This document shows positions 1 to 64,000 of a stretch of 64,000 nt of DNA, in pieces. Location of the stretch: assembly GCF_054482595.1 (NCBI RefSeq), contig NZ_CM137008.1. One strand, 5' to 3'. A program made the position numbers and the translations under genes. How positions within the stretch are numbered: the first letter of the stretch is position 1; every line of letters begins with the position of its first letter. The notes under the pieces were generated by a model that had not been told where the DNA came from, searched no databases, and was given only the letters and a program-made list of their open reading frames with translations.

Positions 1-2727
<2,727 letters not shown>

Positions 2728-3040
2728 GCTTACCTTCCCTGAACGAGCTAACATAAATGCGCCCTTTCTAGCACAGCGAAAAAATGTAAATCCTGATAGC
2801 AATATGATTGAAAATTAATAACTTTTCGTTAGGCAGTTTTGGGTGTGAGTTGCAAGAGGGGAGACTACTGAATAACTCAAGTTTTATAATCGAGGGGAAA
2901 ATGGTGATGGCGTTCATAGCAAAACGCCCTCAACCATAAAGGTCGAGGGCGCTTAAGATGTTAAAAATCCGCTATCCGTTAAAAAACAATGTTCAACTAA
3001 GGTCAGTAACATTGCGCTAAAAAAGCGAATTTTTAGAATT

Positions 3041-3116
3041 TGGCTCCTCTGACTGGACTCGAACCAGTGACATACGGATTAACAGTCCGCCGTTCTACCG
3101 ACTGAACTACAGAGGA
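3041..3116 (-). tRNA. asnT: tRNA-Asn (GUU)
   Basis: Reverse complement reads TCCTCTGTAGTTCAGTCGGTAGAACGGCGGACTGTTAATCCGTATGTCACTGGTTCGAGTCCAGTCAGAGGAGCCA, a canonical cloverleaf with GTT anticodon. Confidence 0.9.
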
Positions 3117-3216
3117 ATCGTGTGAACGGGGCGCATATTACTTAGCGGTACCTTGTCTGTCAACACTAAATTTCATAAGTCATTTCAATTGGTTAATTAA
3201 TCTGCAAAGTTGTTAA

Positions 3217-4014
3217 TTAATGAACATTCGTCGCCGAAAACGAGTCTGTATCATTAGTGCGATGCAGTCTCTGCAAAGGATCTTGTTGATAAAATTGGCA
3301 GAAACGTTGCCACAATGAAGGGAAACGAGGAGCAAAAAGTTCTGGGGCGCTAAAGAAATATTCAGAAAGTACGGCAAAACATTCAGCAGGATCACTGGCA
3401 GCATAAGCATCAATGCTCGCCGCATTCTCGCCAACCAATTCGATTTCTTCCTGAATGTTGTTCATTGCAGCATGAAGATCGTGTTCCCAGCCAGCAACCT
3501 CACGCAACGGAATAAAGGGAACTCCGCTGGCGCGATCGCCGTTACGGGTGTCCAGCTTATGAGCGACTTCATGAATAATCAGGTTAAAACCAGATGCATC
3601 AAAAGAATCTTGTATATCCAACCAGTTCAAAACGATAGGCCCTTGCTGCCAGCTCTGACCTGACTGAACAATACGTTGGTTATGCACCAGACCGATATCG
3701 TCTTCCCATTCATCATCGACCACAAATGGCGCAGGATAAATTAAGACTTCATGAAAACCATCCAGCCATTCCAGTCCTAACTCCAGAACGGGTAGGCAAA
3801 ATAGAAGTGCTATCCGGCAGCTTCTTAATGAATCCAGTTCAAAGCCCTGTAAAGGAACAAGCCGCTTTTGCTGTAAAAAACGTTCGGCAAGAGTGACTAA
3901 TTTGCTTTGTTCCTGTTCCGTCAGACCCGTTAAAAGGGGGATCGATAGTGCTTCCTGCCAGGGAAGGGCAGTTTGATATGCTGATTCTTGTACTTTCCAG
4001 GGCCACTTAATCAT
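3217..4014 (-). CDS. mtfA: Mlc titration factor A (zinc-dependent peptidase family)
   Basis: ORF 3217..4053 trimmed to internal start [20 protein letters not shown] (265 aa); HEVAH zinc motif present. Confidence 0.85.
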
Positions 4015-4106
4015 CGTTTTGCTCGCAAACTCGTCACTTGAACAAAATTGCACGGACAGGGACTGTTAAAATGCCAAATTTCCTGGCATCATGGCAACCA
4101 TCTGAA

Positions 4107-4196
4107 CGGAGAGATGCCGGAGCGGCTGAACGGACCGGTCTCGAAAACCGGAGTGGGGGCAACTCCACCGGGGGTTCAAATCCCCCTCTCTCCGCC
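4107..4196 (+). tRNA. serU: tRNA-Ser (CGA), 90 nt with long variable arm; 3' part is the phage attachment core
   Basis: GGAGAGATGCCGGAGCGGCTGAACGGACCGGTCTCGAAAACCGG...GGTTCAAATCCCCCTCTCTCCGCCA; anticodon loop CTCGAAA. Confidence 0.9.
4135..4196. repeat. attL core: 62-bp direct repeat (2 mismatches) shared with attR
   Basis: cggtctcgaaaaccggagt[g/a]ggggcaactc[c/t]accgggggttcaaatccccctctctccgcca found at 4135-4196 and 43190-43251. Confidence 0.85.
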
Positions 4197-4243
4197 AAAA
4201 TTCAATCACTTACACATCATTAAGTCAGTGACAAAAATCACAC

Positions 4244-4278
4244 TTGGAATTACTTGGAATATTTTCTTGGAATATTTT
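4244..4278. promoter_or_regulatory. Three direct copies of TTGGAAT(ATTTTC): candidate integrase arm-type binding sites (P' arm)
   Basis: Copies at 4244, 4254, 4267; same motif at 43079-43089 and inverted at 43141-43150 near attR; overlaps int 3' end. Confidence 0.4.
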
Positions 4279-5275
4279 CAGGTAACGGGACATCAAGTGT
4301 TGGTGAAACTTTAACCTTCCTGTCATAGATTAGCACTTGCCCTTCGGTTTTGTGACCAGAGAAAAGTTGCTTATCCCGGCTGCTTCCTTCATAGTCTGAA
4401 ATTCCTTTCGCCTTCAGATCATGAAAGGTGAAGTCGGTTAAAATACCTGAAATTTTTCCAGCACGATTTCTTGCATCTACCCACATTTCGTTAAAGCCTT
4501 TGTACATATATCGGTTGCCGTATTGATTGCTGATCACATAGGCAGATTTTGGTAACTGTTTTGCTTTTTCGATCGCTGCCTGTAATCGTGGACTCCATGC
4601 TTTTATCTGTTTTTTTCCGGTTTTCCCTTGCTGGATGAATATCCCGTCGTTTCCAATCTGTTCCCATTTCAGCGATAACACATCGGAAACCCTCGCTGCA
4701 CACAGATAGGCAATTTCCATTGCGATAAAAACAGGAAGAGGTGCAACGCTTAATACTGCCTGGTATTCTTTGTCGGTTACATATCGTTCGCGGTTTTTGG
4801 CCTTGAATTTACTTACACCTGCACATGGGTTAGCCTTCACGTACCCTCGCTCATACCCCCAACTGTAAACACGGGACATACTGCTTTTTTCATGGTTGGC
4901 TTGCGTTTTACTCTGCTCCCCTCTTTTGTCCATGTATCGACGGATGTGTTCTGGTTTTATGGAATCCGCTGGTACCTTACCGAATACGGCAAGCAACTTT
5001 TTTTGATGTTGCAGATAATCTTTTTGTGTTCTTGGACTAAGGTCACTGTAATAGGCGCTGGCGAGGAATTTTTCCCACAAGCGACCGAATGTCATTGCAC
5101 GATCGCGATTATTTACAGTTTCCTCATACTTTTTCCATAAAGCAGCTAAACCATCCTTGATGGCGGTTAGTGTGACAGATTCTCTGGATGTTGGTTTCCA
5201 TACATAACTATATTTATTTGGGTATACATTTGGAGGTAATTTTTCGTGTTCAGGATTTTTCCTTCGTCTTCCCAT
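4250..5275 (-). CDS. int: Tyrosine recombinase / phage integrase
   Basis: 341-aa ORF adjacent to attL; C-terminal catalytic region with R...HxLR...Y-type residues (FTFHDLKAKG...LFSGHKTEGQVLIYDRK). Confidence 0.85.
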   Translation of the reverse strand: MGRRRKNPEHEKLPPNVYPNKYSYVWKPTSRESVTLTAIKDGLAALWKKYEETVNNRDRAMTFGRLWEKFLASAYYSDLSPRTQKDYLQHQKKLLAVFGKVPADSIKPEHIRRYMDKRGEQSKTQANHEKSSMSRVYSWGYERGYVKANPCAGVSKFKAKNRERYVTDKEYQAVLSVAPLPVFIAMEIAYLCAARVSDVLSLKWEQIGNDGIFIQQGKTGKKQIKAWSPRLQAAIEKAKQLPKSAYVISNQYGNRYMYKGFNEMWVDARNRAGKISGILTDFTFHDLKAKGISDYEGSSRDKQLFSGHKTEGQVLIYDRKVKVSPTLDVPLPENIPRKYSK

Positions 5276-5478
5276 CAGATCGCACCAAAATTCGGCTCTA
5301 CCTCGCGTGGTGGTAAAGTTTTATTGCAGGTAAATAGATCCCGGCTGACAATCGGTTTGCCACTACGATTGGTATAGAACGGAAGCCCGTTTTCCATTAA
5401 CCATTTTCGCTGGTGGCTTGCATATTTGCAGCCCGTTAATATTTGCAATTCATCTTCGGTTAAAAATAAGCTGCTCAT
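5275..5478 (-). CDS. xis: Excisionase-like small DNA-binding protein
   Basis: 67-aa ORF directly upstream of int with 1-nt stop/start overlap. Confidence 0.6.
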   Translation of the reverse strand: MSSLFLTEDELQILTGCKYASHQRKWLMENGLPFYTNRSGKPIVSRDLFTCNKTLPPREVEPNFGAI

Positions 5479-5536
5479 AGCTATATCTCATAACCGCCGC
5501 TAACTATATACGGTTAGCGGCAATTAGGGTTGAACA

Positions 5537-7978
5537 TTAAAAATCAGCCTGACTCGGGATCAGTTTTTGCCAGATAGCTGAAACGTATTTTGCCTGGTAA
5601 CGAGCGTCATCAAGTGCATTATGGCGCTCACCTTCGAATGGAATAGCCGTTCTGGCATCGAAGTCTATGGCTTTCCCCAGCTCAACGATTGTGCGTACAT
5701 CGCGATCGTTGTAGTAACGCCACGGGCAGGGGATCCCCTGCCGTTCGTATGAACGGCGCAAAATCGTGTTGTCGAAGTTGGCTCCATTTCCCCAGACCTG
5801 AACAAAAAATTCACCGGAGTTTTCGTCGATAAATTCCCGCAATTGTAACAGTGCATCATCTAACGGGATTTCATCGGTCATAATGGCAGATTGCGCTTCG
5901 CGTGATTGCTTAAGCCACCATTTAATGGTGTCCCGATCAATGACTCCGCCAGCAGTTTCCAGATCGATAGTCTTACTAAATTCCGGTCCCATATCTCCGG
6001 TTTGCGGATCGAAAAATATTGCACCTATTGAGATGATCGGGGCATCAGGATTTTTTCCCATGGTTTCAAGGTCGATCATTAGATGGTCACACGTCCTGCT
6101 GGTGGATGTGATTTCGTGATGACCGTTCACCTTAATTGAGTGATCTGCCGTCTCGCCAGTTTTATTATCGCTGGCGTGATGCTGATTGCCGCCAGGGTTC
6201 TCCTTGTGTGGATGTTCAGCGCCTTCCATTTCCTCCGGATCATTTTCCTGAACTTCAACCTGATTCTCTTCATCGAATGTTTCCTGGTATGTTGCGTCGC
6301 CCATCACCGCGCCACAATCAGGGCAGTTGACGCCACCGCTCTGACCGCAGGCGGTGCAGACTTTTTCCGGTTCCTGTTGCGCTACTGATTCGGATTGTTT
6401 CGTTTCTGGCTCGTTTTGTAACGCATTTGGGCTGTTTTGTTCCGCTTTTTGGTCGTTCCGTTCCGATTCATGCTGGTTCTGGTTCACAGAATCGCGAGTC
6501 TGGATCCCCTTGACCCATTTCGGATCATTAGGGTCGCTAATCCCCTCAACAAATTCACCACGCGATACAGCAAGTAACTTATCGGCGTCAGGCTGGCTGA
6601 TATTGGCTGCCTGCATAATTTTGTTTACTTCGTCAGCGGTGACTTTTACTTGGTTAGCGGAACTCACCTGCGACTGAGCATCCAGCGACTGCGCGTTCTG
6701 GCCATGTTCAGTTGTATCCGGTTCCATTGTTTCAGTTGTTGCCTGTTCACCTGCCATTGCGTCAGATGGTTGTGGTTTTTCTTCTTCTGTTTCACGCTCA
6801 GTAACCACCTCGCGGTTAATTTCTTCCAGGATATCTTTTTCCGGCGTATGCCGGGCAGCTGTGAGAGTTTCCTTGCTGGGGTTCTCGTGATCAGTTTCCG
6901 TCAAATAGGCGTTGATATACCCCTGAAGGCGTCCCGGGTAGTGATAAAATTCAGGGTGTGCGCTTCGGATAAGTGCAAAAATAGCGGCGCGGGAATAGTC
7001 CAGAATACCCGGGGTTGCACGAAGTGCTGCGGACCATTCTTTGAACGGACTTTCTTTGTTCAGGACTACTTCTTTTGCGCGACGATAAACGCTGCCCGGA
7101 ATTTCATAAATATTAAAATCCATCGGAAGTGTGGCTGCTGCAATCTCCACATCCAGTGTGTCGAGGGTGTGTACTAAATTCGGATTGCGATCGGTTTTGT
7201 TCCCACCGCCAGCATTAGCACCGGAAGCCGTGCGGGTGATGCGTGAAACACGATTTCCTTTCATCCACTCTTTTGTCAGCAGACCCCGATCAGTGTAGTC
7301 AGCGTCCAGGTATGCTTCGAAAAAAGCAGTTATTAGTCCCAGGTCTGAATTACCAGGATTAGGGAAAACTTTGTCAGTGTCACGAACCAGTTTGTGGAGG
7401 TCGCGAATCTCCAGCGAGTCGAGCAGACTGGTTTTATGCGAAATAGCCAGGGCAGTAACAGCCGGTAGTTCTTCAGCCCGTGCAATGTGTAATGCCTGGA
7501 GTTCGTCGCGTGAAACGTGCGTTACTGGTTTTTCGCTGCCGTGTTGAGCAAGCCAACGAATGGGCAGTTCCTGACCGGAGACAGGCAGAAGCATGCTCTC
7601 CTCAATCTCAGTCATGTCTTCGCCGTTGATGTTGGTATTGTCAGTGCTGGCTGGTTTGTCCTGAACAGAGGGGGAAGGGCCGATAAATGTCATTGTGATG
7701 CCATCTTTCCCGCCTTTTTCATAGCGGTTGCAGAATTCAGTATCAAACACGCCTTCTGGCGGAAGGTCGTCAACAACGGGCAAATTGACGCGGACGGGTT
7801 TTTTAAAGTCGTCTTCATCATAATCGTTGTCATCCATTGCGGTAATGCAGCGGGAGATTGCAACAGATAATTTTTTTGCTGTAGTCCAGTAAAAACCACC
7901 TTTAATTCCCAGGCGTTTTCTTACTTTGTCATTTTTTGCTTCGCAATATAGTGCAAATTCTTCTTTATCAGTGCTCAT
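5537..7978 (-). CDS. Large phage early protein with C-terminal DEDDh (DnaQ-like) 3'-5' exonuclease domain
   Basis: 813 aa; C-terminal motifs [21 protein letters not shown]; upstream Cys4 cluster [16 protein letters not shown]; long acidic low-complexity linker. Confidence 0.6.
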
Positions 7979-8071
7979 TATTGGTAAACCTCATCACAGA
8001 TTTAAGGGTGAACAAATCTCTGCCATTGCTGACATATAAGAATGAAACTGGATATTTATTACGGTGCTGTT

Positions 8072-8263
8072 TTAAAATCCTGCCGGGATTTCGTTATTAT
8101 CCTGGTGAATAACTTTATCGACCGGATAACAGTTGCCTGGAATTTTCTGTTCGGTTGCTGCTGCCATACATTCCTGCTTTGTTCTGTGAACACTGACTGC
8201 AATATCAACTGGCTCTCCGGAAACAAGAAAAACCGTCAGAATAAGTGCAAATACTGGATTCAT
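8072..8263 (-). CDS. ydfD: Small secreted/membrane protein, YdfD-like
   Basis: 63 aa MNPVFALILTVFLVSGEPV... with N-terminal hydrophobic segment; start overlaps dicB stop (ATGA). Confidence 0.5.
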   Translation of the reverse strand: MNPVFALILTVFLVSGEPVDIAVSVHRTKQECMAAATEQKIPGNCYPVDKVIHQDNNEIPAGF

Positions 8264-8448
8264 TGTGCACATCCTTTTGGCATCATACGTAAACGGGCCA
8301 GCATTGAAACAATGCATACTTTATTTAATAACTCCCGTTCGTGTTTTCTTTTGTTAATGGCATCTTCAGTAAATACAGGATTACTGATAGTGACACCAAT
8401 TTCAAAACAACCTTCAGACGTATTAACGTTTGGTAATAACGTTTTCAT
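8260..8448 (-). CDS. dicB: Cell division inhibitor DicB
   Basis: 62 aa MKTLLPNVNTSEGCFEIGVTISNPVFTEDAINKRKHERELLNKVCIVSMLARLRMMPKGCAQ, matching my recollection of Qin DicB. Confidence 0.75.
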   Translation of the reverse strand: MKTLLPNVNTSEGCFEIGVTISNPVFTEDAINKRKHERELLNKVCIVSMLARLRMMPKGCAQ

Positions 8449-8617
8449 TATCGCGCCCTCAACAATGAGTTTTGTGATGCGGTGCCTGGTGCCTCCAGGT
8501 GACGTTAACCAGTTAACAATTAACGCCGGATACAGAGAATCCACCCATAACACTGTTTTTGGTTTTAACTGTTCCGCGTGCGCTTAGCCGCATTCACCGC
8601 ATCACAAAATTCACTTT

Positions 8618-8675
8618 AAAAAGGGCGGCAGAGCAGTCACGGAGTAAAACTGATACCGCCAAACGTCACCAGAAA
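8618..8675 (-). ncRNA. dicF: DicF small RNA (ftsZ-targeting sRNA of the dicB operon)
   Basis: Minus strand reads TTTCTGGTGACGTTTGGCGGTATCAGTTTTACTCCGTGACTGCTCTGCCGCCCTTTTT, matching remembered DicF with terminal hairpin and U-run. Confidence 0.7.
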
Positions 8676-9015
8676 ATTGATAACAGAGGGCGTTGCAGCG
8701 GGGTTGTCACTTAAGCGTATGGTCAACCTGACAACCCGGTGTCCTCAACGGGGAAGGAATAACCCCGCCATACTTACCGCCGCGCCATTTCGCGGAGTGC
8801 CACAACCGGAAGCGCACGGTCGACGAAAATTTAACGACAGGCTATCTATGAACCAGCTACCTCGCCGTGCGCTTTCGCGTTATGGTCTGACTTTTCAGGG
8901 AAATATCCTTTCAGTAAACTGTCAGTGCCGGATGCTCACCCGTGTCCGGCGCACGCACTCCACCTCACCCGTGGAGAACTCCTTAATTACCAACCTTAGC
9001 TTCGTTGGTTAGCTA

Positions 9016-9234
9016 TTAACGCGGGTATGTAATCATTCTGGCAATGCTTAATGCCGCTGCTTTTTCCAGATTGGTGATATCCTGCTCCAGAGCGGACAGA
9101 TTTTCAGCCTGCTTAGCCCTGGCTTCATTAGCCCATTTCAGATCCTGCGCTGCATTAATTTTCTGGCGCATCCACTCATAAAGTTCATCATCGGTATAGT
9201 CTGGCGCGATTATGACGGGTTCTCGTTTCTGCAT
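9016..9234 (-). CDS. ydfC: Small early-operon protein, YdfC-like
   Basis: 72 aa from MQKREPVIIAPDYTDDELYEWMRQ...; position upstream of dicF as in Qin. Confidence 0.5.
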   Translation of the reverse strand: MQKREPVIIAPDYTDDELYEWMRQKINAAQDLKWANEARAKQAENLSALEQDITNLEKAAALSIARMITYPR

Positions 9235-9326
9235 GTCAGCTCCTTGTGGTTCGCATTGCCTGCTTTTAACCACGTCAGGCGAGGTGGTATCCTCTGAGGG
9301 GTCTGTTACTCGAGAGGAAATTGGTT

Positions 9327-9527
9327 ATGAATACAATCAAGTTTTCTTGCCCAGAATGTGGTGGCGAAGTCTTTGACACATCCTTTAAGCCGCAGGGCTC
9401 TGACAGTTTCGCGGGAGCCATCTGCAAAAATTGTGGTCACCTTGTAACTGAAGATGAGTCCTCGCAGTTCGATGACGAAATCGTTGACAATATCTTCGGT
9501 GCACTCACCAGAGACTTTCTGAAATAA
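9327..9527 (+). CDS. Small zinc-ribbon protein (CxxC...CxxC)
   Basis: MNTIKFSCPECGGEVFDTSFKPQGSDSFAGAICKNCGHLV...; SD-like gagaggaaa ~7 nt upstream; antisense to leftward early operon and overlaps minus-strand ORF 9306..9662, so only one is likely real. Confidence 0.4.
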   Translation: MNTIKFSCPECGGEVFDTSFKPQGSDSFAGAICKNCGHLVTEDESSQFDDEIVDNIFGALTRDFLK

Positions 9528-9851
9528 AGACGCATACCGCTTAGTTACCGCTCTGATAACTCTTACCTGTCCGGCAATGGCGCTGATGTCAATATAAAGC
9601 GCCATTGCTGCTTCTTTGCCGATCCCGTGATGCCTTCCATTCTGATGTTTGACTTCGCCCACTGAGAAATCCTCTGTTTCCCCTTAACGCCGGGGTAGCG
9701 GAACAAAAACCTGCTGCATAGTTATTAAAGTTGGACCCTGCCGTCATGTTCTTACGCCTCGGGCTGGCTACTTAACCCCTGACCACTGCCTGGTAACTCG
9801 AAGTATTGCCCTGCATTCTGTGGGGCGGGGTGGGTTGGTATGAAAAGAAGG

Positions 9852-9889
9852 ATACCCATAGGTATTTAAAAAGTAAATACCCATGGGTA
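9852..9889. promoter_or_regulatory. Candidate OL operator pair (palindromic TACCCAyrGGTA sites) and leftward early promoter region
   Basis: atacccataggtat (9852-9865) and tacccatgggta (9878-9889); related to acctgtgggtat sites between repressor and cro. Confidence 0.45.
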
Positions 9890-9931
9890 ACTTTTTGCGG
9901 TGTCTTAACTGGTGACTAGTTGTTTGGTGAG

Positions 9932-10351
9932 CTATGATGCGTTTTGTGCTTTCTTTTTACGGATTTCTTCGTAGATCATATTGTAATACTGTTTTTTCTC
10001 TTCAAGAGTTTTTAATAAGTTATCCGCTTCACTTTCTGGCAGTTCGTCTAAGAGATCTAAAAAAATACGTTGTCGTGGCGTTAGAACCCTTGTTTCATAA
10101 CTGGAGGCTGTGTTCGTTGATGATGAAACGATACCATCCATCCATCCCCGGGGTAACCCAAAGGACTCTTCGATAATCTCCACCATATCATCAGCGATCC
10201 GTTTTTTTCCCTTTTTCCCCTCTGGGTACAACATTCTTGATACATAAGAAGGCTCGCGCCCGATCTTTCTGGCCACGTTAACCGCTTTACCATCGCATTT
10301 CTCATCACGAATTTTGATGAGTTGCTGTCGTCTAAATTCATATTTGTCCAT
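9932..10351 (-). CDS. Prophage repressor (CI-like, HTH)
   Basis: 139 aa with HTH-like GKAVNVARKIGREPSYVSRM; divergent from cro-like gene; flanked by operator-like repeats. Confidence 0.65.
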   Translation of the reverse strand: MDKYEFRRQQLIKIRDEKCDGKAVNVARKIGREPSYVSRMLYPEGKKGKKRIADDMVEIIEESFGLPRGWMDGIVSSSTNTASSYETRVLTPRQRIFLDLLDELPESEADNLLKTLEEKKQYYNMIYEEIRKKKAQNAS

Positions 10352-10387
10352 AGGTAAATAATAGATGCGATTACCGCAAGGTAAACA

Positions 10388-10423
10388 ACCTGTGGGTATT
10401 GACTTTTGTTTACCTGTGGGTAT
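10388..10423. promoter_or_regulatory. Candidate OR operators: two direct copies of ACCTGTGGGTAT in the repressor/cro divergent region
   Basis: Copies at 10388-10399 and 10412-10423. Confidence 0.5.
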
Positions 10424-10451
10424 TCTTTACTGTGTTTACTAAGGAGTAGCT

Positions 10452-10733
10452 ATGGAAGAATTAAGAATATTTCTCAATTCTCTTTCGTCAGATGAACAGC
10501 GTATGTTTGCATGCGAGTGTGGTACCAGCATCGGTTATCTAAGAAAGGCATTGAGTAAAGGTCAAGTGTTAGGGGCATCGTTATGCGTCCTTATTGAGCG
10601 AGCCAGTAATGGTGAAGTTACACGTCAGCAACTAAGGCCTTTTGATTGGATGAATATTTGGCCCGAGCTGGAAGATACCAAAACGTTAACACAACCACTT
10701 TCTAGGAGCTTGATTCATGAAAATCAAGCATGA
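10452..10733 (+). CDS. Cro/YdaS-like HTH regulator
   Basis: 93 aa; AGGAG SD; first gene of rightward operon; helix-turn-helix-like CGTSIGYLRKALSKG. Confidence 0.6.
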   Translation: MEELRIFLNSLSSDEQRMFACECGTSIGYLRKALSKGQVLGASLCVLIERASNGEVTRQQLRPFDWMNIWPELEDTKTLTQPLSRSLIHENQA

Positions 10734-11142
10734 ACACATCCGCATGGCGATGAATGCCTGGGCGCATCCGGACGGTGAAAAAGTTCCGGCAGCTGAAATA
10801 ACCAGGGCTTATTTTGAACTGGGTATGACGTTCCCAGAACTGTATGACGACAGCCATCCGGAAGCCCTGGCTCGCAATACCCAGAAAATTTTCCGCTGGG
10901 TAGAGAAAGACACCCCTGATGCAGTTGAAAAAATTCAGGCGTTGTTACCAGCGATCGAAAAGGCAATGCCACCTTTGCTGGTGGCCAGAATGCGCAGCCA
11001 CAGTTCAGCTTATTTTCGGGAGCTGGTGGAGACGCGGGAGCGACTGGTGAGAGACGCTGATGATTTTGTCGCAGTGGCAATCGCCGGTTTCAATCAGATG
11101 AACCGTGGTGGCCCGGCAGGAAATGCTGTGGCAGTACATTGA
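10717..11142 (+). CDS. YdaT/CII-like early protein
   Basis: 141 aa, starts MKIKHEHIRMAMNAWAHPDGEK; follows cro-like gene as ydaS-ydaT in Rac-type prophages. Confidence 0.45.
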   Translation: MKIKHEHIRMAMNAWAHPDGEKVPAAEITRAYFELGMTFPELYDDSHPEALARNTQKIFRWVEKDTPDAVEKIQALLPAIEKAMPPLLVARMRSHSSAYFRELVETRERLVRDADDFVAVAIAGFNQMNRGGPAGNAVAVH

Positions 11143-11213
11143 CTGACAATAGCCATATCGAATCGCTTCCGGCAACTCGTGAGTAAAAAGATTCGGTATC
11201 AGAAGAGGTGAGT

Positions 11214-12308
11214 ATGGCTAACGCCTGGCTCAGATTATGGCATGACATGCCAAATGACCCTAAGTGGCGAACAATTGCCAGGGTGTCAGGGCAGCCAATT
11301 GCAACAGTGATGGCAGTGTATATCCACCTCCTGGTGAGCGCGTCACGAAATGTCACGCGAGGTCACATTGATGTCACGACAGAAGATTTGGCAAGTGCGC
11401 TCGACGTGACAGAAGAGGTAATTGATTCAATTTTGCAGACGATGCAGGGGCGGGTACTTGATGGTGATTTAATCACTGGATGGGAAAAACGCCAGGTGCT
11501 TAAAGAGGACAACGGCAATATTTCGCAAACCGCAAAATCTCCTGCAGAGCGCAAGAGGGCGCAGCGAGAGAGGGAAAGAAAGCGGGAACAAAATGGCGAT
11601 TGTCACGGCGCGTCACGAAATGTCACGCACATGTCACGACGAGTCACGACAGATAAAGATACAGATAAAGATACAGATCAAGAAGATCAAAACACTATGG
11701 TCCATGGCGTAAAAAACGCCACGAACCAGGCAGGGGATGTTCAGACCGTCAATCTTGGTCAGCCAGCAGGCACGACACCGGAAGCCGATTCAGCGTATGC
11801 GCTGAAAGCCGATTCGGGCGCTGTGCAGCAGGTGATGACCGCAAGGCTGGAGCAATCACACCAACTGCAGCAGCCCGAAGCCGATTCCGCCATTCAGCGG
11901 GAAGCCGATTCCGCCATTCAGCGGGAAGCCGATCGGGTAGTCCCGGAAAACACCGGGCAGTCTGTGGGACGAGTGGATTATCCGGATGTGTTCGAACAGG
12001 TCTGGCGGGAGTACCCGTTGCGTGCCGGAGCAAACCCGAAGAAATCCGCTTTCAGTGCCTGGAAGGCCAGATTACGCGAGGGGGTGCCACCAGAGGCCAT
12101 GCTGGATGGCGTGAGGCGTTACGCAAGATACTTGGCGGCTACCGGGAAAACGGGAACGGAATTTGTTCAGCGAGCGACGACGTTTTTTGGACCGGACCGG
12201 AATTTTGAGAACCCCTGGTTGCTCCCGGTAAGCGGCACGAACAACCAGCGTTGTGTGAATCATATTTCTGAACCGGATAACGAAATTCCGCCGGGCTTCA
12301 GGGGGTAA
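11214..12308 (+). CDS. Putative replication initiation protein (O-like) with internal repeats
   Basis: ATG 11214 after SD agaagagg; contains two GTCACG iteron-like clusters and coding tandem repeats (DKDTDKDTD, EADSAIQR x2). Confidence 0.55.
   Translation: MANAWLRLWHDMPNDPKWRTIARVSGQPIATVMAVYIHLLVSASRNVTRGHIDVTTEDLASALDVTEEVIDSILQTMQGRVLDGDLITGWEKRQVLKEDNGNISQTAKSPAERKRAQRERERKREQNGDCHGASRNVTHMSRRVTTDKDTDKDTDQEDQNTMVHGVKNATNQAGDVQTVNLGQPAGTTPEADSAYALKADSGAVQQVMTARLEQSHQLQQPEADSAIQREADSAIQREADRVVPENTGQSVGRVDYPDVFEQVWREYPLRAGANPKKSAFSAWKARLREGVPPEAMLDGVRRYARYLAATGKTGTEFVQRATTFFGPDRNFENPWLLPVSGTNNQRCVNHISEPDNEIPPGFRG
11342..11380. repeat. Iteron-like cluster 1: four GTCAC(G/A) at ~10-11 bp spacing
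   Basis: GTCAC at 11342, 11352, 11362, 11373 inside the replication gene. Confidence 0.5.
11602..11650. repeat. Iteron-like cluster 2: five GTCACG at ~10-11 bp spacing
   Basis: GTCACG at 11602, 11612, 11622, 11633, 11643; cgtcacgaaatgtcacgc shared with cluster 1. Confidence 0.5.
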
Positions 12309-12348
12309 GTGTTAATTTCTGGTCATGAGGTAATTTTCAGGAGGGCTT

Positions 12349-12771
12349 GTGGCAAAAGTTTTTACACAAGAAGAGCGGGAAAAAATTAAAGGACAGGTTG
12401 TTGAACTCGTACGCCAGAGTGGGCGTGAGACGTTACGGCAACTGGAAGTCAAGACAGGTGCGACAAGATATCTGATGAGCGTTCTCGCAAGAGAGCTGGT
12501 TGCCAGCGGCGATGTATACAACTCTGGTTACGGGTTATTCCCGTCTGAACAGGCGCGTAAGGACTGGCAAAATGCCCGTAAAAAGCTCTCAAGGGCAAAG
12601 CTGAAGAAACCATCTGCGGTTGATCCGGACCTTATCTGGTCATTACCAGACGGAGAAATACGCCGCTACGACAGGCGCCTGAATATAATCTGTCGCGAGT
12701 GCCGGAAGAGCGAAGCTATGCAGCGTGTACTGGCTTTCTATCAGGGTAATTTTCAGGAGGCGGTACTGTAA
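12349..12771 (+). CDS. Hypothetical protein (possible winged-helix)
   Basis: 140 aa, GTG start with SD caggaggg; no confident family. Confidence 0.45.
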   Translation: MAKVFTQEEREKIKGQVVELVRQSGRETLRQLEVKTGATRYLMSVLARELVASGDVYNSGYGLFPSEQARKDWQNARKKLSRAKLKKPSAVDPDLIWSLPDGEIRRYDRRLNIICRECRKSEAMQRVLAFYQGNFQEAVL

Positions 12772-12828
12772 GTGAAATTAGCTATCAGGCTTCAATTGCC
12801 GCTGGCATTCGCATCAAAGGAGAGGAGC

Positions 12829-13185
12829 ATGGAAATAAAACCAGAAGATGAGTTAAGTAATATTGTTTTATTTCCGGTAAAAGAGGATGACCCACGTAAT
12901 CAGGTTAATTTTCTTTATGAGCCATCGGAAAGACCATACTGCCATCACGCTTCTGTCCGGGTTGACGAAAAAGAGCGTCAGGTCCGCTGTAAAATCTGCG
13001 GTGCAGTTGTGGAGCCATTTGACTGGATGCTCTCTGTGGCGAAAAGAGAAACCAGACTGGCAGATGATGTAAAACTATTGCGCCAGGAGGAACAGGAAAG
13101 GCGAAAAAATATAGAAAAGCTAATTCAGATTGAGCGTAATGCGAAAGCACGGATACGCAGGGTGACAAAATCCAGAACTGAATAA
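12829..13185 (+). CDS. Hypothetical protein with Cys/His cluster and coiled-coil-like C-terminus
   Basis: ATG 12829 after ggagaggag; CHHASVRVDEKERQVRCKICG motif. Confidence 0.45.
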   Translation: MEIKPEDELSNIVLFPVKEDDPRNQVNFLYEPSERPYCHHASVRVDEKERQVRCKICGAVVEPFDWMLSVAKRETRLADDVKLLRQEEQERRKNIEKLIQIERNAKARIRRVTKSRTE

Positions 13186-13278
13186 TTAAATTTAGCACTG
13201 TTAAAAATTTAATCCTTAACCGGAGGGATTTCTGCACCCTCAGAACAGCAGGAGGCCACCCGAAAGGGTGGTAGTGAA

Positions 13279-13461
13279 ATGCGAAAGTTCAAAATAATTA
13301 TTGAAACGGGAATAGCTGGTGGAGATTTTGAGGATGTATTCGAAGTGGACGATGACGCAACACCTGATGAAATTCATGACGAAGCAAAAGAAATTTTCTT
13401 TAACTACTGCAATTACTCATATCACGAAATAAAAGACGAAGAGGAAGAACAAAATGGCTGA
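13279..13461 (+). CDS. Small highly acidic protein
   Basis: 60 aa, about 19 Asp/Glu; stop overlaps next start. Confidence 0.4.
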   Translation: MRKFKIIIETGIAGGDFEDVFEVDDDATPDEIHDEAKEIFFNYCNYSYHEIKDEEEEQNG

Positions 13462-13630
13462 TTTTGGTTCAACTAAATACAACGTCAGTTTTGAAGAATG
13501 GCATGAACTGTTAATGGACTATGCAGAGTTACGTGGTGGAAGTGCTGCTGATGCTGAAGCCTGGCGTGATGACTACGAAGCAGGAAAAACTCCGGTCGAA
13601 GCATATTGTGATGAGTGGGGCGATGAATGA
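13454..13630 (+). CDS. Small acidic protein (58 aa)
   Basis: ORF found by hand, below the 60-aa cutoff of the ORF track; MADFGSTKYNVSFEEWHELLMDYAELRGGSAADAEAWRDDYEAGKTPVEAYCDEWGDE; ATGA overlap with next gene. Confidence 0.35.
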   Translation: MADFGSTKYNVSFEEWHELLMDYAELRGGSAADAEAWRDDYEAGKTPVEAYCDEWGDE

Positions 13631-14142
13631 GCGAGATTAATTATCAGGAAGGGCATGAAACGGCAGGGCAGGCAAAACCAGTTGCATGGCGATATCGCTA
13701 CGTGAAAAAAGGCGTTACGGACTTTCAGGAGAAGATGTGGGTTGGTGACTGGAAATATGTACCGACAAAAGAGGGGTGCAACGACAGGCCGGGCTATGAG
13801 ATTCAGGCCTTATTCACTACCCCGCCAGTCCCTGTGATATCAGAAGGACTGGTTAAAGCCGTGCGCTTTTATGAACAGGTAAAGCGTGAGAATCCACCAG
13901 TCGAAACAGGAGCATGGAAAGATGCTGTTGATTGGGTACTCAAAGAGGCCTGCTGTGCTGTCATTCTGGGTAAAGCCGACAATCCACTAGCATCCAGTAA
14001 TCAGGTTGGCGAATTAACAATGTGGGTTAAACGACTGGTCAGTCAACTGAAAAAAGCTAATCCAGACTGCAAATTACCGGAGATGGCGATGGATTACCTG
14101 AAACGAAATGGACTGATAAGCGTGGAGGATGTTTTACGATGA
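13627..14142 (+). CDS. Hypothetical protein
   Basis: 171 aa; translationally coupled to neighbours. Confidence 0.5.
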   Translation: MSEINYQEGHETAGQAKPVAWRYRYVKKGVTDFQEKMWVGDWKYVPTKEGCNDRPGYEIQALFTTPPVPVISEGLVKAVRFYEQVKRENPPVETGAWKDAVDWVLKEACCAVILGKADNPLASSNQVGELTMWVKRLVSQLKKANPDCKLPEMAMDYLKRNGLISVEDVLR

Positions 14143-14222
14143 CCTGGCCTGAGGCATTTACAACGGCAGGAATCGCAATGGCTGTGGCGCTGGTGGTGTA
14201 TTCGATTTGCCGCTGGGGATAA
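14139..14222 (+). CDS. Possible 27-aa hydrophobic peptide
   Basis: MTWPEAFTTAGIAMAVALVVYSICRWG; ATGA overlap with upstream gene; single predicted TM segment. Confidence 0.25.
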   Translation: MTWPEAFTTAGIAMAVALVVYSICRWG

Positions 14223-14376
14223 AAACGGTTTGCGGGAAAAGGAGAGTTAAGTAGAATTGCAGCGGGTGCTTGAGGCTATCTGTCTCAGGCATGAACACCA
14301 AAAGGCAGATAGAGAAAAGCCCCAGTTAACATTACGCGTCCTGCAAGACGCTTAACATTAATCTGAGGCTCAATCT

Positions 14377-14589
14377 ATGAACGGCAAATCTAGGTTAGCC
14401 TCTTACGTGCCGAAAGGCAAGGAGAAGCAGGCTATGAAGCAGCAAAAGGCGATGTTAATCGCCCTGATCGTCATCTGTTTAACCGTCATTGTGACGGCAC
14501 TGGTAACGAGGAAAGACCTCTGCGAGGTACGAATCCGAACCGGCCAGACGGAGGTCGCTGTCTTCACAGCTTACGAACCTGAGGAGTAA
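14377..14589 (+). CDS. mok: Mok-like leader ORF, in-frame N-terminal extension of hok
   Basis: 70-aa ORF MNGKSRLASYVPKGKEKQA... continuing into the Hok reading frame. Confidence 0.45.
   Translation: MNGKSRLASYVPKGKEKQAMKQQKAMLIALIVICLTVIVTALVTRKDLCEVRIRTGQTEVAVFTAYEPEE
14434..14589 (+). CDS. hok: Hok/Gef-family type I toxin
   Basis: 51 aa MKQQKAMLIALIVICLTVIVTALVTRKDLCEVRIRTGQTEVAVFTAYEPEE; complementary mRNA end elements at 14263-14276 and 14639-14653. Confidence 0.8.
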   Translation: MKQQKAMLIALIVICLTVIVTALVTRKDLCEVRIRTGQTEVAVFTAYEPEE

Positions 14590-14732
14590 GAGACCTGGCG
14601 GGGGAGAAATCCCTCGCCACCTCTGATGTGTCAGGCATCCTCAACGCACCCGCACTTAACCCGCTTCGGCGTTTTTTCCGTTGATTAACTCTAGTTATTA
14701 GAGAACCGAACTTTTATTGATGGGGCAGGGAG

Positions 14733-15125
14733 ATGAAGAAACTTGTTTTAGTCGCAGGTGTAATGATTGCAACAGTAATGTTGGGAGGGTGTGCAGCAAA
14801 GGTCGATCCAGCGTTGAAAGCAGAAGCAATGAAGCCACTAACATGTAATGATGAAAAGCAATGTGACTTTTATTGGAAACGAGCGCAATTCTGGTTGGCT
14901 AATAATTCCTCATGGAAAATTCAAACGGCGACAGACACGCTAATTTCCACTTATAATCCCTCTCCAAATAGTCCATTCCTCGCTTATCAGGTGAGTAAAA
15001 TGCCAAATGAAGATGGATCCTCAAGAATTTTCATCAAGCCTTTTTGCGATAATATGTTTGGCTGTCAACCAAACCCCTATCAGGCAGTTGTTTCCTTTAA
15101 AAACTTCGTTAAAACAGGGCAGTAG
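14733..15125 (+). CDS. Lipoprotein of unknown function
   Basis: 130 aa; signal peptide with lipobox LGGC; four further Cys; followed by terminator-like hairpin. Confidence 0.55.
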   Translation: MKKLVLVAGVMIATVMLGGCAAKVDPALKAEAMKPLTCNDEKQCDFYWKRAQFWLANNSSWKIQTATDTLISTYNPSPNSPFLAYQVSKMPNEDGSSRIFIKPFCDNMFGCQPNPYQAVVSFKNFVKTGQ

Positions 15126-15324
15126 TGTATAGCTTGGACGATAAATTATTAGTGAAAACGCCGTAAACCCTCACCCAATGTGGACTAAGTCTATCAAACA
15201 TGACTGTGATGATTAGTCCGTAGTTGTTGCCTATGAAATCTGGATTGAGTCAGGGTTTAATCCAATAATTATTCTATCGTTCCTTTACAAGTCCGGTATA
15301 TTACTTTCAGTTTGTTTTAGCATA

Positions 15325-15350
15325 CCCGCTTCGGCGGGTTTTGTTTTTTC
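15325..15350 (+). terminator. Rho-independent terminator (CCCGCTTCGGCGGG + T-run)
   Basis: GC stem with UUCG loop followed by ttttgtttttt. Confidence 0.6.
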
Positions 15351-15421
15351 CTGGCATTCTGGTTTACAATTCGCACGCCAGCCTGAACAACTGGCACCTG
15401 CTGCGCCAGCAGAGACAACCG

Positions 15422-15700
15422 ATGGCGCACGATACCAAATTACACAATTCTGATGATTCTGCCGTCTTTGCCAGCAGGCACGGGCGGCGTTCCCGCACTT
15501 TCAAATCTGACTGGTTCCAGCATGACCCATGTACTGAAGAACAGGCCGAATGGCTAATTCATAACTATCGCAGACGCGGATACGAGATTAAGAAAGCCCT
15601 CAGCCTCGATTATCGTCACTGGATAATCTATGTCAGGCTCCCTTATTCCGAACGCCCACCGCGCCCATCCCGCACATACCAGCAACGGATCTGGAGGTAA
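15422..15700 (+). CDS. Hypothetical small protein
   Basis: 92 aa from MAHDTKLHNSDDSAVF...; weak SD; overlaps start of the next ORF. Confidence 0.3.
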   Translation: MAHDTKLHNSDDSAVFASRHGRRSRTFKSDWFQHDPCTEEQAEWLIHNYRRRGYEIKKALSLDYRHWIIYVRLPYSERPPRPSRTYQQRIWR

Positions 15701-16757
15701 CGTGCGGATATTACTTCGACCTGTTCTGGTACCGGAACTCGGGCTGGTGGTCCTTAGGCCGGGCCGTGAATCCATGCAAGTATTTCATAACCCTCGAGTG
15801 CTGGTGGAGCCTGAACCGAAAAGCATGCGCGGTCTGCCGTCCGGAGTCGTCCCTGCCGTTCGCCAGCCGCTGGCGGAGGATAAATCATTACTGCCATTTT
15901 TCAGCGATGAGCGGGTGATTCGTGCTGCTGGCGGCGCTGGGGCACTGTCTGACTGGCTGTTGCGTCATGTCAAATCCTGCCAGTGGCCTCATGGTGACTA
16001 TCATCACAGTGAAATCGTCATACATCGTTACGGTACCGGCGCGATGGTGTTGTGCTGGCACTGCGACAACCAGTTGCGTGACCAGACATCCGAATCACTC
16101 GGGCAACTTGCTCATCAAAACCTGTCAGCATGGATGATTGACGTCATACGCCATGCAATGAATGGCACGCAGGAGCGGGAATTGTCGCTGGCTGAATTAT
16201 CCTGGTGGGCGGTCTGCAATCAGGTGGCGGACGCGCTTCCGGAGGCAGTATTACGTCGTTCTCTGGGGTTACGTGCGGAAAAAATCCGCTCCTTGTACCG
16301 CGAAAGCGACATCGTACCGGGAGAGCAGACCGCCACCAGCATACTGAAGCAGCGCACAAAAAATCTTGCGCCGTTGCCTCATGCCCACCAGCAAAACCCG
16401 CCACAGGAAAAGACGGTGGTCAGCATTGCCGTTGATCCGGAGTCACCGGCTCAGTATCTCCAGCGCCAGAAACCACAACAGGAAGAGATGCCTGTATACA
16501 CGCGTTGGGTAAAAACGCAGAAATGCATGACGTGCGGTAATCAGGCAGATGATCCGCATCACATCATTGGTCATGGACTGGGAGGGATGGGAACAAAGGC
16601 TGATGATTTGTTTGTTATTCCGCTGTGCCGTAAATGTCATAACGAACTGCACGCCGGGGTAAAAGATTTTGAAGAAAAACACGGCAGCCAGCTGTTGTTG
16701 CTGATTCGTTTTTTAATGCACGCGAGAAATTCGGGTGTCCTGAAGTGGAAAGCATGA
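15630..16757 (+). CDS. DUF968-like nin-region protein (YdfU-like)
   Basis: 375-aa ORF; C-terminal Cys/His cluster CMTCGNQADDPHHIIGHG...CRKCHNELH; true start may be GTG 15702 or ATG 15774. Confidence 0.55.
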   Translation: MSGSLIPNAHRAHPAHTSNGSGGNVRILLRPVLVPELGLVVLRPGRESMQVFHNPRVLVEPEPKSMRGLPSGVVPAVRQPLAEDKSLLPFFSDERVIRAAGGAGALSDWLLRHVKSCQWPHGDYHHSEIVIHRYGTGAMVLCWHCDNQLRDQTSESLGQLAHQNLSAWMIDVIRHAMNGTQERELSLAELSWWAVCNQVADALPEAVLRRSLGLRAEKIRSLYRESDIVPGEQTATSILKQRTKNLAPLPHAHQQNPPQEKTVVSIAVDPESPAQYLQRQKPQQEEMPVYTRWVKTQKCMTCGNQADDPHHIIGHGLGGMGTKADDLFVIPLCRKCHNELHAGVKDFEEKHGSQLLLLIRFLMHARNSGVLKWKA

Positions 16758-17123
16758 ATGACTGAACGCATAGAATTTGTTTTGCCTTACCCGCCGACGG
16801 TGAATACCTACTGGCGACGTCATGGCAATACGTATTTCATCTCGGAAGCCGGAAAGCGTTATCGCCGTGATGTGGCGCTAATTGTTCGCCAGCAGCGGCT
16901 GAAATTAAGCCTGTCCGGAAGGCTGGCGATAAAGATTATTGCAGAGCCACCGGATAAGCGCCGCCGCGACCTGGACAATATCCTGAAGGCACCACTGGAT
17001 GCGCTGACGCATGCCGGACTACTTATAGACGACGAGCAGTTTGATGAAATCAATATTGTGCGCGGTCAGCTCGTTCCTGGTGGGCGGCTGGGGATAAAAA
17101 TCACAGAACTGGAGTGCGCATGA
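16758..17123 (+). CDS. rusA: Holliday junction resolvase RusA
   Basis: 121 aa; LPYPPTVNTYWRRHG...RRRDLDNILKAPLDALTHAGLLIDDEQF matches RusA catalytic Asp region. Confidence 0.8.
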   Translation: MTERIEFVLPYPPTVNTYWRRHGNTYFISEAGKRYRRDVALIVRQQRLKLSLSGRLAIKIIAEPPDKRRRDLDNILKAPLDALTHAGLLIDDEQFDEINIVRGQLVPGGRLGIKITELECA

Positions 17124-17809
17124 ATAACCAGTATTTACAGTTTGTGCGTGAGCAGCTCATTATCGCCACCGCTGATTTGAGTGGGGCAACAAAAGGTCAG
17201 CTTGAAGCCTGGCAAGAGAATGCCATGTTCGATACAGGGCGTTACAGGCGAAAAAAAATCCGGTACCGCGATGAAGTGACTGGAAAAATGATAACGCGGG
17301 ATAATCCACCAATCCCGGGAAAGCAATCGCTGGCGAAGGGGACGTCAATTCCTCTGGTCAGTCCGGTTGAGTTTTCGACATCATCGTGGCGGCGGGCTGT
17401 TCTGTCTCTTGAAGAACATCATAAAGCCTGGTTGTTGTGGTGTTACAGCGGGAGTATTTGTTGGGAATATCAGATCGCGATAACACAGTGGGCGTGGAAT
17501 GAATTTAATACTCAATCCGGTACCAGAAAAATTGCAGGGAAAACGCAGGAACGCCTGAAAAAATTAATCTGGCTGGCGGCGCAGGCAGTAAAAGCAGAAC
17601 TTTTTGGTGGGGAAGGTTATGAATACCAGGAGCTGGCATTACTGGCGGGAGTGACAACTAAAAACTGGTCCAAAACATTTACTCGTCACTGGGTTGCAAT
17701 GAAACACATTTTTCACCGACTGGATAGTGAGGCTTTATTGTTTGTAATGAGAACACGTTCAAAACAAAAGACGGCATTTTCAAAGCAAAGTGTTGCAAAA
17801 GTAGATTGA
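17120..17809 (+). CDS. Putative late-gene antiterminator (Q-like)
   Basis: Position between rusA and the tR'-like terminator/lysis genes; ATG overlaps rusA stop; no motif confirmed. Confidence 0.45.
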   Translation: MNNQYLQFVREQLIIATADLSGATKGQLEAWQENAMFDTGRYRRKKIRYRDEVTGKMITRDNPPIPGKQSLAKGTSIPLVSPVEFSTSSWRRAVLSLEEHHKAWLLWCYSGSICWEYQIAITQWAWNEFNTQSGTRKIAGKTQERLKKLIWLAAQAVKAELFGGEGYEYQELALLAGVTTKNWSKTFTRHWVAMKHIFHRLDSEALLFVMRTRSKQKTAFSKQSVAKVD

Positions 17810-17873
17810 AAGGCATATATTTCATGCAAATCTGATATTTTGCCGATTTTGTACGTGATGGCAAAAGCAAACA

Positions 17874-17898
17874 AAACCCGCCCACAAGCGGGTTTTTT
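17874..17898 (+). terminator. Rho-independent terminator downstream of Q-like gene (tR'-like)
   Basis: cccgcccacaagcggg followed by ttttttg. Confidence 0.6.
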
Positions 17899-18018
17899 GT
17901 GCCACTTATCTCGGATAGGCATGGTGAATGCGCTGGTGGAGGAGATAAGGGTGATTTTTAACCAGGTGATTTTTGAATGCTTGCAACATTGATTTCGTAA
18001 CATTATTATCCTGCGCCC

Positions 18019-18094
18019 GGCCCTTTAGCTCAGTGGTGAGAGCGAGCGACTCATAATCGCCAGGTCGCTGGTTCAAATCCAGCAAGGGCCACCA
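18019..18094 (+). tRNA. tRNA with CAU anticodon (Ile2/Met-like)
   Basis: GGCCCTTTAGCTCAGTGGTGAGAGCGAGCGACTCATAATCGCCAGGTCGCTGGTTCAAATCCAGCAAGGGCCACCA. Confidence 0.8.
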
Positions 18095-18095
18095 A

Positions 18096-18172
18096 CCGCC
18101 ACTAGCTCATCAGGAAAGAGCGTCAACCCTTTAAGTTGAGTGTGCGAGGTTCGAGTCCCCGGTGGCGGTCCA
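18096..18172 (+). tRNA. tRNA, anticodon read as UUU (Lys) but loop atypical; identity provisional
   Basis: Acceptor CCGCCAC/GTGGCGG, D and T arms, encoded CCA; anticodon loop CCTTTAA with C at position 33. Confidence 0.55.
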
Positions 18173-18174
18173 GT

Positions 18175-18250
<76 letters not shown>

Positions 18251-18253
18251 TAT

Positions 18254-18328
<75 letters not shown>

Positions 18329-18536
18329 GTTAGAGTCTTTCAGTCTGCGATGATGGGAAATCCCGGAGTGACTGAAAGACGTTTAAGTTATGAATGATCG
18401 CCTTTTTTTGCAAAATTGCTGTGCAGAAATACTAACCTTCGAGCAGGCGATCATTCATAAGCACTCTGCTTTTATTCCGATTAACTGTGGGTGGTTTGTT
18501 GGATAGAGTGCTTTCCTTTCTGTATATATCGTTTCG

Positions 18537-18560
18537 CCCGCTTTTGCGGGTTTTTCTTTT
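18537..18560 (+). terminator. Terminator-like hairpin upstream of holin
   Basis: cccgcttttgcggg followed by tttttctttt. Confidence 0.5.
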
Positions 18561-18620
18561 CAAATCCCTTTCATTTCTCAGTGTAAAACTACGCCATCCG
18601 TTATTTGCGGAGGTGAGGCT

Positions 18621-18836
18621 ATGAAATCCATGGACAAAATTTCAACGGGCATTGCCTACGGCACCTCCGCAGGCAGTGCTGGCTACTGGTTTTTACAGTG
18701 GCTTGATCAGGTCAGTCCTTCACAGTGGGCTGCGATTGGTGTACTGGGGAGTCTGGTTCTGGGCTTCCTGACTTATCTGACAAATCTGTACTTCAAAATC
18801 AGAGAAGACAAGCGTAAGGCTGCACGGGGAGAGTAA
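18621..18836 (+). CDS. Class II holin (phage 21 S-type pinholin) with dual start
   Basis: 71 aa [30 protein letters not shown]...; two start codons (M1, M4). Confidence 0.85.
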
Positions 18837-18840
18837 TTCA

Positions 18841-19191
18841 ATGACTCAAAACTATGAACTGATTGTGAAAGGGATCCGCAATTTTGAGAATAAAGTTACG
18901 GTAACTTTAGCGTTACGGGACAAAAAACGCTTTGACGGCGAAATTTTTGACCTGGACATCTCGCTGGACCGTGTTGAAGGTGCCGCGCTGGAGTTTTATG
19001 AGGCAGCAGCCAGAAGGAGCATCAGACAGGTCTTCCTGGATGTTGCTGCCGGGTTATGTGAAGGGGATGAGCAGTCGCCGGAAAAGCGCCCCGTAATTTT
19101 AGAGGCGCAGAATGTGTGGATAACCTACAAAGGAAAGCTACCAGGAAGAATTACTGGTTCTCTGAAGACTCCTCCGGAATCACAACCTTAA
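18841..19191 (+). CDS. Hypothetical protein inserted between holin and endolysin
   Basis: 116-aa ORF beginning 5 nt after holin stop; no recognisable motif. Confidence 0.45.
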   Translation: MTQNYELIVKGIRNFENKVTVTLALRDKKRFDGEIFDLDISLDRVEGAALEFYEAAARRSIRQVFLDVAAGLCEGDEQSPEKRPVILEAQNVWITYKGKLPGRITGSLKTPPESQP

Positions 19192-19254
19192 GTCACTGAC
19201 CGGAACAGATAAACCTGTCCGTGGGCAGAAACCGATAAATCCTGATAAATATCC

Positions 19255-19788
19255 ATGAACGCAAAAATCAGATACGGCCTGTCGGCTGCCGTTTTGGCAC
19301 TGATTGCCGTCGGTGCGCCCGCGCCTGATATTCTCGACCAGTTTCTGGATGAAAAAGAAGGTAACCACACAACGGCATACCGCGATGGTTCCGGCATCTG
19401 GACCATCTGTCGGGGTGCCACGATGGTGGATGGAAAACCCGTTTTTCCCGGTATGAAACTGTCGAAGGAAAAATGCGACCAGGTCAACGCCATTGAGCGT
19501 GATAAGGCGCTGGCATGGGTGGAGCGCAATATTAAAGTACCACTGACCGAACCACAAAAAGCGGGTATCGCGTCATTTTGTCCCTATAACATTGGCCCCG
19601 GTAAGTGTTTTCCGTCGACGTTTTATAAGCGGCTGAATGCCGGTGATCGTAAGGGCGCATGCGAGGCGATTCGCTGGTGGATAAAAGATGGTGGGCGCGA
19701 TTGCCGCATACGTTCAAATAACTGCTATGGACAGGTTATTCGTCGTGACCAGGAAAGCGCATTAGCCTGTTGGGGGATAGATCAGTGA
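19255..19788 (+). CDS. SAR (signal-anchor-release) endolysin, lysozyme family
   Basis: 177 aa; N-terminal weakly hydrophobic Gly/Ala-rich segment then lysozyme-like domain. Confidence 0.8.
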
Positions 19789-20252
19789 GCAGAGTCGCCG
19801 CGATTATTTATGCTCTGGTTATCTGCATCATCGTCTGCCTGTCGTGGGCGGTCAATCATTACCGTGATAACGCCATCGCCTACAAAGAACAGCGTGATAA
19901 AAAAGTCAGTGAGCTGAAGCTGGCGATCGCCACCATCGCTGACATGCAGCAGCGTCAGCGTGATGTTGCTGCGCTCGATGCAAAGTACTCGAGAGAATTA
20001 GCCAATGCGCAAGCTGAAAATGAAACTCTGCGCGCTGATGTTGCCGCTGGCCGTAAGCGCCTGCGGGTCAATGCCAGTTGCTCCGCAGCCGTGCGTGAAG
20101 CCACCGGACCCACCAGCGTGGATAATGCAACCATCCCCCGACTGGCAGACACCGCTGAACGGGATTATTTCACCCTCAGAGACCGATTGATGACGATGCA
20201 GATGCAACTGGAAGGGGCGCAGGAATATATCCGCACTCAGTGCATTAAGTAG
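19785..20252 (+). CDS. Rz-like inner-membrane spanin
   Basis: GTG start overlapping endolysin stop; N-terminal TM segment then coiled-coil region. Confidence 0.7.
20005..20190 (+). CDS. Rz1-like outer-membrane lipoprotein spanin, embedded in Rz in +1 frame
   Basis: [22 protein letters not shown]... lipobox, proline-rich mature part; lies wholly within Rz. Confidence 0.7.
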
Positions 20253-20294
20253 CCTTTTTATCGTGGTAAACATTTCGCAGGGTATGAGGTATTT

Positions 20295-20645
20295 ATGCCA
20301 TCACGAATCCCACGCGCCTGCCGTAAGCGTGGATGTGCAGGTACAACCACAGACAGTTCTGGTTACTGCGATAAACATCGTGGCGAAGGATGGGTACAGC
20401 ATCAACGCGGACTGAGCCGCCACCAGCGTGGCTATGGCTCGAAATGGGATGCCATACGTGCGCGCATACTGAAGCGTGATAATCATCTGTGTCAGAACTG
20501 CCTGCGCAATGGGAGAGCCGTTGAAGCCAGAACTGTGGACCACATCATTCCGAAAGCTCATGGTGGCACGGATGCAGACAGTAACCTGCAGAGTCTGTGC
20601 TGGCCCTGTCATAAAGCAAAAACAGCGCGCGAACGCATCAATTGA
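20295..20645 (+). CDS. HNH endonuclease (packaging-associated)
   Basis: 116 aa with paired Cys motifs and HNH-like H..N..H (DHIIPKAHGGTDADSNLQSLCWPCH); immediately upstream of terminase genes. Confidence 0.75.
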   Translation: MPSRIPRACRKRGCAGTTTDSSGYCDKHRGEGWVQHQRGLSRHQRGYGSKWDAIRARILKRDNHLCQNCLRNGRAVEARTVDHIIPKAHGGTDADSNLQSLCWPCHKAKTARERIN

Positions 20646-20793
20646 TAACAGTTCCCATCTGTAGGGGAGGGGCGGGTCAAATCTCTGCAACCCTGGCTGC
20701 TCAGTACCGCCGCCTGACCCTTCCTCACATCGCCGCAGGTTCGAAAACTTTTTTTTGGAAATGTGAACAAACGATTGATAGGTAAGACCGATT

Positions 20794-21276
20794 ATGTCAG
20801 GACCTCCGAAAACCCCGCCACGCCTGCATTTGATTCGAGGCAACCCCTCAAAGCGCCCCGTTAAAGACCACAAAAAAACCGCTAAAAAGGATGAAAAAGG
20901 TCTTCCTAAAATTCCGCAGCATTTAGGGGCTCAGGGGAAGTACTGGTTCAGGCGAATGGCGGAAGAGCTGAATGCGGAAGGGATCATTTCTCAGCTTGAT
21001 GCGCGTGCGCTCGAGTTGCTGGTGGAAGCCTACACCGAATATCGGCATCACTGCGAAACACTCGATGTTGAGGGGTATACCTACCGCACGGAAACGCAGA
21101 GCGGTGATGTACTGATTAAGGCGCACCCCGCGGCGGCAATGAAAGCGGATGCCTGGAAGCGGATCCGGGCAATGCTTGCAGAGTTTGGTATGTCACCGGC
21201 AAGCCGGGCTAAAGTAAATATCGCCGGACCGGATGATGTTGATCCGCTGGCGGAGCTTTTAAAAGCGAGAGACTGA
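20794..21276 (+). CDS. Terminase small subunit
   Basis: 160-aa ORF directly upstream of and overlapping terminase large subunit. Confidence 0.65.
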   Translation: MSGPPKTPPRLHLIRGNPSKRPVKDHKKTAKKDEKGLPKIPQHLGAQGKYWFRRMAEELNAEGIISQLDARALELLVEAYTEYRHHCETLDVEGYTYRTETQSGDVLIKAHPAAAMKADAWKRIRAMLAEFGMSPASRAKVNIAGPDDVDPLAELLKARD

Positions 21277-23033
21277 TGGCAAAAGTGGCTGACGGGATCC
21301 GCTACGCCGAACGTGTTGTTGCAGGAGAAATTGTTGCTGGCGAATTTGTCCGCCTGGCCTGCCAGCGTTTTCTTGATGATCTGAAGTACGGCGAAGAGCG
21401 GGGGATTTATTTCAGTGAACCCCGTGCGCAGCACATCCTGAATTTCTACAAATTTGTGCCTCATGTAAAAGGGGCGCTGGCAGGCCAGCCCATTGAACTG
21501 ATGGACTGGCATGTATTTATCCTCATTAATATTTTTGGTTTTGTCATTCCGCTGGTGAATGAAGAGACCGGGGAAGTTGTCATGCGCAGCGATGGCAGCG
21601 GACGTCCGGTGATGGTGCGCCGGTTCCGGACGGCGTACAACGAAGTCGCCCGTAAAAACGCAAAATCAACTCTGTCATCGGGTATCGGCCTGTATATGAC
21701 GGGGGCAGATGGTGAAGGCGGTGCTGAGGTGTATTCAGCCGCCACCACGCGTGACCAGGCCAGAATTGTGTTTGAAGACGCCAAAAATATGGTCAGAAAA
21801 GCCCGGTCGACACTCGGGCGGTTGTTTGATTTCAACAAGCTGGCGATTTACCAGGAGCAGAGCGCATCAAAATTTGAACCGCTTTCCTCGGATGCAAACA
21901 ACCTGGATGGTCTGAACATCCACTGCGCCATTATTGATGAGCTGCATGCACATAAAACCCGCGACGTGTGGGACGTTCTGGAAACGGCAACCGGTGCTCG
22001 CCTGCAGTCCCTGTTATTTGGTATCACCACGGCAGGGTTTAACAAGGAAGGGATTTGTTACGAGCAGCGTGATTACGCCATCAAGGTATTGCGTGGCTAT
22101 AACAGCGATGTGGAGGGCGCTGTAAAAGACGACTCCTACTTTGCGATTATTTACACCCTCGATGAGGGAGATGATCCGTTTGATGAAACGGTCTGGCAGA
22201 AAGCGAATCCCGGCCTGGGCATCTGTAAACGCTGGGATGATCTGCGTCGCCTGGCGAAAAAAGCGAAAGAACAGGTCTCTGCGCGGGTGAATTTTTTTAC
22301 CAAACACATGAATGTGTGGGTAACAGCAGAGTCTGCCTGGATGGACATGATTAAGTGGGAGAAGTGCGAATACATTGCCCCACGACATGAGCTGAAAACG
22401 TATCCCATGTGGGTCGGCGTTGACCTTGCTCATAAGATTGATATCTGTGCGGCGGCAAAACTCTGGCGAACGGATAACGGGCATGTTCATGCCGATTTTA
22501 AATTCTGGCTTCCGGAAGGACGGCTGGAACGATGCTCGCGGCAGCAGGCAGAACTTTACCGGAAGTGGGCGGAGATGGATAAGCTGATTCTGACGGATGG
22601 TGATGTTATCGATCATGCTCAGATAAAAAGTGACTTACTGGAATGGATTGGTGGTGAAAACCTCAGGGAACTGGGATTTGACCCGTGGAGCGCGATGCAG
22701 TTCAGCCTGGCACTGGCTGAAGAAGGGATACCGCTGGTGGAGGTTCCGCAGACGGTTCGTAATCTGTCAGAGGCCATGAAGGAAACGGAATCACTGGTCT
22801 ATGCCGGGCGTTTCCATCACAGCAATCATCCGGTCATGAACTGGATGATGTCTAACGTTACGGTAAAACCGGACAAAAACGACAATATCTTCCCGAATAA
22901 ATCCACGCTGGAAGCCAAAATCGACGGCCCTGTTGCGATGTTTACAGCAATGAGCCGGATGCTGGTCAATGGTGGTGAACCGGAGCTGGATCTGTCTGAA
23001 CATCTGGTCAGCGTGGGCATCCGTTCGCTTTAA
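21276..23033 (+). CDS. Terminase large subunit
   Basis: 585 aa; position and size; ATPase then nuclease-like segments. Confidence 0.8.
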
Positions 23034-23044
23034 CCGAGGTCATT

Positions 23045-23227
23045 ATGTTTCTGATAATTCTCGCGCCACTGGTGGGCGTGCTGGGTGCGCTTTTGCTGGC
23101 GTATGGTGCCTGGCTGATTTATCCCCCGGCGGGTTTTGTTGTTGCCGGGGTGCTGTGCCTGTTCTGGTCGTGGCTGGTGGCGCGATATCTCGACCGAACA
23201 CAGCCGTCTGTCGGCGGAGGTAAATAG
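23045..23227 (+). CDS. Small hydrophobic protein between terminase and portal
   Basis: 60 aa, two predicted TM segments. Confidence 0.4.
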
Positions 23228-24468
23228 TGTTCTTTTCGGGATTATTTCAACGAAAAAGTGACGCGCCGGTGACCACGCCAGCAGAGCTGGCGGATGCCAT
23301 CGGGTTGTCTTACGACACCTATACCGGAAAGCAGATCAGCAGTCAGCGGGCCATGCGACTGACGGCGGTTTTTTCCTGCGTCAGAGTGCTGGCAGAGTCG
23401 GTCGGGATGTTGCCCTGCAATCTGTATCACCTGAACGGCAGCCTGAAACAGAGAGCCACCGGCGAACGTCTGCATAAGCTGATCTCCACGCATCCCAATG
23501 GCTATATGACGCCGCAGGAGTTCTGGGAGCTGGTGGTCACCTGTCTGTGCCTGAGGGGAAACTTTTACGCCTACAAAGTGAAAGCATTTGGCGAAGTGGC
23601 TGAACTGCTGCCCGTCGATCCCGGCTGTGTGGTACCGAAGCTTAACAGTCGCTGGGAGCCGGTCTATCAGGTCACATTCCCGGACGGTTCCACGGATGTA
23701 CTGAGCCAGGAGGATATCTGGCATGTGCGCACGCTGACGCTGGACGGTCTGGTGGGACTGAATCCCATCGCCTATGCCCGCGAGGCAATATCGCTGGCAG
23801 CAGCGACCGAAGAGCACGGGGCCAGACTGTTCAGCAATGGTGCGGTGACGTCCGGTGTGTTGCGTACAGAACAGACGCTGTCGGATCAGGCTTATGAGCG
23901 CCTGAAGAAAGATTTTGAGGAGCGTCACACCGGGCTTGGCAATGCTCACCGCCCGATGATCCTTGAGATGGGGCTGGACTGGAAGTCGATGGCGCTGAAC
24001 GCCGAGGACAGCCAGTTCCTGGAAACCCGCAAGTTTCAGCTTGAAGAAATCTGTCGTCTGTTCCGGGTGCCGTTGCACATGGTGCAGAACACCGATCGCG
24101 CCACCTTCAACAATATCGAAGAGCTGGGGCTGGGATTTATCAACTATTCACTGGTGCCGTATCTGACCCGCATCGAACAGCGGATCAACACCGGACTGGT
24201 ACGAAAAAGTAAGCAGGGCGTTTATTACGCCAAATTTAACGCCGGGGCGTTACTGCGCGGGGATATGAAGTCCCGTTTTGAAGCCTACGCCACCGGGATC
24301 AACTGGGGAATTTACTCTCCCAATGACTGCCGCGACCTGGAAGATATGAATCCGCGTCCCGGTGGTGATGTCTATCTCACACCGATGAACATGACCACGA
24401 AACCCTCCGATGGCAGTAAAGCCGGTAAGCAGAAGGATAACGCCAATGCAGACGAAACAACGTCTTGA
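23227..24468 (+). CDS. Portal protein
   Basis: 413 aa following terminase; GTG start. Confidence 0.75.
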   Translation: MFFSGLFQRKSDAPVTTPAELADAIGLSYDTYTGKQISSQRAMRLTAVFSCVRVLAESVGMLPCNLYHLNGSLKQRATGERLHKLISTHPNGYMTPQEFWELVVTCLCLRGNFYAYKVKAFGEVAELLPVDPGCVVPKLNSRWEPVYQVTFPDGSTDVLSQEDIWHVRTLTLDGLVGLNPIAYAREAISLAAATEEHGARLFSNGAVTSGVLRTEQTLSDQAYERLKKDFEERHTGLGNAHRPMILEMGLDWKSMALNAEDSQFLETRKFQLEEICRLFRVPLHMVQNTDRATFNNIEELGLGFINYSLVPYLTRIEQRINTGLVRKSKQGVYYAKFNAGALLRGDMKSRFEAYATGINWGIYSPNDCRDLEDMNPRPGGDVYLTPMNMTTKPSDGSKAGKQKDNANADETTS

Positions 24469-25096
24469 TGTACCGCTGAGTCTGAAATCTGTCAGTGACT
24501 CCGGTGAGTTTGAAGGGTATGGCTCCGTCTTTGGTGTAAAGGACAGCCACGATGATGTGGTGATGTCCGGGGCATTTGCTGCTTCCCTGCGGGCGTGGAG
24601 TGACAGAAAAGCGTTACCTGCGCTGCTCTGGCAGCACCGCATGGATGAACCCATCGGTGTTTACACCGAAATGAAGGAAGACGATGTCGGGCTTTACGTC
24701 AGGGGACGGTTGCTTATTGATGATGATCCCCTCGCAAAACGCGCACATGCACACATGAAGGCCGGTTCGTTAACCGGCCTTTCTATTGGGTACGTCCTGA
24801 AAGACTGGGAATACGACCGGAGCAAAGAAGCCTTTCTGCTGAAAGAAATCGACCTCTGGGAAGTCAGCCTGGTGACGTTCCCGTCTAACGACGAGGCGCG
24901 GATCAGCGACGTCAAGAACGCACTGGCCCGCGGGGAAATCCCCGAACAGAAAAAAATCGAAAGAGTCCTGCGTGATGTCGGACTCTCCCGTACCCAGGCC
25001 AAAGCATTCATGGCCGGGGGCTATGGCGCACTGTCCCTGCGCGACGCTGAGGATGTGGGCTCTGCACTGAATGCACTGAAAAATCTAAACTTCTAA
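24446..25096 (+). CDS. Prohead protease
   Basis: 217 aa from MQTKQRLDVPL; between portal and capsid. Confidence 0.75.
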   Translation: MQTKQRLDVPLSLKSVSDSGEFEGYGSVFGVKDSHDDVVMSGAFAASLRAWSDRKALPALLWQHRMDEPIGVYTEMKEDDVGLYVRGRLLIDDDPLAKRAHAHMKAGSLTGLSIGYVLKDWEYDRSKEAFLLKEIDLWEVSLVTFPSNDEARISDVKNALARGEIPEQKKIERVLRDVGLSRTQAKAFMAGGYGALSLRDAEDVGSALNALKNLNF

Positions 25097-25110
25097 TCAG
25101 GAGAAATACG

Positions 25111-26316
25111 ATGGCGGTTGATATTAAAGATGTCGAACAGGTCGCGCAGGAGCTGCAGCAGAAGTTTGACGACTTCAAAGCAAAGAACGACAAGCGCGTG
25201 GATGCGATTGAGCAGGAAAAAGGCAAACTTGCCGGGCAGGTGGAAACCCTGAACGGGAAACTCAGCGAGCTGGAAAACCTCAAAAGCGATCTTGAAAAAG
25301 AGCTGCTTGAGCTGAAACGTCCGGCAGGTGGTGCGCAAAATAAACTGGCCACCGAGCATAAAGAAGCGTTTGTGGGCTTCCTGCGTAAAGGCCGTGAAGA
25401 TGGTCTGCGCGATCTGGAGCGCAAGGCATTACAGGTGGGCACCGATGAAGACGGCGGCTATGCCGTGCCGGAAGCACTGGATCGCAACATTCTCACCCTG
25501 CTGAAAGATGAAGTGGTGATGCGCCAGGAAGCCACGGTGATCAGCGTTGGTGGTTCCGACTACAAAAAACTGGTGAATCTGGGCGGCACGGCTTCCGGAT
25601 GGGTTGGCGAGACTGACGCGCGCTCCCAGACTGCCACCTCAAAACTGGGCCTGATTGAACCTTTCATGGGGGAAATCTACGGTAACCCGCAGGCCACCCA
25701 GAAAATGCTGGATGATGCCTTTTTCAACGTGGAAGCATGGATCAACAGCGAGCTGGCAACCGAATTTGCCGAACAGGAAGAAATTGCCTTTACCACCGGC
25801 GATGGTACCAAGAAGCCGAAAGGGTTCCTGGCGTATGAGTCCACGGATGAAACAGACAAGGTCCGGGCGTTCGGCAAACTTCAGCATATTGTATCCGGCG
25901 AAGCGACGGCGGTGACCGCAGATGCCATTATCAAACTGATTTACACGCTGCGTAAGGCACACCGCACTGGCGCGAAGTTCATGATGAACAACAACAGTCT
26001 GTTTGCCATCCGTCTGCTGAAAGACAGTGAGGGTAACTATCTGTGGCGTCCGGGGCTGGAGCTGGGGCAGCCGTCCTCTCTGGCGGGTTACGCTATCGCT
26101 GAAAACGAACAGATGCCGGATATTGCCGCTGATGCGAAAGCCATTGCATTTGGTAACTTCAAACGGGGTTACACCATCGTTGACCGTATCGGTACCCGCA
26201 TTCTGCGTGACCCGTACACCAATAAACCGTTTGTCGGTTTTTATACCACCAAGCGCACCGGCGGCATGCTGGTCGATTCGCAGGCCATCAAACTGCTGAA
26301 GATTGCAGCGGCGTAA
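25111..26316 (+). CDS. Major capsid protein
   Basis: 401 aa with N-terminal coiled-coil delta-domain-like region followed by capsid-like body. Confidence 0.8.
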   Translation: MAVDIKDVEQVAQELQQKFDDFKAKNDKRVDAIEQEKGKLAGQVETLNGKLSELENLKSDLEKELLELKRPAGGAQNKLATEHKEAFVGFLRKGREDGLRDLERKALQVGTDEDGGYAVPEALDRNILTLLKDEVVMRQEATVISVGGSDYKKLVNLGGTASGWVGETDARSQTATSKLGLIEPFMGEIYGNPQATQKMLDDAFFNVEAWINSELATEFAEQEEIAFTTGDGTKKPKGFLAYESTDETDKVRAFGKLQHIVSGEATAVTADAIIKLIYTLRKAHRTGAKFMMNNNSLFAIRLLKDSEGNYLWRPGLELGQPSSLAGYAIAENEQMPDIAADAKAIAFGNFKRGYTIVDRIGTRILRDPYTNKPFVGFYTTKRTGGMLVDSQAIKLLKIAAA

Positions 26317-26367
26317 TCATTCAGGGGGCGCAGAAGTGCGCCCCCTGTTCTGACAGGTGAAAGAATC

Positions 26368-26556
26368 ATGATCCTGAAACAAGATCTGAAATGGTCACCG
26401 GACGGTATGCGTGTTGAGATTATTCGGGCCGGTGAGTATGAAGATAAAGAATTACCCGAACGGGTACGCGAAATTGCCACTGCAGCTGGGATTGTCTCTG
26501 ATAAGAGAACACCTGTTGCGCGGGGGGCTGATAAGTCTAAAAAACAGCATTCATAG
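26368..26556 (+). CDS. Hypothetical small protein
   Basis: 62-aa ORF after capsid gene. Confidence 0.35.
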   Translation: MILKQDLKWSPDGMRVEIIRAGEYEDKELPERVREIATAAGIVSDKRTPVARGADKSKKQHS

Positions 26557-26567
26557 AGGTTGCCCAA

Positions 26568-26873
26568 ATGATGCCCACTCTGGAAGAGCTTCGTGTTCAG
26601 TGCCGGATTGATGATGACAATGAACAGGAGAATTCTCTTCTTATGATGTATCTGGCTGCTGCCAGGGAAGAGGCTGAAAAGTTTTTAAACCGGACGCTTT
26701 ACGATGAAACTGTTTCTGAGCAGGATACGACCGGGCTTGTAATAACACCTCTGATAAAACTGCGTCTTATGCAACTGGTTGGCTACTGGTACGAGAACAG
26801 GGAAATGCAGGATGCAGTGCCTGATTTTTTCTATACCGGACTGCGGATGTATCGATTTCATCCCGGAACATAG
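26568..26873 (+). CDS. Head-tail connector protein
   Basis: 101 aa; position in head-completion block. Confidence 0.55.
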   Translation: MMPTLEELRVQCRIDDDNEQENSLLMMYLAAAREEAEKFLNRTLYDETVSEQDTTGLVITPLIKLRLMQLVGYWYENREMQDAVPDFFYTGLRMYRFHPGT

Positions 26874-26881
26874 GAGGATTC

Positions 26882-27220
26882 ATGCAGGCAGGAAGATTAC
26901 GTGATCGTGTGGTTATTCTGAATGCCACCACCGTTCGGTCTCCGTCAGGGCACCCTGTGGAAACAATGACGGAGGGGGCAACCATATGGGCAGAAGTTAA
27001 GGGGATCAGTGGCAGGGAGAGAATATCCGGAGGCGCAGAAACTGCTCAGGCTACAGTGAGGGTCTGGATGAGATTCCGGCGAGATGTAACAGCAACTTCA
27101 TGTCTGAAAGTGCTGACTGGTGCATTCAAAGGCGCGATTCTGAGTATAGACGGTCCGCCGATACCGGATGCTCGTGCCACACGGCTTGAGATACTCTGTT
27201 CTCAGAAGGGGAATGTGTGA
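26882..27220 (+). CDS. Head closure / head-tail adaptor protein
   Basis: 112 aa; position. Confidence 0.55.
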   Translation: MQAGRLRDRVVILNATTVRSPSGHPVETMTEGATIWAEVKGISGRERISGGAETAQATVRVWMRFRRDVTATSCLKVLTGAFKGAILSIDGPPIPDARATRLEILCSQKGNV

Positions 27221-27666
27221 TGGATTTCAGTCTTGATTTTTCAGGTCTGGCGGATATTGCACGGGATCTGGAGACGCTCAGCAGGGCAGAAAACAATAAG
27301 GTACTGCGCGATGCCACCCGTGCCGGTGCTGAAGTTATGCGGGATGCAGTTGTTGAACGTGCGCCGGAGCGAACCGGGAAACTGAAGAAAAATGTGGTTG
27401 TTCTCACTCAGCGTTCAAAGCGTCGGGGGGAAATTATCTCGGGTGTCCACATTCGTGGACGGAACCTGCGAACCGGAAACAGTGATAACAGCATGAAAGC
27501 CAGTGATCCCCGAAATGCGTTTTACTGGCGCTTTGTGGAGCTGGGAACGATAAACATGCCCGCGCATCCGTTCATTCGCCCGGCTTTCGATACGACAGAG
27601 GAACTGGCAGCACAGATTGCCATACAGCGAATGAATCAGGCTATTGATGAGGTCTTAAGTAAATGA
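27217..27666 (+). CDS. Head-tail joining protein
   Basis: 149 aa; overlapping start with upstream gene. Confidence 0.55.
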   Translation: MMDFSLDFSGLADIARDLETLSRAENNKVLRDATRAGAEVMRDAVVERAPERTGKLKKNVVVLTQRSKRRGEIISGVHIRGRNLRTGNSDNSMKASDPRNAFYWRFVELGTINMPAHPFIRPAFDTTEELAAQIAIQRMNQAIDEVLSK

Positions 27667-28007
27667 GAGAGACCACACTGTATTCCCTGCTGTCTCAACT
27701 GGCCGGAGGACAGGTTTATCCTTATGTGGTCCCGCTGACGGAGGGAAAGCCTGCGGTATCTCCGCCATGGCTGGTATTTTCTGTGGTGTCTGACACTGCG
27801 TCTGATGTGCTTGATGGTCAGGCTGAATCCAGAATTACCGTGCAGATCGATGTCTGGGCAACAGTACCTGATGACGCAGATGATATCCGTGAGCAGGCGC
27901 TTGATGCGGTAAGGCAACTTGCACCCTCCGTTATTTCTAAAACTCAGGGTTATGATCCTGATTCCCGTCTGAGCAGAGCCACGCTTGAATTTCAGGTAAT
28001 AGCCTGA
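27663..28007 (+). CDS. Tail completion protein
   Basis: 114 aa; precedes major tail gene. Confidence 0.5.
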   Translation: MRETTLYSLLSQLAGGQVYPYVVPLTEGKPAVSPPWLVFSVVSDTASDVLDGQAESRITVQIDVWATVPDDADDIREQALDAVRQLAPSVISKTQGYDPDSRLSRATLEFQVIA

Positions 28008-28026
28008 GGTCGTTAATGATTTTACC

Positions 28027-28049
28027 CACCCGCCGCTGGCGGGTTTTTT
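28027..28049 (+). terminator. Hairpin + T-run upstream of major tail gene (possible attenuator)
   Basis: cccgccgctggcggg followed by ttttttatttt. Confidence 0.5.
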
Positions 28050-28066
28050 ATTTTCAGGAGACGAGT

Positions 28067-28771
28067 ATGTCCTCTAATTTTGAGCGTTCGCAACTGACGA
28101 AAATTATGATTTCGTCTGCACCGGTAACAGCAGAAACCCTGGATTCTGCCAGCTATCTTGGCCTGAGCTGTACAATCAAAGAGGTGCAGTTTACCGCAGG
28201 ACAAAAGCAGGATATTGATGTCACCACGCTGTGTTCTGTTGAGCAGGAAAATATTAACGGCCTTGGTGCCGCGTCAGAGATTTCCATGTCAGGCAACTTT
28301 TACCTCAATGCTGCCCAGAACGCGTTGCGCAGTGCCTATGACAATGACACCACGTATGGCTTTAAAGTTATTTTTCCGTCAGGCAACGGATTTACCTTTA
28401 TGGCAGAGGTGCGTCAGCATACCTGGTCTGCAGGAACTAATGGTGTTGTGGCTGCAACGTTTTCCCTGCGCCTGAAAGGTAAACCTGTGCTGACGACAGA
28501 GCCGCTGAAAGTGAAGGTCGATTTAAACAGCACGCTGCAGGTTTCTGCCGGAGCGAAACTCGAAATGGTGGTTGAGGCTGCCGGTGGTGTGCCGCCTTAT
28601 TCTTATGTCTGGAAGAAAGGTAGTTCTCCTGTTTCCGGACAGACGGCGGCAACATTCAGTAAGGCATCAGCAGCATCAGGTGATGCCGGTGCGTATACCT
28701 GCGAGATTTCTGATTCAGCAAGCCCTGTTAACAAGGTGACCTCCACTTCCTGCACTGTTACCGTCAGTTAA
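28067..28771 (+). CDS. Major tail protein with C-terminal Ig-like domain
   Basis: ATG 28067 after aggag; C-terminal segment GGVPPYSYVWKKGSSPVSGQTAATF...GAYTCEISDSA. Confidence 0.7.
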   Translation: MSSNFERSQLTKIMISSAPVTAETLDSASYLGLSCTIKEVQFTAGQKQDIDVTTLCSVEQENINGLGAASEISMSGNFYLNAAQNALRSAYDNDTTYGFKVIFPSGNGFTFMAEVRQHTWSAGTNGVVAATFSLRLKGKPVLTTEPLKVKVDLNSTLQVSAGAKLEMVVEAAGGVPPYSYVWKKGSSPVSGQTAATFSKASAASGDAGAYTCEISDSASPVNKVTSTSCTVTVS

Positions 28772-29157
28772 TGAGGATAGATGTGATGACTAAAAATATC
28801 CGCAATCTGGCACTGGCAACGATGTCGGGGTTTCGCCATAAAACTGTTGATGTGCCTGAATGGGAAGGGGCAACGGTTGTATTACGGGAACCTTCTGCAG
28901 AAGCCTGGTTGCGCTGGCAGGAGATCGTTAAAGCAAAAGATGATGAGACACCGTTATCCGTTGCGGAGCGCGCCCGCCGAAATCTGGAGGCAGATGTTGA
29001 ACTGTTCATTGATGTTCTGTGTGATACCGGACTGCAACCTGTATTTTCAGAGGATGATCGTGAACAGGTGATTGCCGTGTATGGCCCGGTGCATGCGCGG
29101 CTTCTTCGGCAGTCTCTGGAACTGATCAGTGATGCCGGCGAGGTTAAAAAAAAGTAG
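28771..29157 (+). CDS. Tail assembly chaperone (lambda G-like); 3' end has slippery site
   Basis: ORF ends ...GEVKKK* on A-AAA-AAG at 29148-29154; alternative start ATG 28786. Confidence 0.65.
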   Translation: MRIDVMTKNIRNLALATMSGFRHKTVDVPEWEGATVVLREPSAEAWLRWQEIVKAKDDETPLSVAERARRNLEADVELFIDVLCDTGLQPVFSEDDREQVIAVYGPVHARLLRQSLELISDAGEVKKK

Positions 29158-29459
29158 CGCTTCCGGGGATGCGTTTTCTGATGATGCTGGCGCTCAGGAT
29201 GGGGCGCACATTGTCAGAGTTACGCCGGGAAATGTCCGCATCAGAAATCATGATGTGGGCAGAATTTGACAGGTTCAGCCCGCTGGGTGACGAGCGGGCT
29301 GATATCCGGGCTGCCCAGATAGTTTCTGCGGTTTACGGTGCGCAGGGTGTCAAAGTCCCACTGAATGATGCGCTTCTTCAGTGGGAACAAGAGCAGACAG
29401 AAGGCGTCTCAGATCCATTTGCCGGACTGGAAAACGCGCTTTTAATAGTGTCTCAGTGA
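28771..29459 (+). CDS. Tail assembly chaperone GT-like fusion made by -1 programmed frameshift
   Basis: Downstream ORF 29169..29459 is in the -1 frame relative to G and lacks its own SD. Confidence 0.55.
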
Positions 29460-29469
29460 GTCAACATAA

Positions 29470-29488
29470 CCGCTTCGGCGGTTTTTTT
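29470..29488 (+). terminator. CCGCTTCGGCGG hairpin + U-run between chaperone and tape measure genes
   Basis: ccgcttcggcgg followed by ttttttt. Confidence 0.45.
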
Positions 29489-29498
29489 CGTCCGGAGA

Positions 29499-32400
29499 AT
29501 GAGTGTGGCGACATTACGTGAACTGATTATTAAAATCTCGGCAAATTCCCGGTCATTCCAGTCAGAGATCTCCCGGGCTTCGCGTATGGGGCAGGATTAC
29601 TACCGTACCATGCAGAACGGAGGCCGGCAGTCCGCTGCTGCATCCCGTGAAATGCGGCGTGCACTGGCAGAAGTGACGGATCAGATAAATACAGCTAAAT
29701 CTTCGGCACTGAATATGGCGGGGGCATTTGCCGGAGCTTTTGCTACCGGTCATCTTATTTCTCTCGCCGATGAGTGGAATTCAGTAAATGCCCGTCTGAA
29801 GCAGGCTTCACAGTCCAGTGATGATTTTCAGGTATCACAACGTGAATTAATGGCAATCAGCCAGAGAACGGGAACGGCGTTTTCTGATAACGCCAGCCTT
29901 TTTGCCCGCTCTGCAGCTTCCATGCGGGAGTATGGCTACAGTTCTGAGGAGGTACTGAAAGTCACCGAGGCGATCTCCACGGGCCTGAAATTATCCGGTG
30001 CCAGTACAGCAGAAGCCAGTTCGGTGATCACGCAGTTCAGTCAGGCACTGGCGCAGGGAGTGCTGCGCGGTGAAGAATTTAACTCTGTGAATGAGAACGG
30101 CGATCGTGTTATTCGTGCGCTGGCTGCGGGAATGGGTGTTGCCCGTAAGGATCTGAAGGCCATGGCGGATAACGGAAAACTGACCGCCGATAAGGTTGTT
30201 CCTGCACTGATTAGTCAGCTTGGGGCGTTGCGTGATGAATATGCAGCAATGCCTGATACTGTTTCATCCTCTGCAACCAAAGTTGAAAACGCCTTTATGG
30301 CCTGGGTTGGTGGTGCGAACGAGGCAAGCGGAGTGACAAAGACACTCACCGGGGTGTTGAATGGTGTTGCAGACAATATGGATACCGTGGCTGCTGCAGC
30401 TGGCGCACTGGTTGCCGTCGGGGTAGCCCGATATTTTGGCAATATGGCGTCGTCTGCTGGATCTGCAACTGCCGGATTAATTACTGCAGCCAGAAACGAA
30501 GTGGCTCTTGCTGAAGCGCAACTTCGGGGGACACAGATAGCAACCGCCAGGGCGCGTGCGGCGGTTTATCGTGCGCAACAGGCGGTTGTTGCTGCTCGCG
30601 GTACCGAAAGGCAGGCCGCAGCAGAAGCGAAGCTGACAGCTGCCCAGGCGTCACTTACCCGTAATATTGCGGCCAGAACAGCGGCACAGACAACGCTGAA
30701 TACTGTCACGTCAGTGGGGAGTCGTCTGTTAAGTGGTGCGCTGGGGTTGGTTGGTGGTGTGCCGGGACTCGTCATGCTGGGGGCGACGGCCTGGTACACG
30801 ATGTATCAGAATCAGGAGCAGGCCAGAGAATCTGCACGCCAGTATGCCGCAACAATCGACGAAATTCGCCAGAAAACGTCGGCAATGTCGCTTCCTGAAG
30901 CGTCAGATAATGAGGAAAAGACGCGGCAGGCACTTGATGAGCAAAATAGGTTAATTGACGAGCAGAAAAGTAAGATTAAATCCTTACAGGAAAAAATTGC
31001 TGGCTATCAGTATGTGCTGGCAAACCCGGGCTGGACAACCGATAACGGTTTTATGATTAACCACATGATGTCGGTAAAAACTGTCACAGAAGGGCTTGCA
31101 GAAGCAACAAATCAACTGGCAGTTGAACAGTCCCGTCTCACACAAATGCAGGGCAAAGCGCAATCCATTCAGGATGTGCTTGCCGGGCTGGAGGAGCGAC
31201 GGGTGGCGTTGATCCGTCAACAGGCCGCGGAACAAAACAAAGCGTATCAGTCCCTGTTGATCATGAATGGGCAGCATACCGAGTTTAATCGCCTTCTCGG
31301 GCTCGGTAATGAATTACTTCAGCAGCGACAGGGGCTGGTGAATGTACCGTTACGGCTACCACAGGCAACCTTGGATGATAAACAGCAGACCGCACTGAAT
31401 AACAGTGAGCGCGAACTGGCTCTGTCCCGCCTGAAGGGGGAAGCCCGTGAGCGTGCCCGCCTGGGTTATGCTGCGGATGATCTCGGCTTTGTGGGAGAGG
31501 CGTATCAGACAGCCAGACAGAATTATATCAATAACTCACTGGATGCCTGGCGAAATAACCAGGCAAATAAACCCAAAGCGCATAAAAAGACCGAAGCGGA
31601 AAAAACAGAAGATATTTATAAACGGCTGATTAAACAGCAAAAAGAACAAATAGCACTGGCAGGTCAGAATACTGAACTGGCTAAGATGAAATATCAGGTC
31701 AGTCAGGGCGAATTATCAACCCTGTCAGAAGCGCAGAAAAAAACGCTTTTACAGAATGCGGCACTCATCGACCAGAAAAAGATTCGTGAGCAGCTTGCCG
31801 CGTATGAAAGCAGTCTGGCGGACAGTAATGCCAGCGCCCGGGCATCTGACGACGCGCAGTTGCTGGGATATGGTGAAGGCTCACGGATGCGTGAACGACT
31901 CCAGGAAATGTGGAGTATCCGGCAGGCGTTTGAGCAGAAAAATAACGAGCTGCTGAGACAGTATCAGGCCGGAGAAATTGAAGAAGCCCTGTGGAAACAG
32001 GAGAAAGAACTGAATAAAAAATATCTGGAAGAGCGTCTCAGCGATCAGCAGGATTATTATGCAAAGGCTGATGCTTTACGCAGTAACTGGAATGCCGGAC
32101 TCCAGGAGGGGCTGACGAACTGGGCAGACAGTGCCACTGATTATGCTTCGCAGGCGGCAGATGCTGTCGTTTCCACTATGGACGGGCTGGTATCAAATAT
32201 TTCCGATGCACTGGCCGGAAATGTTGTGGACTGGAGAAACTGGGGGAGTTCAATTCTCCAGGAAGTTTCAAAAATTCTGATGAACGCTGCCATCGTTAAC
32301 GGGCTGAAGTCACTTTCCAAAAGCATGTCCGGTGCCGGAGGATGGCTTGGTACAGTCGGCGACTGGCTGTCCGGTGCAGTGGCAAACGCAAAAGGTGGTG

Positions 32401-32744
32401 TTTATACATCGGCAAATCTGAGTGCTTACAGTAACACTATTGTGGATACACCGACGTATTTTGCTTTTGCGAAAGGTGCCGGGTTGATGGGCGAGGCCGG
32501 GCCTGAAGCAATCATGCCACTGACACGGGCAGCGGACGGCTCTCTTGGGGTCAGGGCCATTGGAAATGTGAATGGTGGCGGTGGATTTGTTTATTCTCCC
32601 GTGTATCACATCAGCATTCAGAATCAAGGGAGCAATGGCGAGATAGATGCGCGCTCAGCCAGGGGACTGGTGGATCTGATCGACAGCAGGGTTGTGTCAA
32701 TTATGCAGTCATCACGTCGGGACGGAGGATTATGCAGTGCCTGA
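29499..32744 (+). CDS. Tail tape measure protein
   Basis: 1081 aa, Ala/Gln-rich coiled-coil-like; position after G/GT. Confidence 0.85.
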   Translation: MSVATLRELIIKISANSRSFQSEISRASRMGQDYYRTMQNGGRQSAAASREMRRALAEVTDQINTAKSSALNMAGAFAGAFATGHLISLADEWNSVNARLKQASQSSDDFQVSQRELMAISQRTGTAFSDNASLFARSAASMREYGYSSEEVLKVTEAISTGLKLSGASTAEASSVITQFSQALAQGVLRGEEFNSVNENGDRVIRALAAGMGVARKDLKAMADNGKLTADKVVPALISQLGALRDEYAAMPDTVSSSATKVENAFMAWVGGANEASGVTKTLTGVLNGVADNMDTVAAAAGALVAVGVARYFGNMASSAGSATAGLITAARNEVALAEAQLRGTQIATARARAAVYRAQQAVVAARGTERQAAAEAKLTAAQASLTRNIAARTAAQTTLNTVTSVGSRLLSGALGLVGGVPGLVMLGATAWYTMYQNQEQARESARQYAATIDEIRQKTSAMSLPEASDNEEKTRQALDEQNRLIDEQKSKIKSLQEKIAGYQYVLANPGWTTDNGFMINHMMSVKTVTEGLAEATNQLAVEQSRLTQMQGKAQSIQDVLAGLEERRVALIRQQAAEQNKAYQSLLIMNGQHTEFNRLLGLGNELLQQRQGLVNVPLRLPQATLDDKQQTALNNSERELALSRLKGEARERARLGYAADDLGFVGEAYQTARQNYINNSLDAWRNNQANKPKAHKKTEAEKTEDIYKRLIKQQKEQIALAGQNTELAKMKYQVSQGELSTLSEAQKKTLLQNAALIDQKKIREQLAAYESSLADSNASARASDDAQLLGYGEGSRMRERLQEMWSIRQAFEQKNNELLRQYQAGEIEEALWKQEKELNKKYLEERLSDQQDYYAKADALRSNWNAGLQEGLTNWADSATDYASQAADAVVSTMDGLVSNISDALAGNVVDWRNWGSSILQEVSKILMNAAIVNGLKSLSKSMSGAGGWLGTVGDWLSGAVANAKGGVYTSANLSAYSNTIVDTPTYFAFAKGAGLMGEAGPEAIMPLTRAADGSLGVRAIGNVNGGGGFVYSPVYHISIQNQGSNGEIDARSARGLVDLIDSRVVSIMQSSRRDGGLCSA

Positions 32745-33078
32745 GTCTGAAGTTTTTAACTGGATCCCCCGCGAGGGGATGGAGACGACACGAAAGCCAT
32801 CTGTTATTACGGTAAAGTTCGGTGACGGATATGAACAGCGACGGGCTGGTGGTCTGAATGCAGATCTGAAAACGTTTAAACCGGTATTTCGTGTCACGGA
32901 TGAATATTCCCGTGCCGCGCTGGACAGTTTTTTATCCCGTCATGCCGGGGTTCGTGCTTTTTTGTGGCGTCCGCCAAAACACAACAGGACTGTCCGGGTT
33001 GTCTGCAGGGAGTGGAGCATTTCGGATAATGCCATGTATACCGATTTTAACTGTACCTTTGAAGAGGTCACTCACTGA
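32737..33078 (+). CDS. Minor tail protein M (lambda gpM-like)
   Basis: GTG start overlapping tape measure stop; ...KPSVITVKFGDGYEQRRAGGLNADLKTF... resembles lambda M. Confidence 0.7.
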   Translation: MPESEVFNWIPREGMETTRKPSVITVKFGDGYEQRRAGGLNADLKTFKPVFRVTDEYSRAALDSFLSRHAGVRAFLWRPPKHNRTVRVVCREWSISDNAMYTDFNCTFEEVTH

Positions 33079-33776
33079 TGCAGGATATACAGCAGGAAAC
33101 ACTCAATGAGTGCACTAAAACGGAGCAATCCGCGCTGGTCGTGCTCTGGGAAATTGATCTGACAGAGGTCGGCGGAGATCGTTATTTCTTCTGTAATGAG
33201 CAGAACGAAAAAGGTGAACCAGTCACCTGGCAGGGGCGGCAGTATCAGGCCTATCCCATTCAGGGAAGTGGATTTGAGATGAACGGCAAAGGAGCCAGTG
33301 CAAGGCCAACGCTGAAAGTCTCTAATCTGCACGGCATGGTCACCGGGATGGCGGAAGACCTGCAGAGTCTGGTCGGCGGAACGGTGGTCAGGCGTAAGGT
33401 TTACGCCCGTTTTCTGGATGTGGTGAACTTCGTCAACGGAAACAGCGAAGCCGATCCGGAGCAGGAGGTGATCAGCCGCTGGCGCATCGAGCAGTGCAGC
33501 GAACTGAGCGCGGTGAGTGCCTCTTTTGTACTGTCCACGCCGACGGAAACGGATGGTGCTGTTTTTCCGGGACGTACCATGCTGGCCAACACCTGCACCT
33601 GGACCTATCGCGGTGATGAGTGCGGTTATCACGGTCCGGCGGTTGCGGATGAATATGACCAGCCGACGTCCGATATCACGAAGGATAAATGCAGCAAATG
33701 CCTGAGTGGTTGTAAGTTCCGCAATAACGTCGGCAACTTTGGCGGCTTCCTTTCCATTAACAAACTTTCGCAGTAA
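33078..33776 (+). CDS. Minor tail protein L (lambda gpL-like)
   Basis: 232 aa with C-terminal Cys cluster CTWTYRGDECGY...CSKCLSGC. Confidence 0.8.
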   Translation: MQDIQQETLNECTKTEQSALVVLWEIDLTEVGGDRYFFCNEQNEKGEPVTWQGRQYQAYPIQGSGFEMNGKGASARPTLKVSNLHGMVTGMAEDLQSLVGGTVVRRKVYARFLDVVNFVNGNSEADPEQEVISRWRIEQCSELSAVSASFVLSTPTETDGAVFPGRTMLANTCTWTYRGDECGYHGPAVADEYDQPTSDITKDKCSKCLSGCKFRNNVGNFGGFLSINKLSQ

Positions 33777-33781
33777 ATCCC

Positions 33782-34525
33782 ATGACAGAGACAGAATCAG
33801 CGATTCTGGCGCACGCCCGGCGATGTGCGCCAGCGGAGTCGTGCGGCTTCGTGGTGAGAACGCCGGAGGGGGAAAGATATTTTCCCTGCGTGAATATCTC
33901 CGGTGAGCCGGAGGATTATTTCCGGATGTCGCCTGAGGACTGGCTGCAGGCAGAGATGCAGGGTGAGATTGTGGCGCTGGTCCACAGCCACCCCGGTGGT
34001 CTGCCCTGGCTGAGTGAGGCTGACCGGCGGCTGCAGGTGCAGAGTGATTTGCCGTGGTGGCTGGTCTGCCGGGGTGAGATTCATAAATTCCGCTGTGTGC
34101 CGCATCTCACCGGGCGGCGCTTTGAGCACGGGGTGACGGACTGTTACACGCTGTTCCGGGATGCTTACCATCTGGCGGGGATTGAGATGCCGGATTTTCA
34201 TCGTGAGGATGACTGGTGGCGTAACGGCCAGAATCTCTATCTTGACAATATGGAGGCGACTGGTTTTTACCGTGTCGCACTGACAGAGGCGCAGCCGGGC
34301 GATGTGCTGCTGTGCTGTTTTGGTTCATCGGTGCCGAATCATGCCGCCATTTACTGCGGCGACGGCGAGCTGCTGCACCATATTCCTGAACAACTGAGCA
34401 AACGAGAGAGGTATACCGACAAATGGCAGCGACGCACACACTCCCTCTGGCGTCACCGGGCATGGCACGCATCTGCCTTTACGGGAATTTACAACGATTT
34501 GGCCGCCGCATCGACCTTCGTGTGA
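33782..34525 (+). CDS. Tail tip assembly protein K (lambda gpK-like)
   Basis: 247 aa; MTETESAILAHARRCAPAESCGFVV...HSHPGG; close to remembered lambda K. Confidence 0.8.
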   Translation: MTETESAILAHARRCAPAESCGFVVRTPEGERYFPCVNISGEPEDYFRMSPEDWLQAEMQGEIVALVHSHPGGLPWLSEADRRLQVQSDLPWWLVCRGEIHKFRCVPHLTGRRFEHGVTDCYTLFRDAYHLAGIEMPDFHREDDWWRNGQNLYLDNMEATGFYRVALTEAQPGDVLLCCFGSSVPNHAAIYCGDGELLHHIPEQLSKRERYTDKWQRRTHSLWRHRAWHASAFTGIYNDLAAASTFV

Positions 34526-35070
34526 AAACGGGGGCCGAAGCCATCCGGGCGCTGGCCATGCAGATCCCGGCGTTTCGTCAGAAACTGAGTGACGGCTGGT
34601 ATCAGGTACGGATTGCCGGGCGTGATGCAGGTGAAACCGAATTGTCTGCCCGTCTTAATGAGCCGCTGGCAAATGGTGCCGTGATCCACATCGTTCCGCG
34701 TCTGGAGGGGGCCAAAAGTGGCGGTGTGTTTCAGGCGGTGCTGGGTGCGGCGCTGATTGCGGTGGCATGGTGGAACCCTGTGGGCTGGCTGGGGGCCGCG
34801 GCTGTATCGGGTATGTATGCAGCAGGGGCCAGTATGATCCTGGGTGGTGTGGCGCAGATGCTGGCACCGAAAGCCAGGACGCCCACGGCAGCCAGTACAG
34901 ATAACGGCAAACAGAACACGTATTTCTCGTCACTGGATAACATGGTTGCCCAGGGCAATGTTCTGCCCGTTCTGTACGGTGAAATGCGTGTGGGGTCGCG
35001 GGTGGTATCTCAGGAGATCAGCACGGCAGATGAAGGTGATGGTGGTCAGGTTGTGGTGATTGGTCGCTGA
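34423..35070 (+). CDS. Tail assembly protein I (lambda gpI-like)
   Basis: 215 aa MAATHTLPLASPGMARICLYG...; overlaps 3' end of K. Confidence 0.7.
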   Translation: MAATHTLPLASPGMARICLYGNLQRFGRRIDLRVKTGAEAIRALAMQIPAFRQKLSDGWYQVRIAGRDAGETELSARLNEPLANGAVIHIVPRLEGAKSGGVFQAVLGAALIAVAWWNPVGWLGAAAVSGMYAAGASMILGGVAQMLAPKARTPTAASTDNGKQNTYFSSLDNMVAQGNVLPVLYGEMRVGSRVVSQEISTADEGDGGQVVVIGR

Positions 35071-35130
35071 TGAAAAATGTTTTATGTGAAACCGCCTCCG
35101 GGCGGTTTTGTCGTTTATGGAGCGTGAGGA

Positions 35131-38100
35131 ATGGGTAAAGGCAGCAGTAAGGGGCATACCCCGCGCGAAGCGAAGGACAACCTGAAGTCCACGCAGTTGC
35201 TGAGTGTGATTGATGCCATCAGCGAAGGTCCGGTTGAAGGTCCGGTGGATGGATTAAAAAGCGTGCTGCTGAACAGTACGCCGGTGCTGGACAGCGAGGG
35301 GAATACCAATATCTCCGGCGTCACGGTGGTGTTCCGGGCAGGCGAGCAGGAGCAGACACCGCCGGAGGGATTTGAATCCTCCGGCTCCGAGACGGTGCTG
35401 GGTACGGAAGTGAAATATGACACGCCGATCACCCGGACCATCACGTCTGCAAACATCGACCGTCTGCGTTTTACCTTCGGCGTGCAGGCACTGGTGGAAA
35501 CCACCTCAAAGGGGGACAGGAATCCGTCGGAAGTCCGCCTGCTGGTTCAGATCCAGCGTAATGGTGGCTGGGTGACGGAAAAAGACATCACCATTAAGGG
35601 CAAAACCACCTCGCAGTATCTGGCCTCGGTGGTGGTGGGTAACCTGCCGCCGCGCCCGTTTAATATCCGGATGCGCAGGATGACGCCGGACAGCACCACA
35701 GACCAGCTGCAGAACAAAACGCTCTGGTCGTCATACACCGAAATCATCGATGTGAAACAGTGCTACCCGAACACGGCACTGGTCGGCGTGCAGGTGGATT
35801 CGGAGCAGTTCGGCAGCCAGCAGGTGAGCCGTAATTATCATCTTCGCGGGCGCATTCTGCAGGTGCCGTCGAACTATAACCCGCAGACGCGGCAATACAG
35901 CGGTATCTGGGACGGAACGTTAAAACCGGCATACAGCAACAACATGGCCTGGTGTCTGTGGGATATGCTGACCCACCCGCGCTACGGCATGGGGAAACGT
36001 CTTGGTGCGGCGGATGTGGATAAATGGGCGCTGTATGTCATCGGCCAGTACTGCGACCAGTCAGTGCCGGACGGCTTTGGCGGCACGGAGCCGCGCATCA
36101 CCTGTAATGCGTACCTGACCACACAGCGCAAGGCGTGGGATGTGCTCAGTGATTTCTGCTCGGCGATGCGCTGTATGCCGGTATGGAACGGGCAGACGCT
36201 GACGTTCGTGCAGGACCGACCGTCGGATAAGGTGTGGACCTATAACCGCAGTAATGTGGTGATGCCGGATGATGGCGCGCCGTTCCGCTACAGCTTCAGC
36301 GCCCTGAAGGACCGCCATAATGCCGTTGAGGTGAACTGGATTGACCCGGACAACGGTTGGGAGACAGCGACAGAGCTTGTGGAGGACACACAGGCCATTG
36401 CCCGTTACGGTCGTAACGTCACGAAGATGGATGCCTTTGGCTGTACCAGCCGTGGGCAGGCGCACCGCGCCGGGCTGTGGCTGATTAAAACGGAACTGCT
36501 GGAGACGCAGACCGTGGATTTCAGCGTGGGTGCTGAAGGGCTTCGCCATGTACCGGGCGATGTCATTGAAATCTGCGATGATGACTATGCCGGTATCAGC
36601 ACCGGTGGTCGCGTGCTGGCGGTGAACAGCCAGACCCGGACGCTGACGCTCGACCGTGAAATCACGCTGCCATCCTCCGGTACCACGCTGATAAGCCTGG
36701 TTGACGGAAGTGGTAATCCGGTCAGCGTGGAGGTCCAGTCCGTCACCGACGGCGTGAAGGTGAAAGTGAGCCGGGTTCCTGACGGCGTTGCCGAATACAG
36801 CGTGTGGGGACTGAAGCTGCCGACGCTGCGCCAGCGCCTGTTCCGCTGTGTGAGTATCCGTGAGAATGACGACGGTACGTATGCCATCACCGCCGTGCAG
36901 CATGTACCGGCAAAAGAGGCCATCGTGGATAACGGGGCGCACTTTGACGGCGACCAGAGCGGAACGGTAAACGGTGTCACGCCGCCAGCAGTACAGCACC
37001 TGACCGCAGAAGTCACCACAGACAGCGGGGAATATCAGGTGCTGGCGCGCTGGGACACGCCGAAGGTGGTGAAGGGCGTGAGCTTCCTGCTTCGCCTGAC
37101 CGTGGCAGCGGATGACGGCAGTGAGCGGCTGGTCAGCACGGCCCGGACGACGGAAACCACATACCGCTTCACGCAGCTGGCGCTGGGGAATTACAGGCTG
37201 ACAGTCCGGGCGGTAAATGCGTGGGGACAGCAGGGCGATCCGGCATCGGTATCGTTCCGGATTGCCGCACCGGCAGCACCGTCGCGGATTGAGCTGACGC
37301 CGGGCTATTTTCAGATAACCGCCACGCCGCATCTTGCGGTTTATGATCCGACGGTACAGTTTGAGTTCTGGTTCTCGGAAAAACGGATTGCTGATATCAG
37401 GCAGGTTGAAACCAGCGCGCGTTATCTTGGTACGGCGCTGTACTGGATAGCCGCCAGTATCAATATCAAACCGGGCCATGATTATTATTTTTACGTTCGC
37501 AGTGTGAACACCGTTGGCAAATCGCCATTCGTGGAGGCTGTTGGTCAGCCGAGTGATGATGCGTCCGGCTATCTGGATTTTTTCAAAGGAGAGATAGGGA
37601 AAACCCATCTGGCTCAGGAGCTGTGGACGCAGATTGATAACGGTCAGCTTGCGCCTGACCTGACTGAAATCAGGACGTCCATAACGGATGTCAGCAATGA
37701 AATCACCCAGACCGTTAACAAGAAACTGGAAGACCAGAGTGCAGCGATCCAGCAGATACAGAAGGTTCAGGTTGATACAAATAATAACCTGAACAGCATG
37801 TGGGCAGTGAAGCTGCAGCAGATGCAGGACGGACGCCTTTATATTGCGGGTATCGGTGCCGGTATTGAGAACACCCCCGACGGCATGCAGAGTCAGGTGC
37901 TGCTGGCTGCAGACCGGGTGGCATTTATTAACCCGGCGAATGGTAACACCACTCCTGCACTGGTCACACAGGGCGGACAGACGTTTATTAATGAGGCGCT
38001 GATCAAGTTCCTTATTGCTCCCACGATTACCAGTGGTGGCAATCCTCCGGCATTCTCCCTGACACCTGACGGAAAGCTGACTGCTAAAAATGCGGATATC

Positions 38101-38607
38101 AGTGGCAGTGTGAATGCGAACGCCGGGGCGCTCAACAACGTCACGATTAATGAGAGCTGTACTATTAAGGGGATGCTTGATGCTAACCAGGTGCGTGGTG
38201 ATTTTGTAAAAACGACAGGGCATCGATTTCCGCACCCCGGAGAATACCCACAGGGTTCACTTACCGTTCATATTAAGGACGATCATGCCTTTGACAGGCA
38301 GATTATAATTCAACCAATCATGTACGGTGCACCACCATATTTTAGTAAAAATGATGGCGCTAATATCTACGATACCTGCAGATTAATTGTGCGCAAAAAT
38401 GGCAATGTAATCTATGACAAATCCACTAGTGGTTCGAAAAGGACAACAGTCGTGTACAGCAATATCATTGATATGCCAGTGGGGGACGGAGATGTAATAT
38501 TAACATTTGAAGTTCAGTCGAGCGGCAGTGGAGATCCCAGAACATGGATCAGTGATTTAATGGTCTCGGTAACGAAAAAAGCCGCATCCGGTATCAGTAT
38601 CAGTTGA
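35131..38607 (+). CDS. Host specificity / central tail fibre protein J
   Basis: 1158 aa; position after I; lambda J-like N-terminal and central regions. Confidence 0.85.
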
Positions 38608-38627
38608 AATTTTTATAACCCCAATAC

Positions 38628-38653
38628 GGGCGCCAGAAATGGCGCCTTTTTTA
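38628..38653 (+). terminator. Rho-independent terminator after J
   Basis: gggcgccagaaatggcgcc followed by ttttttatt. Confidence 0.7.
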
Positions 38654-38676
38654 TTGCAGAAAAGCGAGAGGTAATT

Positions 38677-39276
38677 ATGCGTAAAGTTTGTGCAGCCATT
38701 TTTTCCGCAGCCATCTGTCTGGCCGTATCCGGTGCGCCTGCATGGGCGTCTGAACATCAGTCCACACTGAGCGCAGGGTATCTTCATGCCCGTACGAACG
38801 CACCCGGCAGCGATAATCTGAACGGGATTAACGTGAAATACCGTTATGAGTTTACGGACACACTGGGGCTGGTGACGTCATTCAGCTATGCAGGAGACAA
38901 GAATCGCCAGCTTACCCGTTACAGCGATACCCGCTGGCATGAAGATTCAGTGCGTAACCGCTGGTTCAGCGTGATGGCGGGGCCCTCTGTGCGCGTGAAT
39001 GAATGGTTCAGTGCGTATGCGATGGCGGGCGTGGCTTACAGCCGTGTGTCGACTTTTTCCGGGGATTATCTGCAGGTGACCGACAGCAAGGGGAAAACGC
39101 ACGATGTGCTGACCGGCAGTGATGACGGTCGCCACAGCAACACGTCTCTGGCGTGGGGGGCTGGCGTGCAGTTTAACCCGACCGAATCCGTGGCCATTGA
39201 TATTGCTTATGAAGGCTCCGGCAGTGGCGACTGGCGCACTGACGGTTTCATCGTGGGCGTCGGTTATAAGTTCTGA
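38677..39276 (+). CDS. lom: Lom-like outer membrane beta-barrel protein (Ail/Lom family)
   Basis: 199 aa with signal peptide and C-terminal ...GVGYKF. Confidence 0.8.
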
Positions 39277-39334
39277 TTAGCCAGGTAACACAGTGTTATG
39301 ACAGCCCGCCGGTTCAGGCGGGCTTTTTTGTGGG

Positions 39335-42259
39335 GTGAATATGGCAGTAAAGATTTCAGGTGTACTGAAAGACGGCACAGGAAAACCGGTTCAGAACTGC
39401 ACAATCCAGCTGAAAGCAAAACGTAACAGCACCACGGTGGTGGTGAACACGCTGGCCTCAGAAAATCCGGATGAAGCCGGGCGTTACAGCATGGACGTTG
39501 AGTACGGTCAGTACAGCGTTATTCTGTTGGTGGAAGGATTCCCGCCGTCACATGCCGGGACCATCACCGTGTATGAAGATTCCCAACCCGGTACGCTGAA
39601 TGATTTTCTCGGTGCCATGACGGAGGATGATGCCCGTCCGGAGGCTCTGCGCCGTTTTGAACTGATGGTGGAAGAGGTGACGCGTAACGCGTCCGCGGTG
39701 GCACAGAACACGGCAGCCGCGAAGAAGTCAGCCAGTGATGCCGGCACATCTGCCCGTGAGGCGGCAACCCATGCGACTGATGCTGCAGGCTCAGCGCGTG
39801 CAGCCAGCACGTCAGCCGGACAGGCCGCGACTTCGGCTCAGGAGGCGTCTTCCAGCGCAGGAACGGCATCAACAAAGGCCACTGAAGCATCAAAAAGTGC
39901 TGCCGCTGCAGAGTCCTCAAAAAGCGCGGCGGCCACCAGTGCCGGTGCGGCGAAAACGTCAGAAACGAATGCTGCAGCGTCACAAAAATCAGCAGCCACT
40001 TCTGCATCCACTGCGACGACGAAAGCGTCAGAAGCCGCCACTTCAGCCAGAGATGCGGCGGCCTCCAAAGAGGCGGCAAAATCATCAGAAACGAACGCCT
40101 CCACAAGCGCCAGCAGTGCAGCCTCCTCGGCAACGGCGGCAGGAAATTCCGTGAAGGCGGCAAAAACGTCCGAGACGAATGCCAGGTCTTCTGAAACGGC
40201 AGCGGAACAGAGCGCCTCAGCTGCGGCAGACTCTGAGACAGCAGCTGCATCATCGGCCCGTGAGGCGTCCATTAAGGCAGAGGAGGCAGCAGTCAGTGCC
40301 ACCGCCGCCGGAAAATCGGCAGAAAGCGCCGCATCATCCGCTTCAACAGCCACAACGAAGGCTGGCGAAGCCACTGAACAGGCCAGCGCAGCAGCGAGGT
40401 CTGCTTCCGCAGCGAAGACATCCGAAACGAACGCGAAAGCGTCGGAAACCAGCGCAGAATCCTCAAAAACGGCTGCCGCATCGTCCGCCAGTTCGGCGGC
40501 GTCATCGGCATCATCTGCGTCTGCTTCAAAAGATGAGGCGACCAGACAGGCGTCAGCAGCGAGGGGCAGCGCCACGACGGCATCCACGAAGGCGACAGAG
40601 GCTGCTGGCAGTGCGGCAGCGGCAGCACAGAGCAAAAGTACGGCGGAATCCGCGGCAACGCGCGCCGAGACAGCAGCAAAACGGGCAGAGGATATTGCAT
40701 CCGCCGTGGCGCTTGAGGATGCGAGCACGACGAAAAAGGGGATAGTACAGCTCAGCAGTGCGACCAACAGCACTTCCGAGTCACAGGCGGCAACGCCAAA
40801 AGCCGTTAAGGCCGCGTATGACCTGGCTAACGGGAAATACACCGCACAGGATGCAACGACAGCACAGAAAGGGATAGTTCAGCTCAGCAGTGCGACTAAC
40901 AGCACTTCCGAGTCACAGGCGGCAACGCCAAAAGCCGTTAAGGCCGCGTATGACCTGGCTAACGGGAAATACACCGCACAGGACGCTACGACAGCACAAA
41001 AAGGAATTGTCCAGCTCAGTAGTGCAACCAACAGCACATCTGAAACGCTTGCTGCGACACCGAAAGCAGTGAAAGCAGCTAATGACAATGCGAATGGTCG
41101 GGTACCTTCTGCCCGTAAGGTGAATGGTAAGGCGCTTTCAGCGGATATAACACTGACGCCGAAAGATATTGGTACGCTTAACTCAACAACAATGTCATTC
41201 AGCGGTGGTGCTGGTTGGTTCAAATTAGCAACGGTAACCATGCCACAGGCGAGTTCTGTTGTTTCAATTACGTTGATTGGTGGCGCTGGATTTAACGTGG
41301 GGTCACCTCAACAGGCAGGTATATCTGAACTTGTTTTACGTGCAGGTAATGGTAATCCGAAGGGGATTACTGGTGCTTTATGGCAGCGCACATCGACAGG
41401 GTTTACAAATTTTGCCTGGGTCAATACATCTGGTGATACTTACGATATTTACGTTGCAATCGGAAATTATGCGACTGGTGTAAATATTCAATGGGATTAT
41501 ACCAGTAATGCCAGCGTGACGATTCATACGTCACCAGCATATTCTGCTAATAAGCCGGAAGGGTTAACGGACGGTACAGTTTATTCACTCTATACGCCAT
41601 CAGAGCAGTTTTATCCGCCTGGCGCACCAATCCCGTGGCCATCAGATACCGTTCCGTCTGGCTATGCCCTGATGCAGGGGCAGACTTTTGACAAATCTGC
41701 CTACCCGAAACTTGCAGCCGCTTATCCGTCAGGCGTGATCCCTGATATGCGTGGCTGGACGATTAAGGGCAAGCCCGCCAGTGGTCGTGCCGTATTATCT
41801 CAGGAACAGGACGGCATTAAATCGCATACCCACAGTGCCAGTGCATCCAGTACGGATTTGGGGACGAAAACCACATCGTCGTTTGATTACGGCACTAAAT
41901 CCACGAATAACACCGGAGCGCACACCCATAGTGTCAGTGGTACGGCTGCTTCTGCAGGGGCACATACACACACGGTTGCCTGTTACCCATCTGGCAATAC
42001 CGAGCAGGGCGATAAAGCCCTCAAAGGTGCGTCTCGTGCAGGCTCGAGTACTGGCACATCGTCAGCCGGAGCGCATACCCACCCGGTGTCAGGTACTGCT
42101 GCAAGTGCAGGTGCACACGCGCATACTGTCGGTATTGGTGCTCATACGCACTCCGTTGCGATTGGCTCACACGGACACACCATCACCGTTAACGCTGCTG
42201 GTAACGCGGAAAACACCGTCAAAAACATCGCATTTAACTATATTGTGAGGCTTGCATAA
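39335..42259 (+). CDS. stf: Side tail fibre protein with long Ala/Ser/Thr-rich repeat region, three tandem ~41-aa repeats and His-rich C-terminus
   Basis: 974 aa; repeats [25 protein letters not shown]; C-terminal [18 protein letters not shown] repeats. Confidence 0.75.
40735..41100 (+). repeat. Three tandem ~123-bp coding repeats inside stf
   Basis: Units at ~40735, ~40858, ~40981; first two near-identical. Confidence 0.7.
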
Positions 42260-42843
42260 TGGCATTCAGAATGAGTGAACAACCACGGACCATAACAATT
42301 TATAATCTGCTGGCCGGAACTAATGAATTTATTGGTGAAGGTGACGCATACATTCCGCCTCATACAGGTCTGCCAGCAAACAGTACCGATATTGCACCGC
42401 CAGATATTCCGGCTGGCTTCGTGGCTGTTTTCAACAGTGATGAGGCATCGTGGCATCTTGTTGAAGACCATCGGGGTAAAACAGTTTATGACGTGGCATC
42501 AGGGAACGCGTTATTTATTTCTGAACTCGGCTCATTACCGGAAAATGTTACCTGGTTATCCCCGGCAGGGGAGTTTCAGAAGTGGAACGGCACAGCCTGG
42601 GTGAAGGATACGGAAGCAGAAAAACTGTTCCGGATCCGGGAGGCGGAAGAAACAAAAAACAGCCTGATGCAGGTAGCCAGTGAGCATATAGCGCCGCTTC
42701 AGGATGCTGTAGATCTGGAGATCGCAACGGAGGAAGAAAACTCGTTGCTGGAAGCCTGGAAAAAGTATCGGGTGTTGCTGAACCGTGTTGACACATCAAC
42801 TGCACCTGATATTGAGTGGCCGGAAGAACCAGACACAATGTAA
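42259..42843 (+). CDS. tfa: Tail fibre assembly protein
   Basis: 194 aa; start overlaps stf stop (ATAATGG). Confidence 0.7.
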
Positions 42844-43189
42844 GCGAAAAAGAAAAACCGCAGACACGACGTATGCAGGACGTGCTGCGGTTGGCTGGTG
42901 AACTTTCGATAGTGCGAGTATTGAATGATTTCCAGCCGTTACCGATTTTATATAACTGCAGTGGAATTATTCAACACACAGGCAAAACGGAATAAGCTGA
43001 GAAAAAAGCGTGCTTTCCCAATCTGGGGCAAATCACGTCTGAATGACACCTGAAAACAGGTGGTGGACTCAAGACGGCTTGGAATATTCTTCTTTAATGT
43101 TATGTAATTCATTGATTTTTCGTGTACGATTTTAAGACATTTATTCCAAGAAAAATTTTTAACTCTTTGATTTTTCGACTCTGTATCAT

Positions 43190-43251
43190 CGGTCTCGAAA
43201 ACCGGAGTAGGGGCAACTCTACCGGGGGTTCAAATCCCCCTCTCTCCGCCA
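43190..43251. repeat. attR core: partial serU 3' end (62 bp)
   Basis: Direct repeat of 4135-4196 with 2 paired differences. Confidence 0.85.
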
Positions 43252-43820
43252 CTTTATCAATGACTTATCTCCCGACTTCCCGCCTTGCTTTTCCTAAACA
43301 GAACAATCGTAGAATATTCTTGAAGGGTTAGATCGTCACTGTTTTCTGTTCGATACTGTGACATTCAGCACTTGATTCGCTATGGATCTGACAGGAAGCT
43401 TTCGAGCGAAAATGTGCAGTTATTCAGTCGTTTTCTTATCGCTCACCATTATTCTTTTAGACATTCATCCTATGAAACTGCCGCAAAGTTGGTGGTGGGA
43501 ACTGAAGTTGCGTAGAGAAGGGTTCAATAATTGAGTCAAAAAAGGAACGCGGCCGTCAGATTAAAGCCGCGGGACAAAGTCCATAATTTCCAAGAGTTGT
43601 TGAATTTCCCAGCTTTTTTGAAAGCCTTTGTATCATACTAACAAGTAAAAAAGGTTTAAATACCAAAATTAACCTGTATTTTTGATAAGTCTTACCATTG
43701 TACGATTTACACAGTTTCTGCTCCTCCTTGTTGATAGTGGAAAGGGTGCATTGTGCACTTGCGTAAACATTTATGACGCGTTGATGTCCATGGTTCACAT
43801 TTCCTTGTCAGGGGATCGAC

Positions 43821-44351
43821 TTATTTGCGGCGAGGCATCATTCGTAACAGAGTATTATCTTTCTGAATGTAGTGATGAAAGAGTGCTGCGCCAGCGTGAG
43901 CTGCGATTAAAAAGTAACCTATATTTGCCCAGGTTTCGTGAATATTTTTTATCAGTGCTTTAATTTCGCTGTTTGGGGTAACAAAGGGAGACACATTGAA
44001 ACCAAGGAAACTCCACGATTTTCCACTGTAAGCCATCAAAGCAATCCCCAGCAGAGGAAGTGCAAGGAAGGTTATATAAAGCATGATGTGCATTAGCGAA
44101 GCCGCTTTCATTTGCCAGGCAGGTGGCGGTGGCACAATAGAAGGATCACTATAACGGTGTTTTATAATCAGGCGTGAAAACATTAACACCCAAACGAATA
44201 TACCCGCATTGTAATGTGTTTCTCGCATCAGCAGATAAGTACTACTACCTTTAGGAAACCAGCCACGGAGTTCCATCGCGGCATAGGTTATTGCAACGAA
44301 AAGCAGCGTTATCCAATGTAAATAAATTTGAGTTTTTGAGAATCGGTTCAT
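43821..44351 (-). CDS. yodB: Cytochrome b561-family membrane protein
   Basis: 176 aa from MNRFSKTQIYLHWITLLFVAI...; multiple TM segments. Confidence 0.8.
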   Translation of the reverse strand: MNRFSKTQIYLHWITLLFVAITYAAMELRGWFPKGSSTYLLMRETHYNAGIFVWVLMFSRLIIKHRYSDPSIVPPPPAWQMKAASLMHIMLYITFLALPLLGIALMAYSGKSWSFLGFNVSPFVTPNSEIKALIKNIHETWANIGYFLIAAHAGAALFHHYIQKDNTLLRMMPRRK

Positions 44352-44693
44352 TTTTGTAGCTCCTGTAATTTTTACAGTCAAGCTATCCCACGAACCTTAA
44401 AAATTCCTTATACAGATGTGGTTTTAAGAATTTGTTATTTAAAAAATTGATAGTGCACATTGTAACCAGCCAATATAAGCAATGGCGTGAGCACAGGTAT
44501 CTTTCTCTGTTGGCCGTATTGTGTATGGAATCCGTTATTGGTTAACTCAATGCGGGTTAGCTTATTAATATACAGACACGTCATAGTGATGAGCGTGTCT
44601 GTAGCTAGCTTGCGTTCAGTGGCGTTTGTGGATGGACCAGTGGCAGTTATGATGACTTACTAAAGCGGCATCGAGGCGTTATCATGAGAATAC

Positions 44694-45365
44694 TCAATGA
44701 GACATCATTTCCTCGACCACTTCTTCGCTACTCAACTGATATGGATAATACGTTGGCCAGTTTTCCATTTCATTTAATAAAGATTGCTGTGAATCATTAC
44801 CCATAAAAATGTGAAAATGAGATGATTTTCGTGGTGCAATTATATGATCGCTAAATTGTATATATTTAGGGGCTTTGCTTTCAGGATCTTTACATTCGAA
44901 TAAGTAACGAACGCCTTTCTTGCCTGATTTATAGGTGAGTATTTTGTATCCATCGTAATCATATTTACAGGATGTTGTTTCATTATTTCTATGGAATTCA
45001 ACAATGCCGTCCTCAATGCCAATCATCTCGATATCTGTTGCATAACCTTTGTGATAATAATCTTTAATTTCAGCAAATGTTTTAGTTTTATCTGCATCCG
45101 CTTTCTTCTGAAAGACGGGGTCAAGTTTGCCACTTTGCAGTAAAGGATAAACGGATTGCCAGACTCCATCCCAGTCACTGAGCGTTCGGTTTTGTACATT
45201 GGCATCATCAAAAACACCATTAGCAGCTTTTTGTTCGACCTCTGTTAAGGGTTTGCCGTGTGAGTGATGACCATGCGAAAAGGCAGGAGCGCTAACAATA
45301 AAGACACCTAAAGCAACAGCCAGTTTGTGAAGACGAATCGCCAAAACAGTTTCCTCCAGAGTCAT
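44694..45365 (-). CDS. zinT: Zinc/cadmium-binding periplasmic protein ZinT (YodA)
   Basis: ...[30 protein letters not shown]...; start ambiguous (ATG 45365 or TTG 45344). Confidence 0.85.
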
Positions 45366-45531
45366 TGTATATGATGTGTAATGTTATATTGTAACATATG
45401 GCAAAATGCAACAACTCTTAGGAGATGAGAGCATAGTTTTCTCAGGTGTACTTATCTATCTTATTGAAATAAAATGAATTATATTGATAATTTGAGGTTG
45501 ATGACAAACGAAACATAATCTGATGTGATCT

Positions 45532-45568
45532 GCGTAGGCCGGATAGGGCGCTCGCGCCGCATCCGGCA
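45532..45568. repeat. REP (repetitive extragenic palindromic) element
   Basis: gcgtaggccggatagggcgctcgcgccgcatccggca. Confidence 0.7.
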
Positions 45569-45600
45569 GGGATAACGCGTACTTTGTCGGCAATATGAAG

Positions 45601-46236
45601 TTATACAGATAATTTGTTGTGAACCTGCTTGCGTAACCGGTTAAAAAGGGAACGCAACTTCTTATACCGTAAGGCTAAAAGCAGTACAGCCAGCCCAGCG
45701 TAGATGAGCGGCTGCGGTGAAATAATCTTCACTGACCACAGATAATGTATTGGGGCCAGGATCGCGACAAGATAGACGAAATTATGCAACTGTTGCCAGT
45801 GCTTGCCGAGTTTTCGCTGCATCGCCTGGGTTGAAGTAAACGCTAAAGCAAGCAAAATAACCCAGCTGATAATTCCTAACGTTAAATAAGGCCGGGTAAT
45901 TAACTCCTTGCCTAATAACGCCAGATTATTCACGCCCAGCTCCAGCAATGCGTAACTGGTTAAATGCAGTGTCGCCCAGGCAAAGCACCATAAGCCTAAC
46001 AGGCGGCGAGTGCGTATCAATAACGGCTGTTTTGCGTAGCGTGCCAGAGGTGTGATTAACAAGGTCGCCAGCAAAAATTTCAGTGCAGTGCGACCGGTAA
46101 AATGCTGAATATCTTTCACCGGATCGGCACCCAGTCCACCGTGATTGATCGCCCAGACCAGCCAGAGAAACGGCAACAATCCGGCAAGATGCAGGCTAAC
46201 TTTCAGCCATGTCACCTGTTTTGCTGTCAGACGCAT
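45601..46236 (-). CDS. msrQ: Methionine sulfoxide reductase heme-binding subunit MsrQ (YedZ)
   Basis: 211-aa membrane protein directly downstream of msrP. Confidence 0.85.
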
Positions 46237-47247
<1,011 letters not shown>

Positions 47248-47349
47248 TCACACTTTTTTGTCGTTAGCCAGCAAGAGCCGTTTACTGTTAATCTGTCAGG
47301 GAGTGTCCTCCCTAACAGTAGCAGAGATCTGCTTTTACATATTTATGCA

Positions 47350-47763
47350 TTAACTGCCACGATAGGTTGAATACCCATATTGGCTAAGTAATAAAGGCAC
47401 ATGATAATGCTCGTTCACTTTATTAATATGAAATTCAACGGGGATCTCAGGGAAGAAACTTTCAAGATTTTGTTTCTTGAAATAGTCCCCGGTTTTAAAT
47501 ACGACACGGTAATCGCCCGTAGTTGCAGTTTGCTCGGGCCACAGTGCCTTAATTCGTCCATCCTTATCTGTTTTGGCGGTATTAAGTTGTAACCAGCCGT
47601 TGTCCGCTTTCTTTTCAAGAGTGACTGTCACGTCGGCAGCGGGTTTTCCTGTTTGCTGGTTCAAAATGTGCACACTAAGAATGTTTTGTTGTGCAGCATA
47701 GACCAAAGAAGGTAATGAAAATGCAGCCGTTACTACGGAGAGTACTAAATAACGCTTTAACAT
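47350..47763 (-). CDS. hiuH: 5-hydroxyisourate hydrolase (transthyretin-like), HiuH/YedX
   Basis: 137 aa with signal peptide; C-terminal ...YRGS. Confidence 0.8.
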
Positions 47764-47895
47764 GTTTATATCCTTGTCATGTGAATGAGTTTTGAGGATA
47801 GCGAAAAAGCGTCCACGGTAACCTTACAGCAGCATTACAATTTTGTAATGAACCAGGTTGTTTCTATAACATATGATTTATGGCATATTATTTTC

Positions 47896-48567
47896 ATGAA
47901 GATTTTACTTATTGAAGATAATCAAAGGACCCAGGAGTGGGTAACGCAGGGGCTTTCCGAAGCGGGTTATGTCATTGATGCCGTTTCTGATGGCAGAGAT
48001 GGGCTCTATCTTGCGCTTAAGGATGATTATGCATTGATCATTCTGGATATTATGCTTCCGGGTATGGATGGCTGGCAGATCTTACAAACGTTAAGAACAG
48101 CAAAGCAAACTCCTGTTATTTGCCTTACTGCAAGAGATTCTGTCGATGACAGAGTCAGAGGGCTGGACAGTGGGGCAAATGATTATCTGGTAAAACCTTT
48201 TTCATTTTCTGAGTTGCTGGCAAGGGTTCGGGCACAATTAAGGCAACATCACGCTTTGAATTCAACATTAGAAATCAGTGGCTTAAGAATGGACTCTGTT
48301 AGTCAAAGTGTGAGCAGGGACAATATCAGTATTACACTGACGCGCAAGGAGTTTCAGTTACTTTGGCTACTGGCCTCCAGAGCTGGCGAGATTATCCCCA
48401 GAACGGTTATTGCGAGTGAAATTTGGGGAATCAACTTTGATAGTGATACCAATACGGTGGACGTCGCCATTCGCAGGCTCCGCGCAAAAGTTGATGATCC
48501 TTTTCCTGAAAAGCTAATCGCCACAATCCGGGGGATGGGCTATTCATTCGTAACGGTAAAAAAATAA
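47896..48567 (+). CDS. hprR: Two-component response regulator HprR (YedW)
   Basis: 223 aa from MKILLIEDN...; receiver plus winged-helix output domain. Confidence 0.8.
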   Translation: MKILLIEDNQRTQEWVTQGLSEAGYVIDAVSDGRDGLYLALKDDYALIILDIMLPGMDGWQILQTLRTAKQTPVICLTARDSVDDRVRGLDSGANDYLVKPFSFSELLARVRAQLRQHHALNSTLEISGLRMDSVSQSVSRDNISITLTRKEFQLLWLLASRAGEIIPRTVIASEIWGINFDSDTNTVDVAIRRLRAKVDDPFPEKLIATIRGMGYSFVTVKK

Positions 48568-49925
48568 TGAAAAGATTATCTATAACCGTCCGTTTAACCT
48601 TGCTTTTTATATTGCTGCTGTCTGTTGCTGGCGTTGGAATTGTATGGACTCTCTATAATGGCTTGGCAAGTGAGTTGAAATGGCGCGATGATACAACACT
48701 CATTAACCGGACAGCGCAGATCAAGCAGTTGTTAATTGATGGGGTAAATCCAGATACGTTACCTGTGTACTTTAACCGGATGATGGATGTTAGTCAGGAT
48801 ATCTTGATCATTCATGGTGATAGCATCAACAAAATTGTTAACCGGACGAATGTCAGTGATGACATGTTAAATAACATACCTGCTACTGAGACAATCAGCG
48901 CAGCTGGCATTTACAGAAGCATTATTAATGATACAGAGATAGATGCTTTACGAATTAATATTGATGAAGTTTCGCCATCATTAACGGTTACTGTGGCTAA
49001 ATTGGCTTCAGCCAGACATAACATGCTTGAACAGTATAAAATTAATAGCATTATAATTTGCATTGTCGCCATTGTACTTTGCTCAGTATTAAGTCCGCTG
49101 TTAATCAGAACGGGATTACGAGAGATCAAAAAGTTGAGTGGTGTAACGGAAGCGCTGAATTATAACGATAGCCGGGAGCCTGTTGAGGTTAGCGCATTAC
49201 CGAGAGAACTAAAACCTCTTGGGCAGGCGTTGAATAAAATGCATCATGCTTTAGTCAAAGATTTTGAGCGTCTAAGTCAGTTTGCTGACGATCTCGCTCA
49301 TGAACTTAGAACGCCCATTAATGCATTACTGGGTCAGAATCAGGTTACGCTCAGTCAAACCAGAAGTATCGCTGAATATAAAAAAACAATTGCCGGTAAC
49401 ATTGAAGAGCTGGAAAATATTTCGCGGTTAACAGAGAACATACTGTTTCTTGCCCGGGCAGATAAAAACAATGTTTTGGTGAAACTGGACTCACTTTTTC
49501 TCAATAAGGAAGTCGAAAATTTGTTGGATTATCTTGAATACCTTTCAGACGAGAAAGAGATTTGCTTTAAGGTCGAGTGCAATCAGCAAATCTTTGCGGA
49601 TAAAATTTTACTGCAACGAATGTTATCGAATCTTATTGTTAATGCCATTAGATATTCACCAGAAAAATCGCGCATTCATATAACCAGTTTTCTTGATACC
49701 AACGGCTATCTTAATATTGATATCGCCAGTCCTGGAACGAAAATTAATGAGCCTGAAAAACTCTTCCGTAGATTTTGGCGGGGAGATAATTCGCGTCATT
49801 CCGAAGGTCAGGGACTTGGTCTTTCTTTAGTCAAAGCGATTGCCGAATTGCATGGGGGAAGTGCTACGTATCACTATTTTAATAAGCATAATGTGTTCCG
49901 AATTACGTTACCGCAAAGAAATTAA
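48567..49925 (+). CDS. hprS: Sensor histidine kinase HprS (YedV)
   Basis: 452 aa; two TM segments; H-box LAHELRTPIN. Confidence 0.8.
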   Translation: MKRLSITVRLTLLFILLLSVAGVGIVWTLYNGLASELKWRDDTTLINRTAQIKQLLIDGVNPDTLPVYFNRMMDVSQDILIIHGDSINKIVNRTNVSDDMLNNIPATETISAAGIYRSIINDTEIDALRINIDEVSPSLTVTVAKLASARHNMLEQYKINSIIICIVAIVLCSVLSPLLIRTGLREIKKLSGVTEALNYNDSREPVEVSALPRELKPLGQALNKMHHALVKDFERLSQFADDLAHELRTPINALLGQNQVTLSQTRSIAEYKKTIAGNIEELENISRLTENILFLARADKNNVLVKLDSLFLNKEVENLLDYLEYLSDEKEICFKVECNQQIFADKILLQRMLSNLIVNAIRYSPEKSRIHITSFLDTNGYLNIDIASPGTKINEPEKLFRRFWRGDNSRHSEGQGLGLSLVKAIAELHGGSATYHYFNKHNVFRITLPQRN

Positions 49926-50032
49926 CATAGGGCTTCAGTACGCCATAAATCAACCATGAAAAAACGCAGCCACGTCGTGAGTATTAACGTGGCTGCGATT
50001 GATTATGCGCTTACATTCATACGTAACAGGGA

Positions 50033-50884
50033 TTAACCCGCATAAGCTGCCAGCATTTCCTGCGCCGCCAGTTTACCCAACGCAATCGCTGCGAAAGGAC
50101 TGTCGCCGGTGAGAACTTTACGGTCCTTATGTACTCGCCCGGTGATGTCGTCATTAATAATGTTCATGCCCATTTTCTTCAGCTCTTCGCCGAAGTACCA
50201 GGTGAGATGACCCGGCATATAGCCTATCTCTGGCGTTTGTTTGTCTGCGGCGTCTGGGAATGCGCAAATGGAATAACCATTCAGTGGGTTATCGCCGTGG
50301 CGAAGCGCCAGAAAAGCCGCCGGGCCGTGGCAAAGGGAGATAACAAAACGGTCATTTTTGATTGCCCACTGTAAAGCGGCAGCTACGTCCTGGCTTTCTG
50401 GTAAACCAATAAGTGCGCCATGACCACCAGGAACAAAGATTGCTGCATATTCGCTATCAGCGTTGAGGCTGGCAACAACATCCGCGAGTTTCTTCGGATT
50501 GCGGAACAACGATTTATGCTGCTCAAAGAATGGCATTACTTTTTCATCTTTGTGCGGCATAGCCCAGTATTCAAACTTGGTCATCAGACCGGAAATGGTC
50601 GCCACTTCGAATTCGAAACCTGCAGCATGGAGATGATACAACGGCAGCAACGTTTCAATCGGATGGTTACCGGTCGAGAACAGTTTTCCGTTATCGGTCG
50701 GCAAATAACGTTCGTCCGCGGCGATCACCAGAATTTTATGTTTACCGCGATAAGGTTTTGGATAGTCCACGCCATCAAGATCAGAGACAGGACTGGTATA
50801 TTGGCTAAGCGAATATTCTGAAGGGAAGAATGCATTATCTTCAGCAATATCGACCTGCGGATTTTTACTTGTTTGAACAGTCAT
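50033..50884 (-). CDS. hchA: Hsp31 glyoxalase/chaperone HchA
   Basis: 283 aa MTVQTSKNPQVDIAEDNAFFPSEYSLSQYTSP...; DJ-1/PfpI-like with catalytic Cys in ISLCHGP. Confidence 0.85.
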   Translation of the reverse strand: MTVQTSKNPQVDIAEDNAFFPSEYSLSQYTSPVSDLDGVDYPKPYRGKHKILVIAADERYLPTDNGKLFSTGNHPIETLLPLYHLHAAGFEFEVATISGLMTKFEYWAMPHKDEKVMPFFEQHKSLFRNPKKLADVVASLNADSEYAAIFVPGGHGALIGLPESQDVAAALQWAIKNDRFVISLCHGPAAFLALRHGDNPLNGYSICAFPDAADKQTPEIGYMPGHLTWYFGEELKKMGMNIINDDITGRVHKDRKVLTGDSPFAAIALGKLAAQEMLAAYAG

Positions 50885-51475
50885 AGTGTATTCCTTATTG
50901 TTGCTTAGTTAGGGTAGTCACTATATTTGCGACTGAGCTGGTCGCTATTTTTAACCAGGCTGGAAAATTGAGTCAATATATCGAAAGCGGTAGTCGGCGG
51001 GTGTAAGTATGTAATGATGATGCTGCACTGGTGTTGAATATTATTCACGCCAAATTTTCCTTATTGAGTAACGTCGTCGCAAGTGGCCTCAATGATTTTA
51101 GACCATTATCAGAGGTACGGGGTGGCTGGGAGAGATTTAGTGCTGTGGAATATTGTGGTGCTGATGAATATTTATATCGCGGATTGGTAGAGAAAAATCT
51201 TATTTCATGCACTATTTTTGCAAATATTTCTATATGGGAAGCGTGTTTGTTATGGATTAATTCATAAAGAAATGCATTTGGGTGTTGGCTTGAAGAGTCG
51301 CTGGTTGATGTTGTTGTGCCAGGAGGGGCAGGGTAAGGTGCTGTATCGATATGCTTCGGCAATTGCGTGTGCCGCAGATGGAGATGAAATGTCAATAAAA
51401 AAGCCTGAGTTCGATGAGGGACGAACTCAGGCTAGTGTTCAGTTTTACAGTAACACGCCGCGGCGCGTTGGCTGA

Positions 51476-52663
51476 TTAGAACTGGTAGACTAAGCCCACA
51501 GCCACGATATCATCGGTAGCGATGCCGTTTTCTTTGTAGAAGTCGTCGTCGTTGTCCAGCAGGTTGATTTTGTAATCAACATAAGTGGACATGTTTTTGT
51601 TGAAGTAGTAGGTCATACCAATATCAACATATTTAACCAGATCTTTGTTGGTGTAATGATGATTACCCTGGCTGTCGAAGTTATCACTATTTACACCGCC
51701 TAAATCCTTACCTTTAGATTGCAGGTAAGCGATGGACGGGCGCAGGCCAAAGTCGAACTGATACTGAGCAACAACTTCAAAGTTTTGGGTTTTGTTAGCG
51801 ATGGCATCAGCATCACCGTAACCAGTCATGTTACGGGTTTCAGCATACATAGCTGCTAAGTAAACGTTATTAGCGTCATATTTAGCACCAACGGTCCATG
51901 CTTCTGCTGTTTCACCGCCAGCAGTTGCATCGAAGCGATCTCCATAACGAATGTTATGCAAACCTTTGTGAACCTGATTGTCAGTACGGTCAGAATTAGA
52001 ATATGCAGCACCCAGACTTAAACCGAAGTCGAAGTCATAGGAAGTGGACATACCGAAGCCGTCGCCGTTCTCTTTAGCTAACTTACGGCCATTACCGTTA
52101 CCAGAACCTTCCTGACCGAATAATCCATCATCTTCATTATTACCCTGATATTGCAAAGCAAAGTTCAAGCCATCGACCTGACCAAAGAAGCCATTGTTAC
52201 GGTAGGTTGCAACACCATTAGCACGACCGTTCATGAAGTTGTCAGCGCCAGCATAGGTATCGCCACCAAATTCTGGCAGCATATCGGTCCATGCTTCTAC
52301 GTCATATACGACACCGTAGTTACGACCATAGTCGAAAGTACCATTCTGACCAAAGCCTAAACCTGCAAATGCCAGACGCGTTGCGGTATTACCCTTGTCG
52401 CTTTCAGGACCGTTTGCGCCAATGTTAAATTCCCACTGACCATAACCAGTGAATTGATCAGCGATCTGAGTTTCACCTTTGAAACCGATACGGGCATATG
52501 ACATGTCGCCATCGCTGCCAGAATCATCAGAGAAGTAGTGCAGACCCACTACTTTTCCGTACAAATCCAGTTTATTACCATCTTTATTATAGACTTCAGC
52601 CGCATTTGCTGCGCCAGCAACTAATAATGCCGGGACCAGCATTGCCAGAACTTTTCTTTTCAT
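51476..52663 (-). CDS. yedS: OmpC/OmpF-family general porin, apparently intact
   Basis: 395 aa from [21 protein letters not shown]; porin-like, C-terminal ...VGLVYQF. Confidence 0.75.
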
Positions 52664-53292
52664 TATGTATTCCCTTGTGATTATAATCTTCATGAATATA
52701 TCAATAAGTGCCGTTATCCAAAAAAAAGCACATTTGGATACTATTCTATGAAGTTCATTTTATTTTAAAGATTACATGTAACAAATGTATTTAAAAGATT
52801 TCAAAATGTTTCTAATCTATTTAATATAATTTAGAATTATGAATTCTAAATATAAATATTCATGAAAATTATAAATGTATATCAATATGTTATGAGTTGA
52901 GCGGAAGCATAGGGGGTATCAATGATTGTTGCGCCAAACGGCTGGTGTGATCACGCGCACATTAATGAAGGCATAAAAAAAAGCCGGCATCATGCCGGCC
53001 CAAAAAATATAAACAAGACGATAAAAGGCTAATAACGGAGGCATCATGACACAGAAAAATAAAAAGGTATAATTGTATTCAGTGCTAATATATTGATTAA
53101 ATGAATTAATAAAGCCGATCTCAAAGATAAATAAAATCGCTCAAAACGATTTTTCCTGTATTCACTGCCGTTGCGCAAAAATTATCTATTTGTTCAAAAA
53201 ATGAGTGAGTCTTGACTGGCTCATCCAATGTGGAAAAATGTGACTTTTATCACATAATAGTACTAAGTCTGAATTTTCCGGGTTATCTCAAA

Positions 53293-53616
53293 ATGGAATA
53301 CGGTTCGACAAAGATGGAAGAGAGACTCTCTCGCAGCCCTGGTGGCAAACTGGCTTTGTGGGCTTTCTATACATGGTGTGGCTATTTCGTCTGGGCAATG
53401 GCGCGTTACATCTGGGCAATGGCGCGTTACATCTGGGTGATGAGCCGGATCCCCGATGCCCCCGTGTCGGGATTTGAAAGCGATTTAGGCTCTACCGCGG
53501 GAAAGTGGTTAGGGGCACTGGTCGGATTTTTATTTATGGCTCTGGTCGGGGCATTGTTAGGCAGCATTGCCTGGTACACCCGACCTCGTCCCGCACGTAG
53601 CAGACGCTATGAATAA
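53293..53616 (+). CDS. yedR: Inner membrane protein YedR-like; start uncertain; contains 21-bp tandem duplication
   Basis: ORF 53212..53616; tctgggcaatggcgcgttaca repeated at 53390-53431 (WAMARYI x2). Confidence 0.5.
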   Translation: MEYGSTKMEERLSRSPGGKLALWAFYTWCGYFVWAMARYIWAMARYIWVMSRIPDAPVSGFESDLGSTAGKWLGALVGFLFMALVGALLGSIAWYTRPRPARSRRYE

Positions 53617-53655
53617 AAACTGCTAAGGTGGCGACTCTTTGGCAACGGAGCGCGT

Positions 53656-54351
53656 ATGGACTTACAACACTGGCAGGCACAGTTCGAAAACTGGTTGAAA
53701 AACCATCATCAGCACCAGGACGCGGCCCATGACGTGTGTCATTTTCGCCGCGTCTGGGCTACGGCACAGAAGCTGGCGGCAGATGACGATGTCGATATGC
53801 TGGTGATTTTAACCGCCTGTTATTTTCACGATATTGTGAGCCTGGCGAAAAATCATCCGCAAAGGCAGCGTTCTTCAATCCTGGCGGCAGAAGAGACGCG
53901 TCGCCTGCTCCGTGAAGAGTTCGAGCAATTTCCGGCGGAGAAAATCGAGGCCGTTTGTCATGCCATTGCCGCTCACAGTTTCAGCGCGCAAATCGCCCCC
54001 TTAACAACGGAAGCTAAAATTGTCCAGGATGCGGATCGGCTGGAAGCCCTGGGGGCGATTGGCCTGGCGCGCGTGTTTGCCGTTTCAGGGGCATTGGGCG
54101 TGGCGCTGTTTGATGGTGAAGATCCGTTCGCACAGCATCGCCCGCTTGATGATAAACGCTACGCGCTGGATCATTTCCAGACTAAGTTGCTGAAGCTACC
54201 GCAAACCATGCAAACCGCAAGAGGCAAGCAGCTGGCGCAGCACAACGCGCATTTTTTAGTCGAGTTTATGGCGAAGCTCAGTGCCGAACTGGCGGGGGAG
54301 AATGAAGGTGTCGATCACAAGGTGATAGATGCGTTTTCACCCGCGGGATAA
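53656..54351 (+). CDS. yedJ: HD-domain phosphohydrolase YedJ
   Basis: 231 aa; HD motif HFRRV...CYFHDI. Confidence 0.8.
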
Positions 54352-54417
54352 GCGCGTGGCCCTAAATGGCTGTAATTATGTTAACCTGTCGGCCATCTCA
54401 GATGGCCGGTTAAATCT

Positions 54418-55836
54418 ATGCAGGAAAATATATCAGTAACCGATTCATACAGCACCGGGAATGCCGCACAGGCAATGCTGGAGAAACTGCTGCAAATTTA
54501 TGATGTTAAAACGCTGGTGGCGCAGCTTAATGGTGTGGGTGAGAATCACTGGAGCGCGGCAATTTTAAAACGTGCGCTGGCGAATGACTCGGCATGGCAC
54601 CGTTTAAGTGAGAAAGAGTTCGCCCATCTGCAAACGTTGTTACCCAAACCACCGGCACATCATCCGCATTATGCGTTTCGCTTTATCGATCTATTTGCCG
54701 GAATTGGCGGCATCCGTCGCGGTTTTGAATCGATTGGCGGACAATGCGTGTTTACCAGCGAATGGAACAAACATGCGGTACGCACTTATAAAGCCAACCA
54801 TTATTGCGATCCGGCGACGCATCATTTTAATGAAGATATCCGCGACATCACCCTCAGCCATAAAGAAGGCGTGAGTGATGAGGCGGCGGCGGAACATATT
54901 CGTAAACACATTCCTGAACACGATGTTTTACTGGCCGGTTTCCCTTGTCAGCCATTTTCGCTGGCTGGCGTATCGAAAAAGAACTCGCTCGGGCGGGCGC
55001 ACGGTTTTGCCTGCGATACCCAGGGCACGCTGTTTTTTGATGTGGTACGCATTATCGACGCGCGTCGTCCGGCGATGTTTGTGCTCGAAAACGTCAAAAA
55101 CCTGAAAAGTCACGACCAGGGTAAAACGTTCCGCATCATCATGCAGACGCTGGACGAACTGGGCTATGACGTGGCTGATGCAGAAGATAATGGGCCAGAC
55201 GATCCGAAAATCATCGACGGTAAACATTTTCTGCCGCAGCACCGTGAACGCATCGTGCTGGTGGGTTTTCGTCGCGATCTGAATCTGAAAGCCGATTTTA
55301 CCCTGCGTGAGATCAGCGAATGTTTCCCTTCACAGCGAGTGACACTGGCGCAGTTACTGGACCCGATGGTCGAGGCGAAATATATCCTGACGCCGGTGCT
55401 GTGGAAGTACCTCTATCGTTATGCGAAAAAACATCAGGCGCGCGGTAACGGCTTCGGTTATGGAATGGTTTATCCGAACAATCCGCAAAGCGTCACGCGT
55501 ACGCTGTCTGCGCGTTATTACAAAGATGGCGCGGAAATTTTAATCGATCGCGGCTGGGATATGGCCAAAGGTGAGAAAGACTTTGACGATCCGCAGAATC
55601 AGCAACATCGTCCACGTCGGTTAACGCCTCGTGAATGCGCGCGCTTAATGGGTTTTGAAGCGCCGGGAGAAGCGAAATTCCGCATTCCGGTTTCGGACAC
55701 TCAGGCCTATCGCCAGTTCGGTAACTCGGTGGTCGTGCCGGTCTTTGCCGCGGTGGCAAAACTGCTTGAGCCAAAAATCAAACAGGCGGTGGCGTTGCGT
55801 CAGCAAGAGGCACAACATGGCCGACGTTCACGATAA
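54418..55836 (+). CDS. dcm: DNA-cytosine methyltransferase Dcm
   Basis: 472 aa; FAGIGG and PCQPFS motifs; ENVKNL. Confidence 0.9.
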
Positions 55837-56287
55837 GGCCACTCGCAGCAAAAATATGCGCGCGATTGCCACGCGTGATACGGCGATTGAGAAGCGCCTC
55901 GCCAGTCTGTTAACCGGGCAGGGCCTGGCGTTTCGCGTTCAGGACGCCAGTCTGCCCGGTCGCCCGGATTTTGTCGTTGATGAATATCGTTGCGTGATAT
56001 TTACCCACGGCTGCTTCTGGCACCATCATCACTGCTATCTGTTTAAAGTGCCTGCGACTCGAACCGAGTTCTGGCTGGAGAAGATAGGTAAAAATGTTGA
56101 GCGCGATCGCCGCGATATCAGTCGCTTGCAGGAGCTTGGCTGGCGCGTACTGATTGTCTGGGAGTGTGCGTTACGCGGGCGCGAAAAATTGACGGATGCG
56201 GCACTTACCGAGCGTCTGGAAGAGTGGATCTGCGGCGAAGGTGCCAGCGCGCAGATCGACACGCAGGGGATTCATTTACTCGCTTGA
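55817..56287 (+). CDS. vsr: Very-short-patch repair endonuclease Vsr
   Basis: 156 aa from [17 protein letters not shown]...; start overlaps dcm 3' end. Confidence 0.85.
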
Positions 56288-57196
56288 TGCGTCCTGAATA
56301 ACTGGCGCAATAACGGGTTTTGCCGGGAAAAGATATTTTCCTAACGTGACCAGTACCACCGCGAAGACAATCACGCCGAGCGCCAGCCATTCAATCTTAG
56401 ACAGCGTCTCTCCGCCCACTCCCGTACCCAGCAAGACCGCGACCACCGGGTTAACGTAGGCGTAGCTGGTGGCGAGAGCCGGACTGACGTTGCGGATTAA
56501 ATACATATAAGCGTTAATGGCGATAATCGAACCAAACAGCGCCAGATAGCCGACCGCAAGGAAGCCTGAAAGGGAAGGGATCGCCGTCAGTTTTTCACCT
56601 GCAATCATCGACGCGATAATTAACACCACGCCTGCCGCCAGCATCTCAATCGCACCCGCCATCATTCCTACAGGTAAGGTAATGCGCGAGCCATAAACCG
56701 AGCCAAACGCCCAGCTAATCGAGCCGATTAAAATAAGAATCGCGCCCCACGGATTGCCGCTTAAATTTCCACCGCTATTGAGCATGATGATTCCGGCAAG
56801 CCCAATGGCGATACCCACCCATTCCAGTTTGCGCGTTTTAATGCCAAACAGGCGGCTGAAGCACAGGGTAAAGAGGGGCACGGTTGCAACCACAACGGCG
56901 GCGATGCCGGAAGGAACATTTTGATGCTCGGCAACCGTCACCATGCCATTACCGACAGCCAGCAATAACAGGCCAATCAGCGCGGCATTGAGCAGCGGAC
57001 GTAGCGGGGGGAGTTTGTGTCCGCGCAGTAGCAAAAATGCCAGCAATAAAATACCGGCTGCCAGGAATCGAACGCCCGCCATCATTAACGGAGGCCAGCT
57101 TTCCACGCCAATCCGAATGACAAAATAGGTTGAGCCCCAAATGATATACAACGCAAACAGCGCGCCAAAAAGCGGTAACAACTGGCGGAAACGCAT
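56276..57196 (-). CDS. yedA: EamA-family (drug/metabolite) transporter YedA
   Basis: 306 aa, ~10 TM segments. Confidence 0.8.
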   Translation of the reverse strand: MRFRQLLPLFGALFALYIIWGSTYFVIRIGVESWPPLMMAGVRFLAAGILLLAFLLLRGHKLPPLRPLLNAALIGLLLLAVGNGMVTVAEHQNVPSGIAAVVVATVPLFTLCFSRLFGIKTRKLEWVGIAIGLAGIIMLNSGGNLSGNPWGAILILIGSISWAFGSVYGSRITLPVGMMAGAIEMLAAGVVLIIASMIAGEKLTAIPSLSGFLAVGYLALFGSIIAINAYMYLIRNVSPALATSYAYVNPVVAVLLGTGVGGETLSKIEWLALGVIVFAVVLVTLGKYLFPAKPVIAPVIQDASSE

Positions 57197-57368
57197 AATC
57201 CCTCACGGTGGAAATAAAAAGGTGGTTCATAGTAAACGTGAAAATCATTCTGCTGGCGAGAGATATAATTGCACTTGATTGTTAAAAAAATGTTGACCTG
57301 TGAAGCAAGTATCAGAGCTGCCGTTTTTGCTTCATACTTACACCCTTCAACAATAAAAATGAGAGGGA

Positions 57369-58286
57369 ATGCTTTTGGCCGGGAGTAGTTTACTGACGTT
57401 GCTCGATGATATCGCCACACTGCTGGACGATATCTCCGTGATGGGCAAACTGGCGGCGAAGAAAACCGCCGGTGTATTAGGGGATGACTTATCGCTCAAT
57501 GCGCAACAAGTTTCAGGCGTGCGGGCCAACCGGGAACTTCCCGTGGTCTGGGGCGTGGCGAAAGGATCGCTGATTAATAAAGTGATTCTGGTGCCGCTGG
57601 CGCTGATCATCAGTGCGTTTATCCCGTGGGCGATTACGCCTCTGTTGATGATTGGTGGCGCGTTTCTCTGCTTTGAAGGAGTAGAGAAAGTGCTGCATAT
57701 GCTGGAGGCGCGTAAACATAAAGAAGATCCGGCGCAGAGCCAGCAGCGTCTGGAGAAGCTGGCGGCGCAGGATCCGCTGAAGTTTGAAAAGGACAAAATA
57801 AAAGGGGCGATTCGTACCGATTTTATATTGTCTGCCGAAATCGTCGCCATCACGCTGGGGATTGTGGCCGAAGCGCCGTTGCTTAATCAGGTGCTGGTGC
57901 TTTCAGGCATCGCGCTGGTAGTGACCGTGGGCGTCTACGGTCTGGTAGGGGTTATCGTTAAGATTGATGACCTGGGGTATTGGCTGGCGGAAAAATCCAG
58001 CGCGCTGATGCAGGCATTAGGTAAAGGGTTATTGATCATTGCGCCCTGGTTGATGAAGGCGTTATCGATTGTCGGCACGCTGGCGATGTTCCTCGTCGGC
58101 GGCGGGATTGTGGTACATGGTATTGCGCCGCTGCATCACGCCATTGAACATTTCGCCGGGCAGCAAAGTGCAGTGGTGGCGATGATATTACCGACTGTTT
58201 TAAATCTGATTCTTGGATTTATCATCGGCGGCATCGTGGTGCTGGGAGTGAAAGCCGTAGCGAAAATACGCGGTCAGGCACATTAA
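57369..58286 (+). CDS. yedI: DUF808 inner membrane protein YedI
   Basis: 305 aa from [22 protein letters not shown]. Confidence 0.8.
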
Positions 58287-58364
58287 TACTCGCACAGGCT
58301 ATTATGCAAAATTCGCCATCTTCAACTAAGGTGAACAAGTTTCACTCGAAAAAAGGAGGCGAGT

Positions 58365-58547
58365 ATGAGCTTTATGGTTAGTGAGGAAGTTACGGTTAAA
58401 GAGGGCGGCCCGCGGATGATTGTCACCGGATACTCCAGCGGTATGGTTGAGTGTCGTTGGTATGACGGTTACGGGGTCAAGCGGGAAGCTTTTCATGAAA
58501 CCGAGCTTGTTCCGGGGGAGGGGAGTCGTCCTGCGGAAGAAGTTTGA
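58365..58547 (+). CDS. yodC: Small protein YodC
   Basis: 60 aa MSFMVSEEVTVKEGGPRMIVTGY... Confidence 0.75.
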   Translation: MSFMVSEEVTVKEGGPRMIVTGYSSGMVECRWYDGYGVKREAFHETELVPGEGSRPAEEV

Positions 58548-58717
58548 AAGAGTATCATTAACATCAGGCCGGATCACATCCGGCCTGATGTGCTAATGCC
58601 TGCAATGAATGATAGTCGCGTCTTATCATGCCACCATTATAAAATTATCGCTGTTTTGCGGTACGCTATCGCCAGGTTATGCCAGAATCATAAAAAAGCA
58701 GGTTGGGAGTCGTCAGG

Positions 58718-61241
<2,524 letters not shown>

Positions 61242-61420
61242 TTACCAGGATGTTTCTCAAAACAGCACAAATAATCAAAGATGATTTTTTCGGGAGCGAT
61301 CCCGTTGACGTCAGAGCCACCAAGGGGTGACGCGCGTCACATTTCTATTCATAAGTAGCGTTAATCATTCATATCACGAATATTTTCTTGTCAGCGAAAA
61401 AAATTGCGGATAAGGTGATG

Positions 61421-61507
61421 AACACATCAGATTTCCTGGTGTAACGAATTTTTTAAGTGCTTCTTGCTTAAGCAAGTTTAATCCCGACCCCCTCAGGGTC
61501 GGGATTT
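61421..61507 (+). ncRNA. dsrA: DsrA small regulatory RNA
   Basis: AACACATCAGATTTCCTGGTGTAACGAATTTTTTAAGTGCTTCTTGCTTAAGCAAGTTTAATCCCGACCCCCTCAGGGTCGGGATTT matches remembered DsrA including terminator. Confidence 0.85.
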
Positions 61508-61520
61508 TTTTATTGTGCAT

Positions 61521-61748
61521 TCAACGATTCACTTCAGAGACGCTGAAGTCATGAATATCCAGTTCGAAGGCATCCGCCAATTCACGCCATGTATGATATT
61601 CACGTCCATCGACACTAACGTGTTCAGGATCGTGCTGGCTGCGATGAACTTCGCTTTCGCTAATTTCATTGATCGCCGCCAGCAGGGCATCGACATCGAC
61701 ACTGACCTCACGTTTTGCGGTATCGCTGTACTCTTTTGCGGTTTTCAT
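61521..61748 (-). CDS. yodD: Stress-induced small protein YodD
   Basis: 75 aa from MKTAKEYSDTAKREVSVDVDALLAAINE... Confidence 0.7.
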   Translation of the reverse strand: MKTAKEYSDTAKREVSVDVDALLAAINEISESEVHRSQHDPEHVSVDGREYHTWRELADAFELDIHDFSVSEVNR

Positions 61749-61819
61749 CATCTTTCCTCGCAACCGTTACTCTGTTGTTGCCGCCAGTCGTTAAGTCCGC
61801 TGGCATCTCTTAAGTATAG

Positions 61820-62098
<279 letters not shown>

Positions 62099-62141
62099 TC
62101 TAATTCAGCCTGACTGGTGGGAAACCACCAGTCAGAATGTG

Positions 62142-62765
62142 TTAGCGCATGTTGACAAAAATACCATTAGTCACATTATCCGTCAGTCGGACGACATGGT
62201 AGATAACCTGTTTATTATGCGTTTTGATCTTACGTTTAATATTACCTTTATGCGATGAAACGGTCTTGGCTTTGATATTCATTTGGTCGGAGATTTGAAT
62301 GGTTCCCTGACCTGCCATCCACATTCGCAACATACTCGATTCGGTTCGGCTCAATGATAACGTCGGCATATTTAAAAACGAGGTTATCGTTGTCTCTTTT
62401 TTCAGAATATCGCCAAGGATATCGTCGAGAGATTCCGGTTTAATCGATTTAGAACTGATCAATAAATTTTTTCTGACCAATAGATATTCATCAAAATGAA
62501 CATTGGCAATTGCCATAAAAACGATAAATAACGTATTGGGATGTTGATTAATGATGAGCTTGATACGCTGACTGTTAGAAGCATCGTGGATGAAACAGTC
62601 CTCATTAATAAACACCACTGAAGGGCGCTGTGAATCACAAGCTATGGCAAGGTCATCAACGGTTTCAATGTCGTTGATTTCTCTTTTTTTAACCCCTCTG
62701 CTCAACAGATACCCGGTTAAACCTAGTCGGGTGTAACTACATAAATCCATAATAATCGTTGACAT
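62142..62765 (-). CDS. rcsA: Colanic acid capsule regulator RcsA (LuxR-type)
   Basis: 207 aa [30 protein letters not shown]...; C-terminal HTH. Confidence 0.85.
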
Positions 62766-63054
62766 GGCATACCCTCACTCAATGCGTAACGATAATTCCC
62801 CTTACCTGAATATTTCATCATGACTAAACGGAACAACATGGGTCACCTAATGCGCCACTCTCGCGATTTTTCAGGCGGACTTACTATCCCGTAAAGTGTT
62901 GTATAATTTGCCTGGAATTGTCTTAAAGTAAAGTAAATGTTGCGATATGTGAGTGAGGTTAAAACAAATATTTCGCCACAGGAGTATCCTGGAAGATGTT
63001 CGTGGGTATTATTTTTCAGATAATCCTTAGGATAACAAGATAAACATTAGGGAA

Positions 63055-63840
63055 TCATATTACAGGTAATTCGCTGATAATATCTGCCAGCAAATTAAAA
63101 ATTTCACTGAATAAATGTTCGCAAAAAGGAGCAATTAACGGCATTAATGCCGCCATTAATGAGATACCGACAGTCAGAGTTAATGGAAATCCAATAACAA
63201 AAATGGATAATTGCGGGGCCATACGATTCAGTAAACCTAATGCCAGATTCAGTGTCAGCAGCAGAGTAATGAGCGGTAACGCCAGCATCAGTCCATTGAG
63301 GAAAATCAAACTCCCTGCTTTGGTGAGTGCCAGAAACGCATTGCTATTTAGCGGCTCGCCACCAATAGGCAGGGTGTGAAAGGTATCCACCAGCAGTGAA
63401 ATCAGCCATAAATGACCGTTAAATGTCAGGAACAGCAGTAACGCCAGCATATCCATGATGCGCGCTAAAACGGGCATATTGAGATGGCTGCCCGGATCGA
63501 CAAACGTCGCAAATGACAGTCCCATTTGCAGACCGATAATTTCGCCAGCGGTTCGCACAGCGGCAAAAGCAAACTGCATGGTAAAACCAAGCGCAATGCC
63601 GATCAGGATCTGCTGCACGGCCAGCCACAGAGCAAAGAACGAAAAAACAGGAACATCGTTGGCAGGTAAGGATGGGGCAATGGCGAACGTGATCATCATT
63701 GCCAGACCCAGTTTGACCCGTTTCGGCACGCTACGTTCGCTCAGAATTGGCGCGGTAGAAATGAGCGCCAGCACGCGCAGTAACGGCCAGAAGTACAGGC
63801 TCAACCAAGAAAGCCATTGATCGCTTGTCACCTGCAACAT
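63055..63840 (-). CDS. fliR: Flagellar export apparatus protein FliR
   Basis: 261-aa polytopic membrane protein upstream-adjacent to fliQ. Confidence 0.85.
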
Positions 63841-63848
63841 TATACGGG

Positions 63849-64000
63849 CTACCCGATGATATACGGCAGGTTAGTGAACAAGGTACGGACGTAATCCAGC
63901 AACAGATTGAGCATCCACGGTCCGGCAATAATAATGGCGATAAATACGGCGATGATTTTCGGAATAAACGACAGCGTCATTTCATTAATCTGCGTGGCGG
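63849..64000 (-). CDS. fliQ: Flagellar export apparatus protein FliQ, C-terminal part; continues beyond window end
   Basis: Minus-strand frame ending ...[10 protein letters not shown] with stop at 63849-63851. Confidence 0.7.

Follow-up and report, generated by a model that had tools for sequence, protein, structure and literature searches.

The window analysed is a 64,000-nt stretch of contig NZ_CM137008.1 (RefSeq assembly GCF_054482595.1) and carries a replication initiator gene within a lambdoid prophage. The gene encodes 364 amino acids (aa) from an ATG preceded by GAGGTGA. CI-, Cro-, and CII-like genes lie directly upstream, and the order CI, Cro, CII, initiator, and Ren-like gene is that of a lambdoid early-right operon. 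The next gene after the initiator is the Ren-like one, with no helicase-loader gene following the initiator, and no P, DnaC, or DnaB gene was seen in the early-right region of the prophage. Between 12309 and the Q-like gene (17114), the ORFs of at least 150 aa are one of unknown function and one for an HNH-endonuclease-like protein; the individual scan covered ORFs other than the smaller ones at 13279–15125. The gene and the features within it are as follows:

11214–12308, + strand: replication initiator gene ("phage replisome organizer" type), 364 aa from ATG, containing the putative origin
11214–11570, + strand: N-terminal domain region (aa 1–119), predicted winged-helix origin-binding module
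11342–11378, + strand: iteron cluster 1 (putative auxiliary array), GTCACG, GTCACG, GTCACA, GTCACG
11405–11410, − strand: inverted iteron copy, reading CGTGAC on the + strand
11602–11648, + strand: iteron cluster 2 (putative core origin array), five exact GTCACG
11649–11697, no strand assigned: AT- and purine-rich tract (putative DNA unwinding element), ACAGATAAAGAT × 2.9, encoding TDKDTDKDTDQEDQN
11698–11728, no strand assigned: inverted repeat directly after the tract, 13-nt arms, 5-nt spacer, arms 85% complementary
11877–11933, + strand: 24-bp coding tandem repeat in the inter-domain linker, EADSAIQR × 2.4, outside the origin
11946–12248, + strand: C-terminal helical domain (aa ~245–345), predicted recruitment module for the host replisome or helicase loader
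12231–12305, + strand: 25-residue tail (...VNHISEPDNEIPPGFRG) common to host DnaT, as judged by BLASTP

Against PHROG, the initiator hits phrog_3729 ("replication initiation protein") with E = 1e-252. Identical proteins are named "phage replisome organizer" by NCBI, and near-identical genes of the phages Tritos and Evi are labelled replication protein, replisome organiser, or primosomal protein I. The alignment with PF09681 (Phage_rep_org_N) pairs aa 5–122 with positions 1–118 of the 121-position model at a score far below significance (i-E = 0.25); among the replisome-organizer families of PHROG, phrog_4880 (E = 4.8e-6) and phrog_5968 (E = 2.7e-4) are matched. The N-terminal domain is predicted to adopt a winged-helix fold resembling the N-terminal domain of DnaD, as in initiators of the replisome-organizer type. 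It is followed by a linker, a widespread unnamed C-terminal domain, and the DnaT-like tail. Relatives of the C-terminal domain were taken from an exhaustive search of representatives; a word-indexed protein search returned mostly fragments. Homology to lambda O was considered and rejected: BLASTP between the two N-terminal domains gives E = 24, and the Pfam scan contains no Phage_rep_O match.

The tail aligns with the C terminus of E. coli K-12 DnaT in BLASTP (aa 340–364 on DnaT 154–178, 15/25 identical, E = 1e-7), a 60% identity over the final 25 residues, with ...SEPDNEIPPGFRG here versus ...SEPDSQIPPGFRG in DnaT. The same tail occurs on initiators with other N-terminal domains in the phages 75/02 Stx and cdtI. 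Orthology to DnaT was rejected, the similarity being confined to these 25 residues and the score with the NCBIfam DnaT family model (NF002770) amounting to 19.5 bits, from the tail only, versus a cut-off of 201. In addition, a DnaT structure is absent from the 60 best fold matches of the helical C-terminal domain. Because the match to DnaT is limited to the tail, the label primosomal protein I on the relatives is an over-call. In the literature examined, the matching segment of DnaT is credited only with helping the protein to bind ssDNA cooperatively (PMC4132743). DopC, a lambda-O-like protein with a "DnaT C-terminal motif," and the initiator described here both join an N terminus of the origin-binder type to a DnaT-like C-terminal element; iterons are present here, whereas DopC is reported to be without them (PMC5509034).

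The hexamer GTCACG is arranged in two phased arrays. Cluster 2 features five exact copies starting at 11602, 11612, 11622, 11633, and 11643 (spacings of 10, 10, 11, and 10 bp), as read directly and by pattern search, and thus exactly as a sequence-only reading of this DNA had claimed. That reading had also counted four copies of GTCACG at 11342–11373; by pattern search, the copies starting at 11342, 11352, and 11373 are exact and the one at 11362 is the variant GTCACA (spacings of 10, 10, and 11 bp). The 18-mer CGTCACGAAATGTCACGC, which had been described as opening both clusters, is indeed shared (11341–11358 and 11611–11628), but its copy in cluster 2 begins with the second repeat rather than the first. 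The inverted copy CGTGAC at 11405–11410 had been absent from the earlier account. The whole window contains 29 copies of GTCACG, matching chance (27.7 ± 5.6). The clustering departs from chance: a stretch of 310 bp holds nine exact copies, whereas in 300 windows simulated with a first-order Markov model, the maximum per run was 1–5 and usually 2.

The reading frame separates a signal in the DNA from one in the protein. The hexamers of cluster 1 occupy frames 2, 0, 1, and 0, and all three frames are used across the arrays. In seven homologues of 61–73% aa identity, third positions of codons with an invariant amino acid are identical at 0.88 under the iterons versus 0.47 elsewhere; the codons GCG TCA, GTC ACG, GGT CAC, GTC ACG, and GTG are invariant throughout, as are the third positions of the cluster 1 codons. 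Cluster 1 encodes a loop (aa 43–55) between modelled helices at 29–45 and 56–63. Since all three frames are used and synonymous positions do not vary, the hexamers are, as judged by these sequence comparisons, under DNA-level selection. A coding by-product—an internal duplication or peptide repeat (ASRNVT...) without a DNA-binding role—would agree with the shared 18-mer being in the same frame in both clusters, with ASRNVT encoded twice, and with the conservation of the cluster 1 loop residues within the closest clade. However, successive hexamers change reading frame, so a period of 10–11 bp is impossible as a peptide period, and the third positions fixed under the hexamers drift elsewhere. 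Moreover, the loop residues of other lineages shift exactly as predicted from translating the altered hexamer, and in cluster 2 the DNA repeat is kept although the protein alignment there is poorly conserved. The frame test and the synonymous-site test contradict a coding duplication, leaving the by-product explanation with a negligible probability.

The layout recurs in approximately 85 homologous phage genes, in which the hexamer varies among GCAACG, GTGACG, GTAACG, and CGAACG. A phased same-strand run of at least three copies is found at gene nt ~340–460, the position of cluster 2, in 82/85 homologues, whereas the zone of cluster 1 holds at least two copies of the homologue's own cluster 2 word in only 30/85. 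Flanking control windows contain zero or one pair of same-strand hexamers spaced by 9–11 nt in 212 of 214 cases, this pair count being separate from the count of phased runs. A first scan of viral contigs yielded only near-identical E. coli copies and served for copy-number variation; because of this limit, it was repeated for diversity with a profile built without the E. coli clade. The comparison across related prophages that had been suggested along with the earlier reading gives a constant cluster 2 of five copies in ~72 near-identical E. coli prophage copies. The Aeromonas phage pAEv1818 and the Pseudomonas phage Marin keep both clusters, the inverted copy, and a AGATAAAGATA tract, and the linker coding sequence around these conserved repeats diverges. 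Inverted iteron copies are also present in the GCAACG lineage. The distance between the clusters varies from ~189 to 271 bp among the homologues and is 260 bp here; being unconserved, it lends no support to a fixed looping geometry.

Homologues with both clusters usually have one hexamer common to the two, and this hexamer differs between N-terminal domain lineages: GCAACG in both clusters of the Ralstonia phage Firinga, GTGACG or CGAACG in both in other lineages. The loop of the N-terminal domain tracks the hexamer and reads NVTRGH, NATQCNADATRGN, or SVTQGDASVTRGD. GTCACG is retained by the same N-terminal domain across three different C-terminal or partner arrangements, and the same C-terminal domain on other N-terminal domains occurs without a GTCACG array. 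As judged by these module exchanges, the hexamer travels with the N-terminal domain and not with the C-terminal one. Part of this covariation is automatic, because iterons inside the gene are inherited together with the N-terminal domain. The covariation indicates that one factor changed its specificity; by itself, it does not prove that this factor is the initiator. Inspection of the recognition helix and the wing by eye revealed no clear pattern of residues tracking the iteron dinucleotide.

Cluster 2 is directly followed by the AT- and purine-rich tract, in which ACAGATAAAGAT is repeated 2.9 times at 11649–11683, encoding DKDTDKDTD. No other 40-nt windows of the gene are as rich in AT as those of the tract (72.5% versus a gene mean of 46%); several nearby intergenic stretches exceed it in AT content. 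In 78% of 76 homologues, a purine-rich run of at least 20 nt comes after cluster 2, compared with 0.4% of control windows; the number of tract units varies among close relatives, and in GC-rich relatives the tract is purine-rich rather than strongly AT-rich. Because the tract is less AT-rich than some of its neighbours and purine-rich in GC-rich relatives, the term unwinding element may be too simple. The inverted repeat at 11698–11728 has counterparts in position: in 40% of 77 homologues, a perfect stem of at least 7 bp lies no more than 110 nt past cluster 2, compared with 3.6% of control windows, and the stem sequences differ between lineages. The two coding tandem repeats pointed out in the sequence-only reading, DKDTDKDTD and EADSAIQR, are both real. 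The former results from translation of the AT-rich element adjoining the iterons. The latter, a linker repeat of variable copy number, most likely arose by slippage and gives no hint of a function at the DNA level. In most relatives the gene is shorter by 24 bp (1077 versus 1101 bp), most having 356 aa, and the Aeromonas and Pseudomonas homologues match aa 1–138 only and hence have no counterpart of the EADSAIQR linker region. No known RNA family lies within the initiator gene, the only ones otherwise found at 8000–16000 being DicF and sok, and internal terminator signals are no more numerous than in shuffled sequence.

The segment 11342–11728, inside the initiator gene, is most likely the origin that this lambdoid E. 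coli prophage uses for vegetative replication. An origin inside the initiator gene is a known lambda-type design, most likely found here in another gene family, and every sequence-level test that was run agrees with the earlier proposal of lambda-like iterons on one DNA face. From the patterns described above, we infer binding by the initiator, unwinding, and origin activity. Rightward early transcription from the Cro-side promoter would supply the 364-aa initiator, whose N-terminal winged-helix domain would bind the 10–11-bp direct repeats with the core GTCACG. The helical phasing of the copies would place the bound proteins along the same side of the double helix. The five-copy array at 11602–11648 would act as the core; the four-copy array and the inverted copy, 260 bp upstream, would be auxiliary and might serve cooperative or looped assembly, or control. 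The nucleoprotein complex would then destabilise the adjoining tract at 11649–11697, with the inverted repeat at 11698–11728 bounding the opened region. The C-terminal domain and the DnaT-like tail would bring in the host DnaB–DnaC or primosome machinery, a role proposed because the early-right region is without a P, DnaC, or DnaB gene. A published origin mapping for this initiator family was not found, with subscription journals mostly outside the search, and an older description is possible.

The arrays could instead be bound by a regulator of transcription, for instance a repressor or an activator resembling CII, that controls an internal or antisense promoter. Activators of the lambda CII type recognise direct tetramer repeats ~10 bp apart, a CII-like gene lies just upstream of the initiator gene, and a single weak minus-strand match of the promoter type (11626–11599) overlaps cluster 2. 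However, promoter-like matches in the region are not in excess (3 versus 2.9 ± 1.3 in shuffled sequence), and arrays of four to seven copies recur in homologues with unrelated neighbour genes, none of them annotated as CII. Regulator sites would also leave aside that the purine tract and often a hairpin come after the arrays, and that the hexamer stays with the initiator N-terminal domain through module swaps; such a role is therefore very unlikely. Somewhat less improbable, although still unlikely, is that the initiator binds the arrays but that one or both have a part in control instead of initiation or belong to a second origin. Cluster 1 could act in titration, handcuffing, or autoregulation, as in iteron plasmids, or the two clusters could form a pair like oriL and oriR of SPP1, whose G38P binds two separate sites (PMC5737612). 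The confinement of cluster 1 to a subset of homologues, its position 260 bp from cluster 2, and the lack of a purine tract next to it speak for such a division of roles. Nothing was counted against it, and it refines the origin reading rather than competing with it.

Compared with lambda ori, the proposed origin features the same anatomy in several respects. In both systems, the origin (known in lambda, putative here) lies inside the initiator gene with iterons followed by an AT-rich region, and at a similar distance from the start codon: the lambda iterons span nt 349–433 of O and cluster 2 spans nt 389–435. The annotated record of lambda ori gives the order of iterons, an AT-rich tract of A and G on the coding strand, and an inverted repeat, which is also the order here. 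Both origin segments are placed between an N-terminal DNA-binding and a C-terminal recruitment domain (PMC6022878 for lambda), and both operons share the CI, Cro, CII, and initiator order with a Ren-like gene nearby. The iterons themselves differ. Lambda has four 18-bp sites of inverted symmetry, each for one O dimer (PMC6022878), whereas the units here are head-to-tail, 10–11 bp long, with a non-palindromic core of 6–7 bp. Further differences compared with lambda are the second upstream array with its inverted copy, the missing P gene immediately downstream, and the DnaT-like tail at the C terminus.

SPP1 oriL consists of iterons (AB boxes) and an AT-rich unwinding element inside gene 38, and its initiator G38P is non-AAA+ with its own binding repeats in its gene (PMC5737612); the anatomy predicted here appears to be the same. 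The compared systems are those of Gram-positive phages, whereas the hosts of the present family are Proteobacteria and Cyanobacteria. SPP1 has its own loader and helicase (G39P and G40P), neither of which is in this prophage. The purine-rich tract of the TAGAGAAGAG type and the GC-rich hairpin, which recur across the present family, find no mention in the literature examined. Iteron theta plasmids share with the putative origin the short direct repeats in helical phase and the adjacent, easily opened region, as well as a cis-encoded initiator of winged-helix fold and a possible second control array. Unlike in these plasmids, the context is that of a phage, DnaA boxes with at most one mismatch are absent from 11000–12400, and the array lies within coding sequence, so that translation constrains it too.

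A wider reading, tentative and at present the less probable case, joins these observations into a large unnamed initiator family of Proteobacteria and Cyanobacteria with one three-part origin grammar in coding sequence and, in enterobacteria, recruitment by a DnaT tail. Its parts may be lineage-specific iterons of the form GnnACG(C), followed by a sequence-conserved polypurine tract (TAGAGAAGAG type) that may act beyond easy melting as an element for strand-asymmetric loading or single-strand recognition. The third part is perhaps a single-strand initiation signal, formed by a GC-rich hairpin with stems that differ between lineages and loops that often read CTAACG or CTGACG. In the enterobacterial branch, the copy of the DnaT tail may replace a phage loader and recruit the restart primosome or DnaB–DnaC.

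Within the family, initiators and iterons come as naturally matched sets of differing specificity (GTCACG, GCAACG, GTGACG, GTAACG, and CGAACG), useful for studies of DNA recognition by winged helices and for orthogonal replicons. The family also shows plainly how a signal in DNA can dictate the sequence of a protein loop. The combination of a DnaT-like tail with the lack of a phage loader suggests a way in which prophages might co-opt helicase loading by the host. This is relevant to prophage induction, to the replication of Stx-type phages sharing the C-terminal domain, and to the proposal that loader genes of the host descend from phages (PMC5509034). The identification of initiator and putative origin provides a testable annotation for a very common E. 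coli prophage module: the initiator gene, mostly labelled "hypothetical protein" among the RefSeq records listed, is present at a coverage of at least 80% in 1646 of 5426 complete E. coli genomes.

The repeats in the initiator gene are best explained, as far as sequence can tell, by an iteron-type origin embedded in this same gene. The window is a lambdoid prophage with genes for an integrase, a RecE-like exonuclease, a Q-like antiterminator (17114), an endolysin, and a terminase. The initiator is encoded by the ORF 11214–12308 (+; 364 aa), which has GAGGTGA ahead of its ATG, contains both repeat clusters, and aligns over its full length with phrog_3729 'replication initiation protein' (E = 1e-252). 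It is flanked by the following genes:

9932–10351, − strand, CI-like gene, upstream of the initiator
10452–10733, Cro-like gene, upstream of the initiator
10717–11142, CII-like gene, upstream of the initiator
12349–12771, Ren-like gene, downstream of the initiator

The stretch from the initiator to Q yielded no gene resembling P, DnaC, or DnaB in a scan of individual ORFs that excluded the smaller ones at 13279–15125; the only two ORFs of at least 150 aa there are one of unassigned function and one HNH-endonuclease-like. Phages Tritos and Evi, among others, have near-identical initiator genes, and 1646 of the 5426 complete E. coli genomes carry the gene (11208–12308) at a coverage of at least 80%. 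RefSeq labels 11 of 12 listed records 'hypothetical protein' and one 'phage replisome organizer'. The names used in phage records, 'DNA replication protein O' and 'Primosomal protein I', are a misfit as judged by family membership tests. The prophage also carries a DicF antisense RNA (Rfam RF00039, 76.7 bits) at 8623–8674 (−) adjoining a DicB-like ORF at 8260–8553 (−)—a Qin-type dicB/dicF cell-division inhibition cassette, arranged likewise in phage Tritos. In addition, a sok antitoxin RNA (Rfam RF01794, 112 bits) at 14264–14439 (+) extends into the beginning of a Hok-like ORF of 70 aa at 14377–14589 (+), which makes a hok/sok-type toxin–antitoxin locus in the early-right region.

The repeats were located by sequence inspection and pattern search:

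11342, 11352, 11373, + strand, GTCACG of cluster 1, with the variant GTCACA at 11362
11602, 11612, 11622, 11633, 11643, + strand, GTCACG of cluster 2
11405–11410, inverted hexamer copy (pattern search), absent from the sequence-only reading

That reading had given cluster 1 four GTCACG copies; four repeats are present, one of them being the GTCACA variant. The five copies claimed for cluster 2 are all exact, and the helical spacing is seen in both clusters (10, 10, and 11 bp; 10, 10, 11, and 10 bp). The 18-mer CGTCACGAAATGTCACGC, said to begin both clusters, is common to them (11341–11358 and 11611–11628) but starts at the second repeat of cluster 2. With 29 occurrences in the window against 27.7 ± 5.6 by chance, the abundance of GTCACG is unremarkable; its clustering, however, is beyond chance, since nine matches are packed into 310 bp and 300 Markov simulations gave a maximum of five and usually two.

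The possibility that the repeats are simply a protein-coding duplication is contradicted by two features. The nine hexamers are distributed over all three reading frames, and, hence, the 10- to 11-bp period cannot be a peptide period. In a codon alignment of seven homologues of 61 to 73% amino-acid identity (the window, Aeromonas phage pAEv1818, Pseudomonas phage Marin, and four viral contigs), the codons GCG TCA, GTC ACG, GGT CAC, GTC ACG, and GTG beneath the hexamers are invariant, the spacer bases vary, and third-position pairwise identity at amino-acid-invariant codons is 0.88 under the iterons versus 0.47 elsewhere in the domain. A four-way DNA alignment of the window, Tritos, pAEv1818, and Marin features as conserved islands both clusters, the inverted copy, and the AGATAAAGATA tract; the linker coding sequence flanking cluster 2 has diverged. 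By sequence analysis, the repeats are a DNA signal under DNA-level selection and not a protein repeat.

Among close relatives, cluster copy number—a comparison the sequence-only reading had proposed—is constant at four (plus one inverted) and five in about 72 near-identical E. coli copies, only three of which carry iteron point changes. Distant N-domain homologues keep the layout but not the hexamer. In Ralstonia phage Firinga, at 38% identity, the repeated word is GCAACG; one set stands at gene nt 130, 140, 151, 161, and 182 and is accompanied by inverted copies, the other at 401, 411, 421, and 431. A Manatee Spring phage has (C)GAACGC three times, then five times. A viral-contig profile scan, with the E. 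coli clade excluded from the profile, yielded 80 diverse loci. Same-strand hexamer pairs spaced 9 to 11 nt number at least two within gene nt 1 to 650 in 59 of 78 loci, and none or one in 212 of 214 flanking control windows. A separate count, with runs defined more loosely by 5-mers, places three or more phased copies at gene nt ∼340 to 460 in 82 of 85 loci. The cores are GnnACG(C) variants (GTCACG, GCAACG, GTGACG, GTAACG, GAAACG, and AACGCC), and where upstream and downstream clusters are both present they usually share the hexamer, the match not being clear-cut in loci L102/L103 and L157. The loop of the N-domain that cluster 1 encodes tracks the translated hexamer exactly (NVTRGH.DVT, NATQCNADATRGN, or SVTQGDASVTRGD); here, the protein loop is dictated by the DNA signal.

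The initiator is modular by tblastn: residues 1 to 138 recur at ∼70% identity in phages of Aeromonas and Pseudomonas with other C-terminal parts and partner genes, and residues 158/230 to 364 are common to Stx-phage 'O' and 'primosomal protein I' proteins with other N-domains. GTCACG is retained with the N-domain through three natural arrangements:

L002 2501–5227, Pseudomonas phage Marin, stand-alone GTCACG-type N-domain of 186 aa ahead of a primase/helicase gene
L001 2429–4101, Aeromonas phage pAEv1818, N-domain fused to a C-terminal part of another kind, followed by a 246-aa 'replicative helicase' gene
Window initiator, N-domain with the DnaT-tailed C-domain, without a loader

A GTCACG array is absent from two phage initiators in which this C-domain is joined to other N-domains. 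These module swaps agree with the concerted change, the hexamer going with the N-domain. A YdaT-toxin-like gene lies upstream in both Marin and pAEv1818.

The AT maximum of the gene lies directly beyond cluster 2, in 40-nt windows around 11655 (72.5% AT versus a gene mean of 46%), where the coding strand is purine-rich. This tract encodes the DKDTDKDTD tandem repeat noted earlier, which is real: Tandem Repeats Finder returns a 12-nt unit ACAGATAAAGAT in 2.9 copies at 11649–11683. An inverted repeat with 13-nt arms follows directly 3′ (11698–11728). Averaged over the family, the 45 nt past the last iteron are 75% purine (gene 55%) and 57% AT (gene 40%), with CTAGAGGAGAGGAGAGTAGAGAAGA as typical tract; a purine-rich run of at least 20 nt occurs in 78% of 76 loci versus 0.4% of controls, and TAGA[GT] in 76% versus 3.3%. 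Perfect stems of at least 7 bp within 110 nt past cluster 2 are found in 40% of 77 loci versus 3.6% of 385 control windows. In many homologues (viral contigs L089–L168), a GC-rich hairpin is located beyond the polypurine tract, ∼30 to 60 nt past the last iteron; its stems vary in sequence with complementarity kept, its loops are often CTAACG, CTGACG, or CTATCG, and it might function at the DNA or the RNA level. The number of ACAGAT/ACAGATAAAGAT units varies among close E. coli relatives, a behaviour to be expected of a slippage-prone tract within a length-tolerant linker. The second peptide repeat, EADSAIQR, is likewise genuine (24-nt unit, 2.4 copies, 11877–11933; Tandem Repeats Finder); the window initiator has one extra 24-bp unit compared with most relatives (364 versus 356 aa; L009–L088), and independent ACAGAT/ACAGATAAAGAT variation in the same loci gives lengths of 352 to 364 aa. 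The linker is a hot spot for in-frame length variation, and EADSAIQR is a linker repeat of variable copy number with no sign of a DNA role.

Placing the origin within the initiator gene is a classical design, used by lambda, SPP1—whose oriL combines iterons (AB boxes) and an AT-rich unwinding element inside gene 38 (PMC5737612)—and iteron plasmids. The annotated lambda record has four iterons at O nt 349 to 433, then CACAAAAGACACTATTACAAAAGAAAAAAGAAAAGATTATT, then the inverted repeat GTCAGAGAATTC...GAATCCTCTGAC, in the same order of iterons, A/G- and AT-rich tract, and inverted repeat as the window gene. According to published work, lambda O complements despite in-frame deletions in the ori region, which therefore encodes a tolerant linker. 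The proposed likeness to lambda ori thus holds for iterons inside the initiator gene and for element order; in contrast to lambda, the iterons are short, non-palindromic, and direct, a second array is present, the N-domain sequence is unrelated, and the prophage lacks a P gene. A literature search of incomplete coverage returned no described origin for this initiator family; the family-wide polypurine tract, the hairpin, and the loader-less DnaT-tail arrangement could be the newer parts.

In the mechanism that we infer for binding, unwinding, origin function, and tail partner, the N-terminal domain—a winged helix by model prediction—would bind the head-to-tail GTCACG repeats on one helix face. 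The five-copy array, the adjoining AT-/purine-rich tract, and the palindrome would form the core origin, with the upstream array as auxiliary. Cluster 1 as a control or handcuffing array is compatible with this model; that the arrays are regulator sites is doubtful. The C-domain and the DnaT-like tail would recruit the host helicase-loading machinery, since the prophage itself has no loader gene.

The initiator has 15 of its final 25 residues in common with the final 25 of E. coli DnaT (...SEPDNEIPPGFRG versus ...SEPDSQIPPGFRG), and the NCBIfam DnaT match is limited to this tail. The DnaT C-terminal motif was already reported for DopC, a lambda-O-like domesticated protein (PMC5509034). The one role given to DnaT residues 154 to 179 in the literature covered is a contribution to cooperative ssDNA binding (PMC4132743), and recruitment of DnaB/DnaC by DnaT is an open question (PMC4132743, PMC13377028). 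An identical tail type occurs on the initiators of phage 75/02 Stx, where a DnaC gene follows, and of phage cdtI, without a loader. The C-domain (11946–12248) has the consensus YP..FE..W..YP.R.G.NPK...A...W.AR...G ... GTEFV.QA.TFFGPD..F...W (homologues P0040–P0182), no Pfam family or solved structure, and more than 4000 cluster representatives; its N-terminal partners are several DNA-binding domains unrelated to one another. The small ORF 8072–8317 (−; phrog_1092, function unassigned), which looks YdfD-like, ends in ...HQDNNEIPAGF and resembles there the ...PDNEIPPGFRG tail of the initiator and host DnaT; this end could represent another copy of the putative docking peptide on an unrelated prophage protein.

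Follow-up and report, generated by a model that had tools for sequence, protein, structure and literature searches.

A string of six small early genes in a Rac/lambda-like prophage of Escherichia coli, with two conserved acidic proteins and a predicted 27-residue membrane peptide

The DNA analysed here, a window of 64,000 nucleotides from an E. coli chromosome (RefSeq assembly GCF_054482595.1, contig NZ_CM137008.1), carries a Rac/lambda-like prophage with six ORFs (ORF1 to ORF6), all encoded on the plus strand within positions 12349-14222. They lie between a phage replication-initiator gene (11208-12308, phrog_3729) and a hok/sok locus, in which sok was placed at 14264-14439 by an Rfam match of 112 bits and a Hok family match was also present. 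All six ORFs were found where the original prediction had placed them as an early block between the replication gene and hok. Cro-like, YdaT/cII-like and replication genes precede them on the same strand, the stop of the replication gene is separated from the start of ORF1 by 41 nt, and crude consensus scans revealed no promoter-like or terminator-like site on the plus strand within 12349-14222. Judging from these scans, the rightward (pR-type) operon of the prophage probably yields an early transcript that covers all six genes. Adjacent genes overlap by 8, 4 and 4 nt at the ORF3/ORF4, ORF4/ORF5 and ORF5/ORF6 junctions, respectively: the ATGA overlaps predicted at 13627/13630 and 14139/14142 are present, whereas the third one, at 13454/13461, turned out to be an 8-base overlap, ATGGCTGA. 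Since the integrase gene is frameshifted, the prophage looks partly decayed. It should be added that a neighbouring lipoprotein has a weakly Cor-like N-terminus.

The six genes had initially been described as lacking any confident family, which had to be revised: ORF1 belongs to DUF977, ORF3 to DUF7167, and ORF2, ORF4 and ORF5 to PHROGs 1621, 519 and 660, all three labelled as of unknown function, so that ORF6 alone is left without a family. The broader reading of the block as early-region accessory cargo of unknown function held up. PADLOC matched none of the six proteins, NCBIfam returned nothing useful for any of them, and solved structures in the PDB, queried with single sequences and family profiles, gave noise only; no functional lead emerged from PADLOC, NCBIfam, Pfam or PDB, and neither a structural analogue nor a homologue with a described function pointed to any target. 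Literature searches for DUF7167, the RefSeq accessions, the ORF6 peptide, and Ea22 in combination with anti-restriction yielded nothing on these proteins.

ORF1 (12349-12771, plus strand), located directly 3' of the replication gene, encodes a basic protein of 140 aa (pI 9.8). It matched Pfam DUF977 (PF06163; E 4.5e-29, residues 1-136 on model positions 1-134) and, over its full length, phrog_142, labelled 'Ren-like exclusion protein' (E 8e-48); its C-terminal 20 aa are 60% identical to those of lambda Ren (12/20 residues). 'LygF', under which this protein is also annotated, was encountered in the literature solely as a gene name in notes on Salmonella genomes. A winged-helix fold has been given to DUF977 (PMC2686095), and ORF1 is probably a winged-helix protein as well.

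ORF2 (12829-13185, plus strand; 118 aa) was assigned to phrog_1621 (E 1.4e-55) and bears a Cys3His zinc-ribbon-like knuckle, C38-x-H40 ... C54-x-x-C57, followed by a conserved helix, which is probably a coiled-coil. The Cys/His cluster noticed earlier in this protein proved to be real: C38, H40, C54 and C57 are invariant in six sequences with identity down to 25% (homologues being 25-32% identical), and together with an NAKARxR motif they are invariant in the homologues from 933W (p77), Tyrion, Meifeng and PSTCR8lys. These four conserved putative metal ligands, arranged in two knuckles, are what is expected of a zinc ribbon; the match to Zn_Ribbon_TF was weak (E 2.6e-4), and the PDB search found no relative.

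ORF3 (13279-13461, plus strand) encodes 60 aa with a net charge of -14 and is predicted to form a mini-domain of a beta-hairpin and a helix with an acidic tail. It matched Pfam DUF7167 (PF23768; E 3.1e-14, residues 2-53 on model positions 1-60), in agreement with its RefSeq name, and its AlphaFold2 model (pLDDT 88.7) represents a confident small fold, for which no PDB match was found by sequence or fold. Homologues are present in prophages of Klebsiella, Serratia, Yersinia and Citrobacter, and in Enterococcus and Pseudomonas phages. The ORF is preceded by AGGAGG and then a 7-bp hairpin with a GAAA loop in the RNA fold (13250-13272, plus strand), 6 nt 5' of the ATG. ArgO145 and 689R5 retain both elements, with a single compensatory replacement of an A-U by a G-C pair, and in ArgO145 the gene upstream of the hairpin is a different one. 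As seen in two sequence types, this arrangement is possibly a hairpin-bridged ribosome-binding site. The hairpin was also considered as an internal terminator between ORF2 and ORF3 and rejected, having no T-run and a weak z-score of -1.8.

The genomic neighbours of DUF7167 genes bear on the idea of ORF3 as a recombination or replication helper, e.g. an inhibitor of a host nuclease which, like lambda Gam or T7 gp5.9 acting on RecBCD, would protect linear or rolling-circle phage DNA. In two Klebsiella phages, 37P2 and VLCpiS11a, a 454-aa gene begins within the DUF7167 gene. This 454-aa gene is annotated as 'exonuclease' in VLCpiS11a and as 'hypothetical protein' in 37P2, and in VLCpiS11a a Gp2.5-like annealing protein comes next; the gene orders T7 5.9-6 and lambda gam-bet-exo resemble this one. 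Moreover, other prophage copies have ERF, SSB and Dam genes nearby in the recombination arm, the annotation of the present prophage shows no gam-like gene, and T7 gp5.9 is likewise a very acidic protein of approx. 52 aa. The adjacency to the exonuclease is, however, confined to one Klebsiella phage clade, and the 'exonuclease' next to the Enterococcus copies resembles, when read by eye, an ASCH/DUF3850-type protein, one record annotating DUF3850 there; the ORF3-exonuclease linkage was rejected on these grounds. Stx phages with DUF7167 are expected to have gam too, and the PDB search revealed no match of ORF3 to Gam or gp5.9. Altogether, we consider a helper role of this kind improbable.

ORF4 (13454-13630, plus strand; 58 aa, net charge -12) is predicted to be a three-helix bundle with a conserved aromatic core (F13, W16, W37, Y41, G44 and P47). 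It matched phrog_519 (E 4.5e-23) and no Pfam family; its AlphaFold2 model (pLDDT 87.7) is again a confident small fold with no PDB match found by sequence or fold. The family comprises 65 representative clusters, and homologues from Ackermannviridae (e.g. CBA120 orf183) are 55-60% identical. In CBA120 the gene comes just 3' of head genes, a place that is not evidently early. Among the hits of the representative search, long proteins such as P0172 and P0185 were discarded because their repeat units had matched on composition.

ORF3 and ORF4 had been singled out as two proteins with about 30 percent of Asp/Glu, a composition proposed to be that of DNA-mimic anti-restriction proteins. The composition itself was borne out: Asp and Glu account for 31.7% of ORF3 and 27.6% of ORF4 (pI ca. 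4.05 in both), the two highest values in the surrounding 28 kb (37 annotated CDS, median 13%) and above those of all 15 lambda early small proteins compared. Acidity is also a conserved trait of both families, with a median net charge of -13 in DUF7167 (n=48, range -9 to -18) and -10 in the ORF4 family (n=33), no member above pI 5.3, and acidic positions mostly still acidic in at least 70% of members. The comparison of the acidic proteins with nin-type lambda proteins, named by the original prediction as a refuting check, gave no homology, so that the DNA-mimic idea, drawn from composition and position only, was neither refuted nor strengthened. Neither ORF3 nor ORF4 could be placed by sequence or fold with Ocr, ArdA, Arn, gp5.9, p56, Ugi or Gam.

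In its specific form, this idea would have ORF3 and/or ORF4 act as Ocr/ArdA-type proteins that block type I restriction-modification or BREX-like enzymes at entry or induction. It agrees with the extreme acidity conserved across both families, the small size and early-operon position, and the occurrence of both families in temperate and virulent phages of several host genera, as might be expected of a broadly useful counter-defence gene. No Ocr/ArdA Pfam match was obtained and no solved mimic was matched by sequence, profile or fold; because known DNA mimics have no fold in common, mimicry survives the missing fold match. Against it, the secondary structure predicted for the monomers suggests compact globular domains of approx. 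55 aa, not obviously elongated DNA-like rods, the best-conserved residues of ORF4 form the aromatic core and not an acidic stripe, and the genome of an induced (not injected) prophage is already host-modified. We regard Ocr/ArdA-type anti-restriction as quite unlikely.

ORF5 (13627-14142, plus strand; 171 aa), ATGA-coupled to ORF4, is a three-part chimera in which an Ea22-type leader (MSEINYQ...) precedes two modules, a middle one (residues ~27-115) and a C-terminal one (~119-171). It matched phrog_660 (E 8e-73) and no Pfam family even at E<=10, Ead_Ea22 (PF13935) included. Lambda Ea22 aligned with residues 1-23 only (E 0.007) and the Ea22-like protein of ArgO145 with residues 1-16 only. ORF5 was consequently rejected as an Ea22 homologue beyond the leader peptide, both the Ead_Ea22 profile match and any similarity to the central coiled coil or the C-terminal domain of Ea22 being absent. 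The middle module occurs as a stand-alone protein in Av-05, 18-1-2 and P88, and the C-terminal module has matches at the ends of N15 gp45, ST64B Sb32 and ArgO145 gp10.

ORF6 (14139-14222, plus strand), ATGA-coupled to ORF5, encodes a single-pass hydrophobic peptide of 27 aa (MTWPEA-TM-CRWG), which is omitted from the PGAP annotation of this genome and missing from the RefSeq and GenBank records examined; PHROG, NCBIfam and PADLOC contain no family for it. The ORF proved to be real and conserved, and its coding nature is supported by constant length and by conservation above that of the flanks: it is exactly 27 aa long in seven phage contexts, and its nucleotide identity is 71-93% versus ca. 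25% in the flanks, with 13/10/20 variable sites at the three codon positions. The copies carry a Shine-Dalgarno sequence and the ATGA overlap onto unrelated upstream genes, and ORF6 was detected in 1513/5426 complete E. coli genomes (28%), with up to 7 copies per genome. ORF6 is thus a conserved, ATGA-coupled mini-gene for a predicted membrane peptide. In five other contexts it occurs without hok, either before xis-int or within a virulent phage genome, and because of these locations it is not a part of the hok module. N15 gp45.1 likewise follows the C-terminal module at an ATGA; it was tried as the counterpart of ORF6 and rejected as an unrelated, non-hydrophobic ORF of 18 aa.

Another reading takes the block as host protection carried by the prophage, either superinfection exclusion or defence, in which ORF6 and the Ren-like ORF1 would be the active components. 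Small membrane proteins of prophages often exclude other phages, the PHROG of ORF1 bears an exclusion label, and the adjoining hok/sok and the weakly Cor-like lipoprotein are typical lysogen-benefit cargo. The genes nevertheless belong to the early lytic operon, which is repressed, and show no separate promoter-like site, PADLOC recognised none of the six, and homologues are found in virulent phages; furthermore, lambda Ren is a counter-exclusion factor that permits escape from Rex, and not a defence. Host protection as the role of the block is, in our opinion, highly improbable.

The distribution of the individual genes points to a mosaic of separately mobile accessory genes and not to one system. 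Lambdoid phages place these 'ea/nin-type' genes either after replication genes or in the pL exo-xis/ea region before xis-int. In the pL arm of ArgO145 and other Stx2a phages, homologues of ORF2, ORF3, ORF4 and ORF6 stand beside Ea22-like genes; an Enterobacter homologue of ORF4 occupies both positions, each time directly 3' of an Ead_Ea22 protein; and DUF7167 precedes xis-int in Serratia and other prophages and is located in the nin region of a Klebsiella phage. ORF4 is found without ORF3 in the virulent Ackermannviridae, and ORF3 without ORF4 in Klebsiella, Enterococcus and Pseudomonas phages. The ORF3-ORF4 pair was detected in 1748/5426 complete E. coli genomes (32%), and the gene string is common and well sampled in E. 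coli prophages, being neither rare nor unplaced.

The shared location suggests a further explanation, namely that these genes are developmental modulators tuning lysis-lysogeny, induction and host physiology like the lambda/Stx exo-xis genes orf60a, orf61, orf63 and ea22. Genes of the exo-xis region are early genes that influence both lysogenisation and induction (PMC3824215, PMC7093339, PMC10834534), Stx phages hold the present genes among them, and ORF5 carries the Ea22 N-terminal leader. The failure of ORF5 against the Ead_Ea22 model speaks against this, as does the lack of sequence relation of ORF2, ORF3 and ORF4 to lambda ea22 and to orf60a (DUF1317), orf61, orf63 (DUF1382) and ea8.5, with all E>0.09 for the latter four in BLASTP and profile searches. 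Moreover, ORF3, ORF4, ORF6 and the ORF5 middle module occur in the non-lysogenising Ackermannviridae, Vequintavirinae Av-05 and Enterococcus Herelleviridae, and this presence in obligately virulent phages argues against a role of ORF3/ORF4 confined to the lysis-lysogeny decision. Developmental modulation of this type appears unlikely.

The explanation we favour, with moderate confidence, is a mosaic early accessory string in which ORF3 and ORF4 would be binders and ORF6 would act at the membrane. We propose that ORF3 and ORF4 work as stand-alone stoichiometric binders that may cover a basic, probably nucleic-acid-binding, surface of a protein of the host or of a rival element early in infection or induction; they would then be host-takeover or counter-defence factors operating through charge complementarity and not lysogeny regulators. 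ORF6 would insert in the inner membrane with its C-terminus inside and affect a membrane protein or the physiology of the envelope. Acidic small proteins of this sort can alternatively be chaperone-like partners, regulators or assembly factors. A bolder proposal, doubtful when all its parts are taken jointly, is that DUF7167 and/or the ORF4 family are new, widespread nucleic-acid-mimicking inhibitors of a conserved DNA-binding enzyme of host defence or repair (for instance type I restriction, BREX or RecBCD/AddAB), common to temperate lambdoid phages and to virulent Ackermannviridae, Herelleviridae and Pseudomonas phages, and that, separately, ORF6 is a widespread microprotein acting on a host membrane target.

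The sequences themselves are not new: E. coli genomes with identical or near-identical copies number in the hundreds to thousands, ST131 and O157:H7 among them, and DUF or PHROG numbers have already been given to most of these genes. What is added here is a shortlist of two charge-keeping acidic families and one unannotated 27-aa membrane mini-gene; both acidic families cross the line between temperate and virulent phages, and DUF7167 also extends from Gram-negative to Gram-positive hosts. Should one of them turn out to be a counter-defence or host-takeover factor, this would account for a gene found in roughly one in three complete E. coli genomes and would bear on the behaviour of Stx-phages and ST131 prophages and on host range in phage therapy. 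As it stands, the string is ordinary, well-sampled phage dark matter and a reasonable input for an anti-defence or host-takeover screen.

Among known systems, lambda Ren resembles ORF1 in its position directly after the replication genes (ren follows P in lambda), in its PHROG (142) and in the C-terminal motif. It is shorter (96 aa versus 140 aa), the winged-helix-type N-terminal part of DUF977 belongs to ORF1, and BLAST found no similarity between the two outside the C-terminus. T7 Ocr, ArdA, T7 gp5.9, phi29 p56 and Ugi are similar to ORF3 and ORF4 in small size, pI of about 4, early expression and phage origin, with p56 and gp5.9 having approx. 52-56 aa.

ORF6 is comparable to KdpF, AcrZ, peptides of the MgtS/MgtU type and Hok in having one hydrophobic helix and a basic C-terminal end. 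Its match to KdpF was sub-threshold (E 0.034, 14 bits versus a cut-off of 26.85), it showed no sign of an antisense RNA, and the Hok family profile did not match it. The hok/sok locus lies directly 3' of ORF6 both here and in 933W, but ORF6 is outside the hok mRNA/sok match, sok starting 42 nt past its stop.

Finally, the lambda/Stx exo-xis ('ea') cassette, consisting of ea22, orf60a, orf61, orf63, orf73 and ea8.5 and dispensable in lambda, is like the six-ORF string composed of small, tightly packed early accessory genes, highly mosaic and adjoining Ead/Ea22-like genes. The two differ in that the string is located in the rightward operon, 3' of the replication gene, and in that ORF5 shares the leader of Ea22 yet falls outside the Ead_Ea22 Pfam family; the exo-xis regions of ArgO145, 933W, WGPS2 and their relatives hold homologues of ORF2, ORF3, ORF4 and ORF6.

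The six open reading frames (ORFs) lying between the phage replication gene (11208-12308) and hok/sok are a mosaic and not one system, and as a string of lambdoid accessory genes the block is ordinary and very common. All six were found at the positions originally given, and all on the + strand: 12349-12771 (ORF1), 12829-13185 (ORF2), 13279-13461 (ORF3), 13454-13630 (ORF4), 13627-14142 (ORF5) and 14139-14222 (ORF6). Of the three proposed ATGA overlaps, those of ORF4/ORF5 and ORF5/ORF6 were present, and ORF3 and ORF4 share an 8-nt overlap instead (ATGGCTGA). The absence of any family, proposed for all six, held for ORF6 only: ORF1 and ORF3 belong to Pfam families, and ORF2, ORF4 and ORF5 to PHROGs 1621, 519 and 660, respectively, all three of unknown function. 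The genes are unannotatable only as to function.

The window is a piece of E. coli chromosome, and six complete genomes, that of strain Ecol_881 among them, match its 11200-15200 at 100% identity; it begins (1-5280) in the yersiniabactin island (ybtX, ybtS and an integrase at tRNA-Asn). RefSeq annotation of the neighbourhood places a Rac/lambda-like prophage at tRNA-Ser beside mtfA, and this prophage may be defective, since the annotation gives its integrase a frameshift. In the left arm are a RecE-type exonuclease (813 aa, with neither recT nor gam annotated beside it), dicB and ydfC. The right arm comprises a repressor, a cro-like gene, a YdaT-family gene, a 366-aa replication initiator (phrog_3729) and the six ORFs, followed by hokD/sok, a small lipoprotein-like gene, DUF968, RusA, Q, four tRNAs, lysis genes and HK97-type head genes. 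The tRNA genes (18019-18328, between Q and the lysis genes) are, in order, one with a CAT anticodon (Met according to ARAGORN, Ile according to RefSeq), then Lys, Thr and Gly. The 130-aa ORF after hok (14733-15125), with a lipoprotein-type signal (MKKLVLVAGVMIATVMLGGC), matches phrog_16082 (unknown function), is weakly similar at its N-terminus to Cor superinfection-exclusion proteins (E 0.007) and may be a lysogen-expressed moron.

The mosaic nature of the block is seen in the distribution of its members. Stx2a phages such as ArgO145 have homologues of ORF2, ORF3, ORF4 and ORF6 with 96-98% protein identity, which lie amid the Ead/Ea22-like genes of the leftward arm instead of following the replication gene. 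An Enterobacter homologue of ORF4 occurs in either position, depending on the prophage, and in both it comes immediately after an Ead_Ea22 protein. In Serratia prophages and some others, genes of the ORF3 family (DUF7167) precede xis-int, and one Klebsiella phage has such a gene in its nin region. Within E. coli, ORF3-ORF4 is a fixed pair, present in 1748 of 5426 complete genomes (at least 90% identity); outside E. coli lambdoids the two families separate. Homologues of ORF4, 55-60% identical, occur in virulent Ackermannviridae (e.g. CBA120 orf183, Ag3, PhiSH19 and Klebsiella Menlow), with no DUF7167 found near them, and DUF7167 occurs without ORF4 in Guernseyvirinae-type Klebsiella phages, Enterococcus Herelleviridae and one Pseudomonas phage. 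In Klebsiella phages 37P2 and VLCpiS11a (L006 and L007, both 2501-4025 in their own coordinates), the DUF7167 gene and a 454-aa gene overlap at the start of the latter, which is labelled "exonuclease" only in VLCpiS11a, where a Gp2.5-like annealing protein comes next; the 37P2 record wrongly labels its DUF7167 gene "PD-(D/E)XK phosphodiesterase".

ORF5 itself is a chimera of three pieces: an Ea22 leader (residues 1-23), a module that is free-standing in Av-05, 18-1-2 and P88 (residues ~27-115), and a match to the C-termini of N15 gp45, ST64B Sb32 and ArgO145 gp10 (residues ~119-171). The Ead_Ea22 Pfam model gave no match to it. In phage vB_EcoS-689R5 (L001, 6681-6791), four extra genes, namely Ea22, a hypothetical, EaA and one more, stand between the middle and C-terminal modules, which shows that ORF5 of the window arose by deletion or recombination joining two genes.

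ORF1, named LygF in phage records, matches Pfam DUF977 (E 4.5e-29); among the PHROGs it falls in phrog_142 (E 8e-48), labelled "Ren-like exclusion protein". Over its C-terminal 20 residues it shares 60% identity with lambda Ren, and it directly follows the replication genes, which is the position of ren in lambda. Profile comparison has assigned DUF977 a winged-helix fold (PMC2686095). The predicted Cys/His cluster of ORF2 was borne out: C38, H40, C54 and C57, together with a downstream NAKARxR helix, do not vary among homologues as distant as 25-32% identity, which come from 933W (p77) and from phages of Enterobacter, Hafnia and Providencia. This invariance points to a putative zinc-ribbon knuckle with a coiled-coil-like helix after it. 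A search for a solved relative of ORF2 found none.

The strong acidity predicted for ORF3 and ORF4 was confirmed (Asp+Glu 31.7% and 27.6%, net charge -14 and -12, pI ~4.05): they are the two most acidic among 37 annotated proteins nearby (median Asp+Glu 13%) and exceed 15 lambda early proteins in acidity. ORF3 is a member of DUF7167 (E 3e-14; typical length ~57 aa; alignment A4, 48 sequences), with I8, E9, T10, E22, I32, A36 and F40 invariant or nearly so; the ORF4 family (A1, 33 sequences) spans 48-99 aa, median 58, and conserves an aromatic/hydrophobic core of F13, W16, W37, Y41, G44 and P47. Net charge ranges from -9 to -18 in DUF7167 and from -4 to -15 in the ORF4 family, and the negative charge is under selection, because in both families the majority of acidic positions retain an acidic residue in 70% or more of the members. 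AlphaFold2 models predict a beta-hairpin and helix with an acidic tail for ORF3 (pLDDT 88.7) and a three-helix bundle for ORF4 (pLDDT 87.7). Both proteins lie outside every solved DNA-mimic family, since searches of the PDB by sequence and profile returned no match to either, and both are unlike lambda nin or exo-xis proteins. The anti-restriction reading, still a hypothesis, gained no support; the proteins may nevertheless be DNA mimics, because such mimics are not known to share a common fold. General host takeover or counter-defence is favoured over lysogeny control, given that both families occur in phages unable to lysogenise and DUF7167 also in phages that infect Gram-positive bacteria. 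The most economical mechanism would be for the proteins to mask, stoichiometrically, a basic surface that probably binds nucleic acid.

The predicted 27-aa hydrophobic peptide (ORF6) proved a real coding unit by several lines of evidence, with neither it nor the other 27-aa copies examined being annotated (by PGAP in the window); in 689R5, a frameshift makes the copy an annotated 36-aa ORF. Found by tblastn in 94 phage records, it is exactly 27 aa long in seven contexts, with the consensus M[TS]WP[ED]A, a hydrophobic helix and Y[SA][IV]CRW[GR]; copies include 14139-14222 in the window and, in other sequences, L016 2762-2842, L017 2001-2084, L018 2501-2584 and L020 2001-2084. Its start always forms an ATGA overlap on stop codons of unrelated upstream genes, preceded by GGAGG or AGGAGG. 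At 71-93% nucleotide identity the gene stands out as an island, its substitutions mostly synonymous or conservative (variable sites by codon position 13/10/20), and in Av-05 (a virulent Vequintavirinae phage), WGPS2 and PhiR12_1 both 90-nt flanks are at random similarity. Among the 5426 complete E. coli genomes, 1513 (~28%) carry the element, at 2911 places and in up to 7 copies each, frequently 3' of DUF551 genes. In the window, a likely hok promoter (14230-14257; TTGCGG, 16 nt, TAGAAT) begins 8 nt past the ORF6 stop codon; 3' of this promoter, and 42 nt past the same stop, comes the start of the Rfam sok match (14264-14439); in 933W, an ORF6-like gene likewise precedes sokW/hokW. Assignment of ORF6 to hok was rejected, since other phages carry it before xis-int or within a virulent phage genome.

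Work on the exo-xis region by the Wegrzyn and Donaldson groups deals with ea22, orf60a, orf61, orf63, orf73 and ea8.5 and does not cover the families of the block. Literature searches on DUF7167, the RefSeq accessions and the ORF6 peptide found nothing, and those combining anti-defence or anti-restriction with Ea22 or lambdoid phages returned papers, but among the papers listed none names Ea22 or concerns the proteins of the block. The original prediction was largely right in its observation, and DUF7167, the ORF4 family and the 27-aa mini-gene are three reasonable experimental targets.

Crude scans of the + strand revealed no promoter-like or terminator-like sites inside the block and a pR-like site upstream of it (10399-10426); one early transcript is the simplest reading of these scans. 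Before ORF3, AGGAGG is followed by a 7-bp GAAA-loop hairpin and then 6 nt to the ATG (13250-13279), an arrangement kept in ArgO145 and 689R5 with one compensatory A-U to G-C change, in ArgO145 although the upstream gene differs. By analogy, the ORF3 leader may be a hairpin-bridged Shine-Dalgarno sequence of the kind found in T4 genes 38 and 25.

Follow-up and report, generated by a model that had tools for sequence, protein, structure and literature searches.

Known hok/mok/sok loci

Hok/sok is a textbook type I toxin-antitoxin system. The experimentally dissected paradigm is the hok/mok/sok (parB) locus of plasmid R1, which is plasmid-borne and brings about post-segregational killing. For this locus, a metastable structure of the nascent transcript has been described (PMC9841398), and the hok mRNA is known to lose 39 nt at the 3' trimming step (PMC1635323). 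E. coli K-12 carries the hokC/mokC/sokC locus (gef), with sokC annotated antisense to the mok start and an IS186 element downstream of hokC. It also carries hokD (relF) in the Qin prophage, which has been inactivated by a genomic rearrangement (PMC12214031) and shares with relBE a transcript that starts at an upstream promoter (PMC3598666). The HokD protein of K-12 is reported to be toxic when overexpressed, and hok genes are four-fold enriched in prophages (bioRxiv 10.1101/2025.08.07.668861). The Tyr47 codon of hokD is a TadA editing site that gives the conserved Cys, with 6% of the K-12 hokD mRNA being edited (PMC12214031). The MokW/Hok genes of Stx-converting and other lambdoid phages (PHROG 251) belong to the same gene family and are carried by the same type of element.

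A complete hokD-type locus in a lambdoid prophage

The window (the whole 64-kb stretch of DNA analyzed in this study) represents an E. coli lambdoid prophage, and positions 14252-14677 very probably hold a complete hokD-type member of the hok/mok/sok family, being an accessory gene of this Qin-like prophage. The locus is situated in the early-right region and has the orientation of the early-right genes. It is preceded by the DicF RNA (8623-8674, minus strand) and, upstream of hok, by a cI/Cro-like switch, replication genes and nin-like genes. Downstream follow DUF968, RusA, the antiterminator Q, a tRNA cluster, holin, lysozyme and terminase. The prophage thus has a holin, lysozyme and spanin cassette of its own. 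No terminator-like site was found upstream of hok. The likely role of the locus would be prophage stabilization and/or abortive infection.

The preliminary description had recognized a complete hok/mok-type type I locus with a 51-aa Hok toxin and an in-frame leader, and both parts of this description are borne out. The toxin frame and the in-frame ATG at 14377 are present (Table 1), and the 70-aa ORF that starts there matches the Pfam family HOK_GEF (PF01848) with an E-value of 3.5e-23 over the entire model. Hok proteins (PF01848) are characterized by a size of about 50 aa and a single transmembrane helix. The 51-aa toxin is 100% identical to K-12 HokD/RelF and matches PHROG 251 (‘MokW-like host killing’) with an E-value of 2.8e-33. 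The NCBIfam subfamily and HokA models gave E-values of 5.7e-13 and 2.6e-10, which are both sub-threshold, the scores of 48.5 and 40.2 bits lying under the curated cut-offs of 73 and 89 bits. The assignment to Hok therefore rests on Pfam, PHROGs and the exact identity to HokD.

At the RNA level, Rfam family RF01794 (‘sok’, CssrC) was found on the plus strand at 14264-14439 with 112.4 bits (gathering score 59), covering model positions 1-157 of 157. We should note that the consensus of this family corresponds to the 5' end of the hok mRNA up to the hok start codon, so the match detects the hok leader and not the Sok RNA. The alignment includes the tac stem and the hairpin formed by the Shine-Dalgarno sequence and dcb. 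Together with the R1-like fold switch described below and the RefSeq annotation as hokD, these matches support the reading as a hok/mok/sok locus.

The locus is an ordinary hok/mok/sok module that has been catalogued before and is nothing new in kind, since the module itself is textbook knowledge and the gene already bears the name hokD. A 521-nt query covering the locus found matches in 4942 out of 5426 complete E. coli genomes. Among the matches listed, at least 15 RefSeq records were 100% identical. The only annotation under the matched region is ‘hokD: type I toxin-antitoxin system toxin HokD’, and the CDS is called hokD in thousands of RefSeq genomes. No mok or sok features are annotated in RefSeq at the locus. 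Among phages, 102 records contain the locus with 93-100% identity, Stx-converting phages being among them, and Escherichia phage vB_EcoS-689R5 carries an identical locus (100%). The gene appears in the phage records as ‘host killer protein’, ‘HokD toxin’, ‘MokW’ or ‘mok/hok’. The discovery value is consequently small, given that hokD has been named and the prophage enrichment of hok has been described. The practical value is one of annotation, since nothing but the CDS of 156 nt is marked in public records. The functional unit spans about 430 nt, with mok, the predicted Sok gene and the end elements of the RNA all belonging to it.

Comparison with the hokD, hokC, R1 and phage loci

One of the closest known relatives is hokD of the K-12 Qin prophage. 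Its DNA is nearly identical from the hok Shine-Dalgarno sequence (around 14420) through fbi to the terminator, and it lies in the same type of neighborhood, flanked upstream by the dicF-dicA/dicC side and downstream by the Q side. K-12 hokD has, however, lost everything upstream of the hok Shine-Dalgarno sequence (promoter, tac, ucb, mok start, Sok gene and dcb) and has relBE there instead. Because the similarity starts only at about 14420 and relE lies upstream in K-12, the locus in the window is the complete form, of which K-12 keeps the 3' two-thirds, in agreement with the rearrangement (PMC12214031) and the relBE co-transcription (PMC3598666) reported for K-12 hokD. It thus shows the truncated K-12 hokD as it was before relBE replaced the regulatory half. 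Conversely, K-12 hokD retains the full terminator stem that the locus in the window has lost.

The hokC/mokC/sokC locus is about 74% identical over the whole locus. Its 5' end is almost identical (GCGGGTGCTTGAGGCT.TCTGTCTCAGGCAT) and its mok has the same leader of 19 codons in frame with hok, but it has a Sok hairpin that is shorter by about 16-18 nt, a different recognition region and another toxin variant. The R1 locus shares the order and spacing of the elements, the 19-codon in-frame mok leader with a GAGG ribosome site, and the internal mismatch of the tac stem. The dcb and the hok Shine-Dalgarno sequence are identical in both, the predicted Sok promoter lies where that of R1 does, and fbi is located about 50 nt past the stop codon in each. 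The toxin of R1 differs in sequence while belonging to the same family. In contrast to R1, the locus described here is prophage-borne and has a weak terminator. The MokW/Hok phages differ from it only by allele, namely in the recognition patch, the mok frame and the terminator.

Table 1. Features of the hok/mok/sok locus (window positions) and the basis of each assignment.
Feature	Position	Strand	Basis or remark
Weak -35 candidate, TTGCGG	14230-14235	+	Region not conserved in relatives
hok/mok promoter -10, TAGAAT	14252-14257	+	Position homologous to TATAAT upstream of K-12 hokC
Full-length hok/mok mRNA (predicted, ~414 nt)	14264-14677	+	Rfam start; U-tract after CGC-UUCG-GCG hairpin
tac, translational activator element, GGGUGCUUGAGG	14264-14275	+	Pairs with fbi in full-length and with ucb in truncated mRNA
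Partner of tac in metastable nascent hairpin	14282-14292	+	Nascent fold
ucb, anti-Shine-Dalgarno box, AAGCCCCAG	14317-14325	+	Pairs with mok Shine-Dalgarno in full-length and with tac in truncated mRNA
mok Shine-Dalgarno, GAGG	14365-14368	+	8 nt upstream of ATG 14377
mok ORF, 70 aa (19-codon leader in frame with hok)	14377-14589	+	ORF list
dcb, downstream complementary box, GCCUC	14398-14402	+	Pairs with mok Shine-Dalgarno in truncated fold
hok Shine-Dalgarno, AAGGAG	14419-14424	+	Read from sequence; overlaps predicted Sok -35 on opposite strand
hok (hokD) toxin ORF, 51 aa	14434-14589	+	PF01848; identity to K-12 HokD
Stable 3' UTR hairpin, 10-bp stem	14596-14619	+	Present in all folds
fbi, fold-back inhibition element, CCUCAA-C-GCACCC	14639-14651	+	Pairs with tac
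hok terminator, CGC-UUCG-GCG then U6	14662-14677	+	Hairpin fold; weakened allele
Predicted Sok promoter (-35 TTGCCT 14420-14415, 17-nt spacer, -10 TAACCT 14397-14392)	14392-14420	-	Positional homology
Predicted Sok RNA, ~77 nt	14309-14385	-	Ends projected from K-12 sokC annotation

Pairing of the mRNA ends

The nearly perfect complementarity between a 5' and a 3' element of the transcript, pointed out in the preliminary description, was confirmed with one correction. The 3' element CCTCAACGCACCCGC is indeed found at 14639-14653, but the 5' element GCGGGTGCTTGAGG is located at 14262-14275 and not, as reported there, one position further at 14263-14276. All 14 out of 14 positions pair, with a single bulged C at 14645. 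RNAduplex gives -26.9 kcal/mol for the full elements. In 5000 shuffles of the 88-nt 3' UTR that preserved the dinucleotides, no duplex was this stable. The conserved 12-nt core (14264-14275) reaches -21.1 kcal/mol, which was attained by 4 out of the 5000 shuffles. When both strands of the window were divided into 2906 tiles of 88 nt, the only tiles that matched equally well held the true site or, trivially, the antisense of the element.

Pairing between both ends is also found 47-54 nt past the stop codon in the intact hokC, K-12 hokB, the R1-type plasmid hok and six further hokD-type loci. In hokB, tac carries C instead of U at position 7 and A instead of G at position 12, and fbi is altered to match. 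An alignment of nine leaders yields a consensus tac stem in which three pairs are changed on both sides, one of them being the change from U-A to C-G at tac/ucb in hokB. The same tac base covaries with both of its alternative partners, fbi and ucb. The evidence of covariation for tac/fbi is taken from hokB, hokC and R1, since tac is invariant within the hokD-type loci: it shows no change in 74 full-length relatives from viral contigs with an identical toxin, and the variation of fbi among them is limited to the bulged C and to changes that G.U pairing can accommodate.

The outermost pairs (14262-14263 with 14652-14653) are variable in relatives, and the base following CCC in fbi is G, A or C. 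These two pairs are probably located upstream of the transcription start, for which we take G14264 as the probable position because RF01794 starts there, it lies 7 nt after the -10 hexamer and the two outer pairs are not conserved. Conservation among 55 relatives extends to the -10 hexamer but not to the -35 region.

Fold switch of the hok mRNA

Folding of the transcript, suggested in the preliminary description as a check, gives a minimum-energy structure that contains the pairing of the 5' and 3' ends (14262-14677; z = -6.8). The transcript from 14264 to 14677 folds at -162.5 kcal/mol, and the long-range tac-fbi interaction comprises 12 conserved pairs and one bulge in the minimum-energy fold. 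In this full-length structure, tac (14264-14275) is paired with fbi (14639-14651), the region of the mok ribosome site (14363-14369) is paired with ucb (14319-14325), and the hok ribosome site is paired as well. Removal of about 40 nt, which leaves a 3' end at 14625-14636, changes the predicted fold: tac now pairs with ucb (14317-14323) and the mok ribosome site with dcb, resulting in a hairpin with an apical loop at 14381-14388. The predicted switch after removal of about 40 nt compares with the 39 nt lost in R1. In the nascent fragments 14264-14300 and 14264-14316, tac is paired with 14282-14292 at -17 kcal/mol, in line with the metastable hairpin known from R1 (PMC9841398). All three alternative states (full-length, truncated and nascent) were thus recovered in silico by energy minimization. 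The dcb box is invariant across hokD, hokC, hokB and R1. By analogy with the R1 model (PMC1635323), the 3' UTR hairpin at 14596-14619 is the likely roadblock to 3' exonucleolytic trimming.

Reading frames of mok and hok

The mok gene consists of a GAGG ribosome site, an ATG located 8 nt further and 19 in-frame codons up to the hok ATG. An ORF starting at the mok ATG reaches the hok start in all 74 relatives, with its frame relative to hok varying. In 54 of them it is an in-frame ORF of 70 aa, 17 have a 19-codon ORF with a TGA that overlaps the hok ATG (ATGA), and the remaining three encode 68 aa in another frame. That the ORF always reaches the hok start fits translational coupling rather than a function of the Mok peptide; the frames thus fit a model in which the act of translation matters and not the Mok protein.

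HokD has a Tyr where other Hok proteins have a Cys. In the window, Tyr47 is encoded by TAC followed by G (14572-14575). A tRNA-like local hairpin around Tyr47, of the kind targeted by TadA, was not predicted by simple folding.

The predicted antisense Sok gene

A Sok-like antisense RNA had been expected opposite the leader in the preliminary description. This expectation agrees with a hairpin followed by a U-tract on the antisense strand (z = -4.7 for the wider segment) and with promoter-like hexamers at the positions known from R1 and sokC, while the minus-strand scan for consensus promoters was negative. The predicted RNA begins with a tail of about 14 nt, to which a long hairpin (14371-14317) followed by UUUUCUCU is joined; its 3' end is U-rich, and it folds at -33 kcal/mol. 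Its length of about 77 nt, compared to 64 nt in R1, is explained by a hairpin that is about 16-18 nt longer here. In the refolded mRNA, the apical loop (14381-14388) is complementary to this 5' tail.

The putative promoter TTGCCT-17-TAACCT aligns with TTGCGC-17-TATCCT of the R1-type locus, and its hexamers end 7 nt ahead of where the annotated sokC of K-12 has its 5' end by homology. We infer Sok promoter activity from this correspondence. A scan of 14100-14800 on both strands for consensus promoters and terminators returned no hit, with the hok and Sok promoters and the hok terminator all scoring below the thresholds. These elements were therefore assigned by positional homology.

Proposed mechanism

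The anatomy given above comes from the present analysis; the dynamics would be those established for plasmid R1 (PMC9841398, PMC1635323). The weak promoter with the -10 hexamer TAGAAT would drive the synthesis of a stable mRNA that starts at G14264 and is about 414 nt long, with a local hairpin holding tac during synthesis. In the finished RNA, tac (14264-14275) would be paired with fbi (14639-14651) and ucb (14319-14325) would mask the mok ribosome-binding site, so that both ribosomes and Sok are excluded. Slow 3' exonucleolytic trimming by about 40 nt, halted at the 14596-14619 hairpin, would take away fbi. As a next step, tac would take ucb, and the mok ribosome-binding site would enter the dcb hairpin, the loop of which (14381-14388) presents the presumed Sok target. 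Opening and translation of hok would need translation of mok. Sok, an unstable RNA transcribed from the minus strand (14385 to 14309, about 77 nt), would bind this loop by its 5' tail and block mok, upon which RNase III would cleave the duplex. Once Sok synthesis stops, either by loss of the element or by a shut-off of host transcription, the stored mRNA would be translated and the 51-aa membrane toxin would kill the cell. We should note that some observations speak against the full mechanism, specifically the weak matches of both promoters, the negative consensus scan, the terminator stem of only 3 bp, the sub-threshold NCBIfam matches and the Tyr that HokD has in place of the Cys of other Hok proteins, given the editing level of 6% in K-12 (PMC12214031).

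Alternative explanations

The simplest objection, that the complementarity of the ends has arisen by chance and the toxin frame is a spurious small ORF, has practically no probability left. Nothing but the short length of the elements speaks for it. No shuffle out of 5000 matched the pairing, the site is the only one of its kind in the window, and both Pfam and Rfam recognize the locus. Four branches of the family moreover keep the pairing with covarying bases, and we consider the chance reading refuted by this conservation together with the shuffle test. A role of hok in the lytic program, in which antiterminated early-right transcription would read through the gene on induction and Hok would help to kill or permeabilize the host, is highly improbable as well. 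It would agree with the co-orientation of hok with the early-right genes, with the lack of a terminator-like site upstream and with the co-transcription of the rearranged K-12 hokD with relBE (PMC3598666). However, the locus retains a -10 hexamer of its own, the whole tac/fbi/ucb/dcb apparatus and the predicted antisense gene, all of which a simple lytic gene would not need, and the prophage already has its holin, lysozyme and spanin cassette.

More weight, while still unlikely, has the reading that the locus is structurally intact and yet a functionally quiescent, hitch-hiking remnant, which would not kill upon loss of Sok and would play no part in the life of the prophage. Expression that is too low, a damaged terminator or a toxicity that is weak without RNA editing would be the cause. 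The chromosomal hok loci that were tested indeed gave no post-segregational killing (bioRxiv 10.1101/2025.08.07.668861), the promoters are weak, and the terminator (-3.1 instead of -12.3 kcal/mol in relatives) is a variant seen in only 3 out of 81 loci. In addition, Tyr47 requires TadA editing to become the conserved Cys, with an editing level of 6% in K-12 hokD (PMC12214031). On the other hand, all regulatory elements are intact and most of them are invariant in the 74 relatives, while the flanks and the recognition patch vary freely, and this invariance amid free variation indicates purifying selection. The toxicity of the HokD coding sequence on overexpression and the four-fold enrichment of hok in prophages (bioRxiv 10.1101/2025.08.07.668861) also argue against quiescence, as does the occurrence of the exact allele, 100% identical, in at least 15 RefSeq genomes and a sequenced phage. 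The preferred reading remains that of a complete hok/mok/sok member serving as an accessory gene of the prophage.

Recognition patch and terminator of this allele

The leader is nearly invariant among the 74 loci except for a single hypervariable patch (14370-14391), of which 17 alleles were found. The patch spans the surroundings of the mok start together with the first codons, corresponding to the 5' tail of Sok and the loop it recognizes. As a tentative explanation, this variation could be due to diversifying selection that keeps Sok/hok pairs orthogonal to each other. If so, each prophage in a polylysogen would keep a private addiction or defense switch. The patch alleles of co-resident hokD copies differ in four out of four checkable genomes. 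With about 87% of random pairs expected to differ in any case, this comparison is without statistical power. The hypervariable patch and the variable mok frame are minor observations that could be used in studies on the specificity of antisense recognition or on translational coupling. A 9-nt perfect inverted repeat (14204-14212/14382-14390) was considered as an extra pairing and rejected as a chance occurrence, about 0.5 such repeats being expected in 521 nt and the first arm lying outside the transcript.

The terminator stem of this allele is reduced to CGC/GCG (3 bp, -3.1 kcal/mol), compared to CCCGC/GCGGG (-12.3 kcal/mol) in relatives. With a stem of 3 bp, both the position of the 3' end and the processing kinetics may be different from R1. 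The weak terminator resembles a 7-nt deletion relative to the related locus L010.

Variation in the hok leader

When loci that encode the identical toxin are compared, the hok leader contains a sole hypervariable patch, which corresponds to 14370-14391 of the window (viral-contig relatives L013-L092). Across the 26-nt stretch surrounding the mok ATG, these relatives carry 17 alleles. The patch coincides with the predicted 5' tail of Sok and with the target loop of that tail. Co-resident hokD-type copies differ in the patch in four out of four genomes, a comparison without statistical power. The position of the mok start codon is constant in all hokD-type loci compared, while the register between the mok and hok reading frames varies (L076, L012, L025, and others versus window 14377-14436). 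The in-frame form of 70 aa is found in 54 hokD-type loci; 17 encode a 19-codon mok ORF whose stop codon, TGA, shares bases with the hok start codon (ATGA), and three encode a 68-aa ORF in another frame.

Some viral contigs (L058, L069, L073, and L088) encode a K-12-like relE-hokD fusion without the leader or the Sok gene. In L020 and L064, the leader upstream of the hok Shine-Dalgarno sequence is swapped for another, different replacement. These two kinds of replacement indicate repeated loss of the leader, each time at the same junction.

The hokD locus in a record named ‘Actinobacillus phage vB_Apl-pPE4’ (PP818812.1; H100 in the phage-record search) is 97% identical to the E. coli window locus, which is unexpected given a Pasteurellaceae host. 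The host of this record may be mis-assigned, or the record may be contaminated.

Terminator and Tyr47 codon

The hok terminator of the window allele (14662-14677) has a stem of only 3 bp (CGC-UUCG-GCG followed by U6; -3.1 kcal/mol); in most relatives, the stem is 5 bp long (-12.3 kcal/mol). The shortened stem appears to result from a 7-nt deletion, and read-through of this weak terminator could extend to the ORF at 14733.

The hokD mRNA is reported to be edited by TadA (A-to-I) at the TAC codon of Tyr47 followed by G, which replaces Tyr with a Cys that other Hok proteins conserve (PMC12214031). The window has the same TAC and subsequent G at 14572-14575, and no tRNA-like local hairpin was predicted at this site.

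Neighboring ORFs and Rfam matches

The two ORFs flanking the hok locus are listed below, together with Rfam matches elsewhere in the window. The 27-aa ORF (MTWPEAFTTAGIAMAVALVVYSICRWG) has no family match, and the 171-aa ORF upstream of it belongs to PHROG 660 (function unknown). The 3' end of the 27-aa ORF lies just short of the hok promoter. For the 130-aa ORF, the annotation is ‘hypothetical protein’, and its PHROG match is 16082 (function unknown).

Rfam matches and flanking ORFs in the window
Feature	Position	Strand	Remark
DicF	8623-8674	-	Rfam match
27-aa ORF	14139-14222		Hydrophobic; start codon in ATGA overlap with upstream 171-aa ORF
130-aa ORF	14733-15125		Immediately 3' of hok; lipoprotein-type signal (…LGGC)
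Four-tRNA cluster	18019-18325	+	Rfam match; 3' of Q antiterminator gene
IS009	42602-42800	+	Rfam match
rseX	52976-53065	-	Rfam match
DsrA	61421-61507	+	Rfam match

The Rfam model RF01794 (‘sok antitoxin’) matches the plus strand at 14264-14439. Since this model represents the leader of hok mRNA in the sense orientation, beginning with tac and ending at the start codon of hok, the match identifies the hok leader and not the Sok RNA strand. The presence of both rseX and DsrA in the window indicates that the prophage adjoins the chromosomal dsrA/rseX region.

Follow-up and report, generated by a model that had tools for sequence, protein, structure and literature searches.

A lambdoid prophage in the stretch of DNA analysed here (64,000 nucleotides, referred to below as the window) carries a small gene at positions 14733-15125, which a sequence-only reading had singled out as coding for a prophage lipoprotein of unknown function. 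The gene raises the question of whether it is functional at all and, if so, whether its product acts on incoming phages, on the host envelope or on the neighbouring hok toxin locus.

The gene and its product

The coding sequence lies on the plus strand, starts with an ATG codon and encodes a precursor of 130 amino acids; a G-rich Shine-Dalgarno-like stretch, GGGGCAGGGAG, was read directly from the sequence just before the start codon. The product is identical to RefSeq entry WP_000737636.1, named there 'hypothetical protein', and its mature chain of 111 amino acids has a computed mass of 12.6 kDa and a computed pI of 8.6. The N-terminus, MKKLVLVAGVMIATVMLGGC, comprises a basic n-region (MKK), a hydrophobic core of 14 residues and the lipobox L17-G18-G19-C20, and its letters run MKK, LVLVAGVMIATVM, L-G-G-C20. 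By direct reading, the signal peptide (residues 1-19) and the lipobox are encoded by positions 14733-14792 (+ strand), and together they present the signal peptide and [LVI][ASTVIG][GAS]C motif that mark bacterial lipoproteins as substrates of Lgt, LspA and Lnt; the lipobox is thus as clear as had been claimed. A strict lipobox scan of the six frames of the window returned this gene and one spurious antisense ORF, and nothing else.

In E. coli, the Lol pathway sorts lipoproteins to the outer membrane when the residue at position +2 after the lipobox cysteine is not an aspartate. This residue is an alanine in the window protein and mostly an alanine, serine or threonine in its relatives, from which we infer that the protein would be sorted by Lol to the outer membrane.

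The four additional cysteines counted in the earlier reading were found at positions 38, 44, 105 and 111, besides C20, and form two C-x5-C pairs, both encoded on the plus strand. The first pair, C38...C44 (14844-14864), which probably forms a disulfide, is found where strand 36-38 meets helix 41-58 in the structure model described below, and the second, C105-D-N-M-F-G-C111 (15045-15065), corresponds to the family motif C-x-N-x-F-G-C. The two pairs are consistent with two disulfides, oxidation by DsbA being plausible and the connectivity of the bonds putative.

A large and conserved lipoprotein family

The start codon, the lipobox and the four additional cysteines recur in each of twelve close homologues from E. 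coli, Enterobacter, Pantoea and Phytobacter (67-84% identity). The dN/dS ratios against diverged E. coli alleles were 0.10 and 0.17; against Pantoea, Yersinia and metagenomic copies dS was saturated, with dN between 0.12 and 0.5 (0.12-0.27 for Pantoea and Yersinia). The lipoprotein gene is under purifying selection, and since the start and the cysteines are conserved and dN/dS is as low as 0.10-0.17, 14733-15125 is not a chance ORF. Strong purifying selection, together with the family-wide conservation described below, excludes a spurious ORF.

An exhaustive profile search of 1.84 billion cluster representatives yielded 1,141 matches at E<=1e-3, of which 532 were at E<=1e-10. Judged from these matches, the family is a large set of phage-borne lipoproteins, with at least 1,100 clusters at 50% identity and no Pfam model. 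Wherever a source is named it belongs to the Enterobacterales (E. coli, Enterobacter, Pantoea, Phytobacter and Yersinia), and the remainder are metagenomic. Most members are lipoproteins of ~125 amino acids with the motifs C-x5-C-D-x-Y-W-x-R-A-Q-x-W and C-x-N-x-F-G-C. About one tenth of the representatives are longer, 220-240 amino acids, with an added C-terminal DegP-type PDZ domain (P0034, P0101, P0103 and P0133); a tandem duplicate of the domain occurs in P0117 and an N-terminal DUF4124 fusion in P0065.

In an alignment of 147 representatives, all five cysteines are retained in 133 of the 142 that cover the region. The lipobox cysteine and C38 are each conserved in 99% of the representatives and C44 in 100%, the family consensus of the lipobox being L-[SA]-G-C; W48, W54, T73 and I99 are each at least 90% conserved, and no loop in the family is better conserved than C-x-N-x-F-G-C. 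The 90% cluster to which the query belongs has 1,137 members and also holds many Hok/Mok sequences of 70 amino acids; a fragment or fusion covering the two adjacent genes has presumably brought them together as an artefact of the clustering.

The homology search proposed in the sequence-only reading led to no named family. A full-length match was obtained to phrog_16082 (E 2.6e-84, residues 1-130 against profile positions 1-130 of 130), accompanied by a partial match to phrog_4186 (E 2.2e-8); both are of 'unknown function', so that membership is functionally uninformative. Apart from a chance match to C4 collagen, no Pfam family was matched at E<=1; the NCBIfam scan gave nothing meaningful, the defence-protein models of PADLOC-DB 2.0 gave 0 families at E<=1, and the PDB sequence search gave chance matches alone. 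A full-text literature search for WP_000737636 returned no paper, and keyword searches on prophage lipoproteins and exclusion returned other families only.

Structure model

An AlphaFold prediction with the 12 close sequences reached a pLDDT of 84 (five models, 51 to 84), and an AF2 prediction with 50 diverse sequences reached 94 (five models, 91-94) with the same topology. The modelled elements are helices 3-16 (the signal), 26-32 (short), 41-58 and 115-128, and strands 36-38, 63-66, 70-73, 80-91 and 97-106, and the fold is confidently predicted to be a beta-alpha-beta4-alpha sandwich. Foldseek placed Flpp3, the BamC N-terminal domain and KA1 as its neighbours, at an E of about 0.01, TM scores of 0.38-0.5 and 5-13% identity. 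In Pfam profiles the lipoprotein matched neither Flpp3 (DUF3568, Francisella) nor the BamC N-terminal domain nor the eukaryotic KA1 domain, and the modelled likeness would be one of fold only, with no demonstrated homology and no hint of mechanism. The four conserved cysteines appear to be characteristic of the lipoprotein family.

A cassette inserted in the hok terminator

The element that hosts the gene is a Qin/Rac-like lambdoid prophage. The window runs from integrase and exonuclease genes through dicB-side genes and cro/cII-like and replication genes to hok/sok and the lipoprotein gene, and then through a rem-like ORF, DUF968/ydfU, rusA, Q, a tRNA cluster, lysis, head and tail genes, J, lom and fibre genes. 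The tRNA cluster, located between Q and the holin gene at 18019-18328, contains four genes (CAT, Lys-TTT, Thr-TGT and Gly-TCC), the first of which is called 'Met' by ARAGORN and tRNA-Ile by RefSeq in related prophages. Within the early-right region, the lipoprotein gene falls in the accessory, nin-like part, with hok/sok on one side and rem-like/DUF968/rusA/Q on the other, which bears out its earlier description as an accessory early-region gene, and it is unnamed in all databases searched. Its neighbour was likewise correctly recognised: the type I toxin-antitoxin locus hok/sok occupies 14264-14589 (+ strand), with a sok/mok region at 14264-14439 (Rfam sok, 112 bits) and the hokD ORF at 14434-14589.

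In the Qin prophage of K-12 and in phage PhiR42_1, the hok mRNA ends at the hairpin AACCCGCTTCGGCGGGTTTTTGTTTTT, with the rem gene immediately behind it. In the window, a 652-bp cassette (14672-15323, + strand), for which the site is empty in both of these elements, is inserted inside this terminator hairpin, and the 13 nucleotides ACCCGCTTCGGCG are found at both junctions (14659-14671 and 15324-15336). Sequence comparison and folding identified the left repeat (+ strand) as a truncated hok terminator hairpin followed by a T run; it is without the descending arm and folds at -7.1 kcal/mol, no better than shuffled sequences (z = -0.6). Terminator prediction and folding showed that the right repeat is part of an intact intrinsic terminator at 15324-15349 (+ strand), ACCCGC-TTCG-GCGGGT with a T run, which folds at -13.1 kcal/mol (z = -3.25 against shuffles) and lies 199 nucleotides past the lipoprotein stop codon. 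The terminator of the lipoprotein gene is the displaced hok terminator.

Between the stop codon and this terminator, the cassette contains an AT-rich 3' untranslated stretch (15126-15323, + strand) that had no match in Rfam, where a small RNA was looked for. A second allele of the cassette is without 68 bp of this stretch (about 15171-15238) and retains the ORF and the terminator; it is present in L044, L049-L051 and L054-L058. The GC content is 0.38-0.42 across 14700-15300, as against 0.49-0.57 in the flanks. The cassette thus has the properties of a 'moron' in its presence or absence at one site in otherwise collinear phages and in a base composition unlike that of its flanks. As to a promoter and terminator of its own, the terminator at 15324-15349 is present, the upstream hok terminator is crippled, and no sigma-70-like promoter was predicted between hok and the lipoprotein ORF. 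The gene had been called a stand-alone gene with its own terminator; an intact terminator is indeed there, but it duplicates that of hok, the gene lies inside a cassette in the hok terminator and has no recognisable promoter of its own, and it is probably not an independent transcription unit. With the left terminator crippled and no promoter recognisable, its transcript more likely arises by read-through that starts either at the hok promoter or in the anti-terminated early-right operon.

The same crippled hairpin implies that the hok mRNA probably runs on for ~660 nucleotides through the lipoprotein gene. The hok mRNA is normally activated through processing of its 3' end, and the extension could alter this processing.

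Distribution of the cassette

The cassette was found in 254 of 5,426 complete E. coli genomes, always on the chromosome and never on a plasmid, and its product invariably bears the annotation 'hypothetical protein'. The hok 3' end that adjoins it occurs in about 4,500 of the same genomes, and in the E. coli prophages sampled the cassette is always at the hok site. Carriers are patchy and include human, poultry and livestock isolates, among them APEC strains. In one cassette-bearing prophage, L077 (NZ_AP042598.1, 7868-24606), terL is split by an element of ~15 kb with its own integrase, a DUF927 primase-like gene, SSB, ProQ/FinO, capsid, portal and terminase genes, which looks like a satellite or a second phage.

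IMG/VR contained 55 loci, nearly all of them near-identical E. coli copies at the same hok site; the search with the close-homologue alignment gave mostly identical E. coli copies, and that with the sub-alignment one locus. A tblastn search of 50,697 phage records from GenBank, with the window protein and two distant family members as queries, detected two induced prophages of E. coli and no other phage. The near-absence of the family from isolated (mostly virulent) phages fits a function on the lysogen side rather than in the lytic cycle.

Genomic contexts of the relatives

Thirteen independent contexts of the family were sampled, of which 12 are in a prophage or a mobile or integrative element, at sites typical of cargo genes. 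In the window and the E. coli copies, the gene lies in the nin-like region after hok. Several relatives lie in tail modules: the order is gpK, gpI, lipoprotein and gpJ in L062/L063, and tape measure, gpM, gpL, gpK, Fic, lipoprotein, gpI and gpJ in L065, while in L060 and L061 the lipoprotein gene is followed by a second, unrelated lipoprotein gene, gpI and gpJ, in a cargo island with a YafO-like toxin or an Ant anti-repressor gene; in L073 the gene is inside an RcGTA/phiJL001-like tail module. At some of these tail-module sites gpK is a C40/NlpC-P60 peptidase. Others are found in immunity regions, directly after an S24 repressor gene and followed by two further lipoprotein genes (L005), near the repressor in an immunity/early region (L069), or, in Yersinia (L070/L071), after parDE with either sieB and an HTH repressor or a kinase and an S24 repressor nearby. 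The remaining sites are a prophage in which the terminase block lies on one side of the gene and the early genes on the other (L066), a phage-like contig, beside two other lipoprotein genes (L068), an integrative element with methylases and a PLD-type nuclease (L006, a PDZ fusion), and a chromosomal site where the nearest 7 kb are free of phage genes (L072). In L006 there is an overlap between the PDZ-fusion gene and the stop codon of an ORF of 90 amino acids.

Relatives often share their site with other, unrelated lipoprotein genes, in arrays of two or three (L005 1122-2344, L060 5001-5784, L061 4905-5679, L066 5662-6393 and L068 4117-6393). An all-against-all BLAST of the neighbours in five loci revealed no shared neighbour or partner gene besides the recurrence of a phrog_914 lipoprotein, which lies downstream of the relative in two distant loci, L061 and L005, and is absent from the window. 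The neighbouring toxin-antitoxin genes are of unrelated types, namely hok/sok (window 14264-14589), parDE (L070/L071 6314-6864) and a YafO-like gene (L060 4448-4924, in a Pantoea-type phage).

Superinfection exclusion as the proposed function

The strongest clue to function is given by the gene positions of the relatives, in tail modules by gpI and gpJ, and in immunity regions by a repressor gene, sieB and toxin-antitoxin cargo. Sites of this kind are those of proven exclusion lipoproteins, and envelope exclusion was ranked first on this ground and on that of the near-absence from isolated phages. We tentatively propose, at less than an even chance and by analogy, that the gene encodes an outer-membrane, periplasm-facing lipoprotein of lysogenic conversion that excludes phages in the manner of Cor, Llp and Rtp45 and belongs to an unrelated family. 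The sequence-only reading had mentioned exclusion and serum resistance as mere possibilities, and this caution was well placed: the genes near the relatives (gpI/gpJ, repressors, sieB) lend an envelope or exclusion role contextual support and do not amount to proof.

Bacterial lipoproteins are exported by Sec, processed at the lipobox cysteine by Lgt, LspA and Lnt, and transferred to the outer membrane by Lol. The gene is optional prophage cargo, a 'moron': a low-GC cassette of 652 bp entered a Qin/Rac-like lambdoid prophage by recombination into its hok terminator hairpin, and the lipoprotein gene is probably transcribed by read-through from hok or the early-right operon. According to the proposed mechanism, the product then follows this route. 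The precursor would be exported by Sec, processed at Cys20 and transferred by Lol to the outer membrane, where the compact 12.6-kDa beta-alpha-beta4-alpha domain would face the periplasm. The target of this domain would be some component of the outer membrane or periplasm, bound at a portion exposed to the periplasm, and incoming phages would be blocked from productive adsorption or DNA delivery.

Whether the lipoprotein might mask the receptor of its own phage can be judged from the tail-tip protein J. The J protein of the window (35131-38607) is 82-90% identical overall to those of two near-identical prophages (L075, 21719-25198; L076, 22424-25819), and only 53-57% identical over the last 200 amino acids, a pattern that indicates swapping of the receptor-binding end. 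The lipoprotein that accompanies these divergent J ends is identical, and homologues that are 76-85% identical to it accompany J proteins of 33% identity without the lambda-type C-terminus. The lipoprotein is therefore not tightly coupled to any one receptor-binding domain, and a strict model in which the lipoprotein masks its own phage's receptor is unsupported, one lipoprotein being found with divergent J C-termini. Moreover, the adjacency to gpJ in L060 and L061 may be incidental, the site being a general cargo island with a YafO-like toxin, Ant and other lipoproteins. Protection of the lysogen might instead come about by a mechanism other than receptor masking, for example by binding of a conserved periplasmic or outer-membrane component or of the penetrating tail-tip/tape-measure machinery; we consider such a mechanism rather unlikely as it stands, and it would explain both the varied J partners of one protein and the PDZ fusions. 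Evidence against exclusion in general comes from the lack of homology to any proven exclusion protein, from the L072 site with no phage genes within 7 kb, from the size of the mature protein, about twice that of Cor, Llp or Rtp45, and from the promoter search, which detected none of its own and so leaves expression in the lysogen putative.

Alternative functions

Among the other readings, it is rather doubtful that the lipoprotein is a host-fitness or virulence factor of the Bor/Iss or TraT type, conferring serum resistance, envelope robustness or colonisation and having no action on phages. Its anatomy, that of a small prophage lipoprotein moron, is Bor-like, its patchy occurrence includes human, poultry, livestock and APEC isolates, its being uncoupled from any particular J receptor-binding domain would suit such a role, and its fold-level neighbour Flpp3 is called a Francisella virulence determinant in the title of the PDB entry. 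However, no sequence match to the Bor/Iss or TraT families was found in Pfam or PHROG, relatives are widespread in environmental metagenomes and in Pantoea and Phytobacter phages, where serum resistance is irrelevant, and the recurrent positions in tail modules and by repressor or sieB genes fit conflict between phages better. Somewhat more doubtful still is a periplasmic inhibitor or immunity-type protein whose C-x5-C loops, especially C-x-N-x-F-G-C, would plug or bind a periplasmic enzyme such as the peptidoglycan hydrolase of an incoming tail tip, a lysozyme, a type VI amidase effector or a PDZ-protease, and would thereby protect from attack or premature lysis. The two strongly conserved short loops bounded by cysteines speak for it, as do the DegP-type PDZ fusions seen in roughly a tenth of the representatives, which point to binding of periplasmic proteins or peptides, the tandem duplicate in P0117, and the gpK C40/NlpC-P60 peptidase and gpI/gpJ genes that adjoin the gene in several phages. 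This idea rests solely on analogy, though, and no likeness to Ivy, MliC/PliC, PliG or ecotin was seen in Pfam or among the best 50-60 fold matches, nor is a conserved enzyme partner encoded beside the family members in the five loci compared.

An accessory role in hok/sok, in which the gene would not be independent cargo and might, for instance, modulate killing by Hok or the processing of hok mRNA, is suggested by the insertion inside the hok terminator, which probably lengthens the hok transcript, and by the toxin-antitoxin genes next to other relatives (parDE in Yersinia, YafO-like in L060). We regard it as very improbable and rejected it: the cassette is rare among carriers of hok (just 254 genomes, against about 4,500 with the hok 3' end), most homologues are far from hok, and the neighbouring toxin-antitoxin families are mutually unrelated, in keeping with common cargo islands and not with a common mechanism. 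That the gene belongs to the lysis module as an o-spanin-like lipoprotein, or is no functional gene, deserves hardly any credence. The one point in favour of a spanin role was a weak hit (E 0.21) to a PHROG of Rz-like spanins, and such a role is effectively refuted by the lysis cassette with its own Rz-type gene 4-5 kb downstream in this prophage type (with an annotated Rz1 lipoprotein in L076) and by the product itself, a folded domain of 111 amino acids and not a short proline-rich Rz1. The probability left over by phage exclusion and these alternatives falls to some other function.

Significance and comparison with known lipoproteins

The gene was already listed in databases, where it stands as a hypothetical protein and in a PHROG whose function is unknown. 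A specialist might find it useful that the family is large (1,141 representatives) and has no Pfam model, that its fold is predicted with high confidence, that PDZ fusions occur and that the cassette is inserted in the hok terminator. Since PDZ fusions exist and the lipoprotein is not coupled to any particular tail-tip protein, there is a hint of a target other than the phage's own receptor. If the exclusion role is true, the host range of phages used in therapy may be affected, as ~5% of complete E. coli genomes carry the cassette; if there is no exclusion, the gene is one more conserved prophage cargo gene and mainly a candidate for a new Pfam family.

By the sequence tests run, the product is not a member of the Cor, Llp, Rtp45, Bor/Iss, TraT, DUF3568 or BamC families. 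Like lambda Bor/Iss and plasmid TraT, it would be a small outer-membrane lipoprotein encoded as optional cargo and expressed from a resident element, but it matches neither in Pfam or PHROG. The bor gene is located downstream of the lysis genes, whereas the gene described here is next to hok.

The target of Cor, Llp and Rtp45 is the receptor that the phage uses in the outer membrane, FhuA or LptDE, to which they bind on its periplasmic side (PMC12685063). The window protein resembles Cor (phi80/N15/HK022/T1), Llp (T5) and Rtp45 (Rtp) in being phage-encoded, small and cysteine-containing, with a signal peptide and a lipobox, and in its predicted orientation towards the periplasm, and its relatives likewise lie beside tail-tip genes. 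It differs from them in size, its mature form of ~12.6 kDa being about twice their ~6-7 kDa, in its beta-alpha-beta4-alpha sandwich fold, and in the position of the window gene, in the nin-like region and not by J. The match to the Cor PHROG (phrog_1119) is mainly over the signal peptide (residues 1-44, E 0.007, 17.7 bits), and no membership of the Cor family was found over the mature protein; the solved structures of T5 Llp and Rtp45 show neither sequence nor fold similarity to it, and no PDB sequence was matched at E<=10. The lipoproteins Lpp021 and Lpp010 of mEp-immI temperate coliphages, which were identified by their lipobox and are encoded in the structural gene cluster, exclude phages that depend on OmpA or LamB (PMC11893012); they are probably not detectably related to the window protein, provided that the mEp genomes are among the 50,697 phage records searched. 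If the family does exclude phages, it would be a widespread and structurally distinct addition to the short list formed by Cor, Llp, Rtp45 and the mEp Lpp proteins.

Follow-up and report, generated by a model that had tools for sequence, protein, structure and literature searches.

The window that we analysed, a stretch of 64,000 nucleotides, carries a Rac-like lambdoid prophage, as judged from its sequence and its open reading frames (ORFs). In addition to the integrase, the RecE-like exonuclease and the antiterminator Q (Table 1), this prophage encodes YdaS/YdaT-like proteins and a DUF977 protein. On the + strand, the order is hok/sok, a lipoprotein ORF, the non-coding stretch of 225 nt examined here, a 92-aa ORF, DUF968, rusA and Q. 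The hok/sok type I toxin-antitoxin locus is complete, with both the Hok ORF (annotated hokD, WP_000813254.1, at homologous loci) and the sok/hok regulatory RNA region present. The longest ORF of the DUF968/YdfU gene (15630-16757) overlaps the 92-aa ORF by 71 nt, and in related records DUF968 starts 1-2 nt past the stop codon of the 92-aa ORF, which would be approximately 15702 in the window. Downstream of Q, four tRNA genes stand in tandem (Met-CAT, Lys-TTT, Thr-TGT and Gly-TCC, 18019-18328), of which two related phage records annotate only three (Met, Thr and Gly). Between Q and the tRNA cluster, at 17825-17898, where a late-promoter leader RNA would be expected, Rfam gave weak hits below the threshold (22-24 bits, E 0.1-0.3) to isrJ and isrK, two sRNAs of Salmonella prophages.

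Table 1. Features of the prophage region, in window coordinates
Feature	Position	Strand	Basis or remark
Integrase	4250-5275	-	
RecE-like exonuclease	5537-7978	-	
hok/sok regulatory RNA region, 5' end of hok mRNA	14264-14439	+	Rfam RF01794 sok, 112.4 bits, E 8.8e-26, full-length model match
hokD toxin ORF, 51 aa	14434-14589	+	MKQQKAMLIAL...EPEE, inside ORF 14377-14589
hok mRNA 3' UTR before terminal hairpin	14590-14658	+	contiguous with terminator in empty-site genomes
Crippled left terminator copy	14659-14679	+	ACCCGCTTCGGCG-TTTTTTCC, without GGTTTTG; direct repeats D3 and D19 with 15324-15351
Lipoprotein gene leader	14680-14732	+	Shine-Dalgarno AGGGAG at 14726-14731
Lipoprotein gene, 130 aa, phrog_16082	14733-15125	+	ORF with lipobox LGGC; PHROG E 2.6e-84
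Segment A, non-coding, ~105 nt	15126-15229	+	after lipoprotein gene in all variants
Long imperfect palindrome, segment A and rmrA remnant	15136-15283		inverted repeats I2 and I5; local p ~0.015
Hairpin GGACTAA/TTAGTCC	15182-15188 / 15213-15219	+	sequence; 24-nt loop
Predicted decayed rmrA 3' end, last ~30 codons	15230-15320	+	blastn, tblastn, global alignment
Predicted intrinsic terminator, native hokD 3' terminator	15324-15349	+	terminator scan, fold, empty-site genomes
ORF, 92 aa	15422-15700	+	
Antiterminator Q	17114-17809		

The lipoprotein ORF stops with TAG at 15123-15125, confirming the gene end at 15125 given in the original prediction, and its product had no match in Pfam or NCBIfam. 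The cassette that carries it has a GC content of 38-41% (14800-15300), against 50-60% in the flanks. On the + strand, no ORF of at least 25 aa lies wholly inside 15126-15340, and the - strand holds only two short ones, at 15109-15201 (30 aa) and 15317-15430 (37 aa); the ORF list is thus in agreement with the earlier statement that no credible ORF separates the lipoprotein stop codon from the terminator. A small-protein reading was rejected for both - strand ORFs: the 30-aa ORF has no start codon in the natural variant V2 described below, where this codon falls inside the deleted segment, and the 37-aa ORF spans the terminator. A promoter scan limited to strong sigma-70 consensus matches, which weak or alternative promoters would escape, found no sigma-70-like promoter in the leader of the lipoprotein gene (14680-14732), and none inside or just upstream of the non-coding stretch.

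More distant homologs of the lipoprotein (40-85% identity; loci L058, L059 and L063-L071 from IMG/VR) are immediately followed by a second, variable lipoprotein gene (at ~1840-2350 in these loci), with stop and start codons that often overlap. In the E. coli cassette, the second gene of such a pair is missing. The lipoprotein homolog of L060 and L061 stands before a tail gene and has its own TTCG-loop terminator. In the IMG/VR contig L008 (1-331), other sequence resembling the end of an insertion sequence abuts the lipoprotein ATG and replaces the usual leader and hok.

Two copies of the hokD terminator

A strong terminator had been noted after the lipoprotein gene, at 15325-15350. We found it at 15324-15349, where a stem-loop (ACCCGC-TTCG-GCGGGT, 15324-15339) with a stem of six base pairs, five of them G-C, and a TTCG tetraloop is directly followed on its 3' side by the T-rich tract TTTGTTTTTT (15340-15349). 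The hairpin has a folding energy of -13.1 kcal/mol (z -3.56), equalled by none of 200 shuffles, and the predicted intrinsic terminator is therefore well above chance. Its first part recurs ahead of the lipoprotein gene, in the form of a 19-nt direct repeat (14659-14677 with 15324-15342), and GTTTTTTCC is also repeated. The left copy is missing seven nucleotides (GGTTTTG), and with them the terminator fold is gone (-4.5 kcal/mol, z 0.10). The lipoprotein cassette sits between this crippled copy and the intact right copy.

Sequences 14560-14658 and 15324-15440 were joined in silico, and the resulting empty-site query was searched in complete E. coli genomes. The join was found in one piece, with 100% identity, in many E. 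coli genomes (locus L007 is an example), and it was covered over at least 80% in 2494 of 5426; matches to the site as such occur in 4586 E. coli genomes. In the empty-site genomes the terminator directly abuts the hok 3' UTR, at 100% identity, indicating that the hokD transcript of the prophage has its resident 3' end in this hairpin, and that the 665 bp of the repeat unit (14659-15323) have been inserted. By this comparison of sequences, the lipoprotein cassette is placed inside the hokD 3' terminator of a Rac-like lambdoid prophage; the hokD terminator is predicted to be older than the cassette, and would now also end the lipoprotein transcript. The same crippled left junction was present in 53 of the 54 cassette loci, which points to one ancestral event. 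The notion that the hairpin is a universal part of hok loci was rejected, since plasmid hokD loci diverge ahead of it, so that the hairpin is specific to the prophage hokD lineage.

Control by fold-back of the 3' end is known for hok mRNAs. With GGTTTTG lost, the 3' end of the hok mRNA may here be ~670 nt longer than in the empty-site form, and this could affect the fold-back control.

Origin of the sequence behind the lipoprotein gene

A blastn search of the stretch against E. coli genomes returned two groups of matches. About 254 records hold the stretch itself, and 229 further records match only 15232-15349, with 73% identity (E 6e-8). These 229 matches correspond to the 3' end and terminator of a gene for a 367-aa HTH and Peptidase_M78 protein (Pfam HTH_3 and Peptidase_M78 in locus L003), which is the second gene of a two-gene cassette directly behind hokD. 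PADLOC identified the intact pair in L003 as RmrT (E 4.6e-25) and RmrA (E 6e-105), i.e., as RosmerTA. This toxin-antitoxin system acts in anti-phage defence, with RmrT as the toxin and RmrA, an HTH and ImmA/IrrE (M78) peptidase protein, as the antitoxin (Millman et al., 2022, bioRxiv 10.1101/2022.05.11.491447; Ernits et al., 2023, PMC10440598). The RosmerTA cassette fills the same slot behind hokD in ~4% of E. coli genomes. In the E. coli chromosomes L003 and L004 it lies at 860-2594, which is the slot of 14680-15323 in the window, with a TTGACA-type promoter region and with two intact copies of the hok hairpin flanking it. RefSeq labels these genes only "hypothetical" and "HTH / ImmA-IrrE".

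At the protein level, tblastn aligned the sequence from the window with RmrA residues 338-367, with 16 of 30 residues identical. In a global alignment of 15230-15320, without the terminator, with the last 97 nt of rmrA, the score (z 8.8) was not matched by any of 5000 shuffles. Read in frame, the window gives MKSGLSQGLIQ*LF..YRSFTSP..FQFV where RmrA has MKTGLSQDLIRELFSINRPITNP..FQIV, the full alignment being MKSGLSQGLIQ*LF--YRSFTSPVYYFQFV with MKTGLSQDLIRELFSINRPITNPRNIFQIV. It thus holds an in-frame TAA codon (15266-15268) and a deletion of 6 nt (two codons). Homologs from other genera, with identities down to ~45%, share the conserved C-terminus of RmrA, indicating that the coding sequence is ancestral and that the window holds the remnant. 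Over the first 14 codons, the differences to rmrA fall 2/2/7 on the first, second and third codon positions; this third-position bias suggests that part of the divergence arose as a functional coding allele, before the decay. Judged by its sequence, 15230-15320 is a dead remnant of a diverged allele of rmrA, the antitoxin gene of RosmerTA.

The homology to rmrA could not be extended 5' of 15230, where anchored global alignments were matched by 148-931 of 1000 shuffles. We found no intact rmrA allele closer than ~73% to the remnant; the alleles at 83-90% amino-acid identity (L073-L075) resemble it less than the common E. coli allele does, and an exact 22-mer from the remnant occurred only on contigs with the cassette. 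The window has no intact rmrA, no HTH or peptidase domain, and no rmrT, as no ORF besides the lipoprotein gene fills 14680-15323. A functional RosmerTA system is, on these searches, absent from the window. The comparison with RosmerTA can be put as follows: the remnant is homologous to the 3' end of rmrA and shares the slot and the hairpin terminator with ~229 E. coli records, whereas in the window ~30 codons are left, decayed and bearing a stop codon as well as an indel, and rmrT is absent. Both this gene remnant, which makes up half of the stretch, and the older age of the terminator had escaped the original prediction.

The question of which gene owns the terminator has two sides. The hairpin is the resident one of hokD, yet it also follows rmrA in other contexts. 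The form ACCCGCTTCGGCGGG with a T-run stands behind rmrA, without hok, in L074 (2604-2650) and L075 (2604-2650), suggesting that the terminator seems to travel with the cassette. In L074 the RosmerTA cassette comes after an Ea22-like gene, and in L075 it is located just upstream of a phage minor-tail gene; no hairpin copy was seen on the 5' side of the cassette in either locus.

The other half of the stretch, segment A, starts directly after the lipoprotein stop codon and was seen nowhere but behind this lipoprotein allele. An invariant 20-mer from it had no match in 100,044 species genomes. In IMG/VR, all of its 51 matches were on contigs retrieved with the lipoprotein query, and in metagenomes 18 out of 18 lay directly behind the end of the lipoprotein gene. 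No relative of segment A was detectable in plasmids or phages, the plasmids giving two marginal matches of 35-39 nt, and it has no homology to rmrA. Two candidate origins were rejected. One is descent from the second lipoprotein gene of the distant homologs, for which tblastn and blastn searches with these genes against the stretch gave nothing beyond noise. The other is that segment A copies rmrA, or its remnant, in inverted orientation; the sole trace of this was the 16-nt inverted repeat I2, with a local p of ~0.015 and an E-value of 3 in the 64-kb window. The source of segment A was not traced among the collections searched, and its distribution in them is that of a sequence which always travels with the lipoprotein gene. 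A 34-nt direct repeat with 71% identity (15086-15119 and 15222-15255; core AGTTGTT[T/G]CCT) has one copy at the end of the lipoprotein gene and the other across the boundary between segment A and the rmrA remnant. It may be due to chance, or it may be a trace of how the joint was formed.

Three natural forms of the tail were found among loci drawn from phage records, E. coli genomes, IMG/VR and metagenomes. The full-length form of the window (V1) accounts for 56 loci. V2, with 16 loci, lacks 15172-15232, between CCT repeats, and 15236-15242, while V3, with two loci, lacks the 104 bp between TTAG at 15213-15216 and TTAG at 15317-15320. With rmrA as the outgroup, the full-length form is ancestral at 15236-15242. 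The lipoprotein ORF is intact in both V2 and V3 in spite of the deletions, suggesting that the tail is dispensable. In the V3 form, the stem of the right-hand terminator is mutated too (ACCAGCCTCAGCGAG in L005, which is E. coli AR_0085, at ~2590-2625, and ACCCGCTTCAGCGAG in L057), and V3 prophages may therefore lack effective termination between hok and the genes close to Q.

Predicted hairpins and candidate RNAs

The stretch was originally proposed to be a long 3' UTR or an independent small RNA, and an inverted repeat (ggactaa...ttagtcc, around 15180-15220) was pointed out in it. The repeat does exist, with arms of 7 bp. Its local fold has a z of ~-2.1, and a perfect inverted repeat of at least 7 bp with a loop of at most 40 nt occurs in 33% of dinucleotide-preserving shuffles. 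This hairpin is at chance level. It is wholly gone in V2, and in V3 its 3' arm is gone. It is nested in a longer imperfect hairpin (15136-15283), which the first reading of the sequence had missed. In the full-length form (15130-15290), the fold has a z of -1.3 on the + strand and of -3.55 on the - strand (-40.9 kcal/mol, more stable than all 200 shuffles); over the entire 225 nt, the values are -0.99 and -3.2, respectively. The V2 form reverses this strand asymmetry, with a z of -2.1 on the + strand and of +0.1 to +0.6 on the - strand. The covariation test had 18 distinct sequences, which were too similar to one another: 43 of the 53 predicted pairs were invariant in them and one showed a double change, and the covariation measures were equalled by 89-359 of 500 shuffles. 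V1 and V2 both preserve the outer stems (15136-15150 with 15264-15283); one A-to-G change in them leaves a G-U pair on the + strand, and one pair is compensatory. The internal hairpins read as by-products of junction formation that would since have been eroded by deletions.

Of the two original alternatives, the 3' UTR is consistent with the anatomy of the locus. The next usable terminator is that at 15324-15349, and transcripts which cover the lipoprotein gene should therefore carry a 200-nt tail. The independent small RNA did not hold up, as there is no Rfam family, promoter or covariation to support it, and its hairpin is at chance level and deleted in variants. In an Rfam scan in E-value mode over 13500-19500, the best match within the stretch was noise: rsmX scored 18.4 bits (E 4.3), where the gathering score is 56. 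Covariation gave no support either, across 18 distinct sequences that were too similar to one another. The original prediction had itself named the lack of a conserved structure as an argument against it; no conserved structure was found for its hairpin, missing or halved as it is in V2 and V3.

If the tail had a function within the mRNA, the long hairpin at 15136-15283 could stabilise the transcript against 3' exonucleases or modulate its translation or decay, and the outer stems would then have a modest or weak structural role in the UTR. This would fit the retention of these stems in V1 and V2, with the changes described above, and the + strand fold of V2. We consider it very improbable, because the V1 fold on the + strand is no better than shuffles, V3 is without the whole 3' arm, shuffles readily equal the covariation measures, and the terminator hairpin already protects the 3' end. 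A function in trans, for an sRNA derived from the 3' UTR, is very improbable. The tail would have to be cut, for example by RNase E at the AU-rich sequence 15290-15322 or at the base of the long hairpin, and the released RNA, which would include the terminator with the U-tail, could then associate with Hfq and act in trans. Many enterobacterial sRNAs arise in this manner, among them CpxQ, SroC and DapZ, which are Hfq-dependent. Like their precursors, the stretch is a long 3' UTR closed by a strong terminator; the U-rich tail of this terminator is long, AU/U-rich sequence precedes the terminator, and V1 and V2 keep the outer stem on the + strand. The stretch differs from them in having no conserved seed or structure, no match to an Rfam family and no covariation. 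Moreover, the terminator and U-tail are those of hok, unchanged where the stretch is absent, the body of the candidate differs by deletions of 68 bp and 104 bp among otherwise near-identical cassettes, and half of this body is a decaying gene remnant.

The - strand fold could also be taken as a sign of a structured antisense RNA that would cover 15136-15283, facing both the tail and the lipoprotein gene's 3' end. However, several sequence windows and both strands were tested, and one z of -3.5 is therefore weak evidence for such an RNA. There is no promoter-like site on the - strand near 15290-15450, the sole - strand match being at 15636-15609, inside a gene; no - strand terminator follows, and the - strand fold of V2 does not surpass its shuffles. 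An antisense RNA is thus exceedingly improbable. Least probable of all is a mobile or repeated element (MITE, ERIC or a REP-like palindromic unit) inserted behind the lipoprotein gene: an imperfect palindrome of ~150 bp is indeed present, and two phage records with RAST-style annotation call overlapping - strand ORFs "mobile element protein", but these ORFs have 37-52 codons and span the terminator, the sequence occurs once per genome (median 1, maximum 2 places) and always in this prophage slot, its right arm is homologous to rmrA coding sequence, and the invariant 20-mer was not met in the species genomes.

Cassette turnover behind hokD

The stretch is very probably the untranslated tail of a lipoprotein moron, composed of segment A, the rmrA remnant and the resident hokD terminator. 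As such, it looks like recombination debris with a borrowed terminator, and not like an sRNA gene. Since the left hairpin copy is crippled and the cassette has no detectable promoter of its own, transcription that in a lysogen starts at the hok promoter, or with early transcripts further upstream, probably continues past the crippled left hairpin and across the lipoprotein gene. The lipoprotein would be translated from its good Shine-Dalgarno sequence, and transcription would stop at 15349, giving an mRNA with a 200-nt 3' UTR. It is from the arrangement of the sequence that we infer that transcription runs on from hok, that it ends at 15349, and that the transcript is not processed. In a lysogen, the terminator would shield the DUF968-rusA-Q genes from transcripts of hok and of the upstream region, while in lytic growth early transcription would have to pass it to reach Q.

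Morons are reportedly a concept of Juhala/Hendrix. They have been defined as extra DNA of deviant composition with a promoter and a terminator of its own (Cumby, Davidson and Maxwell, 2012, PMC3594210). The lipoprotein cassette conforms to this in being extra DNA with respect to sibling prophages, with an exact empty site and a deviant GC content, and in carrying a single accessory gene and ending at a terminator within an otherwise co-transcribed phage operon. It differs in that no promoter of its own was detectable, and in that the terminator would not have been brought by the cassette, being the resident one of hokD, duplicated and half-destroyed on the left side. In the T4-type phages, PeSL cassettes are variable accessory genes bracketed by copies of a short stem-loop (2010, PMC2839356). 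The accessory genes described here are likewise bracketed by copies of one short terminator stem-loop; in contrast to PeSL, the repeat consists solely of a terminator hairpin without a promoter linked to it, the host is a lambdoid prophage, and recombination between the copies is putative. The nin region of lambda has the intrinsic terminators tR2-tR4 upstream of Q, which early lytic transcription likewise has to pass, and a strong predicted Rho-independent terminator between the early genes and Q is found here as well, the likeness being one of position.

The one site behind hokD thus alternates between three states, empty, RosmerTA and lipoprotein, and copies of the hairpin flank the insert in both of the filled states. 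By analogy, it is tempting to speculate that the terminal hairpin of hokD (ACCCGC-TTCG-GCGGG and T-run) may serve as a recombination "landing pad" for accessory and defence cassettes of lambdoid prophages, a reading that we regard as doubtful. Consistent with it, the rmrA stump would record one replacement, and the crippled left copy would let the hok promoter drive the cargo. Against it, the RosmerTA cassette occurs in two other contexts with the hairpin on its 3' side only. Weaker still is a variant of this idea, in which the long hairpin of the tail would have gained a regulatory role in the hok-lipoprotein transcript.

As an RNA candidate, the stretch is of little importance, and without transcript evidence it is not worth pursuing as an sRNA. 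The reading as a composite tail of the lipoprotein moron gives it a modest value of another kind, that of a dated record of how cassettes replaced one another in an accessory slot of a prophage. The lipoprotein gene would have displaced a RosmerTA defence system, leaving ~90 nt of the antitoxin gene behind, and the resident hok terminator would have been duplicated and its upstream copy disabled, so that the new gene probably came under read-through from the hok promoter. The case also shows that "unexplained" non-coding stretches at the joints of phage mosaics can be explained via a comparison of the alternative occupants of the same slot.
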